IMG/VR virus record: IMGVR_UViG_3300017913_002464
Span: 1 to 48,006 of that record
Length of the DNA stretch: 48,006 nucleotides
Source of the DNA: a virus
Lineage: Duplodnaviria > Caudoviricetes
Direction: 5' to 3' (one strand)
Shown: one piece after another, positions 1 through 48,006 of the stretch
Layout: every line of letters begins with the position of its first letter
Position numbering within the stretch: position 1 is the stretch's first letter
Translations under genes and position numbers: made by a program
Notes under the pieces: generated by a model
Database searches by the model: none
Told to the model about the DNA's origin: nothing
Seen by the model: only the letters and a program-made list of their open reading frames with translations

Positions 1-2
1 AT

Positions 3-1601
3 GCTACTCATCAACTTGCGTATAGCAATCAGAGTAGCTGTGTTTACCCTTGCCAGCTCTCCACTAGAGAGAGCAAGAATATCCACAATGTTACCATTAT
101 CAGTGATTTGAACATTGAGTTTATCATTTGATACTACGAACTCCAGTGTAAATCGACCATCGGATAGTTCTGCTAAATAGTAGTTTGTGAGCTCTTCCAA
201 CTCTTTTACAAGATTCTCTATCTTATACGCCAACAAACCGTTGGTACTGAAAGCCTTTTTTAGTACTTCCAAGTGCCCTGTCGTTGCAGCCTCAAGATCG
301 AGAAGCTCATTTAACTCAAACAACTCTTGGGTAAATTCGTCAGTTTGCTCTAATATTACTTGGATTCTTGTGTTTCGTTTAGTGATTGCCTCATTTTCTC
401 GTGTGAGTCGTACAAGTTCATCCTTTGCATTCTGTATTCTCTCCGAAATTCGATCAGCCCTACTTCTAAGCTCCGCAGGATCCACTGGAGATGTTGGTAG
501 ACTACTGTCAATGCTTCTAAACAACTCTTGCCAATCTTTTTCAGTTTTGCGAGCACGTTCGTACTCTGCATTGTTTCGTTTAATTTCTGATATTCTTCTA
601 TCAATTTCATCTTGTTTTTCTCTTGCTTCTGCAATCTTTTTTGCCTCTGCATCTATAAGCGACTGTTTAAAAGAACTGTCTACAGACTGTTCACAAGTGG
701 GGCAGTGGTCCCCAAGTTTGCTCATTTTGTGTAAAATATTTTTTGACCCCGTTACGACCCCGTTTAAAGTTCCTAATTCGCTTTGAAACTCATCATAGGA
801 CTCTAATGCTGATATTTTACAGGCTTGAGCTTCCTCAATATTTATCTCAGAAAGTAAATCTTTATAAGTATTATTCTGAGAAATTTTTCTATTTTTTTCG
901 GAAATATTTTTAATTTCCATCATAAGAGTGGCGAGTTCTTGTTCGTCCTCTGATGTGTCAATAGAAATTTCAGACGTGGGCAGTATGGATGTATCACTCA
1001 ATTTGTTACTTGATAACCACTTTTCAATTGTCGCTATTTTACTTTCAATACTATTAAGGTTTAGCGTACTCTTTCTAGCTTCTTCCTTGAATATTTCAAA
1101 TAGCTTTACATAGTGCTCTAAGTGGAGAAGGTCAATAAGAAACTTTTTGCGATTTGTATCTGTCGCAGTAAGAAACTGTAGACTGCTATTTGTGTTCTGG
1201 TATACCAACTGAGAGAAGGTTTTAAAGTCGATGCCAATAATATCTTGGAGAGTCTTGTATGTATTGGTCGCTGTATGAGAACTAATATCTTCTCCATCTT
1301 CCAAAAGACGAAGCTTAATATTAGACTTCCGATCAATAATGACATCATAGCTTTTCTCATCTTTTGTAAACTCAAGATGTATGTGATAACCTGAGTTTAC
1401 GTATCTGTTTGGTATATCCGCCTTTTTAATTCCTTTTGAGTTCTTGTTGTACAGTGCCTCTTCTATAATTAACGGGATGGAGGACTTCCCCATCCCGTTA
1501 GTACCAACAAGCTGTGTCACAGTATTACTACTTAGGTCTAGCTCGTTGTCGGCTCCATAACTAAAACAATTACTCCATTTCAACTTTTGCAGCGTAATCA
1601 T
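3..1601 (-). CDS. SbcC/Rad50-like recombination ATPase (T5 D13 homolog); 3' end runs off the window
   Basis: Absent from the ORF track because it is truncated. Manual translation from ATG 1601 gives MITLQKLKWSNCFSYG... with Walker A GTNGMGKSS, Zn-hook CPTC near 700 and ABC signature LSSGE near 60. Follows the SbcD-like gene. Confidence 0.93.
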   Translation of the reverse strand, partial: MITLQKLKWSNCFSYGADNELDLSSNTVTQLVGTNGMGKSSIPLIIEEALYNKNSKGIKKADIPNRYVNSGYHIHLEFTKDEKSYDVIIDRKSNIKLRLLEDGEDISSHTATNTYKTLQDIIGIDFKTFSQLVYQNTNSSLQFLTATDTNRKKFLIDLLHLEHYVKLFEIFKEEARKSTLNLNSIESKIATIEKWLSSNKLSDTSILPTSEISIDTSEDEQELATLMMEIKNISEKNRKISQNNTYKDLLSEINIEEAQACKISALESYDEFQSELGTLNGVVTGSKNILHKMSKLGDHCPTCEQSVDSSFKQSLIDAEAKKIAEAREKQDEIDRRISEIKRNNAEYERARKTEKDWQELFRSIDSSLPTSPVDPAELRSRADRISERIQNAKDELVRLTRENEAITKRNTRIQVILEQTDEFTQELFELNELLDLEAATTGHLEVLKKAFSTNGLLAYKIENLVKELEELTNYYLAELSDGRFTLEFVVSNDKLNVQITDNGNIVDILALSSGELARVNTATLIAIRKLMSS

Positions 1602-2529
1602 TAAATATACCTACTATTTGTGGAATCCTTGCCTCTGGTATTTCCAGAATATAGGATAGATACTCTACTAACTCTTCTTGAATGCTCATCTCTTTGTCCA
1701 TGACAAGAGTGGCTTCAGTGTTGCGTTTTACAACTTTTTTGTCAAGAAGTTCTGTGTTCTTAACGCCTGCAAGCTCTTGAATATCCCCTTCTATCTCATA
1801 GATTGTGTGATGGTAGTCTGTAGGTATCATTTCACTTGGATCTGATACTGTTTTACGAATTAGCTGAGGTAGCTGAAACTCGTCCCACATCCACTCCCAG
1901 TTGTTTGGGTTTATAAGAAGGTAGCCGGTGCTGACCTCATTTCGGTGAAACGAAGTTGTCATAGGGCTGCCGGGGTATACAATGTTGCGTTGAGTATTGC
2001 TATGTGCGTGAAGATCGCCTGCAAAAACTACTGGAAAGTCCTCAAACCTGTCTAAGTCCACCTCTGGCTTGACGTGTGGAGGAATCTCTCCGCGAACATG
2101 AGTGAACAAAGGTTTCTTTGGATCAAACAGTTCAATAGAGTTTTTACGATGAAGATCTGCATATGGCAGTACTCCAAACCCGAAGTCATTGTCATAGTAT
2201 GACATATCAACTACTTTTACAAGAGGGTTGATATCTCGAGTTACTTTTTTAAGTTGCGTGAAGAAAGTTTTGTTTTTCTTTGTAGCTTCGTGATTACCGT
2301 CATAGATAAGAGTTGGAATACTCACATTTGAGATAAATGAAAAGTATAGCTCCAACTCTTCCATGTTCGGCAGACGGTCAAATAAGTCGCCTCCAATAAC
2401 GTGCATATTGCACTGTAGCTCAAGCTCATGTACTTGCTTGAAAAACATATGATAGCGATTTATGGCCCACTCACGAGGTACGTTCTTTTGTCCTAGCTTG
2501 ATGTGCCAGTCTGCTGTAAATAAAATCAT
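1570..2529 (-). CDS. SbcD/Mre11-like metallophosphoesterase nuclease (T5 D12 homolog)
   Basis: Motifs DWH, GGDLFD, GNHE, GDLH, YPGSP; position matches T5. Confidence 0.93.
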   Translation of the reverse strand: MILFTADWHIKLGQKNVPREWAINRYHMFFKQVHELELQCNMHVIGGDLFDRLPNMEELELYFSFISNVSIPTLIYDGNHEATKKNKTFFTQLKKVTRDINPLVKVVDMSYYDNDFGFGVLPYADLHRKNSIELFDPKKPLFTHVRGEIPPHVKPEVDLDRFEDFPVVFAGDLHAHSNTQRNIVYPGSPMTTSFHRNEVSTGYLLINPNNWEWMWDEFQLPQLIRKTVSDPSEMIPTDYHHTIYEIEGDIQELAGVKNTELLDKKVVKRNTEATLVMDKEMSIQEELVEYLSYILEIPEARIPQIVGIFNDYAAKVEME

Positions 2530-3116
2530 GAATTAAACCTTGTATTTAACACTAAACTTTCTAATTTATCTTTTAAAGTTTCTGTTAAAGTAGGGGTTCT
2601 AAATACGTTATTTACAGGAATAACGTATTTATCTATGTAGCCTACCGCACCTTCTACTAAATTAGGAATATGTTTACCTACCTCATCGTCTAGTCTGTCG
2701 ATATCATGAATTAATTTCATCTCTATTTCGCGAGAAGATCGTCCTACAGCTATTGCGTAGGCGAATTCTTTTAAAGAAGGCTTTATTAGTTGAGGAACAC
2801 TAAACCCTGGTCTGTAATACCTGGTTGTGCCTTCTCCGCTCATTTTACCTCTTTTGAAATAAGATTTTCCACTTTTTTCTACGACAAGTGTACAGGGCTC
2901 TACTAAGTAAAGCCCTTCTATGTCTTCCTCAAAATAAGAATCTTTTAATTCTTTATTTTTATGAGGATCCGCATCTATGTAAGCTCCACTTAATGTGTAA
3001 AGCTGTACAAACGGTTTTTTACATCCCCGTGCAAAGCTAGTAGCTTTTTGGCGACGTAAACGATATTCATTATTAGGTAGTTTAAGTCTCTCATATGCAT
3101 ATTTAGGCATACACAC
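2526..3116 (-). CDS. hypothetical protein, possibly a divergent GIY-YIG/T5orf172-like nuclease
   Basis: 196-aa AT-rich ORF filling the gap between the D11 and D12 homologs; GLYLVE...YFKRG...R...EIE pattern. Confidence 0.5.
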   Translation of the reverse strand: MCMPKYAYERLKLPNNEYRLRRQKATSFARGCKKPFVQLYTLSGAYIDADPHKNKELKDSYFEEDIEGLYLVEPCTLVVEKSGKSYFKRGKMSGEGTTRYYRPGFSVPQLIKPSLKEFAYAIAVGRSSREIEMKLIHDIDRLDDEVGKHIPNLVEGAVGYIDKYVIPVNNVFRTPTLTETLKDKLESLVLNTRFNS

Positions 3117-3119
3117 CTC

Positions 3120-3746
3120 TTACGACAAATTAAACTCAGCTTCTAGGCTTTCATCCATATCTTCTGAAGAGACTTCACGAATCTCATCTAAAAGAGCTTT
3201 TTGTGCGTCTGGTGTAGGACGAGGCATAACATCATCCATAGACTTCAGATCAGCAATAGCTGCCATCTCGTCTTCGTCGAGAGCACGCTGCTTGCACTTA
3301 AGTACTTGTAACTGGTACTCTACATTGTAGGGAAGAGGACCAGTCTTCACTCGCTTGAACTTGACATCCCAGCCCGTCTCAGGATCAGTAGGATCGCCAA
3401 GGTCCTCTGCTGCAGTCAAGATAGCTTCAAAGAGCTTCTTCTTGAGGTTGATGATTTTGACTTCACCGCCATCAAGACACTGCATTGCATAGCTCCAGCC
3501 ACACTTCAGATCGGGGTAGTACTCACGTACCCAATCCTTCTCGAGGTTGTTGAAACGCTCTTCGTTACGATCAAAAGACAGACACTCAAAAGGAATCTGC
3601 TTGCCATTCTTGCCTTCCAGCCAGTAAACGTATCGTGCGAGTACATCCCCAACCAAGCGAACTTCGTTGTCTCCGTCACGGTAAGCGTAAGAAGTAATAG
3701 ACGATTTTTTAGCCCCGCCTGCGGCTTTGTTAAATGATAGTGCCAT
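3120..3746 (-). CDS. single-stranded DNA-binding protein (T5 D11-like)
   Basis: RLVGDVLARYVYW, GDPTDPETGWDVKFKRVKTGP, acidic C-terminus; T5 synteny. Confidence 0.85.
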   Translation of the reverse strand: MALSFNKAAGGAKKSSITSYAYRDGDNEVRLVGDVLARYVYWLEGKNGKQIPFECLSFDRNEERFNNLEKDWVREYYPDLKCGWSYAMQCLDGGEVKIINLKKKLFEAILTAAEDLGDPTDPETGWDVKFKRVKTGPLPYNVEYQLQVLKCKQRALDEDEMAAIADLKSMDDVMPRPTPDAQKALLDEIREVSSEDMDESLEAEFNLS

Positions 3747-4147
3747 TAGTGTATATTCTCCTGTTTGACTTCTTCATATATAAAATGAATTTTACCATTT
3801 TCTATACGAAGTAGACTGTTATCTTCAAAGTGTTCTAGTTCTACTTCGCATTGAAGTAGATCCAGTGTGGTATTCCCAGTAATTAAATAGTCCGCGTACG
3901 GACGCATAGAAGCCAAAGCGATATACTGGGCTATTTCGCGATGGCTGTGCTTGTAAGCATAGTATAATAAAACATCTGGGTGAACAAGGTAGGATTGCCC
4001 AGCAAAATGCTTTCCAGCGTATTTATAAATATCATCATACTTATTTTTTGGTATTGATCTTTTTACTAACATTCTAAAGATCACAAAGACAGATAAAGCA
4101 TTGCCTTCTGCCGCATCGTAGATCTTTTTCCAATCATAGAACAACAT
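3746..4147 (-). CDS. conserved T5-like hypothetical protein
   Basis: MLFYDWKKI...YIALAS; lies between D10 and D11 as in T5-like phages. Confidence 0.7.
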   Translation of the reverse strand: MLFYDWKKIYDAAEGNALSVFVIFRMLVKRSIPKNKYDDIYKYAGKHFAGQSYLVHPDVLLYYAYKHSHREIAQYIALASMRPYADYLITGNTTLDLLQCEVELEHFEDNSLLRIENGKIHFIYEEVKQENIH

Positions 4148-4176
4148 ATTATACTCTCTTTTGAAACAAAAGTCAA
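4148..4176 (-). promoter_or_regulatory. sigma70 promoter TTGACT-17-TATAAT
   Basis: Near-consensus hexamers with an upstream A-tract. The -10 abuts the ATG at 4147, so it probably drives the D11 gene. Confidence 0.8.
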
Positions 4177-4192
4177 GAAGTATTTTTCTATG

Positions 4193-5476
4193 CTACAACT
4201 GTCTTATAGCGTAGCCTTGTTTCATATAGTAGCCCATTCTGTTTGATGCTTGTCGCTGGGCTGTCTTTCCTTTAAGGTGAATGTCAATAATTACTGGGTC
4301 TCTTTTGTTCTCATGCTTGCGTACAACCCTGCCGATGAGCTGGGTAAGTAAAGGTTCATTATTGATAGGGGTAGCAAGAATGAGACAGCTAAGGCTATTG
4401 ACAGAGATACCTTCGCTAAAAATTGCTTGAGTTCCGTATAAAATGTTCTTTTTTCCATGTAATATCTCATTTATTAGTGTTTCTCTTTCCTCATGCGGTA
4501 CCTCACCCGTAACACATATGGAATTCTCACCAGTCAGTTCGGCGCAGCTCTTCAAAAAGTGAACTCGATCTGACACCACAAGTACCTTATGGCCTCTTGC
4601 GGCGTATGCTGACGCTAACATTGCAACTGAGTGACGATATTCGTCGTTATTTGCTATAGCATTAACTCTTTTAGCCCAGGGTATGTTTGCGCCGTCTGGA
4701 AAACGAACCTCTGAGCGGTAAATATCTATACTTGGTGTGAGAAAGTTTTCTTTTGGCGGTTTAAAGATGTTGGGGCTAAAGTAATCCCGAAAAACCACGT
4801 GCTTTCCATCTTTGCGCTCGATTGTACCCGACAGCCCTATCTTGTAACGAGCATGGCTGGTATCAATAATCTTAGCAAATGTGGGAGAAGACACGTGGTG
4901 CATCTCATCAAGTATTATAGTTCCGAATTCTTTTCGGATTTTCTCGATATTCCGGTACAAAGTCTGAGTATTCCCAATAACAATAGGGCTATCAACGTCA
5001 AACTTGCCACTCCCAATAATGCCGGGACTAAATCCATAAACTTTCTCCACTTCCTTGGCCCACTGATTTCGTAGCGGTACTGTGTGAGTTACTACGAGTG
5101 TCTTTTGACCGAGTTTCCCTGCGATTGCAAGACCTGTAAAGGTCTTTCCCCAACTTACCCAAGCGTTGATGATACAGTTATCATCCAAATTGTCATAAAC
5201 ATCCTGCTGACTTTGCCGTAGCTCAAACTTAAACTTCGGAAAGTCAGCAGGAATGCTTAGACGCTTTTCGACAATTTCGTATGAGTCCGGTATCAGATCC
5301 GTTCGTCCGATTGGTATAGATACCAGATTTTCGCGCACCCGCTGCAGATTCTTAATGATCTGTGGAGGGTCATTCGGGTTTTGCGAAGGTATTTTATACG
5401 TGAGTTCGTCCGAGAGAATCTTCCGATACTCGGGACTAGCTTCCATAAAAATACGATTAGATAGTACTGCTTTCAT
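4193..5476 (-). CDS. SF2 DEAD/DEAH-box helicase (T5 D10 homolog)
   Basis: VSWGKT Walker A, DEMHH, LSGT, QLIGRVVR; likely start MKAVLSNR at 5476. Confidence 0.92.
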   Translation of the reverse strand: MKAVLSNRIFMEASPEYRKILSDELTYKIPSQNPNDPPQIIKNLQRVRENLVSIPIGRTDLIPDSYEIVEKRLSIPADFPKFKFELRQSQQDVYDNLDDNCIINAWVSWGKTFTGLAIAGKLGQKTLVVTHTVPLRNQWAKEVEKVYGFSPGIIGSGKFDVDSPIVIGNTQTLYRNIEKIRKEFGTIILDEMHHVSSPTFAKIIDTSHARYKIGLSGTIERKDGKHVVFRDYFSPNIFKPPKENFLTPSIDIYRSEVRFPDGANIPWAKRVNAIANNDEYRHSVAMLASAYAARGHKVLVVSDRVHFLKSCAELTGENSICVTGEVPHEERETLINEILHGKKNILYGTQAIFSEGISVNSLSCLILATPINNEPLLTQLIGRVVRKHENKRDPVIIDIHLKGKTAQRQASNRMGYYMKQGYAIRQL

Positions 5477-5654
5477 ATCTTGTGCAGAATAGCTTCTCAA
5501 CAGGTTTTATAATACAAATCTGAGGAGCTACTCCGCGCCCTCCTGTACATTCTTCTTTAGTTGTAAGATAGGCCATAAACTCGACACAGTCTTGTTGATC
5601 CCTATCAATAACTGTACATCCTGATAGCAGGAGTACTGGTAATAACTTCTTCAT
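5457..5654 (-). CDS. small predicted lipoprotein
   Basis: MKKLLPVLLLSGC signal with lipobox; four further Cys; ATGA-coupled to the upstream gene. Confidence 0.65.
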   Translation of the reverse strand: MKKLLPVLLLSGCTVIDRDQQDCVEFMAYLTTKEECTGGRGVAPQICIIKPVEKLFCTRYESSTI

Positions 5655-6145
5655 ACTTTCCTTCTCGTGTCTAGTGGTTTATCTTCTGAATAGTTGTATA
5701 GCATCCAGGGCAACTCCCCTACATGGAGCAGTCCTGCATAACGAACTCCATCTGGCGGAGGCCTTGGTACTACAAACTTTTGTTTTACCCCCTCTAAGCA
5801 CAATAAAGAGCAAACATCCTTTTGAATGACTCTCTTTATTCTATAGTATTTTAACTTGGAAAACTTAGTTTTTTCATAGATGAATGGAAATCCATTACTA
5901 TCTATAAAATGTTTTTTGTCACTTTTGAGAACCCCTCGCAGAGTATCTACCTGCTTATTTAAAGGAGATAAATTCTTATGAGGGGTCTGCATACGGCGAA
6001 CACCTAGAGTATCGCCTTGCATGTTTTTATCGTCAAGTATTTTGTCCTCTAGAAATAAAATACCGTCTTGTCTTTCCCAGTTCCCAGAATCTAACTCGTA
6101 TACTGGAAACCGTATTTTGTTAGCACTACTGTACTGTATCACCAT
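5651..6145 (-). CDS. conserved T5-like hypothetical protein
   Basis: FPVY...ILDDKN.GDTLGVRR...FIDSNG; follows the polymerase as in T5. Confidence 0.7.
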   Translation of the reverse strand: MVIQYSSANKIRFPVYELDSGNWERQDGILFLEDKILDDKNMQGDTLGVRRMQTPHKNLSPLNKQVDTLRGVLKSDKKHFIDSNGFPFIYEKTKFSKLKYYRIKRVIQKDVCSLLCLEGVKQKFVVPRPPPDGVRYAGLLHVGELPWMLYNYSEDKPLDTRRKV

Positions 6146-8402
6146 ATAGTTTCTTAAACTTACCCATTGAGTAGTCTTCCCCTATTTCAAAGTCACAGCC
6201 TATAGGAGCTCCAGGGATATAGATACCACGATCCCTTTGTATTAGCCTCTGAAGATTATCAGAGTACACTTCTATCTCATCTTCCGGAACTTCCGCAAGA
6301 ATAGAGTCGTGAACGAGAGCAAAGATTCTTGACTTCATACTGTTTTGTTGTATAAAGTCTTGCATATCTATGGCCCCCAAAAGGTTAATATCAGAAGCAG
6401 CGGACTGGACCAAAAAATTAAGACCAGAGCGAATGCTATGAGACTTGATGCCTTTATCGGTACTTTCAACATTAGGTAGCCTCCTCTTTCGTCCAAAGTA
6501 GCTGTACACATATCCATTCTGTTCAATAAACTTTTGTCTATCTTCAATCCACGCTTTTAGACTATGGAATGTGCCAAAATATTCATTAATTACTTCTGTG
6601 GCCTCGTTCTTTGAAAAATACTTACCACTGTCTTTTGTTACTTGTTCACTGATCTTTGCAGGACCAGCTCCATACATAATACCGAAGGTAACGGCTTTTG
6701 CGGCCTGCCTACGATCTGAGTATAGCTCTGCTACTTCTTCTACTTCGCAAGGAAGTCGGAACACCTTGTGAGCAATAGTACTGTGGAAGTTGCCTCCAGA
6801 TCGGAACACATCCATCAAGGCTACATCATTTGCAAGAACTGCCGCAACATATACTTCGGCAGTCGTCAAGTCCATTGCAACAATCTGGTGGCCAGGAGCT
6901 GCCTTGATGCACCCCTTTACAGTAGGGTTATCCCGAGGAAGCTGCTGCATATTAAGTTTACCACTAGAACTAAGGCGACCAGAAGTAGTACTGTGCAGAT
7001 TAAAGCCTGTGCGAAGACGAGAGTCTCTATCCAACTGAGGTATGATTTTGTCAAGGTAAGTATTCTTGATTTTGGATTTTTGTCTGATATCCAAGATGAG
7101 CTTAGGTACATCGCTTTGAATTGCGAGTTCCTTGAGGACTTCCGCATCCGTAGAATCTGCGCCCGTCCCAGTTTTCTTTCCAGTCGGTTTAAGGCCAAGT
7201 TGGTCAAATAGTAACTTACGCAACTGCAGAGTAGAATTAGGATTAAAAGGCTTTGCATTTATTTCCTCAAACCTCCGTACTTTTGGATTTTCGTAGAGCT
7301 TGGCGATTGCTGTATCAATGTCAGTTTGCATTGCATCCTGTGCAACATACAAGCGTTTCTTATCAAAAGGTACTCCGTTATCCTGTATATCTGTCAGAAA
7401 CCGAGTACCTGGAATAAGAATATTCTCATATACAGAATTGAGTTTTTTGTTTTGTTTAATTTTTTTAAACTTCTCGTACAGCAAAAAAGTACACAAAGCA
7501 TCCATTGCTGCATAAGTTTTCATAATATCAAAGGGAATAGCTCCCCACTGAAAGTCGCCTTTCAGAATGCCATGCTCTTTACGATACTGGTCAATCCAGT
7601 CGTACATAGGCTTTTCATAGTCCCCGTAGGGAGTGTACTTTAGTGATAACGTCTTTAGGCCATGCCCTCCGGGATTCTCGTCTATGAGGTAATGGAGCAG
7701 CATGGTGTCCTCAAAACGAGGAAACTTGAAGTGAAAGTGATACTCGAAAAACGCCATATCAAACTTCGCGTTGTGAAATACTACGATCTTCTTGTTAAAT
7801 AACTCTTGCAGAAGTCTTTCAGTCTCATCATTAAAACAATCGGTATCAATATAAGCACCGAACTTATTATTATAAGACAGACTAATACCAAGCATATAAC
7901 CGTCACGGGGATATAACCCAGTTGTCTCAGAATCGAGTGCAACATATTCACATTCTTCTCTGATGGCGGCCTGAATAAATTCATTTGCTTTCTCCGTATC
8001 TTGGATGCCAAAAGCAACGTCTTCATTGACGGTTATATCCTCAAAGTCACCAGCGATATAGTTTTTGATACTCTCCTTAGAGTCGTCCCACGTTCTTTTA
8101 GCTTCTGGCTTAAAGGCAAGCATTGCAGGATTGATAACAGGTAAGAACTTGCCTTCAATCTTCTTACCCGAATATTCTGTTACTGAATTAACTTTTGTAT
8201 AATACTTGAGCGCGTCCGATCCAACAAGAATAACCCAGTCATAGTCGTCTGGGCTCATGTCGATGTCGCAGTCTCGTTTCAATACTTTTTTGAGATCAGG
8301 ATTAGAACATAACTGATACTGATCGAACTCAAAAGCATTGTCAAATTCTTGTTTAAAATTAGTTCTACTTGGTTTAGTTTCTACTAATGCAACTCTAGGC
8401 AT
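6126..8402 (-). CDS. polA: family A DNA polymerase with 3'-5' exonuclease domain and extra N-terminal (UDG-like) domain
   Basis: Exonuclease motifs DSETTG, HNAKFD, YAAMDA; polymerase motifs TSGRLSS, DLTTAEV, RQAAKAVTFGIMYG, VHDS. Confidence 0.96.
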   Translation of the reverse strand: MPRVALVETKPSRTNFKQEFDNAFEFDQYQLCSNPDLKKVLKRDCDIDMSPDDYDWVILVGSDALKYYTKVNSVTEYSGKKIEGKFLPVINPAMLAFKPEAKRTWDDSKESIKNYIAGDFEDITVNEDVAFGIQDTEKANEFIQAAIREECEYVALDSETTGLYPRDGYMLGISLSYNNKFGAYIDTDCFNDETERLLQELFNKKIVVFHNAKFDMAFFEYHFHFKFPRFEDTMLLHYLIDENPGGHGLKTLSLKYTPYGDYEKPMYDWIDQYRKEHGILKGDFQWGAIPFDIMKTYAAMDALCTFLLYEKFKKIKQNKKLNSVYENILIPGTRFLTDIQDNGVPFDKKRLYVAQDAMQTDIDTAIAKLYENPKVRRFEEINAKPFNPNSTLQLRKLLFDQLGLKPTGKKTGTGADSTDAEVLKELAIQSDVPKLILDIRQKSKIKNTYLDKIIPQLDRDSRLRTGFNLHSTTSGRLSSSGKLNMQQLPRDNPTVKGCIKAAPGHQIVAMDLTTAEVYVAAVLANDVALMDVFRSGGNFHSTIAHKVFRLPCEVEEVAELYSDRRQAAKAVTFGIMYGAGPAKISEQVTKDSGKYFSKNEATEVINEYFGTFHSLKAWIEDRQKFIEQNGYVYSYFGRKRRLPNVESTDKGIKSHSIRSGLNFLVQSAASDINLLGAIDMQDFIQQNSMKSRIFALVHDSILAEVPEDEIEVYSDNLQRLIQRDRGIYIPGAPIGCDFEIGEDYSMGKFKKLYGDTVQ

Positions 8403-9228
8403 ATAATTGTCTCCTTAGGCTGTCTACCTGAGATTGATTCAGTGCCCCGGCATCTATGTACTTGTCTCCAAATGCAATGTTGCGGGTATTGAGACCAAAT
8501 TTCTCGCACTGTTCTTTAACTCTTGCGGCCCCGCTCTGACCGGCTTCATCATTGTCAAGGAAGATATCTATGTTTGTAACTCCCTGAACGGATAACATTT
8601 CTAACTTTTCGTCTGTAAAGTTTTTTACGCCAAAACAGCATACTGCATTGGTCAAGCCTTTATCGTGTAGATTTAGAACATCAAATATTCCTTCTACTAA
8701 AATAACACTGTTCTGTATTGTAGAAACAGTGGGAAATAAAGGCATTTTTGCCCCGACGGGAGCATTGTAGTATTTAGGCATCTGAGTGGTTTGAGTTCTA
8801 GCTTGAATTGCAACTATCTTTCCTGTTCTGTCACGAATAGGAAAACAAATGCGACCACTAAACTCTTTCTGCCCGCTCATAAATGCTTCAAATTGTCTAT
8901 AAGTTTTCTGGCTAATACCACGCCAAGTACCCATAAAAGTAGTAGCGTCACGAGGAAGTTCTATACCGCTGCTTTCCTCCCGCACTTGCTGAATTTTCTT
9001 TTTCAACAACTGACGCTTGATCTCCATTTTATTTGCTTTTTGTCCGAAGTGAGTAAACAAGTTACCTTTATACTCACACGAAAAACAGTTGAATATACCT
9101 GTTACCTGGTCAATACGCATACTTGGATTTTTATCAGGGTGCTCAGGATTAAGACAACTGACAACAAAGTCTTTGCCTTTCGGAATATATGGAATATTTT
9201 TTGCGTTAAGTAAATCTTCTACGTTCAA
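8395..9228 (-). CDS. DNA primase (Zn finger plus Toprim)
   Basis: CLNPEH...CFSC Zn finger, VEGIFD, FLDNDEAG. Confidence 0.92.
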   Translation of the reverse strand: MNVEDLLNAKNIPYIPKGKDFVVSCLNPEHPDKNPSMRIDQVTGIFNCFSCEYKGNLFTHFGQKANKMEIKRQLLKKKIQQVREESSGIELPRDATTFMGTWRGISQKTYRQFEAFMSGQKEFSGRICFPIRDRTGKIVAIQARTQTTQMPKYYNAPVGAKMPLFPTVSTIQNSVILVEGIFDVLNLHDKGLTNAVCCFGVKNFTDEKLEMLSVQGVTNIDIFLDNDEAGQSGAARVKEQCEKFGLNTRNIAFGDKYIDAGALNQSQVDSLRRQLYA

Positions 9229-9509
9229 TAGTTTTCATCTACGCCCCAGCCAGCAGAGGCTAAAGCATCTCCATCCCAGTCATCTAAATAGTTTTCACCA
9301 TCATAGTAATCGTCATTCTCTCCGTGTAGCATAGAGTCGCAGACATCTTGAGCATACTGATAATAGTCTGTATGCTCATCATCAAACAGGTGAAAGTACT
9401 TTGATAAGCGTGCCAAGGTTACATCAGCGTTTTCATAGTCTCCGATATCCATATCTTTTTCTAGCATATCAAAGAGTTCTGTAATTTTTGGCTTCAGTCT
9501 TCGGTTCAT
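9225..9509 (-). CDS. acidic hypothetical protein
   Basis: ATGA-coupled to the cytochrome c stop codon; C-terminal DGDALASAGWG.DE.Y motif typical of phage microproteins. Confidence 0.65.
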   Translation of the reverse strand: MNRRLKPKITELFDMLEKDMDIGDYENADVTLARLSKYFHLFDDEHTDYYQYAQDVCDSMLHGENDDYYDGENYLDDWDGDALASAGWGVDENY

Positions 9510-9817
9510 TTTTCTGGGAATCCTTCTTGAACAAATACGCCGATAGTGCCTATCTGTCCCTCTGTCAAGGCTTGTGCCCAAGGATACATCATAGCAGACT
9601 GAGCACCAATAGGATGACCCATTCTATAATGTAGTAGCTTGCTAATAATATCATCAGCAGACTGTCCTGCAAGTTGAGGCCCAATACCGCCCTGCCCCTG
9701 AGCGCCGTGACAAGTGGTACACATCTTCCACTTCTCTCGAATATTTTCAAAGCGATCTTCTGCTTCTACTGCCGGTGCCAGCATTAGTAATGCTGTGGTG
9801 AATAAAACTTTTTTCAT
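9506..9817 (-). CDS. periplasmic class I monoheme cytochrome c (c553/c4-like)
   Basis: Sec signal peptide, CTTCHG heme motif, GPQLAGQ, distal Met (SAMM). Confidence 0.9.
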   Translation of the reverse strand: MKKVLFTTALLMLAPAVEAEDRFENIREKWKMCTTCHGAQGQGGIGPQLAGQSADDIISKLLHYRMGHPIGAQSAMMYPWAQALTEGQIGTIGVFVQEGFPEK

Positions 9818-10107
9818 CTTCTCATCCTTGCGATGTCTTTCATGTGTTGTTCGTCAATAATCGGTACTGCATTCGACTTGTGCATAGTCCCTATCCCTTT
9901 AACCAACTGTCCTGTATACTGCATCGGGTCGTGCCGAGCGGCAACTCCAGTTGTGTCGGAGGCACTTCTGTACTCAGGTGTTTCTCGTCGATAAGGTTTT
10001 GGAGAGTTTGATTGAACTGCTCGGATAGTTCGTCGAGAGCTCTTAGTACTGCTTTTCTTTTTTCTACCGCTAGTTGTATGTCGAAGTGATCCATATATCA
10101 TTCCCAT
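9814..10107 (-). CDS. basic hypothetical protein
   Basis: Ends KGIGTMHKSNAVPI; follows the promoter at 10138-10166. Confidence 0.7.
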   Translation of the reverse strand: MGMIYGSLRHTTSGRKKKSSTKSSRRTIRAVQSNSPKPYRRETPEYRSASDTTGVAARHDPMQYTGQLVKGIGTMHKSNAVPIIDEQHMKDIARMRR

Positions 10108-10137
10108 AAATAAAAAATCCCCACTGATTGAAGTAAT

Positions 10138-10166
10138 ATTATACAGCAATCAGCAGGGAATGTCAA
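10138..10166 (-). promoter_or_regulatory. sigma70 promoter TTGACA-17-TATAAT
   Basis: Perfect consensus. Confidence 0.88.
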
Positions 10167-10178
10167 GCATTATTTTTG

Positions 10179-11534
10179 TTAAAGGTCGTATACATCTTCT
10201 TCTGTTTTATGAGATGAACTCTCTTTCTCTTTTGGAGTGAGAGCTGTATCAGGTCCAATCTTTAGAGTTTCCCAATCCATAGTAGAAGTAAAGTGCTTCA
10301 TACTAGCTGATCTCATTTTTACACAGTTGAAACTAATGCATTGATCCTCTTGGTCCCATGTATCGAGAGTGTAAGCCGCGTCTGCCGCATCAAGGATGCC
10401 TTTAGCAAATCTCGCCTCTCCCGTAGCATCAGTTTGATACGGAGAGAAAACAGCACACTCATACTCTTGCGCCATGGATTTCAATGCTTTACTTACTTCA
10501 ATCTGTTCTGTCCAGTCGTACTGACCTCCCCGGGAAGGTAGGTGGGACCGCTTAACCTGGTTGATATAGTCAACAATAATGACGCGAGCGTCCAGTCTAT
10601 GAACTTTTTTGTCAAGCTCTGCTCTAATCTTCGCAATAGTAAGACTAGGATCATAAACAACATCCAACTGCTGAGTCGGGAGAAGCTCATGTTGAGTAGT
10701 TAGTTTACGATGGAACTCGTTGTAGTCTCTAGACTGATTGTTTTTATATTCCTGCAAGCGATCCTGACCATTTTGGAATCGAGCGGCTTGCCATCCTGCA
10801 ACCTTTTCCCACTCAGTGTTGGTAAGGTTTCCAGAACGGATTCTCGAAAAAGGTACGCCAGTAGCAATAGAACAACATCGTTGCAATATCGCTCTACTAT
10901 CCATCTCAATAGTGAAATAGATAGCTGAATGCCCAGACTGAAAGACGTTGTTTGCAACATTTGCACAAGTAATAGATTTACCAGAACCTCTCCTGCCGCC
11001 AACAAGAATAAGATCTCGAGGGCTGAAAGTGATATCCTGATCGTAATCGAGATTTAGACCCAAACCTATTTGCTTGGCACGATCTTCTTCGGGCTCCAAC
11101 AAGTTGATGCGTTGCATACTTTCTTGAGGAGCTTCTAGGTCTACTTTAGTTTCTATATCCAGAACCAACTGATGTAGCTCATCAACTGACTCTTCTGCAT
11201 CTGCAAACAACACCGTGTTGTCGATATACCGATCCAAAGAGTTTAGTATCTCTTTTTGCGTATACTCATTCTTCAAATACTCAAGTAGCGTAGCTGGATC
11301 TACGTCTACGTCAACATCTTCTAAGGCATAGACCTTACTCTTAGTTGCAGGATGACGTATGTTTAGCTTGAGATCATCGAATGAAGGGAACTGGTGGTGA
11401 GTCTCACAATGTTTATCAATTGCCTCATATAGCAGATGGTATTCTGCAGGGAGATACTCTTTACGCAGATAGCTCCACGTCTCAAAGTCTCCCACAGTAA
11501 TACACTGCTTCAACAAAGCACTAGATATATTCAA
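10179..11534 (-). CDS. DnaB-like replicative helicase
   Basis: GGRRGSGKS Walker A, FTIEM, IIVDYINQ, SPYQ. Confidence 0.93.
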   Translation of the reverse strand: MNISSALLKQCITVGDFETWSYLRKEYLPAEYHLLYEAIDKHCETHHQFPSFDDLKLNIRHPATKSKVYALEDVDVDVDPATLLEYLKNEYTQKEILNSLDRYIDNTVLFADAEESVDELHQLVLDIETKVDLEAPQESMQRINLLEPEEDRAKQIGLGLNLDYDQDITFSPRDLILVGGRRGSGKSITCANVANNVFQSGHSAIYFTIEMDSRAILQRCCSIATGVPFSRIRSGNLTNTEWEKVAGWQAARFQNGQDRLQEYKNNQSRDYNEFHRKLTTQHELLPTQQLDVVYDPSLTIAKIRAELDKKVHRLDARVIIVDYINQVKRSHLPSRGGQYDWTEQIEVSKALKSMAQEYECAVFSPYQTDATGEARFAKGILDAADAAYTLDTWDQEDQCISFNCVKMRSASMKHFTSTMDWETLKIGPDTALTPKEKESSSHKTEEDVYDL

Positions 11535-11550
11535 CAGTTCCCCCGAACAT

Positions 11551-11581
11551 AAAAAGGCCGACCTCTACATAGAGGCCAGCC
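11551..11581 (-). terminator. intrinsic terminator after the D5-like gene
   Basis: GGCTGGCCTCT-ATGT-AGAGGTCGGCC-TTTTT on the minus strand. Confidence 0.75.
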
Positions 11582-11599
11582 GCCTACAGCATAAAAAAA

Positions 11600-12316
11600 T
11601 TAAGCTTTTGCAGACTTAGCTGCGCCGTCATAGTCAGCGGCAGTCAAGCCACGACGAGTCAACATAGTCTTGACTCCACGTGCAGTTTTACCGATAGACT
11701 CGGCAATAGCTTCTACAGTCATAGAAGCAACATCTACATCAGCGAGAGGGTCAGCGTTTGCTGGGCCCTTAGTGTTTTCCTGACGAGGAATCGCTTGGAT
11801 ATCGCCAGAACGAAGAAGGCTAAGAGCCTTACCACGAACACTGTTTACAGAACGGCCAAGAGCCTCTGCAATAGCCTCAACGAAAGCGCCATCATTCACC
11901 ATGCCGATGAAAGTATCCTCTTCTTCAGGCGTGTAGGTACGCACAGATTCAGCCTTAGGAGCAGGTGCGACGTGCTCAGTCAACTCCATAGACAAGATTT
12001 TGCCTTGAATTGACTTGGCTGAGAAAGAACCGCCTTCAAAGTGCTCAGCAATTTGAGCATAAGTGTACTGACCAGAGTTGTCAGTAACGAAGGTACGGAG
12101 AGTAGCTTCTTGAGCTTCGCTGAAAGATTTGCCAGCAGCTGCTGAAGCAAGTTCTACTTCAAATCCCATCTTTCGCAGTTTGCTAGAGATAGAACGAGCA
12201 GATGTTTCAAGCTGGTCTGCTGCTTCTGCAACAGTAGCCTGAGATACGGGGCTCTCAGAGCCCACGAAGTCGGTAAGCGCCTGAGTGCGCTCATCTGTCC
12301 ACTTAGGAAGTGCCAT
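11600..12316 (-). CDS. T5 D5-like DNA-binding protein
   Basis: Repeated HTH-like units (ARSISSKL, AKSIQGKI, VNSVRGKA, ARGVKTML); ends LTRRGLTAADYDGA; T5 synteny. Confidence 0.85.
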   Translation of the reverse strand: MALPKWTDERTQALTDFVGSESPVSQATVAEAADQLETSARSISSKLRKMGFEVELASAAAGKSFSEAQEATLRTFVTDNSGQYTYAQIAEHFEGGSFSAKSIQGKILSMELTEHVAPAPKAESVRTYTPEEEDTFIGMVNDGAFVEAIAEALGRSVNSVRGKALSLLRSGDIQAIPRQENTKGPANADPLADVDVASMTVEAIAESIGKTARGVKTMLTRRGLTAADYDGAAKSAKA

Positions 12317-12317
12317 A

Positions 12318-13076
12318 TTAGTTCTCCAAAAAAGAAATTAGGTCTGTAACTATAGTTACGCCAGTGTCTCTGGCTTGTCTAGTTTTTGCGGATTCATTTC
12401 CGCCCTCATTAACGAGGTGTGTGACTTGCTTGGTTAAACTGGATTTTACTTCATACCCAGCCGCGTTCAAGGCCGTAGTAGCTTCGGCTTTCGACTTGAA
12501 ACTCTTCAGTCTACCACTAATACACACAATGCCTTTACTCGCAACAGGAGTAGAGACAGTTTGAGAAAAGTACCAACTATGAGGAAGAACCTCTTGAAAG
12601 TAAGGCAACTCATTTTCTATCCACTCAAGCAAGCTATTAGTAGCCTTTGGGCCTAAACCGGCACGCTCACAAGCGTCTGCATCTATTACAGTAATATGTC
12701 TTACAGTCTCAGACAGCTTCCGTGTTGCCGTGTTCCCGATCAATGGTATGCCAAAGGCAGGTAAAAGGCGCTCAAGGGGAGCGTCAACAGAGTTGGCAAT
12801 CTCTCCCACGAGCTTGTTTGTCACTTTTTCAGAACCCAACGATGCTAAGATACTATCCTGCGAAGAGGTGTAAATTTCGGACGGGCACGTCCAGCCAAGT
12901 TTCTTGATAGATGCAGGGCCGAGACCTTTGATCTTCATAGTTTTGGCAAAGTGTTCCACTGCCTTAGCGTTCTGTGCGGGACACAGATGATTACGGCAGT
13001 ACAAAGAATCATTTACCCATTCTAACTCACTATCACAAGAAGGACAGTTAGTAGGGAAAGTGATTTCTTGAAACAT
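12318..13076 (-). CDS. NAD-dependent DNA ligase subunit B (Zn finger, HhH, BRCT)
   Basis: CPSC...CRNHLC, IKGLGP, GIPLIG, C-terminal BRCT; split ligase as in T5. Confidence 0.92.
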   Translation of the reverse strand: MFQEITFPTNCPSCDSELEWVNDSLYCRNHLCPAQNAKAVEHFAKTMKIKGLGPASIKKLGWTCPSEIYTSSQDSILASLGSEKVTNKLVGEIANSVDAPLERLLPAFGIPLIGNTATRKLSETVRHITVIDADACERAGLGPKATNSLLEWIENELPYFQEVLPHSWYFSQTVSTPVASKGIVCISGRLKSFKSKAEATTALNAAGYEVKSSLTKQVTHLVNEGGNESAKTRQARDTGVTIVTDLISFLEN

Positions 13077-13102
13077 GGACTACTCCGAAAAAGTGAAAAG
13101 AT

Positions 13103-13132
13103 ATTATACGACAGAATTGACCTAAATGTCAA
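13103..13132 (-). promoter_or_regulatory. sigma70 promoter TTGACA-18-TATAAT overlapping the ligase A stop codon
   Basis: Consensus hexamers. Confidence 0.8.
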
Positions 13133-14076
13133 GAACTATTTTTCTCGACGTCCACTCGTCTGACGATCCGTGGAATGATCTCACCGCTGCGTATAACTTC
13201 AACTGAACAACCTATTTCTAGGTTAAGGGAGCGAATGTACTCGATGTTGTGTAGAGTTGCACGGCTCACTAGCGCATCTCCCACTTCGACTGGGCGTAGG
13301 ATAGCAACTGGGCTCACAACTCCCGACTTGCCAACCTGCCACACAACATCAAGTAATTCTGTAATAACCCCATCTTTCTGCTCTTTAAGAGCGAAAGCCC
13401 CTCGGGGGTGGTGAGCTGTATATCCCAGCTTATAAAAGGCATCATAGCTATCTACTCTAAACACCTCGCCATCTGTTGGATAGCCAGTTGCATCGAAGTG
13501 AGTGATAGTATGAAATCCTTGCTGGGCCAAATGATTCATTGCGTCGGAGAGACGCTCATAGGATACGTCGCCTTGTATATCATACGCAACAAAGCGTAGT
13601 TCTTTACAACGCTCACGAAACTCCATATAATCTTTAAGATTAAGCGACCCCGCTGCAAAGTTGCGAGCATTTGGAATCGTATCGGGCGCTACGACCTCGC
13701 CGGTAATCTGAAGGTTGCCCTTGATGCCGACTACATTTGGGACTAGCTCTTCCATCTTCAACGTGATATCACGACCAAGCTGGCCGTCACCACGAGTAAG
13801 AGCTTGAGCTAAGTGACCGTTGACATACTGCAACGACACTGCGGCCCCGTCAAGTTTAGGTGTACGCACCATAGGTGCTGTACTGCCTTCTACCTCATTT
13901 AGATTAAACACCTTTTGCAGAGAATACATACGATACATATGAGGAATACCATCAGTTACCTGATACCCTACCTCTTCGTATCTATACTTTCTTGCAAGCG
14001 CATCAAACTCTTCATCCGACAGAATCGGACTACCATTGTAATACATTGCAGATGCTTTTTCCAAAAAATGATGCAT
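13129..14076 (-). CDS. NAD-dependent DNA ligase subunit A (adenylation plus OB domain)
   Basis: YYNGSPILSDEEFD, PKLDG, TRGDG, RNFAAGSL, RATLHN, RSGEIIP. Confidence 0.93.
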   Translation of the reverse strand: MHHFLEKASAMYYNGSPILSDEEFDALARKYRYEEVGYQVTDGIPHMYRMYSLQKVFNLNEVEGSTAPMVRTPKLDGAAVSLQYVNGHLAQALTRGDGQLGRDITLKMEELVPNVVGIKGNLQITGEVVAPDTIPNARNFAAGSLNLKDYMEFRERCKELRFVAYDIQGDVSYERLSDAMNHLAQQGFHTITHFDATGYPTDGEVFRVDSYDAFYKLGYTAHHPRGAFALKEQKDGVITELLDVVWQVGKSGVVSPVAILRPVEVGDALVSRATLHNIEYIRSLNLEIGCSVEVIRSGEIIPRIVRRVDVEKNSS

Positions 14077-14101
14077 AAAGTTCCCTCACTGAATAAAGTA
14101 T

Positions 14102-14130
14102 ATTATACAGAAAGAAGGAACAAAAGTCAA
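14102..14130 (-). promoter_or_regulatory. sigma70 promoter TTGACT-17-TATAAT
   Basis: Near-consensus with upstream AAAAATAGTTC. Confidence 0.82.
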
Positions 14131-14133
14131 GAA

Positions 14134-14436
14134 CTATTTTGTATAAAGGCCCTCGATGAGATCTGCGAAGTGCTCTTCAATAATTTCCTTACTTTCTGCA
14201 AGTGATATAATCTCTGTTAACCCCTCGAACATATTACGAGAGTTATCAAAGTCTAAAGGCATAGCAATGCCCTCACTACTTGGCTTCCACTCTTCGTCAA
14301 AGTCAAGGTAGTACTTACGTAAATGTAGATACTCTACTCCTCGAAATGAGTTGATAGTAAGGCGAACTTGTACTTCTTTTACTTCATCGTAGTGTATTAT
14401 CTTTTCGTAGATTTCTGGGGCTTGGTATAATTCCAT
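14134..14436 (-). CDS. PC4/YdbC-like ssDNA-binding protein
   Basis: FRGVEYLHLRKYY...WKPSSEGIAM; T5 synteny. Confidence 0.85.
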   Translation of the reverse strand: MELYQAPEIYEKIIHYDEVKEVQVRLTINSFRGVEYLHLRKYYLDFDEEWKPSSEGIAMPLDFDNSRNMFEGLTEIISLAESKEIIEEHFADLIEGLYTK

Positions 14437-14437
14437 A

Positions 14438-14704
14438 CTAAGCCTCGTTCTTCAAAACGGAAGATAGTGGGACAACACTCGTTACATTCGCAGGTTTTAA
14501 TAGGCGATAAGAATCCGTATCCCAACAAAACATTAGGATAGTGTTATCGGACTCCTTAGCTCTATTTTTCTTTTGCTGTATGTAAGGTGTGCTAAAATCT
14601 AATGTGCAGACATTGTATTTTAGTTTATTACTATTTTCACTACGGTAAGTAATAACAGAGTCGCCCTGCTCTCTTACCAAGTCTGCTAGTTCTTCTTTTT
14701 TCAC
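14438..14704 (-). CDS. conserved T5-like hypothetical protein (WYL/Sm-like)
   Basis: GTG start with AGGAG RBS; YNVCTLDFSTPYI...FCWDTDSYR. Confidence 0.7.
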   Translation of the reverse strand: MKKEELADLVREQGDSVITYRSENSNKLKYNVCTLDFSTPYIQQKKNRAKESDNTILMFCWDTDSYRLLKPANVTSVVPLSSVLKNEA

Positions 14705-14761
14705 AATAACTCCTAGTGAAGCGGGTTGGCAGAATCTTCTTCCGTGCCGTCTTCCTAGAAA

Positions 14762-14783
14762 TGCGAAAGGGGCTTACGCCCCA
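14762..14783 (-). terminator. intrinsic terminator or hairpin after the D3-like gene
   Basis: GGGGC-GTAA-GCCCC-TTTC on the minus strand. Confidence 0.6.
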
Positions 14784-14787
14784 AGAA

Positions 14788-15147
14788 TTAGCTGTTTACT
14801 GCTGAAATAACACCTGCAAAGTACATTGCTGCTTTACCTGTCAACTTGCTAACGATCTCTTCGTCAACATCTTGACCAGCATCAGTCAGTGCTGCTGTGA
14901 GCGCTTCAATAGCGGCTGCTTTAGATACACGGCCACCGCCTGTGCTACCGCCTGATGAAGCTGCTTTAGTTGCTGGAGCTTTCTTTACATATACGCCAGC
15001 TTTAGTCAGAACCATACGAACACCGTTTGGTGACTGCTCGAATTGCTCTGCGATCTCTGCGACGATCTCCATGCTGTTCTCTGGAGTTGGGTTAGCGGCC
15101 TCGTATGCTTCGATAACTTCCGCCTTCTGTTCGTCTGTCCACGCCAT
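14788..15147 (-). CDS. T5 D3-like DNA-binding protein
   Basis: MAWTDEQK...SPNGVRMVLTKAGVYVKK...RVSK...SKLTGKAA; alternative in-frame start at 15234. Confidence 0.85.
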   Translation of the reverse strand: MAWTDEQKAEVIEAYEAANPTPENSMEIVAEIAEQFEQSPNGVRMVLTKAGVYVKKAPATKAASSGGSTGGGRVSKAAAIEALTAALTDAGQDVDEEIVSKLTGKAAMYFAGVISAVNS

Positions 15148-15260
15148 TTTACGTTTCCTTCTGTTAGTTGTTAGTGATGCTCCGGGACAAGTACCCGTAG
15201 CCTGTAGTTGTGATAAATAAAATCGGTCGCCCATTGGTTTCCTCAGTTTCAATACTATGT

Positions 15261-15289
15261 ATTATACCTGTATGAGCGATGAAAGTCAA
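15261..15289 (-). promoter_or_regulatory. sigma70 promoter TTGACT-17-TATAAT
   Basis: Near-consensus. Confidence 0.82.
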
Positions 15290-15298
15290 GAACTATTT

Positions 15299-15994
15299 TT
15301 AGATACGTGATAAATCGACTCCGTACTTTTCGAGGTGGGATAACTTCCCAAGATCATACGCGAGAGAGTAAGCAGCGTAGCCACCTGTTTCCACGTTAGC
15401 CCATTTTTCTGTATCGTCTCTAATCTCTTCCATAACATATATCGCATAGCATTTACTTCCGTACTTCTTTTCATAGTTGACATCTATAAAGCCTGCTTTC
15501 TCTGCTTGGTAGTCTACTGAAAGCTCATAGTCTACTCTTGCTGGTTTTTGGTAGACTGCTGACCAGACGATTTCTCCGGGCGAGAACGATTCAGAAATGC
15601 AAGACTCAGGGAGTACAGCGACTCCGCTTTCTCTCTCAACTTTCGGGACTCCGACTCGCTCAATGAGAGATCTAACGAATCCACTCGATCTAAATAATCC
15701 TGACGCGATCTCAGCGATGGATTCTCCGGAAAGGTATCGTTCAACTGCTTCACGAATTTCTTCATTTGTTGCTCCTCGTCCTCGATTCTGTTTTTTACGT
15801 AATTCACGATACTCGACTTTATCTTGGTAATCATCAATTATTCTCTGTAGGCGCGTGGTATTGTATGCTATATTCAGCATACTGCATGCTTCCTTCTTGG
15901 AAATTGGTTGCTTTCCATTCAAAAGAGATATTACTTTCTGTATGTTGGAATCCGATAGATTTTCGTGATCTTTCTTCTTTACTCTTCGTACCAA
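15299..15994 (-). CDS. T5 D2-like protein
   Basis: ISKKEACSMLNIAYNTTRL, HTH segment YLSGESIAEIASGLFRS; synteny. Confidence 0.82.
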   Translation of the reverse strand: MVRRVKKKDHENLSDSNIQKVISLLNGKQPISKKEACSMLNIAYNTTRLQRIIDDYQDKVEYRELRKKQNRGRGATNEEIREAVERYLSGESIAEIASGLFRSSGFVRSLIERVGVPKVERESGVAVLPESCISESFSPGEIVWSAVYQKPARVDYELSVDYQAEKAGFIDVNYEKKYGSKCYAIYVMEEIRDDTEKWANVETGGYAAYSLAYDLGKLSHLEKYGVDLSRI

Positions 15995-16064
15995 AAATAT
16001 GCTCCCAGTTTTTGTGAAATTGTTGTGTATCTACTTTTCTGTATGTATCACCTTTACCCGCCAT
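15834..16064 (-). CDS. small hypothetical protein (3' part overlaps D2)
   Basis: MAGKGDTYRKVD...FHKNWEHIFG is a common phage microprotein pattern. Confidence 0.45.
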   Translation of the reverse strand: MAGKGDTYRKVDTQQFHKNWEHIFGTKSKEERSRKSIGFQHTESNISFEWKATNFQEGSMQYAEYSIQYHAPTENN

Positions 16065-16425
16065 TGATAATCCGATCCCGCTCTTCCATGAGCGCTTTTA
16101 GTGCGTTCTCAATCTCAAGTAAACGAGTATCAATAACTTCGTTTTCTACTTGTGCAAGGGCAACACGCTCGTTGATTTCTGTCTCAATGCAGAGAATCAT
16201 CTCAGAAGTTTGCAATTGAGCATTTTTTTCACTGGTGAGATAGCCGGGCCAAGAATAGCCTTCTGTAATGCAGTGAATCTCTGCTCCAGAGAAGTGAGTT
16301 GCATACGGCTCTTCGCCTGCTTTCTTTTTTTCGTAACCTTCTGGGTGGTCTCCAAAAATACCTGCAGACGCAAGTGTAGGTACAAATAATAACGCTAACA
16401 TTAGTTTATCTTTCACGTGGATCAT
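16054..16425 (-). CDS. hypothetical exported protein with C-terminal coiled coil
   Basis: Signal-like LMLALLFVPTLASA; heptad C-terminus. Confidence 0.6.
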   Translation of the reverse strand: MIHVKDKLMLALLFVPTLASAGIFGDHPEGYEKKKAGEEPYATHFSGAEIHCITEGYSWPGYLTSEKNAQLQTSEMILCIETEINERVALAQVENEVIDTRLLEIENALKALMEERDRIINGG

Positions 16426-16705
16426 CTCCTATCATCATACGTAGATACCAAATGGCTTTTTCTACGTCTTGTTTTTTATTCTGCTTGTTCTTGCAGCGCC
16501 AAATGTATTTGAACGCATTAAGATGGCAATACTCCTCAAACCCCTCGTCTGAAGTGATTTGTTTCATTGCGTCGATACACTCAACCCCGTCGCGATTATA
16601 ATGTGCAGGACTATTTACTGGGTCATGCACTAGTTTAGCAGGCCCCTTAAAACTGAGCCCTTGTCCGTCTGCTGTTTTTGTCCAGCCTTCTGATAAATTA
16701 CTCAA
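16406..16705 (-). CDS. DUF3310 / T7 gp1.7-like nucleotide kinase domain protein
   Basis: DPVNSPAHY...VECIDAM...NAFKYIWR...DVEKAIWYL. Confidence 0.88.
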
Positions 16706-17904
16706 AACTGTTCTGCCTCCGTTGAATCTGCCATAGCCGCCGTACTACTGCCGAGGGCTGTTGTGATTGCATCAAAGTATCCAACACCTACTTCCTGCTG
16801 ATGTCGAGTTGATGTGTATCCAAACTGTTCTGCTGCAAACTCTGCTTCCTGTAGCTGAGAGTATGCAAACATTCCGCGATCCTTGTACTGACGTGCAAAG
16901 TTAAATACGCCATAGTTTGTACTATGAAAACCCGCCAATGTAATGAACTGAAACTTAAAGCCCATTTTTCCAAGTTCATACTGAAAGTCTTGCAGTTCCT
17001 GATCTCCAGGAATAGACTTTCTCCAGTTAAAGGAAGGAGAACAGTTGTATGCTAACATTGCGTCCGGGCAAGATCCTTTTACTGCGTCAGCAAACCGTCG
17101 AGCTTCTTTGAGACAGGGCTTGCTTGTTTCACACCACACGAGATCTGCGTATTCTGCATATGCAGCCCCACGTTCACATCCCATCTCAAGTCCGCCTTCA
17201 ATCTGCCAAAATCCGTCAGCAGTACGGTCTCCGGACATCCACTTGTAGTCTGCTTGGTCGTAGTCGCTAGAGAGGAGTCTGGCTGACTCGGCATCAGTCC
17301 GAGCGACGACCAAAGTATCAACCCCAGCAACGTCAGCAGCAAGACGAGCGGCGTTAAGATTGCGGATAGCATCACTAAGAGGTATAAGGACTTTTCCTCC
17401 AAGGTGACCGCATTTTTTGGCGGACGCAAGCTGGTCTTCAAAATGGACACCAGCCGCCCCAGCTTCGATGAGATTTCTAGCCAATTCATAACTATTTAGT
17501 ACTCCTCCAAATCCTGCTTCTGCGTCTGCAATAATGGGTGCAAACTCAAAGCCAGTACCACTTTCTGCATACTGGATTTGGTCAGCACGACGGAAAGCGT
17601 TATTAATGTTACGCACAACATTGGGTACAGAATCCACACTATAAAGAGACTGGTCAGGGTATACTTCATTGTTTGTGTTAGCTGATGCAGCGACCTGCCA
17701 GCCTGAGCAATAGATTGCTTTAAGACCTGCTTTGACGTGCTGTACAGCCTGCTGACCGTTGTACGCTCCAAATGTATGAATGTAAGGGTTTTCTGCAAGA
17801 AGCATACGCATTTTGTTTGCCATTTTTCTTGCAAGTGTATGTTCAATATCCATTGTGCCCTGAAGTTTTCTTACATCTTCACGGCTGTAGTTTCGTTTTT
17901 TCAC
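16702..17904 (-). CDS. aceA: isocitrate lyase
   Basis: [28 protein letters not shown], catalytic [37 protein letters not shown]. Confidence 0.97.
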
Positions 17905-18500
17905 TTTGCTGTAATCCTCTGTTCGTAGTCAGCAAGAGACTCATCCCACCAAGGGGGAGTTGGTCGATGAGACCAACTGGCGAAAGTAGCCTTGTCAAGA
18001 TGATAATAGTCACGGTAAGACTGTATTGGATCATCATAGTTCTTGAGTATGTCAGGCATCGCAAGTCCAAACGTGGTAAACCCCACTCGTTTAATGTTGA
18101 CTGGGTCAGGCAGTTTGTTGATAACCTGCCAGAATGACTTGTGTTCTTTGCCGTAGCGATACCGAAATTCCTCTGCGAGTGCATGAGCATAGCACCATGT
18201 CCACTCATAGTTGTCTAGTGATGATCGAGTCCATATCGTGCAGGGATGATTGTACATCATGCCGAGATACGGTGTAAGTTTACGCTCTTCGGGTTTCAGA
18301 GGCTTCTCAAGTTTTTTGTATTCGTTGAGTACCGCAGCTTCATCTTTTTCGAGAGCCCGGGGTATAAAACCTAGCAAGCGGTCCACCCAAATGGCAGTAC
18401 ACAATAACTGTGCAGCTTCTAGTATCATTTTGTTGACGTGCTTGTCAACGTGATACTCAGCACACTTGTCTAGGTCTTTGTCAAGATAAAATAAGTTCAT
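17901..18500 (-). CDS. pyrimidine dimer DNA glycosylase-like protein
   Basis: MNLFYLD...[15 protein letters not shown]...NHPCTIW...[10 protein letters not shown]...YRDYY. Confidence 0.85.
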
Positions 18501-18506
18501 AATGTA

Positions 18507-18535
18507 ATTATACTTGAAATACGATTAAATGTCAA
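18507..18535 (-). promoter_or_regulatory. sigma70 promoter TTGACA-17-TATAAT, probably producing a leaderless mRNA
   Basis: Perfect consensus; ATG 6 nt after the -10. Confidence 0.85.
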
Positions 18536-18538
18536 GAA

Positions 18539-19120
18539 TTAATTACCCTCTCGCAGCTTATTTAAAATGTATGCAGGATCTGTAAACATATAAGGATCCT
18601 TCTTGTGATTATCTTCTCGACCTTCTTCAATGAACCAATCTGTAATATGTCCATTCTCGACTACCGCTGCATAGCGCCATGAGCGACGTCCAAAGCCAAG
18701 ATTGTCTTTATCTACAACCATTGACATTGCTTCAGTAAAGTTTGCATTGCCATCAGGAATAACTTGTACTTCTTTCAGATTGTTTGCTTTCGCCCAGGCA
18801 TTGCATACAAATGCATCATTTACTGTGAAACAGTAGATTGAGTCAATGCCTTCTGCATAGATTTCAGGCGCTAACTGCTCAAACGAAGGCAGTTGGTAGG
18901 TGGAGCAAGTTGGAGTAAATGCTCCAGGAAGTGAAAAGAGTAGAACTCGTTTGTTAGAAAACAAGTCCCACGTAGTTACTGATTTCCAGTCATATTGATC
19001 TCGTGTACCATCGTAGATACGAGTTTGAAATGTTACTGCTGGAATAAGTTCTGGTAAACAACGCCAGTAGCCACGCTCTTCGTATTCGTGGCGCTCGTGT
19101 TCGGTACAATAAATAGCCAT
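18539..19120 (-). CDS. peroxiredoxin (Prx5/redoxin family)
   Basis: FSLPGAFTPTCS, VNDAFV, PDGNANFT, GFGRRSWRYA. Confidence 0.94.
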   Translation of the reverse strand: MAIYCTEHERHEYEERGYWRCLPELIPAVTFQTRIYDGTRDQYDWKSVTTWDLFSNKRVLLFSLPGAFTPTCSTYQLPSFEQLAPEIYAEGIDSIYCFTVNDAFVCNAWAKANNLKEVQVIPDGNANFTEAMSMVVDKDNLGFGRRSWRYAAVVENGHITDWFIEEGREDNHKKDPYMFTDPAYILNKLREGN

Positions 19121-19690
19121 TTAAGCCTCGCTGTAAATTAAATTAGTGTGTGCATGATGTTGTTCATCCTGCCGTATGTACTTCAACATCTCGTACAGAG
19201 TAGCATCCGGTAAAAGATTATAGTATTCAATAGCAATTTGAGGAGCAGGAACATTTTGAATACGTCCTGCATCAATTTCCCCCAGGTAGGCAGTATAGCT
19301 TTGTACTGCTTCTTCTTCAAAGTAATGTATCATGAGATGCGCTGTACGAGGCGCTACTAGATACATGAGAAGGTAATAGTGCCAGAATATAAACTGTGCA
19401 AGTACGATGAGACCCCGCTCCAGCTTTGTAGGCTGTACTACCTCCATAATAAACATCAAATGCTTACGTTCGTTTTCCGCTTCTGCAAGCATTTCGTGGA
19501 TCTTACTACCCTGCCCTTTCTTTAGCCCACGTAGGCTTGACAGGTGTGTAAGCATTCCGGCAACCATTCCCGGTACTCCAGCAATGGTTTCCAGAACTAC
19601 AGCTCTATGACCATACCGCTCGCGGAAGAACATATCCGCAGTAAAGCGAAAGAACTTGGTCATAGATTTTGCAACAATTTTGTTAGACAT
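19121..19690 (-). CDS. aox: alternative oxidase (ubiquinol oxidase, di-iron)
   Basis: LETIAGVPGMV, EAENERKHL, FEEEAVQSY, IRQDEQHH; AOX-type rather than PTOX-type signatures. Confidence 0.93.
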   Translation of the reverse strand: MSNKIVAKSMTKFFRFTADMFFRERYGHRAVVLETIAGVPGMVAGMLTHLSSLRGLKKGQGSKIHEMLAEAENERKHLMFIMEVVQPTKLERGLIVLAQFIFWHYYLLMYLVAPRTAHLMIHYFEEEAVQSYTAYLGEIDAGRIQNVPAPQIAIEYYNLLPDATLYEMLKYIRQDEQHHAHTNLIYSEA

Positions 19691-20129
19691 TTTCAAGTCT
19701 TGTCATTAACCTCTCTGCTCGATTCCCTACTTGCTTGTGCCAGAGCGAGTCTCGCCCTTCGATAGCTGCTTGGGACCATTCGCCGTCCACAAGATGGGCA
19801 TTCATTTTTTTGAATTTGCGAAGTCTTGGGCGCCCGAGGTTGAACATCATGTTTACGAGTATCTCTTGTACTTCTCCAGGGAAGCCTTCCCAGACGTCTG
19901 GGCCATAGAGTGCAACGCATTCGCTTACAGCCACATCGAGATCGCTTTCAAAACACTCGATGACTCGCTCAACTGAGACTGGCTCTCCAACGTCGTATCC
20001 GTGTTCTGGATCTGACTCAAGCACGAAATGTCCCACTCCGAAGGTTTTGTACCCAAGATGGTCCAAATAAATTTCATACACTACTCCTTCATCAACCTTG
20101 AGCTGTTCGTAGACTGCTTCTCTGTTCAT
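19683..20129 (-). CDS. T4-lysozyme-like muramidase (GH24)
   Basis: DEGVVYEIYLDHLGYKTFGVGH catalytic E/D/T pattern; NMMFNLG, DSLWHKQVGNRA. Confidence 0.9.
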   Translation of the reverse strand: MNREAVYEQLKVDEGVVYEIYLDHLGYKTFGVGHFVLESDPEHGYDVGEPVSVERVIECFESDLDVAVSECVALYGPDVWEGFPGEVQEILVNMMFNLGRPRLRKFKKMNAHLVDGEWSQAAIEGRDSLWHKQVGNRAERLMTRLENV

Positions 20130-20172
20130 TTAATTCTCCGAAAATGCGGGGCGCGAAGACCCCGCTAATGCT

Positions 20173-20427
20173 TTACGATTCTTTACTCGCAGACTTAGTG
20201 CCGACAAATCGCCACTCCTTCTTTCTTTTATCGTATTCATGTACAAGTACAACATCGGTTAGTCCTACTCTGTAGGGGGTAGGCTTCCTTAGATCAATGC
20301 CATAAACTCGTACTTCTTCCATTTTTTGTGCTCTCCGTCCTGGCCCTGTTTCTTTCTTTTCTGTCGCCAGACCCGTCTGAGCAAATAGTACAACTCCAAG
20401 AGCTGTAAGTATTGCTAGCTGTTTCAT
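20173..20427 (-). CDS. hypothetical exported protein
   Basis: AGGAG RBS and signal peptide MKQLAILTALGVVLFAQTGLA. Confidence 0.65.
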   Translation of the reverse strand: MKQLAILTALGVVLFAQTGLATEKKETGPGRRAQKMEEVRVYGIDLRKPTPYRVGLTDVVLVHEYDKRKKEWRFVGTKSASKES

Positions 20428-20434
20428 ATATCTC

Positions 20435-20851
20435 CTATGAAATGGTAACCTTAACTGGTTGCAACTCCTTAGGGATTTCTTCATGCAAGTCGATGCATAG
20501 CAGACCACGCTCCATGTAAGCTCGATCAAGAATGACGTGTTCGCTTACTCCGAACGTTCGTGTGAAACACTTACCACTCAGTCCTTTGTAGACATAGACT
20601 TCTTCAGCAGGCAGTGCTTGCTTTGTAAGCCCTTCTACTTTTAAAACTCCTTTGTGTAGGCTAATTTCGATGTCCTCTTTGTTCCATCCAGGCACAGCTA
20701 ATTCGATACGAAAACCTGTATCTCCAACTTTTAGGATATTAAAACGAGGATAGCCGCCGTCAAGAGTTCCGGCAAATAAGTTTGTGTCCATGAATCGGTC
20801 AAAACCTAACAGATATTTCTGCAGGTCAGCCATAGCTAACTGCTTAGTCAT
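20435..20851 (-). CDS. small heat shock protein (Hsp20/IbpA family)
   Basis: LGFDRF, YPRFNI, IELAVPG, YKGLS...FTRTF, GLLCIDL. Confidence 0.92.
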   Translation of the reverse strand: MTKQLAMADLQKYLLGFDRFMDTNLFAGTLDGGYPRFNILKVGDTGFRIELAVPGWNKEDIEISLHKGVLKVEGLTKQALPAEEVYVYKGLSGKCFTRTFGVSEHVILDRAYMERGLLCIDLHEEIPKELQPVKVTIS

Positions 20852-20950
20852 AAAGTTCTCCTTTTATGAATTGCGTCCTTTCGGTACGCTGGGGTTCTTT
20901 CGATACCACCGGTTTATAAAAATAAGGGATTGTAGGCTCCCCTGGGCCGT

Positions 20951-21478
20951 TTATTCTGTGCCTATCTCAAAATGATGGTAGTCAAGCATAGGTCTTTTAT
21001 CTTGTCTTCGACAAGTGTCGATGTAATCATTTGTAATATCTTCAATGAATGTAATATCCAAAGCACACAAATCATCAATTAAGGGAGCGCCTCCCCAACG
21101 AAGTTTAAATCCTCCAACTTCTCGGGCTGCATAAATCATACCCTGAGTGAGTTCGTCATAAACTTCTACTTCTAAACAGAGACGGTTTCCAATAAAAATT
21201 CCAAGATCTACAGCATATCCGTACAGGTGTGCGGAGTGCCCTGACTTTAGTGTAGCTCCTTTCTGCCACAGCCACTCGTGCTCTTTTTCTGTTCGCTTGC
21301 CTTCAATTACTTGAATATTTAGGTCTGAACACATACCAGATACTTTGTGTACGCACTCAGCCAATCGCTTATCTATGCCGTCTAGTTTTTCTAGGCTAGC
21401 ATCTGACAGGTAAAACTGTCTTCCAGAATAATCGACATCTTCAAATGTTTTGGCAACTTTATTAGTCATTTGGTTCAT
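20951..21478 (-). CDS. M15 family L-alanyl-D-glutamate peptidase (T5 endolysin-like)
   Basis: EGKR, SAHLYGYAVDL, LRWGG, DYHHFE Zn-ligand pattern. Confidence 0.85.
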   Translation of the reverse strand: MNQMTNKVAKTFEDVDYSGRQFYLSDASLEKLDGIDKRLAECVHKVSGMCSDLNIQVIEGKRTEKEHEWLWQKGATLKSGHSAHLYGYAVDLGIFIGNRLCLEVEVYDELTQGMIYAAREVGGFKLRWGGAPLIDDLCALDITFIEDITNDYIDTCRRQDKRPMLDYHHFEIGTE

Positions 21479-21608
21479 CTACCTCTATTGCTCCGGTGTT
21501 AATAAAATAGTCGACAGTAGCTTCTATACCGTCACGCCGACCTAAGTGAAATGCAGTTTGAGCACAGCCAAACATACAAATTCCAAAAATTAAATATAAC
21601 TCAATCAA
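21462..21608 (-). CDS. small membrane protein
   Basis: AAGGAG RBS then TTG start; hydrophobic N-terminus. Confidence 0.55.
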   Translation of the reverse strand: MIELYLIFGICMFGCAQTAFHLGRRDGIEATVDYFINTGAIEVDEPND

Positions 21609-21653
21609 AATGATCTCCTTACAAAGCGCAGAAGTGCACTCATCAATGACATC

Positions 21654-21682
21654 ATTATACAGAAAAATGAAACGAATGTCAA
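21654..21682 (-). promoter_or_regulatory. sigma70 promoter TTGACA-17-TATAAT (leftward member of a divergent pair)
   Basis: Perfect consensus. Confidence 0.87.
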
Positions 21683-21718
21683 GATATTTTTTTGACGACC
21701 TCATTAAAAAAATAATGC

Positions 21719-21747
21719 TTGACTTTTGATTTCATTTCCCTTATAAT
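21719..21747 (+). promoter_or_regulatory. sigma70 promoter TTGACT-17-TATAAT (rightward), probably leaderless
   Basis: ATG 7 nt after the -10. Confidence 0.83.
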
Positions 21748-21754
21748 AATCAAT

Positions 21755-21946
21755 ATGAAAATATACAGTAAAAAACCGTGGTCGCAAAGGGAGCGTCAAC
21801 TGCTGAAAGAGGTTTACGGAAGTTCAAATGAAGAACAGCTACGTGAGCACTTTCCAGATAGGACGTATAACTCTGTGCGTAAGCAAGTTTCGTATTTACG
21901 AAAAAAGGGTTGGACATTTAATGCCATCAGTAAAAGTAAGAAATAA
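21755..21946 (+). CDS. small Myb/SANT-like HTH protein
   Basis: KPWSQRERQLLKEVY...FPDRTYNSVRKQVSYLR. Confidence 0.7.
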   Translation: MKIYSKKPWSQRERQLLKEVYGSSNEEQLREHFPDRTYNSVRKQVSYLRKKGWTFNAISKSKK

Positions 21947-22130
21947 CAACGTAAACTCAGCACTTCGCGTTTTGAAAAGAAAGTGCACAGATCATTTGTG
22001 GGAAGTCCGCGAAAAAGAATTTTATACTAAACCCTCGGAAAAGCGTAGGAAGGCAAAGAAGGCCGGAATCGCTCGAGCGAGAAAGAAACTAGAACAGGAA
22101 AGGAAAAAATATGATACCAAGCAATTTTGA
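21921..22130 (+). CDS. rpsU: ribosomal protein bS21
   Basis: MPSVKVRNNNVNSALRVLKRKC...EVREKEFYTKPSEKRRKAKKA. Confidence 0.92.
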   Translation: MPSVKVRNNNVNSALRVLKRKCTDHLWEVREKEFYTKPSEKRRKAKKAGIARARKKLEQERKKYDTKQF

Positions 22131-22494
22131 ACTTGCAGGCGATTTCATGGAAGCCTTTGGTCAAGAGGTACAAGTTCATCCGACTTGGCCTGACTTTAGT
22201 ACACGTGAATTACGCCTGGAGTTGATTCGAGAAGAATATGAAGAACTGGAAGAAGCTATTGAAAACCGTGACCTCGTGGAGGTTGCCGACGCTCTTACAG
22301 ATTTGTTATACGTTATCTATGGTGCTGGTCATGCATTTGGCATTGACCTTGACGAATGCTATCTTGAAGTTCACCGGAGCAATATGAGTAAACTCGGTGC
22401 AGATGGCAGACCTATGAAGAGAGAAGACGGCAAAGTCATTAAGGGGCCAAACTTTTTTGAGCCCAACTTAAAAGATATTCTAGTAGAAGCCTAA
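22111..22494 (+). CDS. MazG-like / PRA-PH nucleoside triphosphate pyrophosphohydrolase
   Basis: LIREEYEEL, EVADALTDLLYV, EVHRSNMSK, REDGKVIKGP. Confidence 0.9.
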   Translation: MIPSNFELAGDFMEAFGQEVQVHPTWPDFSTRELRLELIREEYEELEEAIENRDLVEVADALTDLLYVIYGAGHAFGIDLDECYLEVHRSNMSKLGADGRPMKREDGKVIKGPNFFEPNLKDILVEA

Positions 22495-22622
22495 TGGATA
22501 TAGGTCTACTAGGGTTGCTCGCAATCTTCATGTGTCCAATGGTATTTGGTGGAATCACTATGTACTACTCACATGAGGCTATTCACAAACAAACACTTGA
22601 AAGGTGGAAGAAACATGATTAA
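22494..22622 (+). CDS. 42-aa membrane microprotein
   Basis: Manual translation MDIGLLGLLAIFMCPMVFGGITMYYSHEAIHKQTLERWKKHD; TAATG-coupled. Confidence 0.6.
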   Translation: MDIGLLGLLAIFMCPMVFGGITMYYSHEAIHKQTLERWKKHD

Positions 22623-22953
22623 GAAACTTGGATTCGCAATCTATGATCTTTATGAGTTTTTCTTTAACTTAAAGATCAATCCATTGCGACACATACCAAA
22701 TCCGTTTACTCAGTTTATATTGATGTTTTACTTGTCTGTAATGTGGACAGCTATTTTCACATTCTGGGCAGGCTACACAATTTACTTTGGAATCTACAGC
22801 GTGGGAGGCCATCTCATGGTTGTAGGTGGATTTTTTATTACTGCTATCACTTTTCGTGATGCAGAAAAGAATGGCCACTTGTGGGTGCAAAGATTCCCGC
22901 CAGCGGACAGAACCAAAAACAAAACTGTCTGGGACTTGGAGAAGGAAGGCTAA
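22615..22953 (+). CDS. membrane protein
   Basis: NPLRHIPNP followed by two hydrophobic segments; ends WDLEKEG. Confidence 0.7.
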   Translation: MIKKLGFAIYDLYEFFFNLKINPLRHIPNPFTQFILMFYLSVMWTAIFTFWAGYTIYFGIYSVGGHLMVVGGFFITAITFRDAEKNGHLWVQRFPPADRTKNKTVWDLEKEG

Positions 22954-23342
22954 TGTATTCAGATAAAGTAATAGATCACTATGAAAATCCTCGCAATGTT
23001 GGAAAGATGGATAGAGAGGATAAGGATGTCGGTACAGGTATGGTGGGAGCACCTGCCTGTGGTGATGTTATGCAGTTGCAAATAAGAGTAGAAGATGGAA
23101 TCATTGAAGACGCTAAATTTAAAACCTACGGCTGCGGTAGTGCTATTGCTTCTAGTTCTTTACTCACCGAGTGGGTCAAAGGCAAAAGTTTGGAAGAAGC
23201 CGGGCGAATCACTAATACAGACATCGCACGAGAACTTACACTACCTCCAGTAAAAATACACTGCTCAGTACTTGCAGAGGATGCCATCAAAGCTGCAATC
23301 GCAGACTATAATCAAAAGGAGCACACGGCCAACAATCAATGA
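22953..23342 (+). CDS. iscU: Fe-S cluster scaffold IscU
   Basis: YSDKVIDHYENPRNVG, APACGDVM, KTYGCGSAIASSS, LPPVKIHCS. Confidence 0.96.
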   Translation: MYSDKVIDHYENPRNVGKMDREDKDVGTGMVGAPACGDVMQLQIRVEDGIIEDAKFKTYGCGSAIASSSLLTEWVKGKSLEEAGRITNTDIARELTLPPVKIHCSVLAEDAIKAAIADYNQKEHTANNQ

Positions 23343-23530
23343 CCGTGATCTGGCTGTATCTCGTACTCGAAGGAGGTACAGCTATTTACAATGAACGTAA
23401 TCAAGTAGTAACAGTAAAAGTCTGTCAGTATAAGAATTACCACGATAGAACGGACGATGAAAAATATACTTTCTATATACCAATTACTGCTAAGTGTCCG
23501 CCATATGTAAGACACAAAAAAGGGGCCTGA
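23339..23530 (+). CDS. hypothetical protein
   Basis: ATGA-coupled to iscU; ends at a terminator. Confidence 0.55.
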   Translation: MTVIWLYLVLEGGTAIYNERNQVVTVKVCQYKNYHDRTDDEKYTFYIPITAKCPPYVRHKKGA

Positions 23531-23544
23531 GCCCCTTTTTCTTT
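23515..23544. terminator. bidirectional intrinsic terminator
   Basis: AAAAAAGGGGC-CTGA-GCCCCTTTTTT between convergent genes. Confidence 0.88.
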
Positions 23545-23779
23545 ATGTGAGTACTACAGCTTTTGTAACTTCACATCTATGTGTTTTCTTCCGTGTTTTC
23601 ATTACCACGGTTGAACCTTTCTCTGGCTTGCCTCGTAATTTGACAGCCGTAGGTCTACTTGTAGTCGTGCAGCTTGTTACAAGCGCATAGGTCTTACCTT
23701 TCTTTTCGACTACCACAATCTCCTGAGAATATACATTAAATGACAGCAACAGGGCTGCCATACCCATTAGATATTTCAT
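23543..23779 (-). CDS. small exported protein
   Basis: AGGAG RBS, signal peptide, two Cys, own promoter. Confidence 0.7.
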   Translation of the reverse strand: MKYLMGMAALLLSFNVYSQEIVVVEKKGKTYALVTSCTTTSRPTAVKLRGKPEKGSTVVMKTRKKTHRCEVTKAVVLT

Positions 23780-23857
23780 TGTATTCTCCTATCGTCTCAC
23801 GACGATCTCTGTCGCTTCACAGCGTATGAATTTAAAACAGTACTCGACTGTAATAAT

Positions 23858-23887
23858 ATTGTAACATTTCATACCAAAAAATGTCAA
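23858..23887 (-). promoter_or_regulatory. sigma70 promoter TTGACA-18-TACAAT
   Basis: Near-consensus with TG upstream of the -10. Confidence 0.75.
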
Positions 23888-23899
23888 GAATTATTTTTG

Positions 23900-24601
23900 C
23901 TATGCCTTGTCTAAATCGTGTAGAGTAAATACTCCACCTTCTTCGGTTACATACGTAGCAATCTCAACGAACGTGCCTGTATTTACTACATTCTCTGTTA
24001 TTAGAGGCATATGTGTGTGACCGTATACAATTACATTCGCACTGTATTCATTTCTATACTTCTCGAGCACAGCATTCATGTTGAATGCTTTTGCAATTAA
24101 CTTTTTTACTCGGTCTTTTGCCCACTTTGAAAAACTCCAGTATGAAAAGCCAAACGCACTGCGAACGAAGTTTACATACTTATTTAAATGCAGTCCGATA
24201 TGATAGAGATAATCACCTATCAACTGTGTGTTTCTACTTACACGGTCGAGCTGGTCTCCATGTATGCAAAGTATTTTACGTTTTCCACTTTTGTACACGT
24301 ATTCTCTACAAAGTTTAAGCCCTGCGAGTTTATCTGTGTACTCCTGTAGATAGTAGAGCGGATAGTCGTGATTGCCGATAACGTATATCACTTCTTTACT
24401 TTTCGCAATCTTCAATATTCGTTTCAGCACTGCAGTATGATGCTCGTCCCAGTACGGACGTTTCATCATTTGTGCAATATCGAATATATCTCCTACGAGC
24501 ACGAGACGATCAAACTTTTCTGTGTTTAATACTTTCAATATGTCAGATGCACGAGAAAAGCCAAATCCAATATGAAGATCGCTCATAAGTAATGTTTTCA
24601 T
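23900..24601 (-). CDS. calcineurin-like metallophosphoesterase (LpxH/LpxH2-like)
   Basis: SDLHIG, GDIFD, GNHD, HGDQLD, GHTH, NTG. Confidence 0.85.
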   Translation of the reverse strand: MKTLLMSDLHIGFGFSRASDILKVLNTEKFDRLVLVGDIFDIAQMMKRPYWDEHHTAVLKRILKIAKSKEVIYVIGNHDYPLYYLQEYTDKLAGLKLCREYVYKSGKRKILCIHGDQLDRVSRNTQLIGDYLYHIGLHLNKYVNFVRSAFGFSYWSFSKWAKDRVKKLIAKAFNMNAVLEKYRNEYSANVIVYGHTHMPLITENVVNTGTFVEIATYVTEEGGVFTLHDLDKA

Positions 24602-24789
24602 AGCCAAAGTCCCATATTCATACCGTTGTGTGCTATAATGAAGAAACACGTTACAATATGTACTATCCACCAAAAAGTGCGAATACCTGCTACGATATCC
24701 GCTTCTCTATCATTTCCTACTTTGTTTCCGAGAGATTGAGCCCAGATGCGCCACCACTTTCGTTCATCTACTATTCTATACTTACTCAT
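24598..24789 (-). CDS. small membrane protein
   Basis: WRIWAQSLG.K....READIVAGIRT plus a transmembrane segment; gene-coupled. Confidence 0.65.
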   Translation of the reverse strand: MSKYRIVDERKWWRIWAQSLGNKVGNDREADIVAGIRTFWWIVHIVTCFFIIAHNGMNMGLWL

Positions 24790-24982
24790 AGCCGCTCTGA
24801 CCCCGCCGCGCTTTTTCTCGTCGCTGTATGTCTCGTCTTGCCATCATCTCTGTAGCACGATACTCCCAGACCCACGGTAGTAGTCCGTGTACTATTATTA
24901 CAAATCCGACTGACCAGGCAAAACGTAGATGCTCAAAATAGGTTTCTCCTGCTTCATGCAGATGACTTAATCTACGGGCCAT
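24782..24982 (-). CDS. small membrane protein (DUF6356-like, recalled from memory)
   Basis: HLHEAGETYFEHLRFA...IVHGLLPW. Confidence 0.6.
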   Translation of the reverse strand: MARRLSHLHEAGETYFEHLRFAWSVGFVIIVHGLLPWVWEYRATEMMARRDIQRREKARRGQSGYE

Positions 24983-25128
24983 TCCATTATCTCCCACTCA
25001 CCTTCGTAGTACATTCCACTTTCCATGATGTACTCATAGGCTGCTTCATAAGTTTCAAATGGCTGATCTGCAAAGAGTACGCCATTCAACTCAATATAAT
25101 AAATAAAATCTGTATTCAACTTGTACAT
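24967..25128 (-). CDS. acidic microprotein
   Basis: TAATG-coupled start MYKLNTDF. Confidence 0.55.
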   Translation of the reverse strand: MYKLNTDFIYYIELNGVLFADQPFETYEAAYEYIMESGMYYEGEWEIMEWPVD

Positions 25129-25214
25129 TACCTCAGATACCACATTGTAAACAACTGTGCCTGTAGTATTACCATAAAGAGTAGAAAGTGTCCTACTGTT
25201 ATTGCTTCGTTCAT
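25128..25214 (-). CDS. 28-aa hydrophobic microprotein
   Basis: Manual translation MNEAITVGHFLLFMVILQAQLFTMWYLR; AAGGAG RBS; coupled at both ends. Confidence 0.55.
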   Translation of the reverse strand: MNEAITVGHFLLFMVILQAQLFTMWYLR

Positions 25215-25294
25215 TCGTCGTCTCCTTCTCCACCTACGACGAGCCAAAGAACAATGATGGCACAGCCAAGTAATAAAAATGTAAACTCAAACAT
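25211..25294 (-). CDS. 27-aa hydrophobic microprotein
   Basis: MFEFTFLLLGCAIIVLWLVVGGEGDDE; TAATG-coupled with AAGGAG RBS. Confidence 0.55.
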   Translation of the reverse strand: MFEFTFLLLGCAIIVLWLVVGGEGDDE

Positions 25295-25605
25295 TACGCC
25301 CACTCCTTCATAATTGCTACTGTGAGCATAAACCATGATACTGTATTCAACATGATTAATGCTCGATCTCTCCAAATTACGGACACCCAAATCCACAAGA
25401 GAATGCCCACCCAACCAAAGTATAAATCGTACATTCGGTACTCAATACCAGCAGCTCGCATAGCGAGGCTAAACAGTACTATCACCGATGCAGCCCATTT
25501 TAAATACCACTGAAAGTCCTCGGTATACCAATTACGGTCTGGCTTCGTTTTACCGAGAGCACGTACCATAGGATTTCCAACTCCTTTATTTCCGTCTTTT
25601 TCCAT
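25294..25605 (-). CDS. three-helix membrane protein (DUF6552-like, recalled from memory)
   Basis: WYLKWAAS...WRDRALIMLN. Confidence 0.7.
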   Translation of the reverse strand: MEKDGNKGVGNPMVRALGKTKPDRNWYTEDFQWYLKWAASVIVLFSLAMRAAGIEYRMYDLYFGWVGILLWIWVSVIWRDRALIMLNTVSWFMLTVAIMKEWA

Positions 25606-25760
25606 TCCTACCTTCCAATAATGCACTTTATTTTGTTTAGTTCACACTACTCTATCAATCAAACCATATACCTGCTCAAAAATAATACTTTTCTTGTGCC
25701 AAAAAATGTGGTAAAATAAATCCATATTTGATGGACAATATAGTCAATCATAACTTCTCA

Positions 25761-25937
25761 CCAAGCTAAAAGATAATCGTTTGAATGTGTGCGTTTCGTC
25801 TGTCACCCGTCGGCGTCAGCCGTAAGGGTGCTAACACGAAGCACATAATGAAACCGATTATCTGCACTTCAATCCCCAACACGCAATGTGTTTTTACTTG
25901 GTTCATCATGACGATTACATATGACCATGATAACCAA
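25761..25937. ncRNA. structured non-coding element (RNA or ssDNA hairpins)
   Basis: About 93-nt nested stem 25771-25863 (AGATAATCG/CGATTATCT, ATGTG/CACAT, TTCGT/ACGAA, CACCC/GGGTG, CGGC/GCCG) plus a second hairpin near 25898-25937, in a gene-free gap. Confidence 0.55.
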
Positions 25938-26056
25938 ATACAACCGAATAACAATAAGAATAATTAACAATTCTACAACAATCTTACTAAAAATTTCTTT
26001 TAATTTCGTACAATTATGTCCGACCCAAAATTTTTTAAACCCCGTAAAAGTGTGTA

Positions 26057-26197
26057 TTAATTTGCGTCTAATTTACGATGAATTATGTCGCGTAGAGCTA
26101 TAATTGGCAGTAGACATGCCATCATGAACATCCAGCCTGCGATCGAGAATAATACTACTTGAAATGGTAGAACTACTGCAGTTAATACGAGGTCCAT
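26057..26197 (-). CDS. 46-aa membrane microprotein
   Basis: Manual translation MDLVLTAVVLPFQVVLFSIAGWMFMMACLLPIIALRDIIHRKLDAN; TAATG-coupled. Confidence 0.6.
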   Translation of the reverse strand: MDLVLTAVVLPFQVVLFSIAGWMFMMACLLPIIALRDIIHRKLDAN

Positions 26198-26445
26198 TAA
26201 TCCCACCTTGACCCCGCTACTGCTTTTGCAATCGAATACATTTCTTCCGCTTTTACATTCTCAAACTCAATCATATTTTCACTTTCAAGAACACGCCAGC
26301 TTCTTACTGGTAATTTTCGTTGGCAGATCTTTACTGCTTTCTGAAAATCCTCGACTTTTTCGAATTTCCACTTTGGTCCTTTCAACATCGTATTTCTCAT
26401 TCCTAGCATTTCTTCATGCTCTCCTGTGTATCCTCCACACATCAC
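26197..26445 (-). CDS. hypothetical protein
   Basis: ORF coupled to its neighbours, GGAGG RBS. Confidence 0.6.
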   Translation of the reverse strand: MMCGGYTGEHEEMLGMRNTMLKGPKWKFEKVEDFQKAVKICQRKLPVRSWRVLESENMIEFENVKAEEMYSIAKAVAGSRWD

Positions 26446-26795
26446 AGACCTCCGGGGTAATCTTTGTGTTCGTACAGCTCGTTTAACCCCGCCACTGCTT
26501 TTTCCAAGTTTCGTAATGCTGCTTTGGGACTTTTCTCGAGGCCAGCCAGAGTTGAATTTTCAAGTCCAAGACTCTCAGCGATATTACTAACGATTTCCAC
26601 TTTCGTGATAGGTGCTTCACCAGTTTTCGATACATACACTTCTCTCCTGTAGACGCCTTCTCTACTGAGCTTGCCAATGATTGATTTCTTACTTTTACCA
26701 TAATGAAATGCTAGATGCTCTACAGTTTCGGGATTAGGGTTGTTTACATACTCTTCCACTATTGCTTCTGTCATTTCTGCTGTATATGTGCTCAA
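26442..26795 (-). CDS. T5 A2/D3-family DNA-binding protein
   Basis: YTAEMTEAIVEEY...GKSKKSIIGKLSREGVY...KVEIV...LAGLEKSPK architecture. Confidence 0.7.
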   Translation of the reverse strand: MSTYTAEMTEAIVEEYVNNPNPETVEHLAFHYGKSKKSIIGKLSREGVYRREVYVSKTGEAPITKVEIVSNIAESLGLENSTLAGLEKSPKAALRNLEKAVAGLNELYEHKDYPGGL

Positions 26796-27166
26796 TTTAA
26801 TAACTCCTGTGCTTCTTCTAATAGTTTTTGGACTTTTTGTAAATTATCTATTTCTTCAAGAACAGCCATACCTTCCTCGGAATCAAAGCCCCAGGCCCCT
26901 CCGCCATTCTCAAAGTTGGTATACCAACTATTCATAGCCGAGTCTTCTACATTTTGTATTACTAAAGAGAGCATTCCTTTATTGTCGTACTTACTAATAT
27001 AGTTCTCTTTGTAGAAGATATACTCGTTAAATAGTTTGTCAAAGCTCTCTTCATAGCTTTCTAAAGTTTTTTCTAACAAAGTTTCTTTATGAAAAGACCC
27101 TAATCCCATATCATTAAGAACTTGATTTGTTAGTTTGCTTATATCGTACTTAGTATTGTTCGACAT
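26792..27166 (-). CDS. hypothetical protein
   Basis: AT-rich ORF from MSNNTKY. Confidence 0.55.
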   Translation of the reverse strand: MSNNTKYDISKLTNQVLNDMGLGSFHKETLLEKTLESYEESFDKLFNEYIFYKENYISKYDNKGMLSLVIQNVEDSAMNSWYTNFENGGGAWGFDSEEGMAVLEEIDNLQKVQKLLEEAQELLN

Positions 27167-27344
27167 TCTTGTGCTTCCTCTTACGGTTGTATTTAGTTTT
27201 GTCCTTATGTGTGGCAGCTCTGGTGAAGAGTTGAGCAAACTTCGCAACGGGGTTGGCAGCGAGTCGCTCACACTGTCCACTACAATACCATACATCAAGT
27301 ATTGCATTAAAGGTTTTACCGCACTTACGGCATTTACGTTTCAT
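27150..27344 (-). CDS. Zn-ribbon protein with ArfA-like basic C-terminal half
   Basis: CRKC...CSGQC then NPVAKFAQLFTRAATHKDKTKYNRKRKHK. Confidence 0.6.
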   Translation of the reverse strand: MKRKCRKCGKTFNAILDVWYCSGQCERLAANPVAKFAQLFTRAATHKDKTKYNRKRKHKNVEQY

Positions 27345-27657
27345 CTTCTTCCTCCCAGGGAGTAAAAACCACTTCGTCGGGTTCTTTCTCCCAGCTAATT
27401 CCGTCCTCACTTACTTTAAGGTTTTTAGTAGCATATTCTAGATATCCTACTTCTATATTTTCAATACCTACAGCATTTGCGTATAGTTCCAGCACTTCAT
27501 TGTAGGTACTTTCTGTTTTTGATATGTCAGTTTCCAGATTGTCCACAGCTTGATAAATTCGATTTAGTACATCGTAAAGCTCTTCCAAGTCTTCACGCAT
27601 ACCGTCGAGCTTACTACGAAGCGAACGATCTTCTGGAAATTGTAGAATTTTTGTCAT
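27334..27657 (-). CDS. acidic coiled-coil hypothetical protein
   Basis: Starts MTKILQFP; own promoter and GGGAG RBS. Confidence 0.7.
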   Translation of the reverse strand: MTKILQFPEDRSLRSKLDGMREDLEELYDVLNRIYQAVDNLETDISKTESTYNEVLELYANAVGIENIEVGYLEYATKNLKVSEDGISWEKEPDEVVFTPWEEEDET

Positions 27658-27680
27658 GTACTTCTCCCATCTGAATAATA

Positions 27681-27709
27681 ATTATACAGGTTCTGAAGAA
27701 AAATGTCAA
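27681..27709 (-). promoter_or_regulatory. sigma70 promoter TTGACA-17-TATAAT
   Basis: Perfect consensus. Confidence 0.87.
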
Positions 27710-27734
27710 GATATTTTTTAGGTGAGGTAGGAAT

Positions 27735-27757
27735 AAAAAAGCCCGTATGAAACGGGC
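27735..27757 (-). terminator. intrinsic terminator
   Basis: GCCCGT-TTCAT-ACGGGC-TTTTTT. Confidence 0.85.
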
Positions 27758-27938
27758 AACGGACTTGCTATGTCGAATAAGTGTGGAGGCCCCAACCATG
27801 CCCAATCCACTGTCCACCTAGTGATCTTTTTCCGAGCTAATCACCAAACTGCACGCATACTCTCATAACGCTGGATAGTATGAACAGCGACGCGGGGTAG
27901 TGGCCCTAAGGTAGACTTCTATACCCACCGCGATTTAT
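27735..27938 (-). ncRNA. candidate ~200-nt structured small RNA
   Basis: Own promoter (27945-27974), own terminator (27735-27757), several stems, no credible ORF or RBS. Confidence 0.7.
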
Positions 27939-27944
27939 GAGGAT

Positions 27945-27974
27945 ATTATACTCTGTTTTAACATTAAAAGTCAA
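27945..27974 (-). promoter_or_regulatory. sigma70 promoter TTGACT-18-TATAAT
   Basis: Near-consensus with upstream A-tract. Confidence 0.8.
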
Positions 27975-28159
27975 GAACTTTTTTTCGCAACTTCAGAAAT
28001 AGTTTCCCAGCGTTTGTGTCCAGTGTCAAAGCTATTGTACTCAATAACTAGCGCATCCGCATTCATATGTAGAACCGGAGCGGGGTCTGTTTTAGCCTTT
28101 GCAAAGTGCAAAGCAATTCGGTTAGATACTGTTTTCGGGTTGTCTTGTAGGGCAGACAT
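27971..28159 (-). CDS. hypothetical protein
   Basis: GGAGGAG upstream of MSALQDNP. Confidence 0.45.
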   Translation of the reverse strand: MSALQDNPKTVSNRIALHFAKAKTDPAPVLHMNADALVIEYNSFDTGHKRWETISEVAKKSS

Positions 28160-28331
28160 AGATATCTTTCTCCTCCCAGGTGATGTCAAATCCTTTTCCA
28201 TGAATAGCGCGTCGTGCATATATTCGTCCTCCTTGTGTAGCTTCCATCACTACATCGCATTTATCCCATCCGGGGTTTTCCCATAGAAATACATCAAGGT
28301 GGTGCCGTAAGCTGTCTACTGATATTCTCAT
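28122..28331 (-). CDS. hypothetical protein
   Basis: TGATG-coupled to the upstream microprotein. Confidence 0.55.
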   Translation of the reverse strand: MRISVDSLRHHLDVFLWENPGWDKCDVVMEATQGGRIYARRAIHGKGFDITWEEKDIYVCPTRQPENSI

Positions 28332-28468
28332 CAGTTCTTTACTCGAGGTGAGTTAGGCTTACGCTTTGCACGATAAGATCCGTGAGAAGTCACTTTCTTA
28401 CCCTTGAAACGTCCAGTACTTTTAAAGAAACGGGTCAGTTCGTTACTGTAAATCATAGTTTTTGCCAT
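28331..28468 (-). CDS. 45-aa basic microprotein
   Basis: Manual translation MAKTMIYSNELTRFFKSTGRFKGKKVTSHGSYRAKRKPNSPRVKN; GGAG RBS. Confidence 0.6.
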   Translation of the reverse strand: MAKTMIYSNELTRFFKSTGRFKGKKVTSHGSYRAKRKPNSPRVKN

Positions 28469-28470
28469 AG

Positions 28471-28659
28471 CTAGTCTCCATATCCTAATAGTCCTGCGTT
28501 ACGCATATCAAAAATGATAGCACGCACTTGAAAGTCTTCAAAAGCCCACTGGTAAGTAAGCTCATCTCGTATTTTTACTACGCTTGTGTACTGATATCCA
28601 CCGGCATCAGTAGCGCTTGCGCGATCAATGACCGCGATCATTTCTTCTTTTGATAGCAT
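28471..28659 (-). CDS. hypothetical protein
   Basis: ORF track; operon context. Confidence 0.55.
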   Translation of the reverse strand: MLSKEEMIAVIDRASATDAGGYQYTSVVKIRDELTYQWAFEDFQVRAIIFDMRNAGLLGYGD

Positions 28660-28778
28660 TTATCCAACTCCCTTGCCAAGTGTTCGTTAGTGGTGACTAG
28701 TACAAGTGCACCACTATTATTGTAGACGAACCACTCTTTAGTGAACCCGTCATCTTTAAGCTTCATGACGATAGCCAT
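28638..28778 (-). CDS. 46-aa microprotein
   Basis: Manual translation MAIVMKLKDDGFTKEWFVYNNSGALVLVTTNEHLARELDKCYQKKK; TAATG-coupled. Confidence 0.55.
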   Translation of the reverse strand: MAIVMKLKDDGFTKEWFVYNNSGALVLVTTNEHLARELDKCYQKKK

Positions 28779-29101
28779 TAGCCTACCAGTGCGTCGATCA
28801 TGAACTGAAGGTCAGGCTTGGTCATTTTGTTGAGCGAAGGCAACTCGCGACCGATAGCATTTTGTACTTGTGCTACCAGCTCAGCCTTCATTACAACAGG
28901 CTCGCCACGCTTGGTTACACGCTCAGCCTTCTGGTAGATACCAAGAGCAGCGAGCTTCGCAATGATAGAGCGAGGTGTTTTGTTGAGGCGTACGGCCAGG
29001 GCGTCGACAGTCTCACGAGTTGGCTCGAGAGTGTACTCGTCTGTGATCATAGTGATGTCTGCGTCTGAGTAGTTAGCAGATGCTTTTGCAGTTACGTCCA
29101 T
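28778..29101 (-). CDS. T5 A2/D3-family DNA-binding protein
   Basis: NYSDADITMITDEY...NKTPRSIIAKLAALGIYQK...KAELV...SLNKMTK. Confidence 0.72.
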   Translation of the reverse strand: MDVTAKASANYSDADITMITDEYTLEPTRETVDALAVRLNKTPRSIIAKLAALGIYQKAERVTKRGEPVVMKAELVAQVQNAIGRELPSLNKMTKPDLQFMIDALVG

Positions 29102-29147
29102 AAAAATTTCTCCCAAAAATTAGTTAGTGTTTCGATTCAATATAGAT

Positions 29148-29176
29148 ATTATACATACTTGGAGCGGTAAAGTCAA
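29148..29176 (-). promoter_or_regulatory. sigma70 promoter TTGACT-17-TATAAT
   Basis: Near-consensus. Confidence 0.83.
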
Positions 29177-29187
29177 GAACTTTTTTA

Positions 29188-29520
29188 TCATTCCGCCCAA
29201 AAAATTTCGTCTTCGTCGCCTGAGTCTTCCGCCATAGCCATGACGAACTCGCACTCTGTGTCGCTCTGACAGAGTACAAACTCTTCTGAGCGCAGGTCAA
29301 AAGCTACTTGGTAGATAGCAAACGGGTTAGGTATTACTTCAAACCAGAACTCGTCACCATATACTTCATCAAACAGCTCATCTAGGCCTGCAGGAGCTTC
29401 CTCCCCATATTCACTAGCCCGCTCACGCGTGTCAGCAATAAAGTTGTGCCACTCAAGCGCATTGTACATTTTGCACTTTTGGTCAGCGATGTCGAATGTT
29501 ACAGCAATAATTTTTTCCAT
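29188..29520 (-). CDS. very acidic hypothetical protein, first early gene after the repeat region
   Basis: GGAGGAG RBS, own promoter. Confidence 0.7.
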   Translation of the reverse strand: MEKIIAVTFDIADQKCKMYNALEWHNFIADTRERASEYGEEAPAGLDELFDEVYGDEFWFEVIPNPFAIYQVAFDLRSEEFVLCQSDTECEFVMAMAEDSGDEDEIFWAE

Positions 29521-29547
29521 AGCAGGTCTCCTCCGATTTATGTGTAC

Positions 29548-29576
29548 ATTATACTACCTGGGGTAATTCAAGTCAA
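29548..29576 (-). promoter_or_regulatory. sigma70 promoter TTGACT-17-TATAAT
   Basis: Near-consensus. Confidence 0.83.
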
Positions 29577-29740
29577 GAACTTTTTTCCGAATTGGTCGTA
29601 AAAGAACGCACCCGAATTCCGGGGGGCCGTCCACGACCTCGGCGTGTCAAGTAAAATTTGCACCAATTTACCAAAATTTTCGTGAATTTTCCCACCAAAT
29701 CTGCCATAATCTTAACAGACCCCGCGAAGACTATCAAGCG

Positions 29741-30043
29741 AAAAATTTGGTACAATTGCCGTAAAAAGTACTTGACAGCCGGGGACGGGTGTGGTACAAT
29801 CGGCGCCGGCAACGAAGACTGGTAATTTTAACAATTTGCACCTTTTGGGTAAAAAGTACTTGACAATCGCATCGGAACTGCACTATAATCGGCGCCGCCG
29901 CGCCAAAAGACCAATTGATTTGGAAAAATTTGCACCTTACCCGAAAAAAAGACTTGACAATTGTCAACTTTGCACTCATACTGGCGCAAGCGACACCAAT
30001 GAACATCGTCGTCGTACTACTACTGGCGCGCCCGCGCCAAAAA
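29741..30043 (+). repeat. three ~90-bp degenerate repeat units, each containing a sigma70 promoter, plus a partial fourth; injection-stop-signal-like region
   Basis: Unit AATTTG[CA/GT].C ... AAAAAG(T)ACTTGACA-17/18-TACAAT/TATAAT/CATACT-(C)GGCGC; -35 boxes at 29772, 29860, 29954. Confidence 0.8.
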
Positions 30044-30061
30044 TCTCAATGTGTCAAGGCG

Positions 30062-30077
30062 TGTTCCACGTGGAACA
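30062..30077. promoter_or_regulatory. parS: parS centromere-like palindrome TGTTCCACGTGGAACA
   Basis: Perfect 16-bp palindrome identical to the Pseudomonas-type chromosomal parS; intergenic. Confidence 0.8.
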
Positions 30078-30086
30078 GGCGGCGCG

Positions 30087-30803
30087 TCAAGCCACCTTGG
30101 AGCCGTGAACGTCGGGGTCGTCTCCCGCGTTCGAGTTGACGATGCGCCACGGCTGGGCGTTGACGATGCCGTAGGGGACGCGGCGTTTCTGCTTGAAACA
30201 TTCCGCGAGAATGGCAACCTCGATTCGCGCATCCGATAGTGCGGTATGGTCTTCAATGAATGACAGATCGCCCGAACAGTAGCGGTGAGCAAATTCTGCG
30301 CCCGTCTTGATATTGCCAGCCGGTGAAATCCAGCCTTGTGAGCGAGCGATATTGGCGTATGCCTTTTGGCTAAGTTTGGTCTCGCAAGCAAATTGCCAGA
30401 TATCGAGAATCTTGACCGGCGATTGCAGAATGGCACCCTCACCGCCTAGATCCGCGTGAGTCTGACGCAAAACGCGGAAGTCAAAACCGGCGTTATAAGC
30501 CGCGATGACATCGACACCATGAGTGAGAAAGTCAGCCCGCATAGTGCCGACGATCTCAGCCCAAGGCGTGAGGCGAATCTCACCATCCTGAAGCATTCGA
30601 GCGTAGTGGGTGAAATGCTTGCCCGCATAGAATGCGCCCATCATGCGCTTGGGGTTGGTGAAGTTTTCCTCAACAAGCCAATTACGCTCAAGCGCGATAT
30701 TGCCGCGCTTGTCGTGAATGCAATAGCCAATGTCATAAACGTGACCCTCGAGACCGACGGTCTCAGTATCCAGAGTCGCAATAGAAAGTTTTTGAATAGT
30801 CAT
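30087..30803 (-). CDS. DEDDh 3'-5' exonuclease (candidate pre-early gene)
   Basis: LDTET, AYNAGFD, LDIW, EDHTALSDA. Confidence 0.88.
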   Translation of the reverse strand: MTIQKLSIATLDTETVGLEGHVYDIGYCIHDKRGNIALERNWLVEENFTNPKRMMGAFYAGKHFTHYARMLQDGEIRLTPWAEIVGTMRADFLTHGVDVIAAYNAGFDFRVLRQTHADLGGEGAILQSPVKILDIWQFACETKLSQKAYANIARSQGWISPAGNIKTGAEFAHRYCSGDLSFIEDHTALSDARIEVAILAECFKQKRRVPYGIVNAQPWRIVNSNAGDDPDVHGSKVA

Positions 30804-31273
30804 GCCGCAAGCCTCGCGTTGATTTCAAGAGCATCATAGCATTTCAAGCCATGATCGGAAAGGGTTTTGATGACGCTTTGATTGTCGTCAAACATTAAGG
30901 AAAAGTTGCAGAAGCGACGCCATGACCCGCGTTTAGTGGTAGAGTAGCGGCGAAGCATTCTCAGCTTGAGTTCATCGTCTGGCGTGCGGTCGCCCTCTTG
31001 ACGCGACAGAAGCGCGTCAAAGTGAAGGCCAGCGTTCGCCAAATAATCCATGTCAGCTTGACCGATAACGCGAGCAGTACAGACGACGATCTCATTACCG
31101 CGTGCGAATTGCTCACGCCATACCCTAGCGAGTGGCAATAGCTTATCGCGGCGAATCATGCCAGCCGTCGAATTTTCGCGCCAGTGGTCAAGGTCTAGGG
31201 AGCCGTCGGGCAATGTCGCTTGACGGTGAGAGCTGTCGATCACGGTGTGATCTAGATCAAAAATATATCGCAT
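30800..31273 (-). CDS. HAD-family phosphatase (PNKP 3'-phosphatase-like; candidate pre-early gene)
   Basis: IFDLDHT, VCTAR, DDELK, MFDDN. Confidence 0.85.
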   Translation of the reverse strand: MRYIFDLDHTVIDSSHRQATLPDGSLDLDHWRENSTAGMIRRDKLLPLARVWREQFARGNEIVVCTARVIGQADMDYLANAGLHFDALLSRQEGDRTPDDELKLRMLRRYSTTKRGSWRRFCNFSLMFDDNQSVIKTLSDHGLKCYDALEINARLAA

Positions 31274-31454
31274 AGCAATAGCCTCCAATGCCGATAATAT
31301 TGAGTAATATCAAATTGTGCGATCGTGTCGCGTGTGCCTGAATGGTCAGAAGAAAAAGCCCGACAATCGCGACGCCCTTACCGGCGTCGGTGTCGATGAT
31401 GAAGGGGGCGATGCACATTAGCAACGCCCCGACCCAAGCGCAGAAGCCGATCAT
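31257..31454 (-). CDS. small three-helix membrane protein
   Basis: Hydrophobic; ATGA-coupled. Confidence 0.7.
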   Translation of the reverse strand: MIGFCAWVGALLMCIAPFIIDTDAGKGVAIVGLFLLTIQAHATRSHNLILLNIIGIGGYCYAIYF

Positions 31455-31750
31455 CCGATCGACTCCAGAACCGCGGATAGCTCCGCTTTGGTGAGATCGC
31501 CGGAGCGATCTTTCAGCGCGAGCGATTTACGAATCGCCGCGAGATAATCCGCCTTTGTAGGCGTAGCCTCACGAGGTGAGCGAGGCGCTGGAGTCGCCTT
31601 GACGTATTCAACGCCCAGCGATTGCGCCTTAGAGATCACCGAACGGTGAGTAACATTGCCGAATTCGGCGGCCAATTCCTTGGCCTTGGCAAGGTTAAGG
31701 GGAGCCGCGTTTTGGATGCGTGCGACCATCGCAGAAGTGTAGTTAGACAT
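31451..31750 (-). CDS. T5 A2-like DNA-binding protein (candidate pre-early gene)
   Basis: MSNYTSAMV...ELAAEFGNVTHRSVISKAQSLGVEYVK...TKADYLAAI...LTKAEL; GAGGA RBS. Confidence 0.7.
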   Translation of the reverse strand: MSNYTSAMVARIQNAAPLNLAKAKELAAEFGNVTHRSVISKAQSLGVEYVKATPAPRSPREATPTKADYLAAIRKSLALKDRSGDLTKAELSAVLESIG

Positions 31751-31782
31751 AAGCAAAATCCTCATTAGTTAAGAGAAGGTGA

Positions 31783-31811
31783 ATTGTAGTTGAAAATCAG
31801 AAAAAAGTAAA
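31783..31811 (-). promoter_or_regulatory. sigma70 promoter TTTACT-17-TACAAT for the four-gene cassette
   Basis: Hexamers and spacing; about 30 nt upstream of the ATG. Confidence 0.7.
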
Positions 31812-31854
31812 TAACCCAAAGGGGGTAGAGCTTGACAGATTGAGATTTTTGTTG

Positions 31855-31965
31855 ATCGCGCGTCTCCGGTTGCGATGCTCTGCCGGCTGGATTTTTTGCG
31901 ACCCTCGCGATGGTGGCGGCGGGTCGATCGGGGCTTTCCCAGTGGGTAGCGACATCCGATGAGGT
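31855..31965 (-). ncRNA. candidate GC-rich structured small RNA
   Basis: Stems ATCGG/CCGAT (with inner CCCA/TGGG), CGACCC/GGGTCG and CCGG/CCGG, downstream of a TTGACG...GAGACT promoter-like element (31969-31996). Confidence 0.45.
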
Positions 31966-32098
31966 AATAGTCTCATAGGTCGGGCCCGACCGTCAATAGT
32001 TTTTGGCAAGTTTTTTTGAATTATTTTTTGGTAATATTTCACAATTTTTTCGCGCGAGTTTTGCCTTTTGTCGCGCAGAGGAAAAAGTCGAAAATGTT

Positions 32099-32117
32099 AA
32101 ATGATAATCATTCTCAT
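32099..32117. promoter_or_regulatory. Fur box
   Basis: TGATAATCATTCTCA (32102-32116) has one mismatch to the 7-1-7 consensus TGATAATNATTATCA. Confidence 0.7.
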
Positions 32118-32213
32118 CTAGGGGGGCGGTTAGCAGACCTTGACAAAATTTTTTCGCGCGCGCTCCCCCACACGTACAACTTTGGGGTTTTTCGTACCAA
32201 AGAAAAATAGCGC

Positions 32214-32242
32214 TTGACATTTCAGCTCCTTTAAAATATAAT
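32214..32242 (+). promoter_or_regulatory. sigma70 promoter TTGACA-17-TATAAT heading the late region
   Basis: Perfect consensus. Confidence 0.88.
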
Positions 32243-32270
32243 TTGAGAAATAGAAATCTAAGCACGGAAA

Positions 32271-32453
32271 ATGTTGAAAGTAACTTACAAACACTGGAAA
32301 AGTGGGGCCATACTGGAAGTTGTGGGCGAGATGCCCAAACCTTGCAATAATGGGTCGAGTGATCGCGTTGTTGTTCTACAACCTGACGGGACTTACAAAG
32401 ATATAATAAAGGCCACAATCGTGAGAGTTGAGGAATACACCCCAGATGAGTAA
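32271..32453 (+). CDS. hypothetical protein
   Basis: First ORF after the promoter. Confidence 0.6.
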   Translation: MLKVTYKHWKSGAILEVVGEMPKPCNNGSSDRVVVLQPDGTYKDIIKATIVRVEEYTPDE

Positions 32454-32907
32454 AGAAATTACTACAATCTCCCCAGAAGGACTAGAGGTTGCAAATGCTT
32501 ATTTGCAGTTCGGCAACATTCGTGCCGTTTGTGAATATATGAACGTCCCAGAAAATAAAGTGGTAGACGTACTTAACAAGCGTGAAGTTAAAAAGTATAT
32601 TGATACTGTATACCTAGACATGGGGTATCGGAACAAAAATAACATCGCATCTGTTCTAGACGAAATGATACAGAGCAAGCTTGAAGAAGCACAGGAAACT
32701 GGCGTATACTCTTCAAAAGATCTAGCCGATCTACTTCAGATGGCACACAAGATGCGTATGGATGAAATCAAAGCCCAGGCGGATCTGATGAAAGCAGAAA
32801 CTACGAACATTAAGACTCAAAATAATGTTCAGATCAATAGTGAGGGTTTACCGTTCGGCCAAGGCAATTATGGAAAGCTGATGGAAAAACTTCTCAAGGA
32901 GGGTTAA
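32446..32907 (+). CDS. terminase small subunit (T5-like)
   Basis: ISPEGLEVANAYLQ...EVKKYID..Y...GYRN...KLEE...NYGKLMEKL; GAGGA RBS. Confidence 0.78.
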   Translation: MSKEITTISPEGLEVANAYLQFGNIRAVCEYMNVPENKVVDVLNKREVKKYIDTVYLDMGYRNKNNIASVLDEMIQSKLEEAQETGVYSSKDLADLLQMAHKMRMDEIKAQADLMKAETTNIKTQNNVQINSEGLPFGQGNYGKLMEKLLKEG

Positions 32908-32922
32908 CCTAGAGAAACTATC

Positions 32923-33348
32923 ATGCTTGCAGAAATTGCAGCAGCAAATGCAGCATTTCAAGTTATCAAACATGCAATAGGAAACGGTAAAGAAATATAT
33001 GAAGTAGGAACACAAGTTAACCGCTTCTTTGATTCTAAAACCGAACTGCAAAAGAAAGCAAACAAGAATGGCTATCGTAGCGATTTACAGGCTTTCATGG
33101 AACTTGAAAAAATTAAGGAAATGGAAGAGCATTTGCGAGAGCAGATGATATATGCTGGTCGCCCTGGAATGTGGGATGATTGGTTACAATTTCAAAAGGA
33201 AGCGAAAGAAGCGCGAGAAGAAGCAGCCCGAGAAGCAGCAAGAAAAAGAAGAGAGATGGCTGAGCTCGCGATGGCAACGTTTTATGTGATTTGTGGAGCG
33301 GTGGTACTTATACCCCTCCTATTTTTAGTATTGGCGGCATTAAAATGA
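32923..33348 (+). CDS. coiled-coil protein with C-terminal membrane anchor
   Basis: MLAEIAAANAAF...MIYAGRPGMW plus a transmembrane segment. Confidence 0.7.
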   Translation: MLAEIAAANAAFQVIKHAIGNGKEIYEVGTQVNRFFDSKTELQKKANKNGYRSDLQAFMELEKIKEMEEHLREQMIYAGRPGMWDDWLQFQKEAKEAREEAAREAARKRREMAELAMATFYVICGAVVLIPLLFLVLAALK

Positions 33349-33551
33349 GTGATATAGAACATAGAGTACGAGAGATTGAAATTGAAATGTCGCAACATGA
33401 AGCGCAATGCGAAGAACGTTGGAAGACTACTTTTAATCGTCTTATGGACATTGAAGAAAGTATTAAGCGAATGGAAAGTCGTTTAATTATGGGCGCAGGA
33501 AGCATGATACTGTTTCTTGCAGGCGTGATTGTTTCACTACTTATGAAGTAA
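33345..33551 (+). CDS. small coiled-coil membrane protein (holin/XhlA-like)
   Basis: HEAQCEERW...RMESRL plus C-terminal transmembrane segment. Confidence 0.65.
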   Translation: MSDIEHRVREIEIEMSQHEAQCEERWKTTFNRLMDIEESIKRMESRLIMGAGSMILFLAGVIVSLLMK

Positions 33552-33691
33552 TGCCATACAAGCGACGAGGCCGAATAGTTTATGTAAAGAGAGCAGGGGC
33601 TTGGCGTAAGAAAGCAACTGCAGCCACAGTAGCAAAAGCCAAAAGAATGATGTCTATTCTACAGAGAGCGAAAGCTCGAAGGAAAAAGTAA
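33551..33691 (+). CDS. 46-aa Arg/Lys-rich protein
   Basis: Manual translation MPYKRRGRIVYVKRAGAWRKKATAATVAKAKRMMSILQRAKARRKK; TAATG-coupled. Confidence 0.65.
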   Translation: MPYKRRGRIVYVKRAGAWRKKATAATVAKAKRMMSILQRAKARRKK

Positions 33692-33843
33692 TGCCAGGAC
33701 ACTATGGTAAGAAAAAGCCGATGAAAGGCAAGAAAAAGCGTGGTGCAAAGAAAAAGAAGTCTATGGGGTTAACAGCCAAGCAGAAGAAGTTGCCAAAGGC
33801 TTTGCAAATGGCAATTCTTCGAAAAAAGCGAGGAAAAAAGTAA
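33691..33843 (+). CDS. 50-aa Lys-rich protein
   Basis: Manual translation MPGHYGKKKPMKGKKKRGAKKKKSMGLTAKQKKLPKALQMAILRKKRGKK; TAATG-coupled. Confidence 0.68.
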   Translation: MPGHYGKKKPMKGKKKRGAKKKKSMGLTAKQKKLPKALQMAILRKKRGKK

Positions 33844-33844
33844 T

Positions 33845-34048
33845 ATGAAAATAGTTGCGTGGGGTAACCAGTGGAAAGTATTTCCAGATGAAGGACCCGC
33901 TAAAAAGTTTCCTACTGAAGCAGAAGCTAAAGCATGGGCAGAAGCTATGGAAGGAGGAGCTCAAACGATTCCTGGTACTAGGGATATCGAAGTGCCAAAA
34001 AAAGATTGGCTAGATGATTTCGAAGACTCACTCGAAGCGGAGGACTAA
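33845..34048 (+). CDS. small acidic protein
   Basis: ORF track; KFPTEAEAKAW. Confidence 0.6.
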   Translation: MKIVAWGNQWKVFPDEGPAKKFPTEAEAKAWAEAMEGGAQTIPGTRDIEVPKKDWLDDFEDSLEAED

Positions 34049-34068
34049 AAAGTCTCAGAGAAACTCTA

Positions 34069-34167
34069 ATGGAATTTTTAATAGGCGTAGTAGTAGGTGT
34101 AGTAGGCTGGTGGGCCTGGGGTAAGTGGGGCCATATGGTACCAGTTATCGGTAAGTGGAAGAAGTAA
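34069..34167 (+). CDS. 32-aa membrane peptide
   Basis: Manual translation MEFLIGVVVGVVGWWAWGKWGHMVPVIGKWKK. Confidence 0.55.
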   Translation: MEFLIGVVVGVVGWWAWGKWGHMVPVIGKWKK

Positions 34168-34305
34168 ATGCGACGTACCTATAGAGGTAAGCGCGCACCA
34201 AAAGGCTATCATTTTATGCCAGGTGGAAAGCTGATGAAAGACTCAGCCCACAAGAGAAAGAAACGTGGCCGTAAAAAGAAAAAAGCGAAAAAGTACAGTT
34301 ACTAG
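34168..34305 (+). CDS. 45-aa Arg/Lys-rich protein
   Basis: Manual translation MRRTYRGKRAPKGYHFMPGGKLMKDSAHKRKKRGRKKKKAKKYSY. Confidence 0.65.
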   Translation: MRRTYRGKRAPKGYHFMPGGKLMKDSAHKRKKRGRKKKKAKKYSY

Positions 34306-34582
34306 AAAAAGAAAGGCGGCGCCAAAGCGAAAGCGAGTAGCAAAGCCTCTTAGTGCTAGTGTTCAAGCAACTCTTAGAAGTAAAGCAAAAAAGAGTAAGC
34401 GATATACTTATGGACAACTCGCAAAAGTATATCGTAGAGGTCAGGGAGCATTTTTGTCTTCTGGTTCTCGCTCCGGGGTCGGAATGGCTGGATGGGCCAT
34501 GGGTCGTGTAAATTCTTTTATTCGTGGCGGACATTCGCAAGATAATGATATCAAGCGCAAAGTCCGAAAGAAGAAGCGTTAA
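34265..34582 (+). CDS. basic protein (DUF5824-like, recalled from memory)
   Basis: LAKVYRRGQGAFLSSGSR...WAMGRVNSF. Confidence 0.72.
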   Translation: MAVKRKKRKSTVTRKRKAAPKRKRVAKPLSASVQATLRSKAKKSKRYTYGQLAKVYRRGQGAFLSSGSRSGVGMAGWAMGRVNSFIRGGHSQDNDIKRKVRKKKR

Positions 34583-34583
34583 G

Positions 34584-34775
34584 ATGGAGGTGGCACCGGT
34601 ACACGCCACCGTTCCTACAACGTGGCAAAAGGACTATACGTCGATTCCTTCTTCTTCACGAATTGATGAAAATTTAGACAGAGTGTCTCAGACTATTTAT
34701 ACTGTCACTACTTATGACAAAGCGGGAAAGCTTGATTACTATACAAGCCTTCGCTACTTAGAGTACCTTGTATGA
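34584..34775 (+). CDS. hypothetical protein
   Basis: MEVAPV...TTYDKAG; fills the gap and is coupled to the next gene. Confidence 0.55.
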   Translation: MEVAPVHATVPTTWQKDYTSIPSSSRIDENLDRVSQTIYTVTTYDKAGKLDYYTSLRYLEYLV

Positions 34776-34990
34776 GAAAGCGAAAAAGAGGCCCAGCAAA
34801 AGATAAGCGAACTGGTATACCAAAAAAGTATCTCAGCGGCACAAAAGGAACTCGACGAGCAGAACTTGCTCGTGCAATTAAAAAAATTGCAAAACTTTAC
34901 AAAGAAGGGAAGACAGTTCCCAGGTCCCTCATCAAGAAGCGCGTAGCTTTGGGAAAGAGAAAGAAAAGTGGCCGCAAGAAGAAAAGGTAA
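34772..34990 (+). CDS. 72-aa Arg/Lys-rich protein
   Basis: KDKRTGIPKKYLSG; extremely basic. Confidence 0.7.
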   Translation: MRKRKRGPAKDKRTGIPKKYLSGTKGTRRAELARAIKKIAKLYKEGKTVPRSLIKKRVALGKRKKSGRKKKR

Positions 34991-35273
34991 GAAGCGAGAC
35001 CCACGTTTAGCACGTGCTCGGGTGAAAGGCTATAACAAGCCTCGTCGTACTCCAAATCACCCAAAGAAGTCCCACATCGTCGTAGCAAAGGTAGGTGATA
35101 AAATTAAGACGATTCGTTTTGGGCAGCAAGGTGCAAAAACTGCGGGTAAGCCAAAAGCAGGAGAGTCAGAAGCAATGAAGCGTAAGCGTGCATCTTTTAA
35201 AGCTCGTCACCGCAAAAATATTGCAAAGGGCAAAATGAGCGCAGCTTATTGGGCGGATAAAGTAAAATGGTAA
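34968..35273 (+). CDS. basic protein
   Basis: GYNKPRRTPNHPKKSH...IRFGQQG...RASFKARH...SAAYWADKVKW. Confidence 0.75.
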   Translation: MAARRKGKKRDPRLARARVKGYNKPRRTPNHPKKSHIVVAKVGDKIKTIRFGQQGAKTAGKPKAGESEAMKRKRASFKARHRKNIAKGKMSAAYWADKVKW

Positions 35274-36046
35274 ATAAAACTTATACACTTTCGTTAAATA
35301 ATAGAACCTCTCCTATACAGGTAGTAACTCTTTCTGATAAAGACGGAAACTTAATTAGCAGTTATGGAACTGCAGCAAATATTCCTATTTCTGCCGGAGA
35401 TGTAGAAGGGTATTCTCATATTAATAAGTTTGGATATCGAGACACAATTCCAAATAATTTTCAAACAATTTGGGACGGTACTACAGATTATGTATATAGT
35501 GCAGCTTCTAATGTAAGTGCTGTTGCAGATAACACAGGCTCGGACAACAATGGTACTGTAGAAGTACAGGGGCTTGATCAAAATTACAATGCTGTAACTG
35601 AAACTTTAACTATTGGTGGAGCTGCTTCAACGGCTCAATTTCTTCGAGTTTTTCGAGCACGAATGGTTACTCCAAATACGGGGTCTACAAATGTAGATGA
35701 AATTCGTATTCAGAATGGGGGCACAGACGAAGCAATTATAAAAGCAGGGGCTGGCCAGACTCTTATGGCCTTGTATACAATTCCTGCAGGTAAGACAGGG
35801 TACCTACTAAAGGTAAATGGGTCGATTGATGCAAACAATGACGCACTTTTTAGGCTATATGCAAGACCTTTTGGTGGAGCCTTCAATGTAAGAGGACAAT
35901 TTGGAGTATTTGCCTCTGGTTTTAACTACGACTATCCTGTGCCTTTGAAATTTGAAGAAAAGACTGATATAGAAGTCAAAGCTCGTTCACAGAATAATGT
36001 AGGTGGGGGCGCCATTTTTGATATTGTTCTGGTAGACAATAACTAG
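35267..36046 (+). CDS. beta-rich putative virion protein
   Basis: GYSHINKFGY, VEVQGLD, GQTLMALYTIPAGKTGY; late region. Confidence 0.65.
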   Translation: MVNKTYTLSLNNRTSPIQVVTLSDKDGNLISSYGTAANIPISAGDVEGYSHINKFGYRDTIPNNFQTIWDGTTDYVYSAASNVSAVADNTGSDNNGTVEVQGLDQNYNAVTETLTIGGAASTAQFLRVFRARMVTPNTGSTNVDEIRIQNGGTDEAIIKAGAGQTLMALYTIPAGKTGYLLKVNGSIDANNDALFRLYARPFGGAFNVRGQFGVFASGFNYDYPVPLKFEEKTDIEVKARSQNNVGGGAIFDIVLVDNN

Positions 36047-36054
36047 TACAGGCT

Positions 36055-36381
36055 ATGAGCGAAGAATTAAAACAAGCAGGCTATCACCCTGCAGATGTAA
36101 ATGGTGATAACAAAGTAGACGAAGAAGAGCGTAGAATGTATCTCGAGTTTAAGCGAAAAGAACTCGAAGATGCAGACGCCATGCGAGATGCGCAACGAAA
36201 GATGACTTGGTTTGCACTTGCAGGTATGCTTCTTTACCCTGCTACTGTAATGACTACAGAAATTATGGATTTACACCAAGCCGCTACGATTCTTGGAGAT
36301 ATGGCAGCAGTGTACTTTGTTTCCGTTGCAGGCATTGTTGCAGCGTTCTTTGGAGCACAGGCATGGTCTGGCAAAAAATAA
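36055..36381 (+). CDS. two-helix membrane protein with EF-hand-like loop (holin-like)
   Basis: DVNGDNKVDEEE then two transmembrane segments. Confidence 0.65.
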   Translation: MSEELKQAGYHPADVNGDNKVDEEERRMYLEFKRKELEDADAMRDAQRKMTWFALAGMLLYPATVMTTEIMDLHQAATILGDMAAVYFVSVAGIVAAFFGAQAWSGKK

Positions 36382-36390
36382 GGAGATAAT

Positions 36391-36756
36391 ATGTCTTTAC
36401 CCCTAATTGGACCTTTGTTACAACTAGGAACTACTTTTCTAGAAGGACGAAACACTAAAATGAAGGCTAAAGCGGAAGCGGAAGCCCAAGTAATGATTAA
36501 CTCTTCCAATCAAGTTGGTGATTGGGAAAAAATTCAAGCACAAAATGCAGGAAACTCTTGGAAGGATGAGTGGTTAACTATTCTTTTTAGTATACCGCTT
36601 ATTATGGCATTTATTCCAGGAGGTATTGAGTATGTTGAAAGAGGTTTTGCAGCACTGGAAGCAATGCCTGAATGGTATCAATATACACTATCAATTATTG
36701 TTGCAGCCTCCTTTGGTGTAAGATCAGCCATTGGATTTATGAAAGCAAAAAAGTAG
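36391..36756 (+). CDS. putative holin
   Basis: SWKDEWLTILFSIP...PEWYQY...ASFGVR pattern with transmembrane segments. Confidence 0.65.
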   Translation: MSLPLIGPLLQLGTTFLEGRNTKMKAKAEAEAQVMINSSNQVGDWEKIQAQNAGNSWKDEWLTILFSIPLIMAFIPGGIEYVERGFAALEAMPEWYQYTLSIIVAASFGVRSAIGFMKAKK

Positions 36757-36765
36757 GAATATGGA

Positions 36766-38070
36766 ATGGCTGTACAAACTAGTCGAGCTGACGTATCTTC
36801 CAATGAGATACTAAATTTACAATCTGAGACACGCTTTCTCAAACTGCCAGTGGATCAGTACTTAGATCTACTCGGTGTCTCCCCGCTACCCTCGCAAGTA
36901 GCAATTATTAACGCGATCAATAATGATAAGTACAGATTTGTCTGCGCGGCAGTCTCAAGGCGGCAGGGCAAGACCTATATCGCAAACATAATCGGGCAGC
37001 TAGTCTCTCTAGTGCCTGGTTCCAACATCTTAATCATGTCTCCCAACTATTCGCTGTCTCAGATTTCTTTCGACTTACAACGCCAACTTATTAAACACTT
37101 TGACCTTGAGATTACAAAAGATAACGCAAAGGACAAAGTTATAGAACTGAGCAATGGATCTACTGTACGAATGGGATCTGTGAATCAGGTAGATTCTTGT
37201 GTTGGACGTAGCTACGACTTAATTATTTTTGACGAAGCGGCGTTGGCAGACGGTAAAGACGCTTTTAACGTAGCTTTACGTCCAACACTAGATAAAGACA
37301 ACTCGAAAGCACTATTTATATCTACACCACGTGGACGAAACAATTGGTTTGCCGAGTTTTTTGATAGAGGATTTAATGACGAATTTCCCGAGTGGTGTTC
37401 CATCAGAGCGACTTATCATGATAATCCGCGCATGTCTGAAATGGATATACAGGAAGCTAAAAAATCGATGTCCGATGCAGAATTTAGACAAGAGTATGAA
37501 GCGGACTTTAACACTTATGAAGGTCAAATTTGGACATTCAATCACGAAACCTGTGTCGCCAATAATGAAGAGCTTGATACTCGTCGCATGGATGTATTTG
37601 CTGGTCTGGATGTTGGTTATCGTGATCCAACTGCTTTTATGGTCGTAGCATATGATTGGGACGAAGAGTTGTACTATGTACTAGATGAGTACCTTGACGC
37701 CGAAAAGACTACCGAGCAACATGCCGCTGTAATTCGTCAAATGGTTGACAAGTGGGATATCGACTACATTTACATAGATTCCGCAGCTCAGCAAACTCGA
37801 TTTGACTTCGCACAAAATTACGATATTAGTACTGTAAATGCTAAGAAGTCAGTACTAGACGGAATTGCACACGTAGCGGGAATAGTTGATAACGACAGAC
37901 TAATGGTCGATCAACGATGCGGTGAAGTGTTATCTTGTCTTGACCAGTATCAATGGGATCCTAATCCAAATCTCGCAAAAGAAAAGCCAAAACATAATCG
38001 TGCGTCGCACATGGCAGATGCTCTAAGATACGCACTGTATTCTTTTGAAACAACGCAGACCGGGTTTTAA
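36766..38070 (+). CDS. terL: terminase large subunit
   Basis: SRRQGKT, IIFDEAA, ISTPRG, RQEYEADF, GLDVG, HMADALRY. Confidence 0.95.
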   Translation: MAVQTSRADVSSNEILNLQSETRFLKLPVDQYLDLLGVSPLPSQVAIINAINNDKYRFVCAAVSRRQGKTYIANIIGQLVSLVPGSNILIMSPNYSLSQISFDLQRQLIKHFDLEITKDNAKDKVIELSNGSTVRMGSVNQVDSCVGRSYDLIIFDEAALADGKDAFNVALRPTLDKDNSKALFISTPRGRNNWFAEFFDRGFNDEFPEWCSIRATYHDNPRMSEMDIQEAKKSMSDAEFRQEYEADFNTYEGQIWTFNHETCVANNEELDTRRMDVFAGLDVGYRDPTAFMVVAYDWDEELYYVLDEYLDAEKTTEQHAAVIRQMVDKWDIDYIYIDSAAQQTRFDFAQNYDISTVNAKKSVLDGIAHVAGIVDNDRLMVDQRCGEVLSCLDQYQWDPNPNLAKEKPKHNRASHMADALRYALYSFETTQTGF

Positions 38071-38092
38071 GGATACCTGTAAAAAATAATGT

Positions 38093-38121
38093 TTGACAAT
38101 TTATCTCACAGAGGCTATAAT
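38093..38121 (+). promoter_or_regulatory. sigma70 promoter TTGACA-17-TATAAT, probably leaderless
   Basis: Perfect consensus; ATG 5 nt after the -10. Confidence 0.85.
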
Positions 38122-38126
38122 TCAAA

Positions 38127-38510
38127 ATGAAAAAGCTAAAAAGAGATCCGGTAAAATACATACGAGATCGAGCTAAATCAAAGTACGAAAAAGGAACAGA
38201 ATGCCACATTTGCGGCGCTAATACCGAACTCGATTTTCACCACTTTTACACTCTAGCTCCACTCCTCAAAGAGTGGCTCAAAGAAAAACAAAAAGAAAGA
38301 CCCGCGCACTACACGGACGAATATATTGTTATCTGGCGGGACGAGTTTATAGAAGACAAATGGGCGGAGCTGTACGAGCACACAGTCACGCTTTGCCATA
38401 AACATCATTTGGAGCTGCATAGATTATACGGCAGAAATCCAGCCTTAGTAACGGCAAAGAAGCAAATGCGCTGGGTAGAAATTCAAAGAGAAAAAAATGG
38501 CATGGTATGA
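38127..38510 (+). CDS. HNH endonuclease (T5 nicking endonuclease-like)
   Basis: CHICG...LDFHH...TLCHKHHLELH; between terL and portal as in T5. Confidence 0.85.
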   Translation: MKKLKRDPVKYIRDRAKSKYEKGTECHICGANTELDFHHFYTLAPLLKEWLKEKQKERPAHYTDEYIVIWRDEFIEDKWAELYEHTVTLCHKHHLELHRLYGRNPALVTAKKQMRWVEIQREKNGMV

Positions 38511-39696
38511 TAGACTAATTGGACGAAGAGCTGAAGTTGAGGAAAAACTCAATCCTGCACAACCGTACTATGATCATAAAACAGAACCGTCCAGAGAGCA
38601 AGTAGTAAGCTACGAGCGCGCATACGAAGACTTAGAAATCGTAAACCGCGGAGTAAACTTAATCGTAGATGATACGGCAGAAATACCAATTACTGTAGGC
38701 GCTCAAGTTCAGGGCATAAATAGTGTAGTAAAGGGAATTAAACGTTCTCGAGTAGAGCTTCTTTTAAATAGAGAGCCCAACCCCTTCCAAGATATTAGTA
38801 CTTTTCGTCGTAACTTAATTACTGATTACTTACTTGACGGAAATATATTTATTTATTTTGATGGAGCACACCTCTACCATTTACCTGCAAATAAAGTAAC
38901 TATTCACGCCAGCGAAAAAACTTACATAGAAAAGTATACTTTCAATGAGCAAGTTACTTATAAGCCTAGCGAAATTATACATATCAAAGATAATTCTTTT
39001 TACTCAATATACAGAGGAGTTTCTAGACTAAAGCCTGCACTTCGTACAATGGTTCTTATGCGTCGTATGAGAGACTTTCAGGATAACTTCTTTAAAAACG
39101 GAGCAGTCCCAGGGTTAGTTCTTAAATCGCCAAATACTCTGTCAGAAAAAATTAAAGAGCGCATGATTCAATCTTGGTCTGCTCGATACAGACCTGATGC
39201 TGGAGGACGAAGACCTCTTGTTCTGGATGGCGGTATTGAAATTGATAAAGTTTCAAACGTAAACTTCAAAGAGCTTGACTTTCAAGACGCAATTGCAGAA
39301 AACGAAAAAATTGTACTAAAAGCTCTTGGCGTTCCACCAATTATGCTGGACTCCGGTAATAACGCAAATATTCGTCCGAATATGAGAATGTATTATCTTG
39401 AGACAATTTTACCTATCGTAAGAAAAATAAACTTTGCGATGGAAAGGTACTTTGGATTTAGTTGTGTAGAAGATATAACTAATATCCCCGCTCTACAACC
39501 AGAGCTACGAGATCAATCACAATATTACTCGGCTTTGGTAAATACTGGAATTATCTCTCCGAATGAAGCAAGAGATGCCCTAGGATTTGATTCAGTAGAA
39601 GGATATGATGACCTGCGAGTTCCTGCTAATATAGCAGGTAGCGCAGCTAATCCAGACGAAGGCGGACGACCGCCAGAAGATAACGGAGAAGAATAA
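38497..39696 (+). CDS. portal protein (HK97-like)
   Basis: PNPFQ, LLDGN, EIIHIK, FFKNGAVPG, ALGVPP, ISPNEAR. Confidence 0.94.
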   Translation: MAWYDRLIGRRAEVEEKLNPAQPYYDHKTEPSREQVVSYERAYEDLEIVNRGVNLIVDDTAEIPITVGAQVQGINSVVKGIKRSRVELLLNREPNPFQDISTFRRNLITDYLLDGNIFIYFDGAHLYHLPANKVTIHASEKTYIEKYTFNEQVTYKPSEIIHIKDNSFYSIYRGVSRLKPALRTMVLMRRMRDFQDNFFKNGAVPGLVLKSPNTLSEKIKERMIQSWSARYRPDAGGRRPLVLDGGIEIDKVSNVNFKELDFQDAIAENEKIVLKALGVPPIMLDSGNNANIRPNMRMYYLETILPIVRKINFAMERYFGFSCVEDITNIPALQPELRDQSQYYSALVNTGIISPNEARDALGFDSVEGYDDLRVPANIAGSAANPDEGGRPPEDNGEE

Positions 39697-40004
39697 TGGC
39701 TTCACGCAACAGACTGCGAAAGGAAGTTAATAAAACTTTAGTTTCTCAATTCAAAGATTGGGGTCTTCCAATTGATATAGACTATAAAAGCTACTGCGGA
39801 ATTGTAGATAAGCCTGTAATTCCAAAAGCTATTCAAAAGTCTTTTTACAACTGGAAAACAGCTGTACTTTCTGTAAAATTATCAAACCCTGAAGTTTTTG
39901 AGAAGAAACCTGCACCCAAGCCCGCAGCAGAGCCTAAGCCTGCTCCAGCTAAGTCTGCTCCGGCTCCCAAGCCGAAAGCAGCCCCTGCTAAAAAGGAGTC
40001 ATAG
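39696..40004 (+). CDS. hypothetical protein with Pro/Ala/Lys-rich tail (slot of the T5 decoration gene)
   Basis: KPAPKPAAEPKPAPAK repeats. Confidence 0.65.
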   Translation: MASRNRLRKEVNKTLVSQFKDWGLPIDIDYKSYCGIVDKPVIPKAIQKSFYNWKTAVLSVKLSNPEVFEKKPAPKPAAEPKPAPAKSAPAPKPKAAPAKKES

Positions 40005-42022
40005 TGGAAAAGATTTTTAACTTAACATCCACGTTCAAAGCACTTGACGAAGATGATGGTGGTGTACACATCTGCGGAATGGCTAGTACGGCAGACTTTG
40101 ATCGAGCCGGCGATACAATTGATGCCAATGCTTGGACAAAAGGTGGATTAAATAACTTTGAAAAGAATCCTATCATTCTTTTTAACCATAATTACGATAA
40201 GCCTATCGGACGTGCAACAGGACTTAAAGTCACTGAAAACGGTCTAGAACTTAAGGCTAAAATTTCTAAATCTGCGCCCGATCATGTGGCGCAGCTTGTT
40301 AAAGAAGGCATTCTTGGAGCTTTTTCTGTTGGTTTCCGAGTCAAGGATGCTGATTACCTAGAGGAAACTGACGGATTAAAGATTAAGGATGCTGAGTTGT
40401 TTGAAGTATCAGTAGTATCGGTACCTTGCAATCAAGCAGCAACTTTCTCTCTGGCGAAATCTTTCGACTCTATGGACGAGTACGAAGAATTCAAAAAAAC
40501 TTTCAAAAATAGTGTAGATCTAGCCGGTCAGTCTCTGGCTCAGGATGAAGATTCATTTGAAGCTAGTGATGCACCGGATGGAACTGAAAAGTCAGTTCAA
40601 AAGGAGATGACAATGTCGGAAGTACAAACTCCCGAAATCGACCTGGAGGCTTTTGCTAAGAAGGTAGCGGATGAGACTGCTGCTAAGATTGCAATTCGTC
40701 AGGCCGAAGAAAAAGCAGCCGCCGAAGCAGAAGCTAAGGCCGCACAAGAAGCAGCAGACGCTGAGCTTGCTAAGCAAGCTGAAGTTGAGTCTGTAATTAA
40801 GACTGGTATCGAGTCAGGCGCTGAGCGTTTGATGGCGGATATCGAAGCTAAGCTTTCTGAGAAAGATGCAAAGATTGACGAAGTAATCAAGCAGCATCAG
40901 AAGGACTTAGAAGAAAAGAACGCAGAGCTTACAGCTATGCGTGAGTCTAAGCGTGTATTCGCTGACCGTAATGGTCGTGGTCTCTCAGACATGGGCAAAG
41001 ATCTTATGTATGGTCACATGCTCGGTGTTTACACTAACAAAGGCTGGAATACTCAGTATGGCCAAAGTCTTCTTGAGAAGGCTGGTATCGAGTACACCAC
41101 TAACGCCGGTGATATTGACCAGGAAGTAAGCCGTCAAATCGAGAAGGAAGTTCAACTTCAATATCGTTTGGCTCAAATCTTCCGTGAGGTGCAAATGAAT
41201 TCAGCTTCTATGGTAATGCCTCTCCAGAATGATGTAGAGAAGGCTATCTTCGCTACTACTGGTGAGAACGCTGTAGGTTCTGGTTCTACAACTGGTCTTG
41301 CTGAAGCAGGCGGTACTGCGGGTACATTTGAAGCAAATCAAAAGATTCTTCAAGCTCACCGTATGATCTCAACCACTTTCATGGACAACCACATTGACGA
41401 AGAAGTTCTTGTTAACTTGATGCCAATGTTGACTGAAGGTGTTGCTCGTGCTCACGCTCGTGCTGTAGATCACATGATCCTTCGTGGTAACACTTCACCA
41501 GCAATCACTGGTCTTACTGGTGCTGCTACTGCATCAACAGGCGGCTCGGTTGACCTCGATGGCGCTGCAGTCGCTGCAGGAAACTCTGCTACTCTTACAG
41601 CAGAACTTCTGCTTGAAGCACGTAAGGACATGGGTAAGTATGGCCTTAACCCAGCAGACGTAACATACGTCGTATCTCAGGCTCGTTACTACGATCTGAT
41701 CGCTGATCCAGCATTTGCTGACATCACTGACGTAGGTTCAGACATTGCAACTAAGGTAACTGGTAGCATCGGTGCTGTTTACGGCTCTCCCGTAATCATC
41801 TCTGATAACTTTGAAACTGAGGCTGCTACTAAGCCTGTAGCTTTCGCAGTTGCTACTCGTAACTACGTAATCCCACGCCTCCGCGGTGTAAGCGTAGAGC
41901 AAGACTACGAAGTTGCACGTCAGCGTCGTGTAATCGTCGCTACTCAGTCACTCGGCTTTAGCGAGCTGTTTGCTGACGCAGCAGGCGACCGCTCTTGTGT
42001 ATCAGTAAATCTGGTAGCATAA
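40004..42022 (+). CDS. fused prohead protease, scaffold (delta) domain and HK97-fold major capsid protein
   Basis: N-terminal HK97 protease (GMAST, FNHN, AFSVGF, ELFEVSVVSVPCNQ), coiled coil, capsid domain; internal AAGGAG-ATG at 40613. Confidence 0.92.
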   Translation: MEKIFNLTSTFKALDEDDGGVHICGMASTADFDRAGDTIDANAWTKGGLNNFEKNPIILFNHNYDKPIGRATGLKVTENGLELKAKISKSAPDHVAQLVKEGILGAFSVGFRVKDADYLEETDGLKIKDAELFEVSVVSVPCNQAATFSLAKSFDSMDEYEEFKKTFKNSVDLAGQSLAQDEDSFEASDAPDGTEKSVQKEMTMSEVQTPEIDLEAFAKKVADETAAKIAIRQAEEKAAAEAEAKAAQEAADAELAKQAEVESVIKTGIESGAERLMADIEAKLSEKDAKIDEVIKQHQKDLEEKNAELTAMRESKRVFADRNGRGLSDMGKDLMYGHMLGVYTNKGWNTQYGQSLLEKAGIEYTTNAGDIDQEVSRQIEKEVQLQYRLAQIFREVQMNSASMVMPLQNDVEKAIFATTGENAVGSGSTTGLAEAGGTAGTFEANQKILQAHRMISTTFMDNHIDEEVLVNLMPMLTEGVARAHARAVDHMILRGNTSPAITGLTGAATASTGGSVDLDGAAVAAGNSATLTAELLLEARKDMGKYGLNPADVTYVVSQARYYDLIADPAFADITDVGSDIATKVTGSIGAVYGSPVIISDNFETEAATKPVAFAVATRNYVIPRLRGVSVEQDYEVARQRRVIVATQSLGFSELFADAAGDRSCVSVNLVA

Positions 42023-42037
42023 TAGCTAGCTAAATAA

Positions 42038-42067
42038 ACTGGGGAGGGCAGCCTCCCCAAGTTTTTA
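42038..42067 (+). terminator. intrinsic terminator after the capsid gene
   Basis: GGGGAGG-GCAG-CCTCCCC-AAGTTTTT. Confidence 0.82.
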
Positions 42068-42078
42068 TTAATTGACTT

Positions 42079-42660
42079 ATGGCTAATTTAATAACTCTCA
42101 CTGAGTATAAAGACATGGAAGGCATACAGAATCCGAAAGATGATTACAATCTTTCGGAACTAATTACGTCTGTGAGCCAATTAGTAAAAACTTATTGTGG
42201 AAATACATTTGTAGATTTTTATTCTACAGATAAAGTTGAGACATTTACCATTGATTGGAACACTCATTTAGTACAACTAACTGAAAGTCCTGTAGTATCG
42301 GTAAGTGCCGTAGAAACAAGAGATTCAGTCACCTCTAGTTATCAGGCTGTGACAAGCACAAATTACTATCTGGACGAAAACACAGATACTGTACTCTATG
42401 TGACTGGATCTTCTTATCGAAACTGGCCGAGAGGACCAGGTGCTGTAAAAGTTACTTATCGTGCTGGGTACTCAACTCTGCCTAGCGATTTAAAGCTGGC
42501 GGTAATTGATTTAATCACTTACTACTACAGAGATGAGTACAAGGAGAGAAAAACTCTTGCAGGCGCAACTTTACAGAATCCCGGAACTAGCAGCCAAGAC
42601 AGTAGTGTAGCGTTTCCTGACCATATAAAACGCGTACTTGATCTGTATAAAAACTTTTAA
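42079..42660 (+). CDS. head-tail connector / head completion protein
   Basis: LITLTEYK...VKVTYRAGY..LPSDLKLA...FPDHIKRVLDLY. Confidence 0.85.
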   Translation: MANLITLTEYKDMEGIQNPKDDYNLSELITSVSQLVKTYCGNTFVDFYSTDKVETFTIDWNTHLVQLTESPVVSVSAVETRDSVTSSYQAVTSTNYYLDENTDTVLYVTGSSYRNWPRGPGAVKVTYRAGYSTLPSDLKLAVIDLITYYYRDEYKERKTLAGATLQNPGTSSQDSSVAFPDHIKRVLDLYKNF

Positions 42661-44084
42661 TGTCTCGTTCTAGCTTAGAGGCTTTTTTACTTGATTTAGA
42701 AAAAGACCTATCAAAAACTAGTGATGCGTATAGAAGACAAACTGCTGATAGGCGAACAAACCATTTTGTTTTTCTTCCTCGATTGTTTGTAGAAGAAATA
42801 AAAAAAGAATTTGAACATAGAGATATTCTTAATCTTTTTGGAAAAGAAGACGTTCAAAACTATGTAGAGACTGGTGCAGATAACATATTTCAAGCTTGTA
42901 GAACACAAGCTCAAAGTTTTAAAAAAACAAGAGATGTTAGGATAGTTTCAAATCAACATTTTATTAAAGTAACTCTTTTAGAGACTGCAAATCCTAAAGC
43001 AACACCGGATCAAAACCCTAACTTTAATAATTTTGACAAGTTAAAAAAATTATACACATCAGAATTAAATACTTTTGTACTTGGGTTAAATGAGTTTTTA
43101 AAAGAGCAATATAACCGAAGATTGAATAAAGCTGTAAAAGACGGATACTTTGATACAGAAAAAAAGCGGTTTATACGAAATGACCGCATGAAAGAAGGTA
43201 AAACAGAAATAACAAAAGGTACAGATCTTGTTGAAGGCGGCCACATGGAGGGCGCTGGAATTTTAGAAAGTAGAGTCAGAGATGCAATTGATACTGCTAT
43301 AAATCAAAACTATACTTCAAAAGCTAGTCGAGAAGTATTAATGTCTAACCTTGAAGCTTTAGGAATTAATTTAGATCTTATACGAGACGATTCTACAGAA
43401 AGTTTTATATTTAGCGCCCAAAGCCTAATGGACAATAGAAACGCTGGCTTTGAAAGCGCAAGGTTGAAAGATGAGCTACTCGCTCAAATTCGCGCAGGAA
43501 TTAAAAGATTAAATAATAAAAAACCGATTGCTGGTTTAAAAGGCTCCGATACCCCTACTCAGAGATTTGAGAAAAAAGCAACTAAAGCTGTACTAAAAGA
43601 GTTTAAAAAGAAAAAAGGGGTGACAACCTCTAAAGAGCCTAAGATAGAAAACTCAACAAGAAAAGCTTCTTCTACGAGCAGCTCTAAGTTAAAAAAGACC
43701 TCTACTGCGGCGCTCGGAAAAGCAAAAGTACCAAAAACAAAATTTCCTGTAGCTAAAACACAAAAATCGCCCTACTCAATAGCAAGTTACATTGGTATAT
43801 TCAATCAACAGTTGCCGGGAGTGGTGCAAAAAAATATGATACCTCCTGCTTTACAAAATCAAACAGGAAGATTTGCAAGCAGTGTTCGAGTAACAGACAT
43901 TACTCAAACTGCAAAAGGATTTCCAAGTATTGGCTATACATATCAAAGAAATCCTTACGAAACATTTGAACAAGGAAATCGTCAAGGCAGTGTAGATCGA
44001 GATCCTAGAAAGTTAATTGATAAGTCAATCAGAGAAATAGCCGTTCAGTTTGCTATTGGAAGATTTTATACTAGGAGAGTGTAA
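42660..44084 (+). CDS. neck / tail completion protein (T5-like, enlarged)
   Basis: C-terminal LQNQTGRFASS...YTYQRNPY...DPRKLIDKSIREIA; position. Confidence 0.65.
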   Translation: MSRSSLEAFLLDLEKDLSKTSDAYRRQTADRRTNHFVFLPRLFVEEIKKEFEHRDILNLFGKEDVQNYVETGADNIFQACRTQAQSFKKTRDVRIVSNQHFIKVTLLETANPKATPDQNPNFNNFDKLKKLYTSELNTFVLGLNEFLKEQYNRRLNKAVKDGYFDTEKKRFIRNDRMKEGKTEITKGTDLVEGGHMEGAGILESRVRDAIDTAINQNYTSKASREVLMSNLEALGINLDLIRDDSTESFIFSAQSLMDNRNAGFESARLKDELLAQIRAGIKRLNNKKPIAGLKGSDTPTQRFEKKATKAVLKEFKKKKGVTTSKEPKIENSTRKASSTSSSKLKKTSTAALGKAKVPKTKFPVAKTQKSPYSIASYIGIFNQQLPGVVQKNMIPPALQNQTGRFASSVRVTDITQTAKGFPSIGYTYQRNPYETFEQGNRQGSVDRDPRKLIDKSIREIAVQFAIGRFYTRRV

Positions 44085-44549
44085 GTGTCACAGTCATTTG
44101 TCGGAAGACCTTATACAACTCGCCGCTCTGCAATAGTAGATGCTTTAGTTAGAGAGTTAAAGAAAATTGACGGAAGCGGAGACTTTCTTACAGATGTATT
44201 TAATAATGTTCATCCACGCTTAAAATTTTGGGATGAAATTGAAGAGTTTCCTGCACTTCATATTAATGCAGGATCAGAAACACGAGAGTATCAAGGTGCA
44301 GGCTATAGAGACCGATACCTAAGTGTAACAATACGTTGCTACGTTCAAGAAGAGGATGCTGTAATAGCATTAGATAAATTAATTGAAGACGTAGAAACGG
44401 TTTTAGATGAAAATGGTGCGCTATCTTACACTGATAAGCAAGGTCTTGCACAAAAAACTCACGATATTAAAATCGTCAATATAGAAACTGACGAAGGAGT
44501 TCTTGAACCGTACGGAGTAGGAGAAGTTCTGATACAGGTTCATTACTAA
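44085..44549 (+). CDS. tail terminator protein
   Basis: RSAIVDAL...KFWDEIEEFP...ETREY...TDEGVLEPYGVGE. Confidence 0.8.
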   Translation: MSQSFVGRPYTTRRSAIVDALVRELKKIDGSGDFLTDVFNNVHPRLKFWDEIEEFPALHINAGSETREYQGAGYRDRYLSVTIRCYVQEEDAVIALDKLIEDVETVLDENGALSYTDKQGLAQKTHDIKIVNIETDEGVLEPYGVGEVLIQVHY

Positions 44550-44613
44550 GAAAATGCTGGCACGAATCAAACGATTCACGACCTAGCCTTTTCAAGATCA
44601 TAGGAGATATACT

Positions 44614-45795
44614 ATGGCAGCACAACTACAACTATCTAGAGATACCCATGTCTATGCGGAAAAGGACGGCTACTTCTGGGAGCTTCCTATTCTTGACGGA
44701 TTCTCTTTCTCACAGTCTACGGCTACTACTGAAGTAGCTGTTAATGAAATGGCAGACGCCTCAACTAATGCTGTTTCACGTCGTGGCCGTAAAATGTTTA
44801 CAGACGCGTTTGAGCCCGCAGAATGGAATCTGCAAATGTATGCTCGTCCTCACCAAATCAGCTCCGGGAATATTGCACACACTACTGATGAAGTTTTGTG
44901 GGCTAATTTTTTAAATGCTGGTGCGTATACGCATGGTGCTGGTGGTGCTACACGTACTTGGGCAAATGCCCTAGTTAAGACAACAGCAGCCACTCCAAGT
45001 AATGTAACGATGGATTTTGACAGCAGTAACGTTTCAGCTCTCGGGACTTTTAATTTGTACTTTGTACTTGGTGCTTGTGGAACCGCTCCTGCGTCCTATT
45101 CAGCAGGTCCGGGCAACCCTCAAACAATTTATAAGATTTCAAAAGCCGTTTGTAACTCTGTTACAATGGATTTTGATATTGATGGTATTCTTACTTTGGA
45201 TTGGAGCGGTCTTGGCTCTCTAATCACAGAAGAGGCATCAATGCCAGTCTCAACTCCAACTTGGGATACTAAGATCATTAATGATGGTATCGCCCATAGC
45301 AACGACAACTTTATTCGTAATCGTCTTTCAACGCTTGCGGTTACTACGGCAGGCGGTAGCGCTCCTTACTCACAAACTTCCTACGAGCTTACATTGACAG
45401 GCGGTAGTATTTCTTTCGAGAACAATCTTACCTTCCTGACTCCAGAAGAGCTTTGTGTTGTAAACCAGCCTCTGGGTAATGTAACAGGAACAAGAAATAT
45501 TTCAGGAAGCTTTACGTGTTATTTGAATGGTGGAACTGCTGCAGGTGCGGGTACTAGTGCAGACTTGTTTGACGATCTTGCAAGCGCAACGACGATTGTT
45601 AATAACTCAACTGATTTGGTATTTAGCATTGGCGGTGCTAATACTCCAAAACTTGTAATTGACATTCCAACGGCTCACTTGGAGATCCCAACTCATCAGA
45701 TCGAAGATATTATCGGTCTTGAAGTTAATTTCCATGCGCTTCCTTCAAGCTTGGAGCAAACCGACGAAGCCACTCTTGTATACCATAACGCATAA
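44614..45795 (+). CDS. major tail tube protein
   Basis: LQLSRDT...ILDGFSFSQ...NNLTFLTPEEL; T5 pb6-like; followed by a terminator. Confidence 0.88.
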   Translation: MAAQLQLSRDTHVYAEKDGYFWELPILDGFSFSQSTATTEVAVNEMADASTNAVSRRGRKMFTDAFEPAEWNLQMYARPHQISSGNIAHTTDEVLWANFLNAGAYTHGAGGATRTWANALVKTTAATPSNVTMDFDSSNVSALGTFNLYFVLGACGTAPASYSAGPGNPQTIYKISKAVCNSVTMDFDIDGILTLDWSGLGSLITEEASMPVSTPTWDTKIINDGIAHSNDNFIRNRLSTLAVTTAGGSAPYSQTSYELTLTGGSISFENNLTFLTPEELCVVNQPLGNVTGTRNISGSFTCYLNGGTAAGAGTSADLFDDLASATTIVNNSTDLVFSIGGANTPKLVIDIPTAHLEIPTHQIEDIIGLEVNFHALPSSLEQTDEATLVYHNA

Positions 45796-45815
45796 TAAAA
45801 TATTTAACTACTTTG

Positions 45816-45840
45816 AAACGGGCTACGGCCCGTTTTTTCT
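45816..45840 (+). terminator. intrinsic terminator
   Basis: AAACGGGC-TACG-GCCCGTTTTTT. Confidence 0.85.
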
Positions 45841-45862
45841 ATTCACCTTCTAAAAATAATTC

Positions 45863-45891
45863 TTGACAAAACATCTTGAATGGAGTAATAT
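45863..45891 (+). promoter_or_regulatory. sigma70-like promoter TTGACA-17-TAATAT
   Basis: Same upstream A-tract context as the other promoters. Confidence 0.65.
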
Positions 45892-45914
45892 ACCATATTA
45901 TGAGGAGATAAAAA

Positions 45915-46856
45915 ATGCCGGCCTTTAACTTTCTAAAGAATACCAAATTAGCTTTGGTGTACGGTAATAATATTTACGAGCTTCAGCCCGAAAATGATAT
46001 ATCTTTCTCACAAACTTTTACAGAATCTACAGAATCTGTAAATACAGTACACTCTCCCCAGTACTTTGAACGATCAACGATTGTTAAAGCAAATCCGGCA
46101 TCTTTTTCATTTACTGTAAATATCATAAAGGAGAGTTCAGCTAGTCAAAGTATAGTGTTCGATCGTCTTATTGATTGTAATGCTTTTGACTTGTTTTTTA
46201 TAAGCGACGAAAGCATTTTTCAGCTGCAAAATGCTGTACTTACAAACGGTGAGTTTGCCATTTCTAAAGAAAGCATATTAAAGCTAACCGTAGAAGGCGA
46301 AGCTGAAAAATTAATTCGATCAGCTACAAACAACACTGATGGAACACCACAAACAAATTTTAATAACTTTGTTAGTGCTCGCTCTGAATCACTTGTATCC
46401 AACCCCTCTTCTTTAACGCGTATTATACCGAATATTTCAGTAACATTAGATTCAACTGATATTACTGATTGTGTATTCGGTATTTCGGCTGAGTTGCAAA
46501 ATGATATTGAGTGGGTTGGCTATGAAACAGTGCAAGGCGGATTAGCTGCTACAGATAATTCGAATGCAATGTACCCCAGCGGTTTTGTCATAAAAGGCAA
46601 GATATTCTCTGGAAATATTCGAAAGTATTTAAAGGATGGATCAGAAAGTACTTTTCTAAACTTTGATACTAATACAACACTTAGAATTAAAGCAGGGCAA
46701 GAATATTCAGGTACTTTTGCTGGTTTTGATTTTAATATGCCTTCTGTTTCATATACTAACAGGGCAGCTTTAGGACCAGTCTATGCACAAATGTTTGACT
46801 GGAGATTAACAGACAATGCTACGCTAAGTAGTATTTTACAATACAACACTATTTAA
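45915..46856 (+). CDS. minor tail / baseplate tube protein
   Basis: ISFSQTF...KANPASFSF; position after the tail tube gene as in T5. Confidence 0.75.
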   Translation: MPAFNFLKNTKLALVYGNNIYELQPENDISFSQTFTESTESVNTVHSPQYFERSTIVKANPASFSFTVNIIKESSASQSIVFDRLIDCNAFDLFFISDESIFQLQNAVLTNGEFAISKESILKLTVEGEAEKLIRSATNNTDGTPQTNFNNFVSARSESLVSNPSSLTRIIPNISVTLDSTDITDCVFGISAELQNDIEWVGYETVQGGLAATDNSNAMYPSGFVIKGKIFSGNIRKYLKDGSESTFLNFDTNTTLRIKAGQEYSGTFAGFDFNMPSVSYTNRAALGPVYAQMFDWRLTDNATLSSILQYNTI

Positions 46857-46868
46857 GGAGTGGTTTTA

Positions 46869-47312
46869 ATGGAATTAAAAAAATTAATGGTCGACGTTAA
46901 AGAAGTCTGGGTAGATTTTCCTGGGCTTTCTGGCTTTAAAGTCAAGGTTGCAAATCTTTCTCGTAAAGAGCTAACAGGTTTACGGAAGCGTTGCACAGTT
47001 CAAAAGTTTGACCGAAAGACACGTCAAGTAGTGGAAACACTAGATGAAGAAAAGTTTGTAACAGAGTTTAGTAGCTCAACTATTAAAGGTTGGGAGGGCT
47101 TAACTCTCGAACACCTAGAAACTCTTCTTCTTATTGATACAGAGGGTAAGGATATGAGCGAAGAGCTCCCTTATACTCTTGAAAATGCAGAAGTTCTTGT
47201 CTCTTCTTCAACTGAATTTGATACATGGCTCAATGAGGTAGTCTTTGATCTCGATAACTTTCGTACAGAACGAGATGGAGGAACTACTGAGCAGGCTGGA
47301 GAAACTGTATAA
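46869..47312 (+). CDS. tail assembly chaperone
   Basis: AAGGAG RBS; TIKGWEGLT...SSTEFDTWLNE...LDNFR; upstream of the tape measure gene. Confidence 0.8.
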   Translation: MELKKLMVDVKEVWVDFPGLSGFKVKVANLSRKELTGLRKRCTVQKFDRKTRQVVETLDEEKFVTEFSSSTIKGWEGLTLEHLETLLLIDTEGKDMSEELPYTLENAEVLVSSSTEFDTWLNEVVFDLDNFRTERDGGTTEQAGETV

Positions 47313-47667
47313 AAATTTAGAAGTCAAAATGACGAAAGAACGTTATTTTGAAATGATGGAACAGCTTGGACAGGAACCTATTGAAGACGAGATTCCTCCG
47401 AGCTGGGAAGATTTTCCAGAAGATGTACTAGATGCAGTAAGCATTTTTAATTTACTAGGCGATAGAGTATATCCAGATATAGGATATATTGGAAAGGATT
47501 ACTCTAACTTACAATACTTATCAGATATATTCGAAGTTGACAATCAAGAACTTTTAGTACACGTACTAAATCTTCTCGACTCAAGAGCTATCAAAAAATC
47601 CGCTGAAGATTTAAAGAAAGAGCGGGATAAGCTAAAGAGAAAACCAAGTGGCCCAAAACGAAGTTAA
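47260..47667 (+). CDS. tail assembly chaperone C-terminal extension (probable frameshift product)
   Basis: Overlaps the chaperone 3' end in the +1 frame; YFEMMEQLGQEP...GYIGKDY. Confidence 0.7.
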   Translation, partial: FVQNEMEELLSRLEKLYKNLEVKMTKERYFEMMEQLGQEPIEDEIPPSWEDFPEDVLDAVSIFNLLGDRVYPDIGYIGKDYSNLQYLSDIFEVDNQELLVHVLNLLDSRAIKKSAEDLKKERDKLKRKPSGPKRS

Positions 47668-48006
47668 GATTAGAGTAAAGATCGACGATAATGGCGATCT
47701 TTCTATCGTTGCCAAAAAAGCCAAACAGGCCGCTGACTCGACGGAGAATCTTACTAATGCCCGGAATAAGTATCAGCGGGGTGAAAAAGGCGTTGCGGGT
47801 GCAACTTCTAATAGTACAAAAGCATTTAGTAAAATGCGAGAGACCCTTAATGGGAATGGAGGTCTTGTAGCTGCATATGCTACTATTGCTGCAAGAGTTT
47901 TTGCTGTAACTGCTGCTTTTGGAGTACTACAAAGAGCCGCCGCAGTTCAGCAGCTAACTCAAGGTATTACTACTCTTGGACAGGCTTCTGGTATTGCTAT
48001 GAAGAG
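47648..48006 (+). CDS. tape measure protein, N-terminal part (runs off the window)
   Basis: Manual translation from GTG 47648: MAQNEVKIRVKIDDNG...NSTKAFSKM...GLVAAYATIAARVFAVTAAF. Confidence 0.85.
   Translation, partial: MAQNEVKIRVKIDDNGDLSIVAKKAKQAADSTENLTNARNKYQRGEKGVAGATSNSTKAFSKMRETLNGNGGLVAAYATIAARVFAVTAAFGVLQRAAAVQQLTQGITTLGQASGIAMK

What the first reader, a model, noticed from the sequence alone, without database searches (positions are those of the whole stretch)
29580..32250. Candidate new DNA-entry control module: minimal pre-early cassette framed by host-protein binding sites (parS, RNAP array, Fur)
Seen: between the early and late regions sits a visibly GC-richer ~2.6 kb block with four genes. 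On one side are a parS site and three ORF-less promoters. On the other are a structured RNA candidate and a Fur box. A 21-bp inverted repeat brackets the genes. Known: in T5 this position is the terminal repeat, injected first and ended by a repeat-rich injection stop signal, with A1 and A2 required for the second step. Inference: this is a miniaturised first-step-transfer segment entering from about 32.1 kb leftwards. Host ParB, host RNA polymerase and host Fur would be recruited to anchor, pause or license entry of the rest of the genome, possibly sensing host CTP and iron status. I know of no description of such an arrangement.
Basis: partly seen in the sequence, partly recalled or inferred. 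Interest (0 to 1): 0.88.

Follow-up and report, generated by a model that had tools for sequence, protein, structure and literature searches.

The report
Miniature phage end carries host centromere
This 2.5-kb block is very likely the repeated, first-injected end of an uncultured marine T5-like phage, and most relatives keep in it a perfect copy of the bacterial chromosome's ParB-binding 'centromere' site beside a row of strong gene-less promoters, which would make host ParB and RNA polymerase testable candidates for the still-unexplained pause in T5-type DNA injection.

Summary
Mostly confirmed. The block is very likely a T5-type direct terminal repeat, about 29,625-32,163 (2.54 kb; T5's is 10.2 kb). 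A motif at 32,125 is shared with T5's left end; two metagenome contigs stop at the predicted leading end, one 75-kb contig at the predicted trailing end, and contig depth is raised two- to threefold. Genes: A2-like, small membrane protein, T5 Dmp homolog, DEDDh exonuclease; no A1, which T5 needs for second-step transfer. In 35 distinct relatives' spans, parS occurs in 28 (357-696 bp from the trailing end, where T5's stop region lies) and inward sigma70 promoters in 35; three near-complete relatives encode no ParB. The Fur-like box is real but patchy (25 of 35) and also forms repeats in T5's own stop region. The 21-bp inverted repeat and the 'structured RNA' are not conserved. Host ParB binding is likely; a role in pausing entry is inferred only; CTP or iron sensing has no support. 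Precedents: phi29 parS; Davison's DnaA-box model for T5. This scan noted parS in marine T5-like phages and Fur boxes in T5's stop region before, on other DNA.

The parts
29625..32163 (.). Predicted direct terminal repeat (2,539 bp); leading (T5 'left') end 32,163-32,166, trailing end 29,625 (depth alone allows up to ~29,950)
   Evidence: T5/My1 end motif, contig ends, unitig depth
29614..29650 (.). Conserved G6 element with a - strand TTGACA 20 nt inside the predicted trailing end
   Evidence: Invariant columns in 12-locus alignment; 24 distinct copies; contig L004/L408 ends at the base equal to 29,625
29772..29800 (+). sigma70 promoter unit 1, no gene downstream, GC-rich discriminator
29860..29889 (+). 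sigma70 promoter unit 2 (12 of 12)
29954..29982 (+). sigma70 promoter unit 3
30005..30058 (+). Conserved degenerate fourth unit / GC hairpin; holds the left arm of the inverted repeat
   Evidence: pairing with the right arm not conserved
30062..30077 (.). Host-type parS palindrome, 437 bp from the trailing end
30087..30803 (-). DEDDh 3'-5' exonuclease (predicted); slot held by a T5orf172/GIY-YIG-like protein in 12 of 37 spans
   Evidence: phrog_192 E 1.7e-7; D12, E14, D108, H186, D191 invariant; fold matches DnaQ, TREX, RNase T; swap
30800..31273 (-). HAD phosphatase, homolog of T5 Dmp
   Evidence: 30% identity, E 7e-16; both best match phrog_415
31257..31454 (-). 65-aa hydrophobic protein, no link to T5.005 found
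   Evidence: present in 37 of 37 spans
31451..31750 (-). A2-family DNA-binding protein
   Evidence: hhalign probability 94.6, E 6.8e-8 against four A2 proteins; Atlas lead PF26822 on 11% of one cluster; pairwise BLASTP negative
31783..31811 (-). Candidate promoter of the four-gene operon (9 of 12, within chance range)
31831..31862 (+). Right arm of the 21-bp inverted repeat; strain-specific
32097..32116 (.). Fur-box-like palindrome 48 bp inside the leading end
   Evidence: same motif in the T5 stop region
32125..32175 (-). T5-family left-terminus motif: 14-bp core identical to T5 positions 29-42, plus CACGT just outside the cut
32214..32242 (+). Perfect sigma70 site outside the repeat, facing the late genes
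32428..32907 (+). Small terminase subunit (context, outside the repeat)
   Evidence: phrog_3802 E 4e-37; T5-like relatives

Best explanation
The block is very likely the phage's 2.5-kb direct terminal repeat, predicted to enter the cell first from about 32,163 leftwards; it encodes a T5 Dmp homolog, an A2-family protein, a small membrane protein and a predicted exonuclease, and host ParB and RNA polymerase would likely grip its parS site and promoter row, which lie where T5 has its injection-stop region, tethering the first two kilobases while these four genes take over the host. Shown: motifs, homologies, conservation, absence of A1 from the repeat and of ParB from three near-complete relatives. 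Strongly inferred: the two ends and the entry direction (by homology with T5's first-entering end). Inferred, untested: ParB binding, the tether, any pause, and host-DNA degradation by the exonuclease plus Dmp in place of A1 plus Dmp. The promoters face the leading end, so they cannot pull DNA in; they would hold it, or silence the cassette by head-on transcription.
For: End motif: 14-bp identity with T5 positions 29-42, single in the window; 49 distinct copies beside the cassette; 57 of 80 motif loci are T5-like; rule gives My1's annotated repeat start within 1 bp. Contig ends: L502 and L515 stop 39 nt after the core; L004 stops at the 29,625 equivalent. Depth: 153-202 inside vs 49-73 outside (X1), 126-184 vs 41-65 (X2), 18.9 vs 8.6-13.9 (X4, another study). 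Genes. parS 28 of 35 spans, promoters 35 of 35; 30 of 38 loci, 23 of 29 clusters in a second, overlapping set. One parS per genome in 5 of 6 large contigs. No ParB in 3 of 3, controls rang. T5's DnaA and Fur-like boxes lie 564-710 bp from its right end. Some relatives carry DnaA or Fur-like clusters instead.
Against: [quoted passage not shown] T5 and three Vibrio T5-likes have none. Depth is 2.65-3.1 times flank rather than 2, summed over strains, and the tool warns it is no copy number; the unitig over the promoter row is only ~1.6 times flank and X4's 57-bp unitig at 29,654-29,710 is at flank level, which would put the trailing end at 29,790-29,950. The trailing end rests on one contig; the G6 profile found no significant match at T5's or My1's right end.
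Confidence: 0.5

Rival explanations
1. The repeat is real but parS acts after entry: host ParB positions the phage chromosome or replication centre, or the many replicated copies soak up ParB and stall host segregation, as phi29 uses Spo0J. No role in pausing.
For: phi29 precedent (PMC2731898); parS position varies within the repeat; A1 missing; a site in the repeat is present twice per virion and enters early.
Against: In the main clade it stays 357-696 bp from the trailing end despite gene swaps and occurs nowhere else in the large contigs searched.
Confidence: 0.27
2. The G6 element and promoter row are packaging or repeat-duplication signals: RNA polymerase bound next to the trailing end marks the first terminase cut or primes copying of the repeat (as recalled for T7), and parS serves concatemer handling.
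For: The predicted end lies 20 nt past an invariant TTGAC, as in T5 (+20) and My1 (+22); promoters face into the repeat and persist when the genes flip and have their own promoters.
Against: No significant profile match to T5 or My1 right ends; does not explain a host-type parS. Not exclusive of the best explanation.
Confidence: 0.13
3. The palindromes are sites for phage proteins (several A2-family paralogs, terminase) that only resemble parS and Fur boxes.
For: At least four A2/D5-family proteins in the window; the Fur-like site overlaps the terminus motif in many relatives.
Against: Variation stays within the chromosomal parS consensus; five gammaproteobacterial genomes with the closest IscU carry the same sites.
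Confidence: 0.06
4. [quoted passage not shown]
For: Fur-like sites are far above background: 25 of 35 spans vs 0.013 per kb outside; six copies in T5's stop region.
Against: Absent from 10 of 35; here at the leading end, which would enter before any decision; no test bears on CTP.
Confidence: 0.04

Closest known systems
T5 terminal repeat / first-step-transfer DNA with injection stop signal (AY543070, 1-10,219)
   Same: Position between terS and early genes, left-end motif, Dmp and A2 homologs, non-coding repeat-rich trailing region, Fur-like boxes, TTGACA about 20 nt before the right end.
   Different: Quarter the size; no A1; exonuclease or GIY-YIG-like protein instead; genes point away from the leading end in 35 of 37 spans; parS and a promoter row instead of DnaA boxes.
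Davison's DnaA-box model of the T5 stop signal (10.1101/866236)
   Same: Host origin-handling protein proposed to grip the first-entered DNA at the trailing part of the repeat.
   Different: In silico, DnaA not ParB, depends on A1 cutting; the text has 0 mentions of ParB and its shown 'fur' hits are 'Furthermore'.
phi29 parS sites bound by B. subtilis Spo0J (PMC2731898)
   Same: Lytic phage with host parS and no ParB of its own.
   Different: Five sites, used for entrapment in the spore; not a long terminal repeat, not linked to injection.
T7 A1-A3 early promoter row (recalled, not tested)
   Same: Three closely spaced strong sigma70 promoters at a genome end.
   Different: T7's sit at the leading end and point inward to pull DNA; these sit at the trailing end of the repeat and face the leading end.

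Membership tests
T5-type terminal repeat / FST segment | Direct repeat at both virion DNA ends | tested here: inconclusive
   Indirect but concordant: end motif, contig ends, raised depth; no raw reads or isolate
T5-type terminal repeat / FST segment | T5-like left-terminus sequence upstream of terS | tested here: met
T5-type terminal repeat / FST segment | dmp and A2 genes inside | tested here: met
T5-type terminal repeat / FST segment | A1 gene inside (hallmark of Demerecviridae) | tested here: not met
   phrog_1745: 0 of 5 large relatives, 0 of 3 with T5 and Cilsick ringing; no tblastn hit in window or G6 loci
T5-type terminal repeat / FST segment | Injection pauses until pre-early proteins are made | not testable with these tools
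   No cultured phage-host pair
T5 injection stop signal (Repeat Region 3) | Paired DnaA boxes | tested here: not met
   No DnaA box in 29.5-32.3 kb; at most 1-2 in relatives' zones
T5 injection stop signal (Repeat Region 3) | Conserved non-coding repeats 0.4-0.8 kb from the trailing end | tested here: met
Chromosomal parS (ParABS) | 16-bp consensus palindrome (consensus recalled) | tested here: met
Chromosomal parS (ParABS) | Cognate parAB in the same replicon | tested here: not met
   PF02195 in 0 of 3 near-complete relatives, controls rang
Chromosomal parS (ParABS) | Binds and loads ParB | not testable with these tools
   Needs EMSA or ChIP
Fur operator | 7-1-7 or 19-bp consensus (recalled) | tested here: inconclusive
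   14 of 15 to 7-1-7; 15 of 19 to the 19-bp box
Fur operator | Overlaps a regulated promoter | tested here: not met
   Nearest sigma70 site starts 98 bp away, beyond the predicted end
DEDDh exonuclease | Exo I-III acidic residues, His, DnaQ fold | tested here: met
   (predicted model, pLDDT 77)

The most novel reading that the evidence does not exclude
A widespread marine T5-like lineage runs two-step injection without A1: the first 2 kb enter, host ParB clamps onto parS and RNA polymerase onto the gene-less promoter row to form the stop, and the A2-like protein with an interchangeable nuclease releases it. The T5 'injection stop signal' would then be a swappable dock for abundant host DNA-binding proteins (DnaA, Fur, ParB), and a 2.5-kb repeat would be its minimal form.
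Probability: 0.3. Interest if true: 0.9.

Novelty: new variant of a known kind. Interest (0 to 1): 0.72.

Why it matters
What stops and restarts T5 DNA injection has been open for over fifty years. This lineage strips the first-entering segment to four genes and three or four conserved motifs, drops the 'essential' A1, and puts a centromere site with a well-understood host partner at the stop position. That names host factors and single sites to test, including by grafting into T5 in laboratory E. coli. The left-end motif also lets termini of uncultured T5-like phages be read from sequence.

Tried and rejected
Structured RNA at 31.8-32.1 kb: rejected. Inverted repeat as bracket or inversion signal: not conserved. 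An alignment of T5's right end to 31,798-31,857 (score 50, shuffle maximum 49, another site 47) first suggested the opposite orientation; dropped as generic promoter likeness once the left-end motif was found. Trailing-end candidates 30,032 (inverted-repeat arm) and ~29,880 (depth) were held before 29,625; the depth value is not excluded. Membrane protein vs T5.005: no link. Palindrome avoidance in the repeat is slight (6-mers O/E 0.66 vs 0.76; T5 0.68 vs 0.82), with no significance test. Exonuclease has no sequence match in PDB; the alternative nuclease has none by fold in PDB at E<=0.001. No complex prediction was run.

Full report
Context. The window is part of a T5-like siphophage: polymerase, helicases and ligase on the - strand at left, terminases, portal and head/tail genes on the + strand at right; terS relatives are T5-like phages at 34-44% identity. 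Runs holding it are seawater, estuary and aquatic metagenomes where recorded.

Observation. parS, three + strand sigma70 sites, four - strand genes and the Fur-like palindrome are where stated and beyond chance. The GC-rich part is 29,981-31,990 (0.537 vs 0.418), the highest 2-kb stretch of the window. The 21-bp inverted repeat is present but not conserved and the RNA candidate folds no better than shuffles. The parS, Fur, DnaA and LexA consensus sequences used are recalled.

Leading end. T5's positions 29-42 match the window's - strand at 32,125-32,138 exactly, once. A bipartite form (core, then CAYGT 46-47 nt on) occurs as 49 distinct segments in the relatives fetched and in three Vibrio T5-likes. 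An independent scan gave 119 loci; of the 80 with flanks, 57 are T5-like, 8 with A1, with terS outside or dmp/A2 inside; 23 had no T5-like gene and are counted as misses. Applied to a 122,024-bp record the rule gave a repeat start of 109,170; My1's annotation says 109,171 (I also recalled My1's repeat length, so this is not fully blind). For the window it gives 32,163-32,166. Among 80 metagenome contigs with the motif, 54 end outside within 3.5 kb; two end exactly 39 nt after the core start (= 32,163) and one at 52 with an unlike tail; the 40 short-flank loci add ends at 30 and 53, none at 39.

Trailing end. T5 and My1 end 20 and 22 nt after a TTGACA. Relatives share an element with an invariant G run and a - strand TTGAC at window 29,614-29,650; the +20 rule gives 29,625, and the 75-kb contig L004/L408 ends on that base. 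This is one contig, and a profile of the element did not match T5's or My1's end significantly. Depth is mixed: variants at 29,662-29,668 carry 138-151 in X1/X2, but the unitig 29,741-30,079 is at 104 and 84, which alone places the end at 29,790-29,950, and X4's short unitig at 29,654-29,710 is at flank level.

Depth. Long unitigs near-identical to the window: X1 153-202 inside (258 where strains share sequence) vs 49-73 outside; X2 126-184 vs 41-65; X4 18.9 vs 8.6-13.9; a variant strain in X3 94.6 vs 34; X7 49 vs 15-28. The unitig 31,933-32,721 (82, 70) fits a twofold step at 32,163-32,210. X1-X3 are one study, possibly the source; X4 and X7 are two others; 6 of 20 listed runs were laid. These are contig depths summed over strains, 2.65-3.1 times flank, and the tool warns they are no copy number; I use them as support only.

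Genes. 30,800-31,273 is a T5 Dmp homolog. 31,451-31,750 joins the A2 family by profile though not pairwise. 30,087-30,803 is a predicted DEDDh exonuclease. In 37 spans from the G element to the end motif (2.1-4.2 kb; from 59 loci) A2-like, membrane and Dmp genes are in all 37, the exonuclease in 25 and a second protein in the other 12, never together; its model (pLDDT 73, one of five models good) resembles T5orf172/MUG113 domains at E about 4e-4 and above, a GIY-YIG-like group by my recall. Seventeen spans add PPK2. A1 was not found in five large relatives or the window, against its presence in all 227 Demerecviridae genomes (10.64898/2026.04.02.716235, passages and section 14). In 2 of 37 spans (and L026-L028, L032) the genes are flipped into T5's order while both boundary elements stay.

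Sites. In 35 distinct spans: parS (at most 1 mismatch) in 28, 357-696 bp from the trailing end; at least one inward promoter in 35, two or more in 29; Fur-like site in 25 (18 near the leading end, 12 in the trailing zone) against 0.013 per kb outside. A second, overlapping set gives parS in 30 of 38 loci, 23 of 29 clusters, with the 16 columns conserved and flanks not. Large contigs hold one site each in 5 of 6; three near-complete ones lack ParB. T5 and three Vibrio T5-likes have no parS, but T5's stop region holds six Fur-like repeats, a DnaA box and a LexA-like box 564-809 bp from its right end. Other relatives vary the set: L433 and L423 have A1 and two parS near the leading end, L387 five DnaA boxes by the end motif, L025 Fur-like boxes in place of parS. 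In many relatives the Fur-like site overlaps the end motif.

Mechanism. I commit to: repeat enters first; four genes degrade host DNA and nucleotides in place of A1 plus Dmp; host ParB and RNA polymerase grip the trailing part and tether it, possibly as the stop. My odds: terminal repeat with this leading end 0.9; parS bound by host ParB 0.8; two-step entry 0.5; ParB or the row forming the stop 0.3; iron or CTP sensing under 0.1. Rivals are post-entry positioning or ParB titration, packaging signals, and phage-protein sites.

Literature. Davison 10.1101/866236 (part 1 of 6 and 12 passages) proposes DnaA at the T5 stop. PMC2731898 (3 passages) reports phi29 parS. PMC10644984 (passages) says A1's mechanism is unknown. 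PMC5332604 (passages) links IscU-bearing marine phages to Gammaproteobacteria. PMC6969025 (passages) was irrelevant. Searches listed no paper describing parS or Fur boxes in a T5-like terminal repeat (listings only); subscription papers are not held and I read no supplements, so Davison's supplementary repeat descriptions may bear on the Fur claim. Earlier notes of this scan report parS in marine T5-likes and Fur boxes in T5's stop region on other DNA; they are not independent evidence.

Verdict. A real, conserved variant of the T5 terminal repeat with a host centromere site; function in entry unproven. New variant of a known kind; interest 0.72.

Noticed in passing
L635:4202-4849 and 16 other spans: Polyphosphate kinase 2 gene inside the predicted terminal repeat of 17 of 37 relatives, next to the Dmp homolog.
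   Followed up: partly
L639:5518-6075, L619:3476-4036: Unannotated 170-190 aa family, mutually exclusive with the exonuclease, predicted T5orf172/GIY-YIG-like.
   Followed up: partly
L433 (G409:C1:31009-31319), L423: A1-bearing T5-like phage with two exact parS sites between A1 and dmp, plus nine DnaA boxes and Fur-like boxes.
   Followed up: partly
L387, L368: Lineage with 2-5 DnaA boxes within 112 bp of the left-end motif.
   Followed up: no
L613, L665, L026-L028, L032: Gene block flipped within the repeat into T5's order; boundary elements and promoter row stay put.
   Followed up: partly
L270:9411-9426 and 6213; L271 start: LexA-box-like palindrome (recalled consensus) in T5's stop region and in Vibrio phage Cilsick's.
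   Followed up: no
window 30005-30042; L613: Repeats that look like a promoter unit with its -10 deleted, up to three copies per phage; could be RNA identical to the promoter spacer.
   Followed up: no
window 26442-26795, 28778-29116, 14788-15252, 11600-12316: Four more A2/D5-family DNA-binding genes outside the repeat.
   Followed up: partly
window 9506-9817, 16702-17904, 18539-19696, 20435-20851, 22881-23342: Host-type metabolic genes: cytochrome c-, isocitrate lyase-, peroxiredoxin-, alternative oxidase- and Hsp20-like (labels from reading translations) and IscU (PF01592).
   Followed up: partly
Viral-contig scan, L142-L221: About 9,500 viral stretches hold an exact parS; only 1 of 80 sampled is of this clade, so parS in viral contigs is common for other reasons.
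   Followed up: partly
phages collection: The Fur-like 25-mer also matches non-coding DNA of many 140-152-kb E. coli and Klebsiella phages.
   Followed up: no
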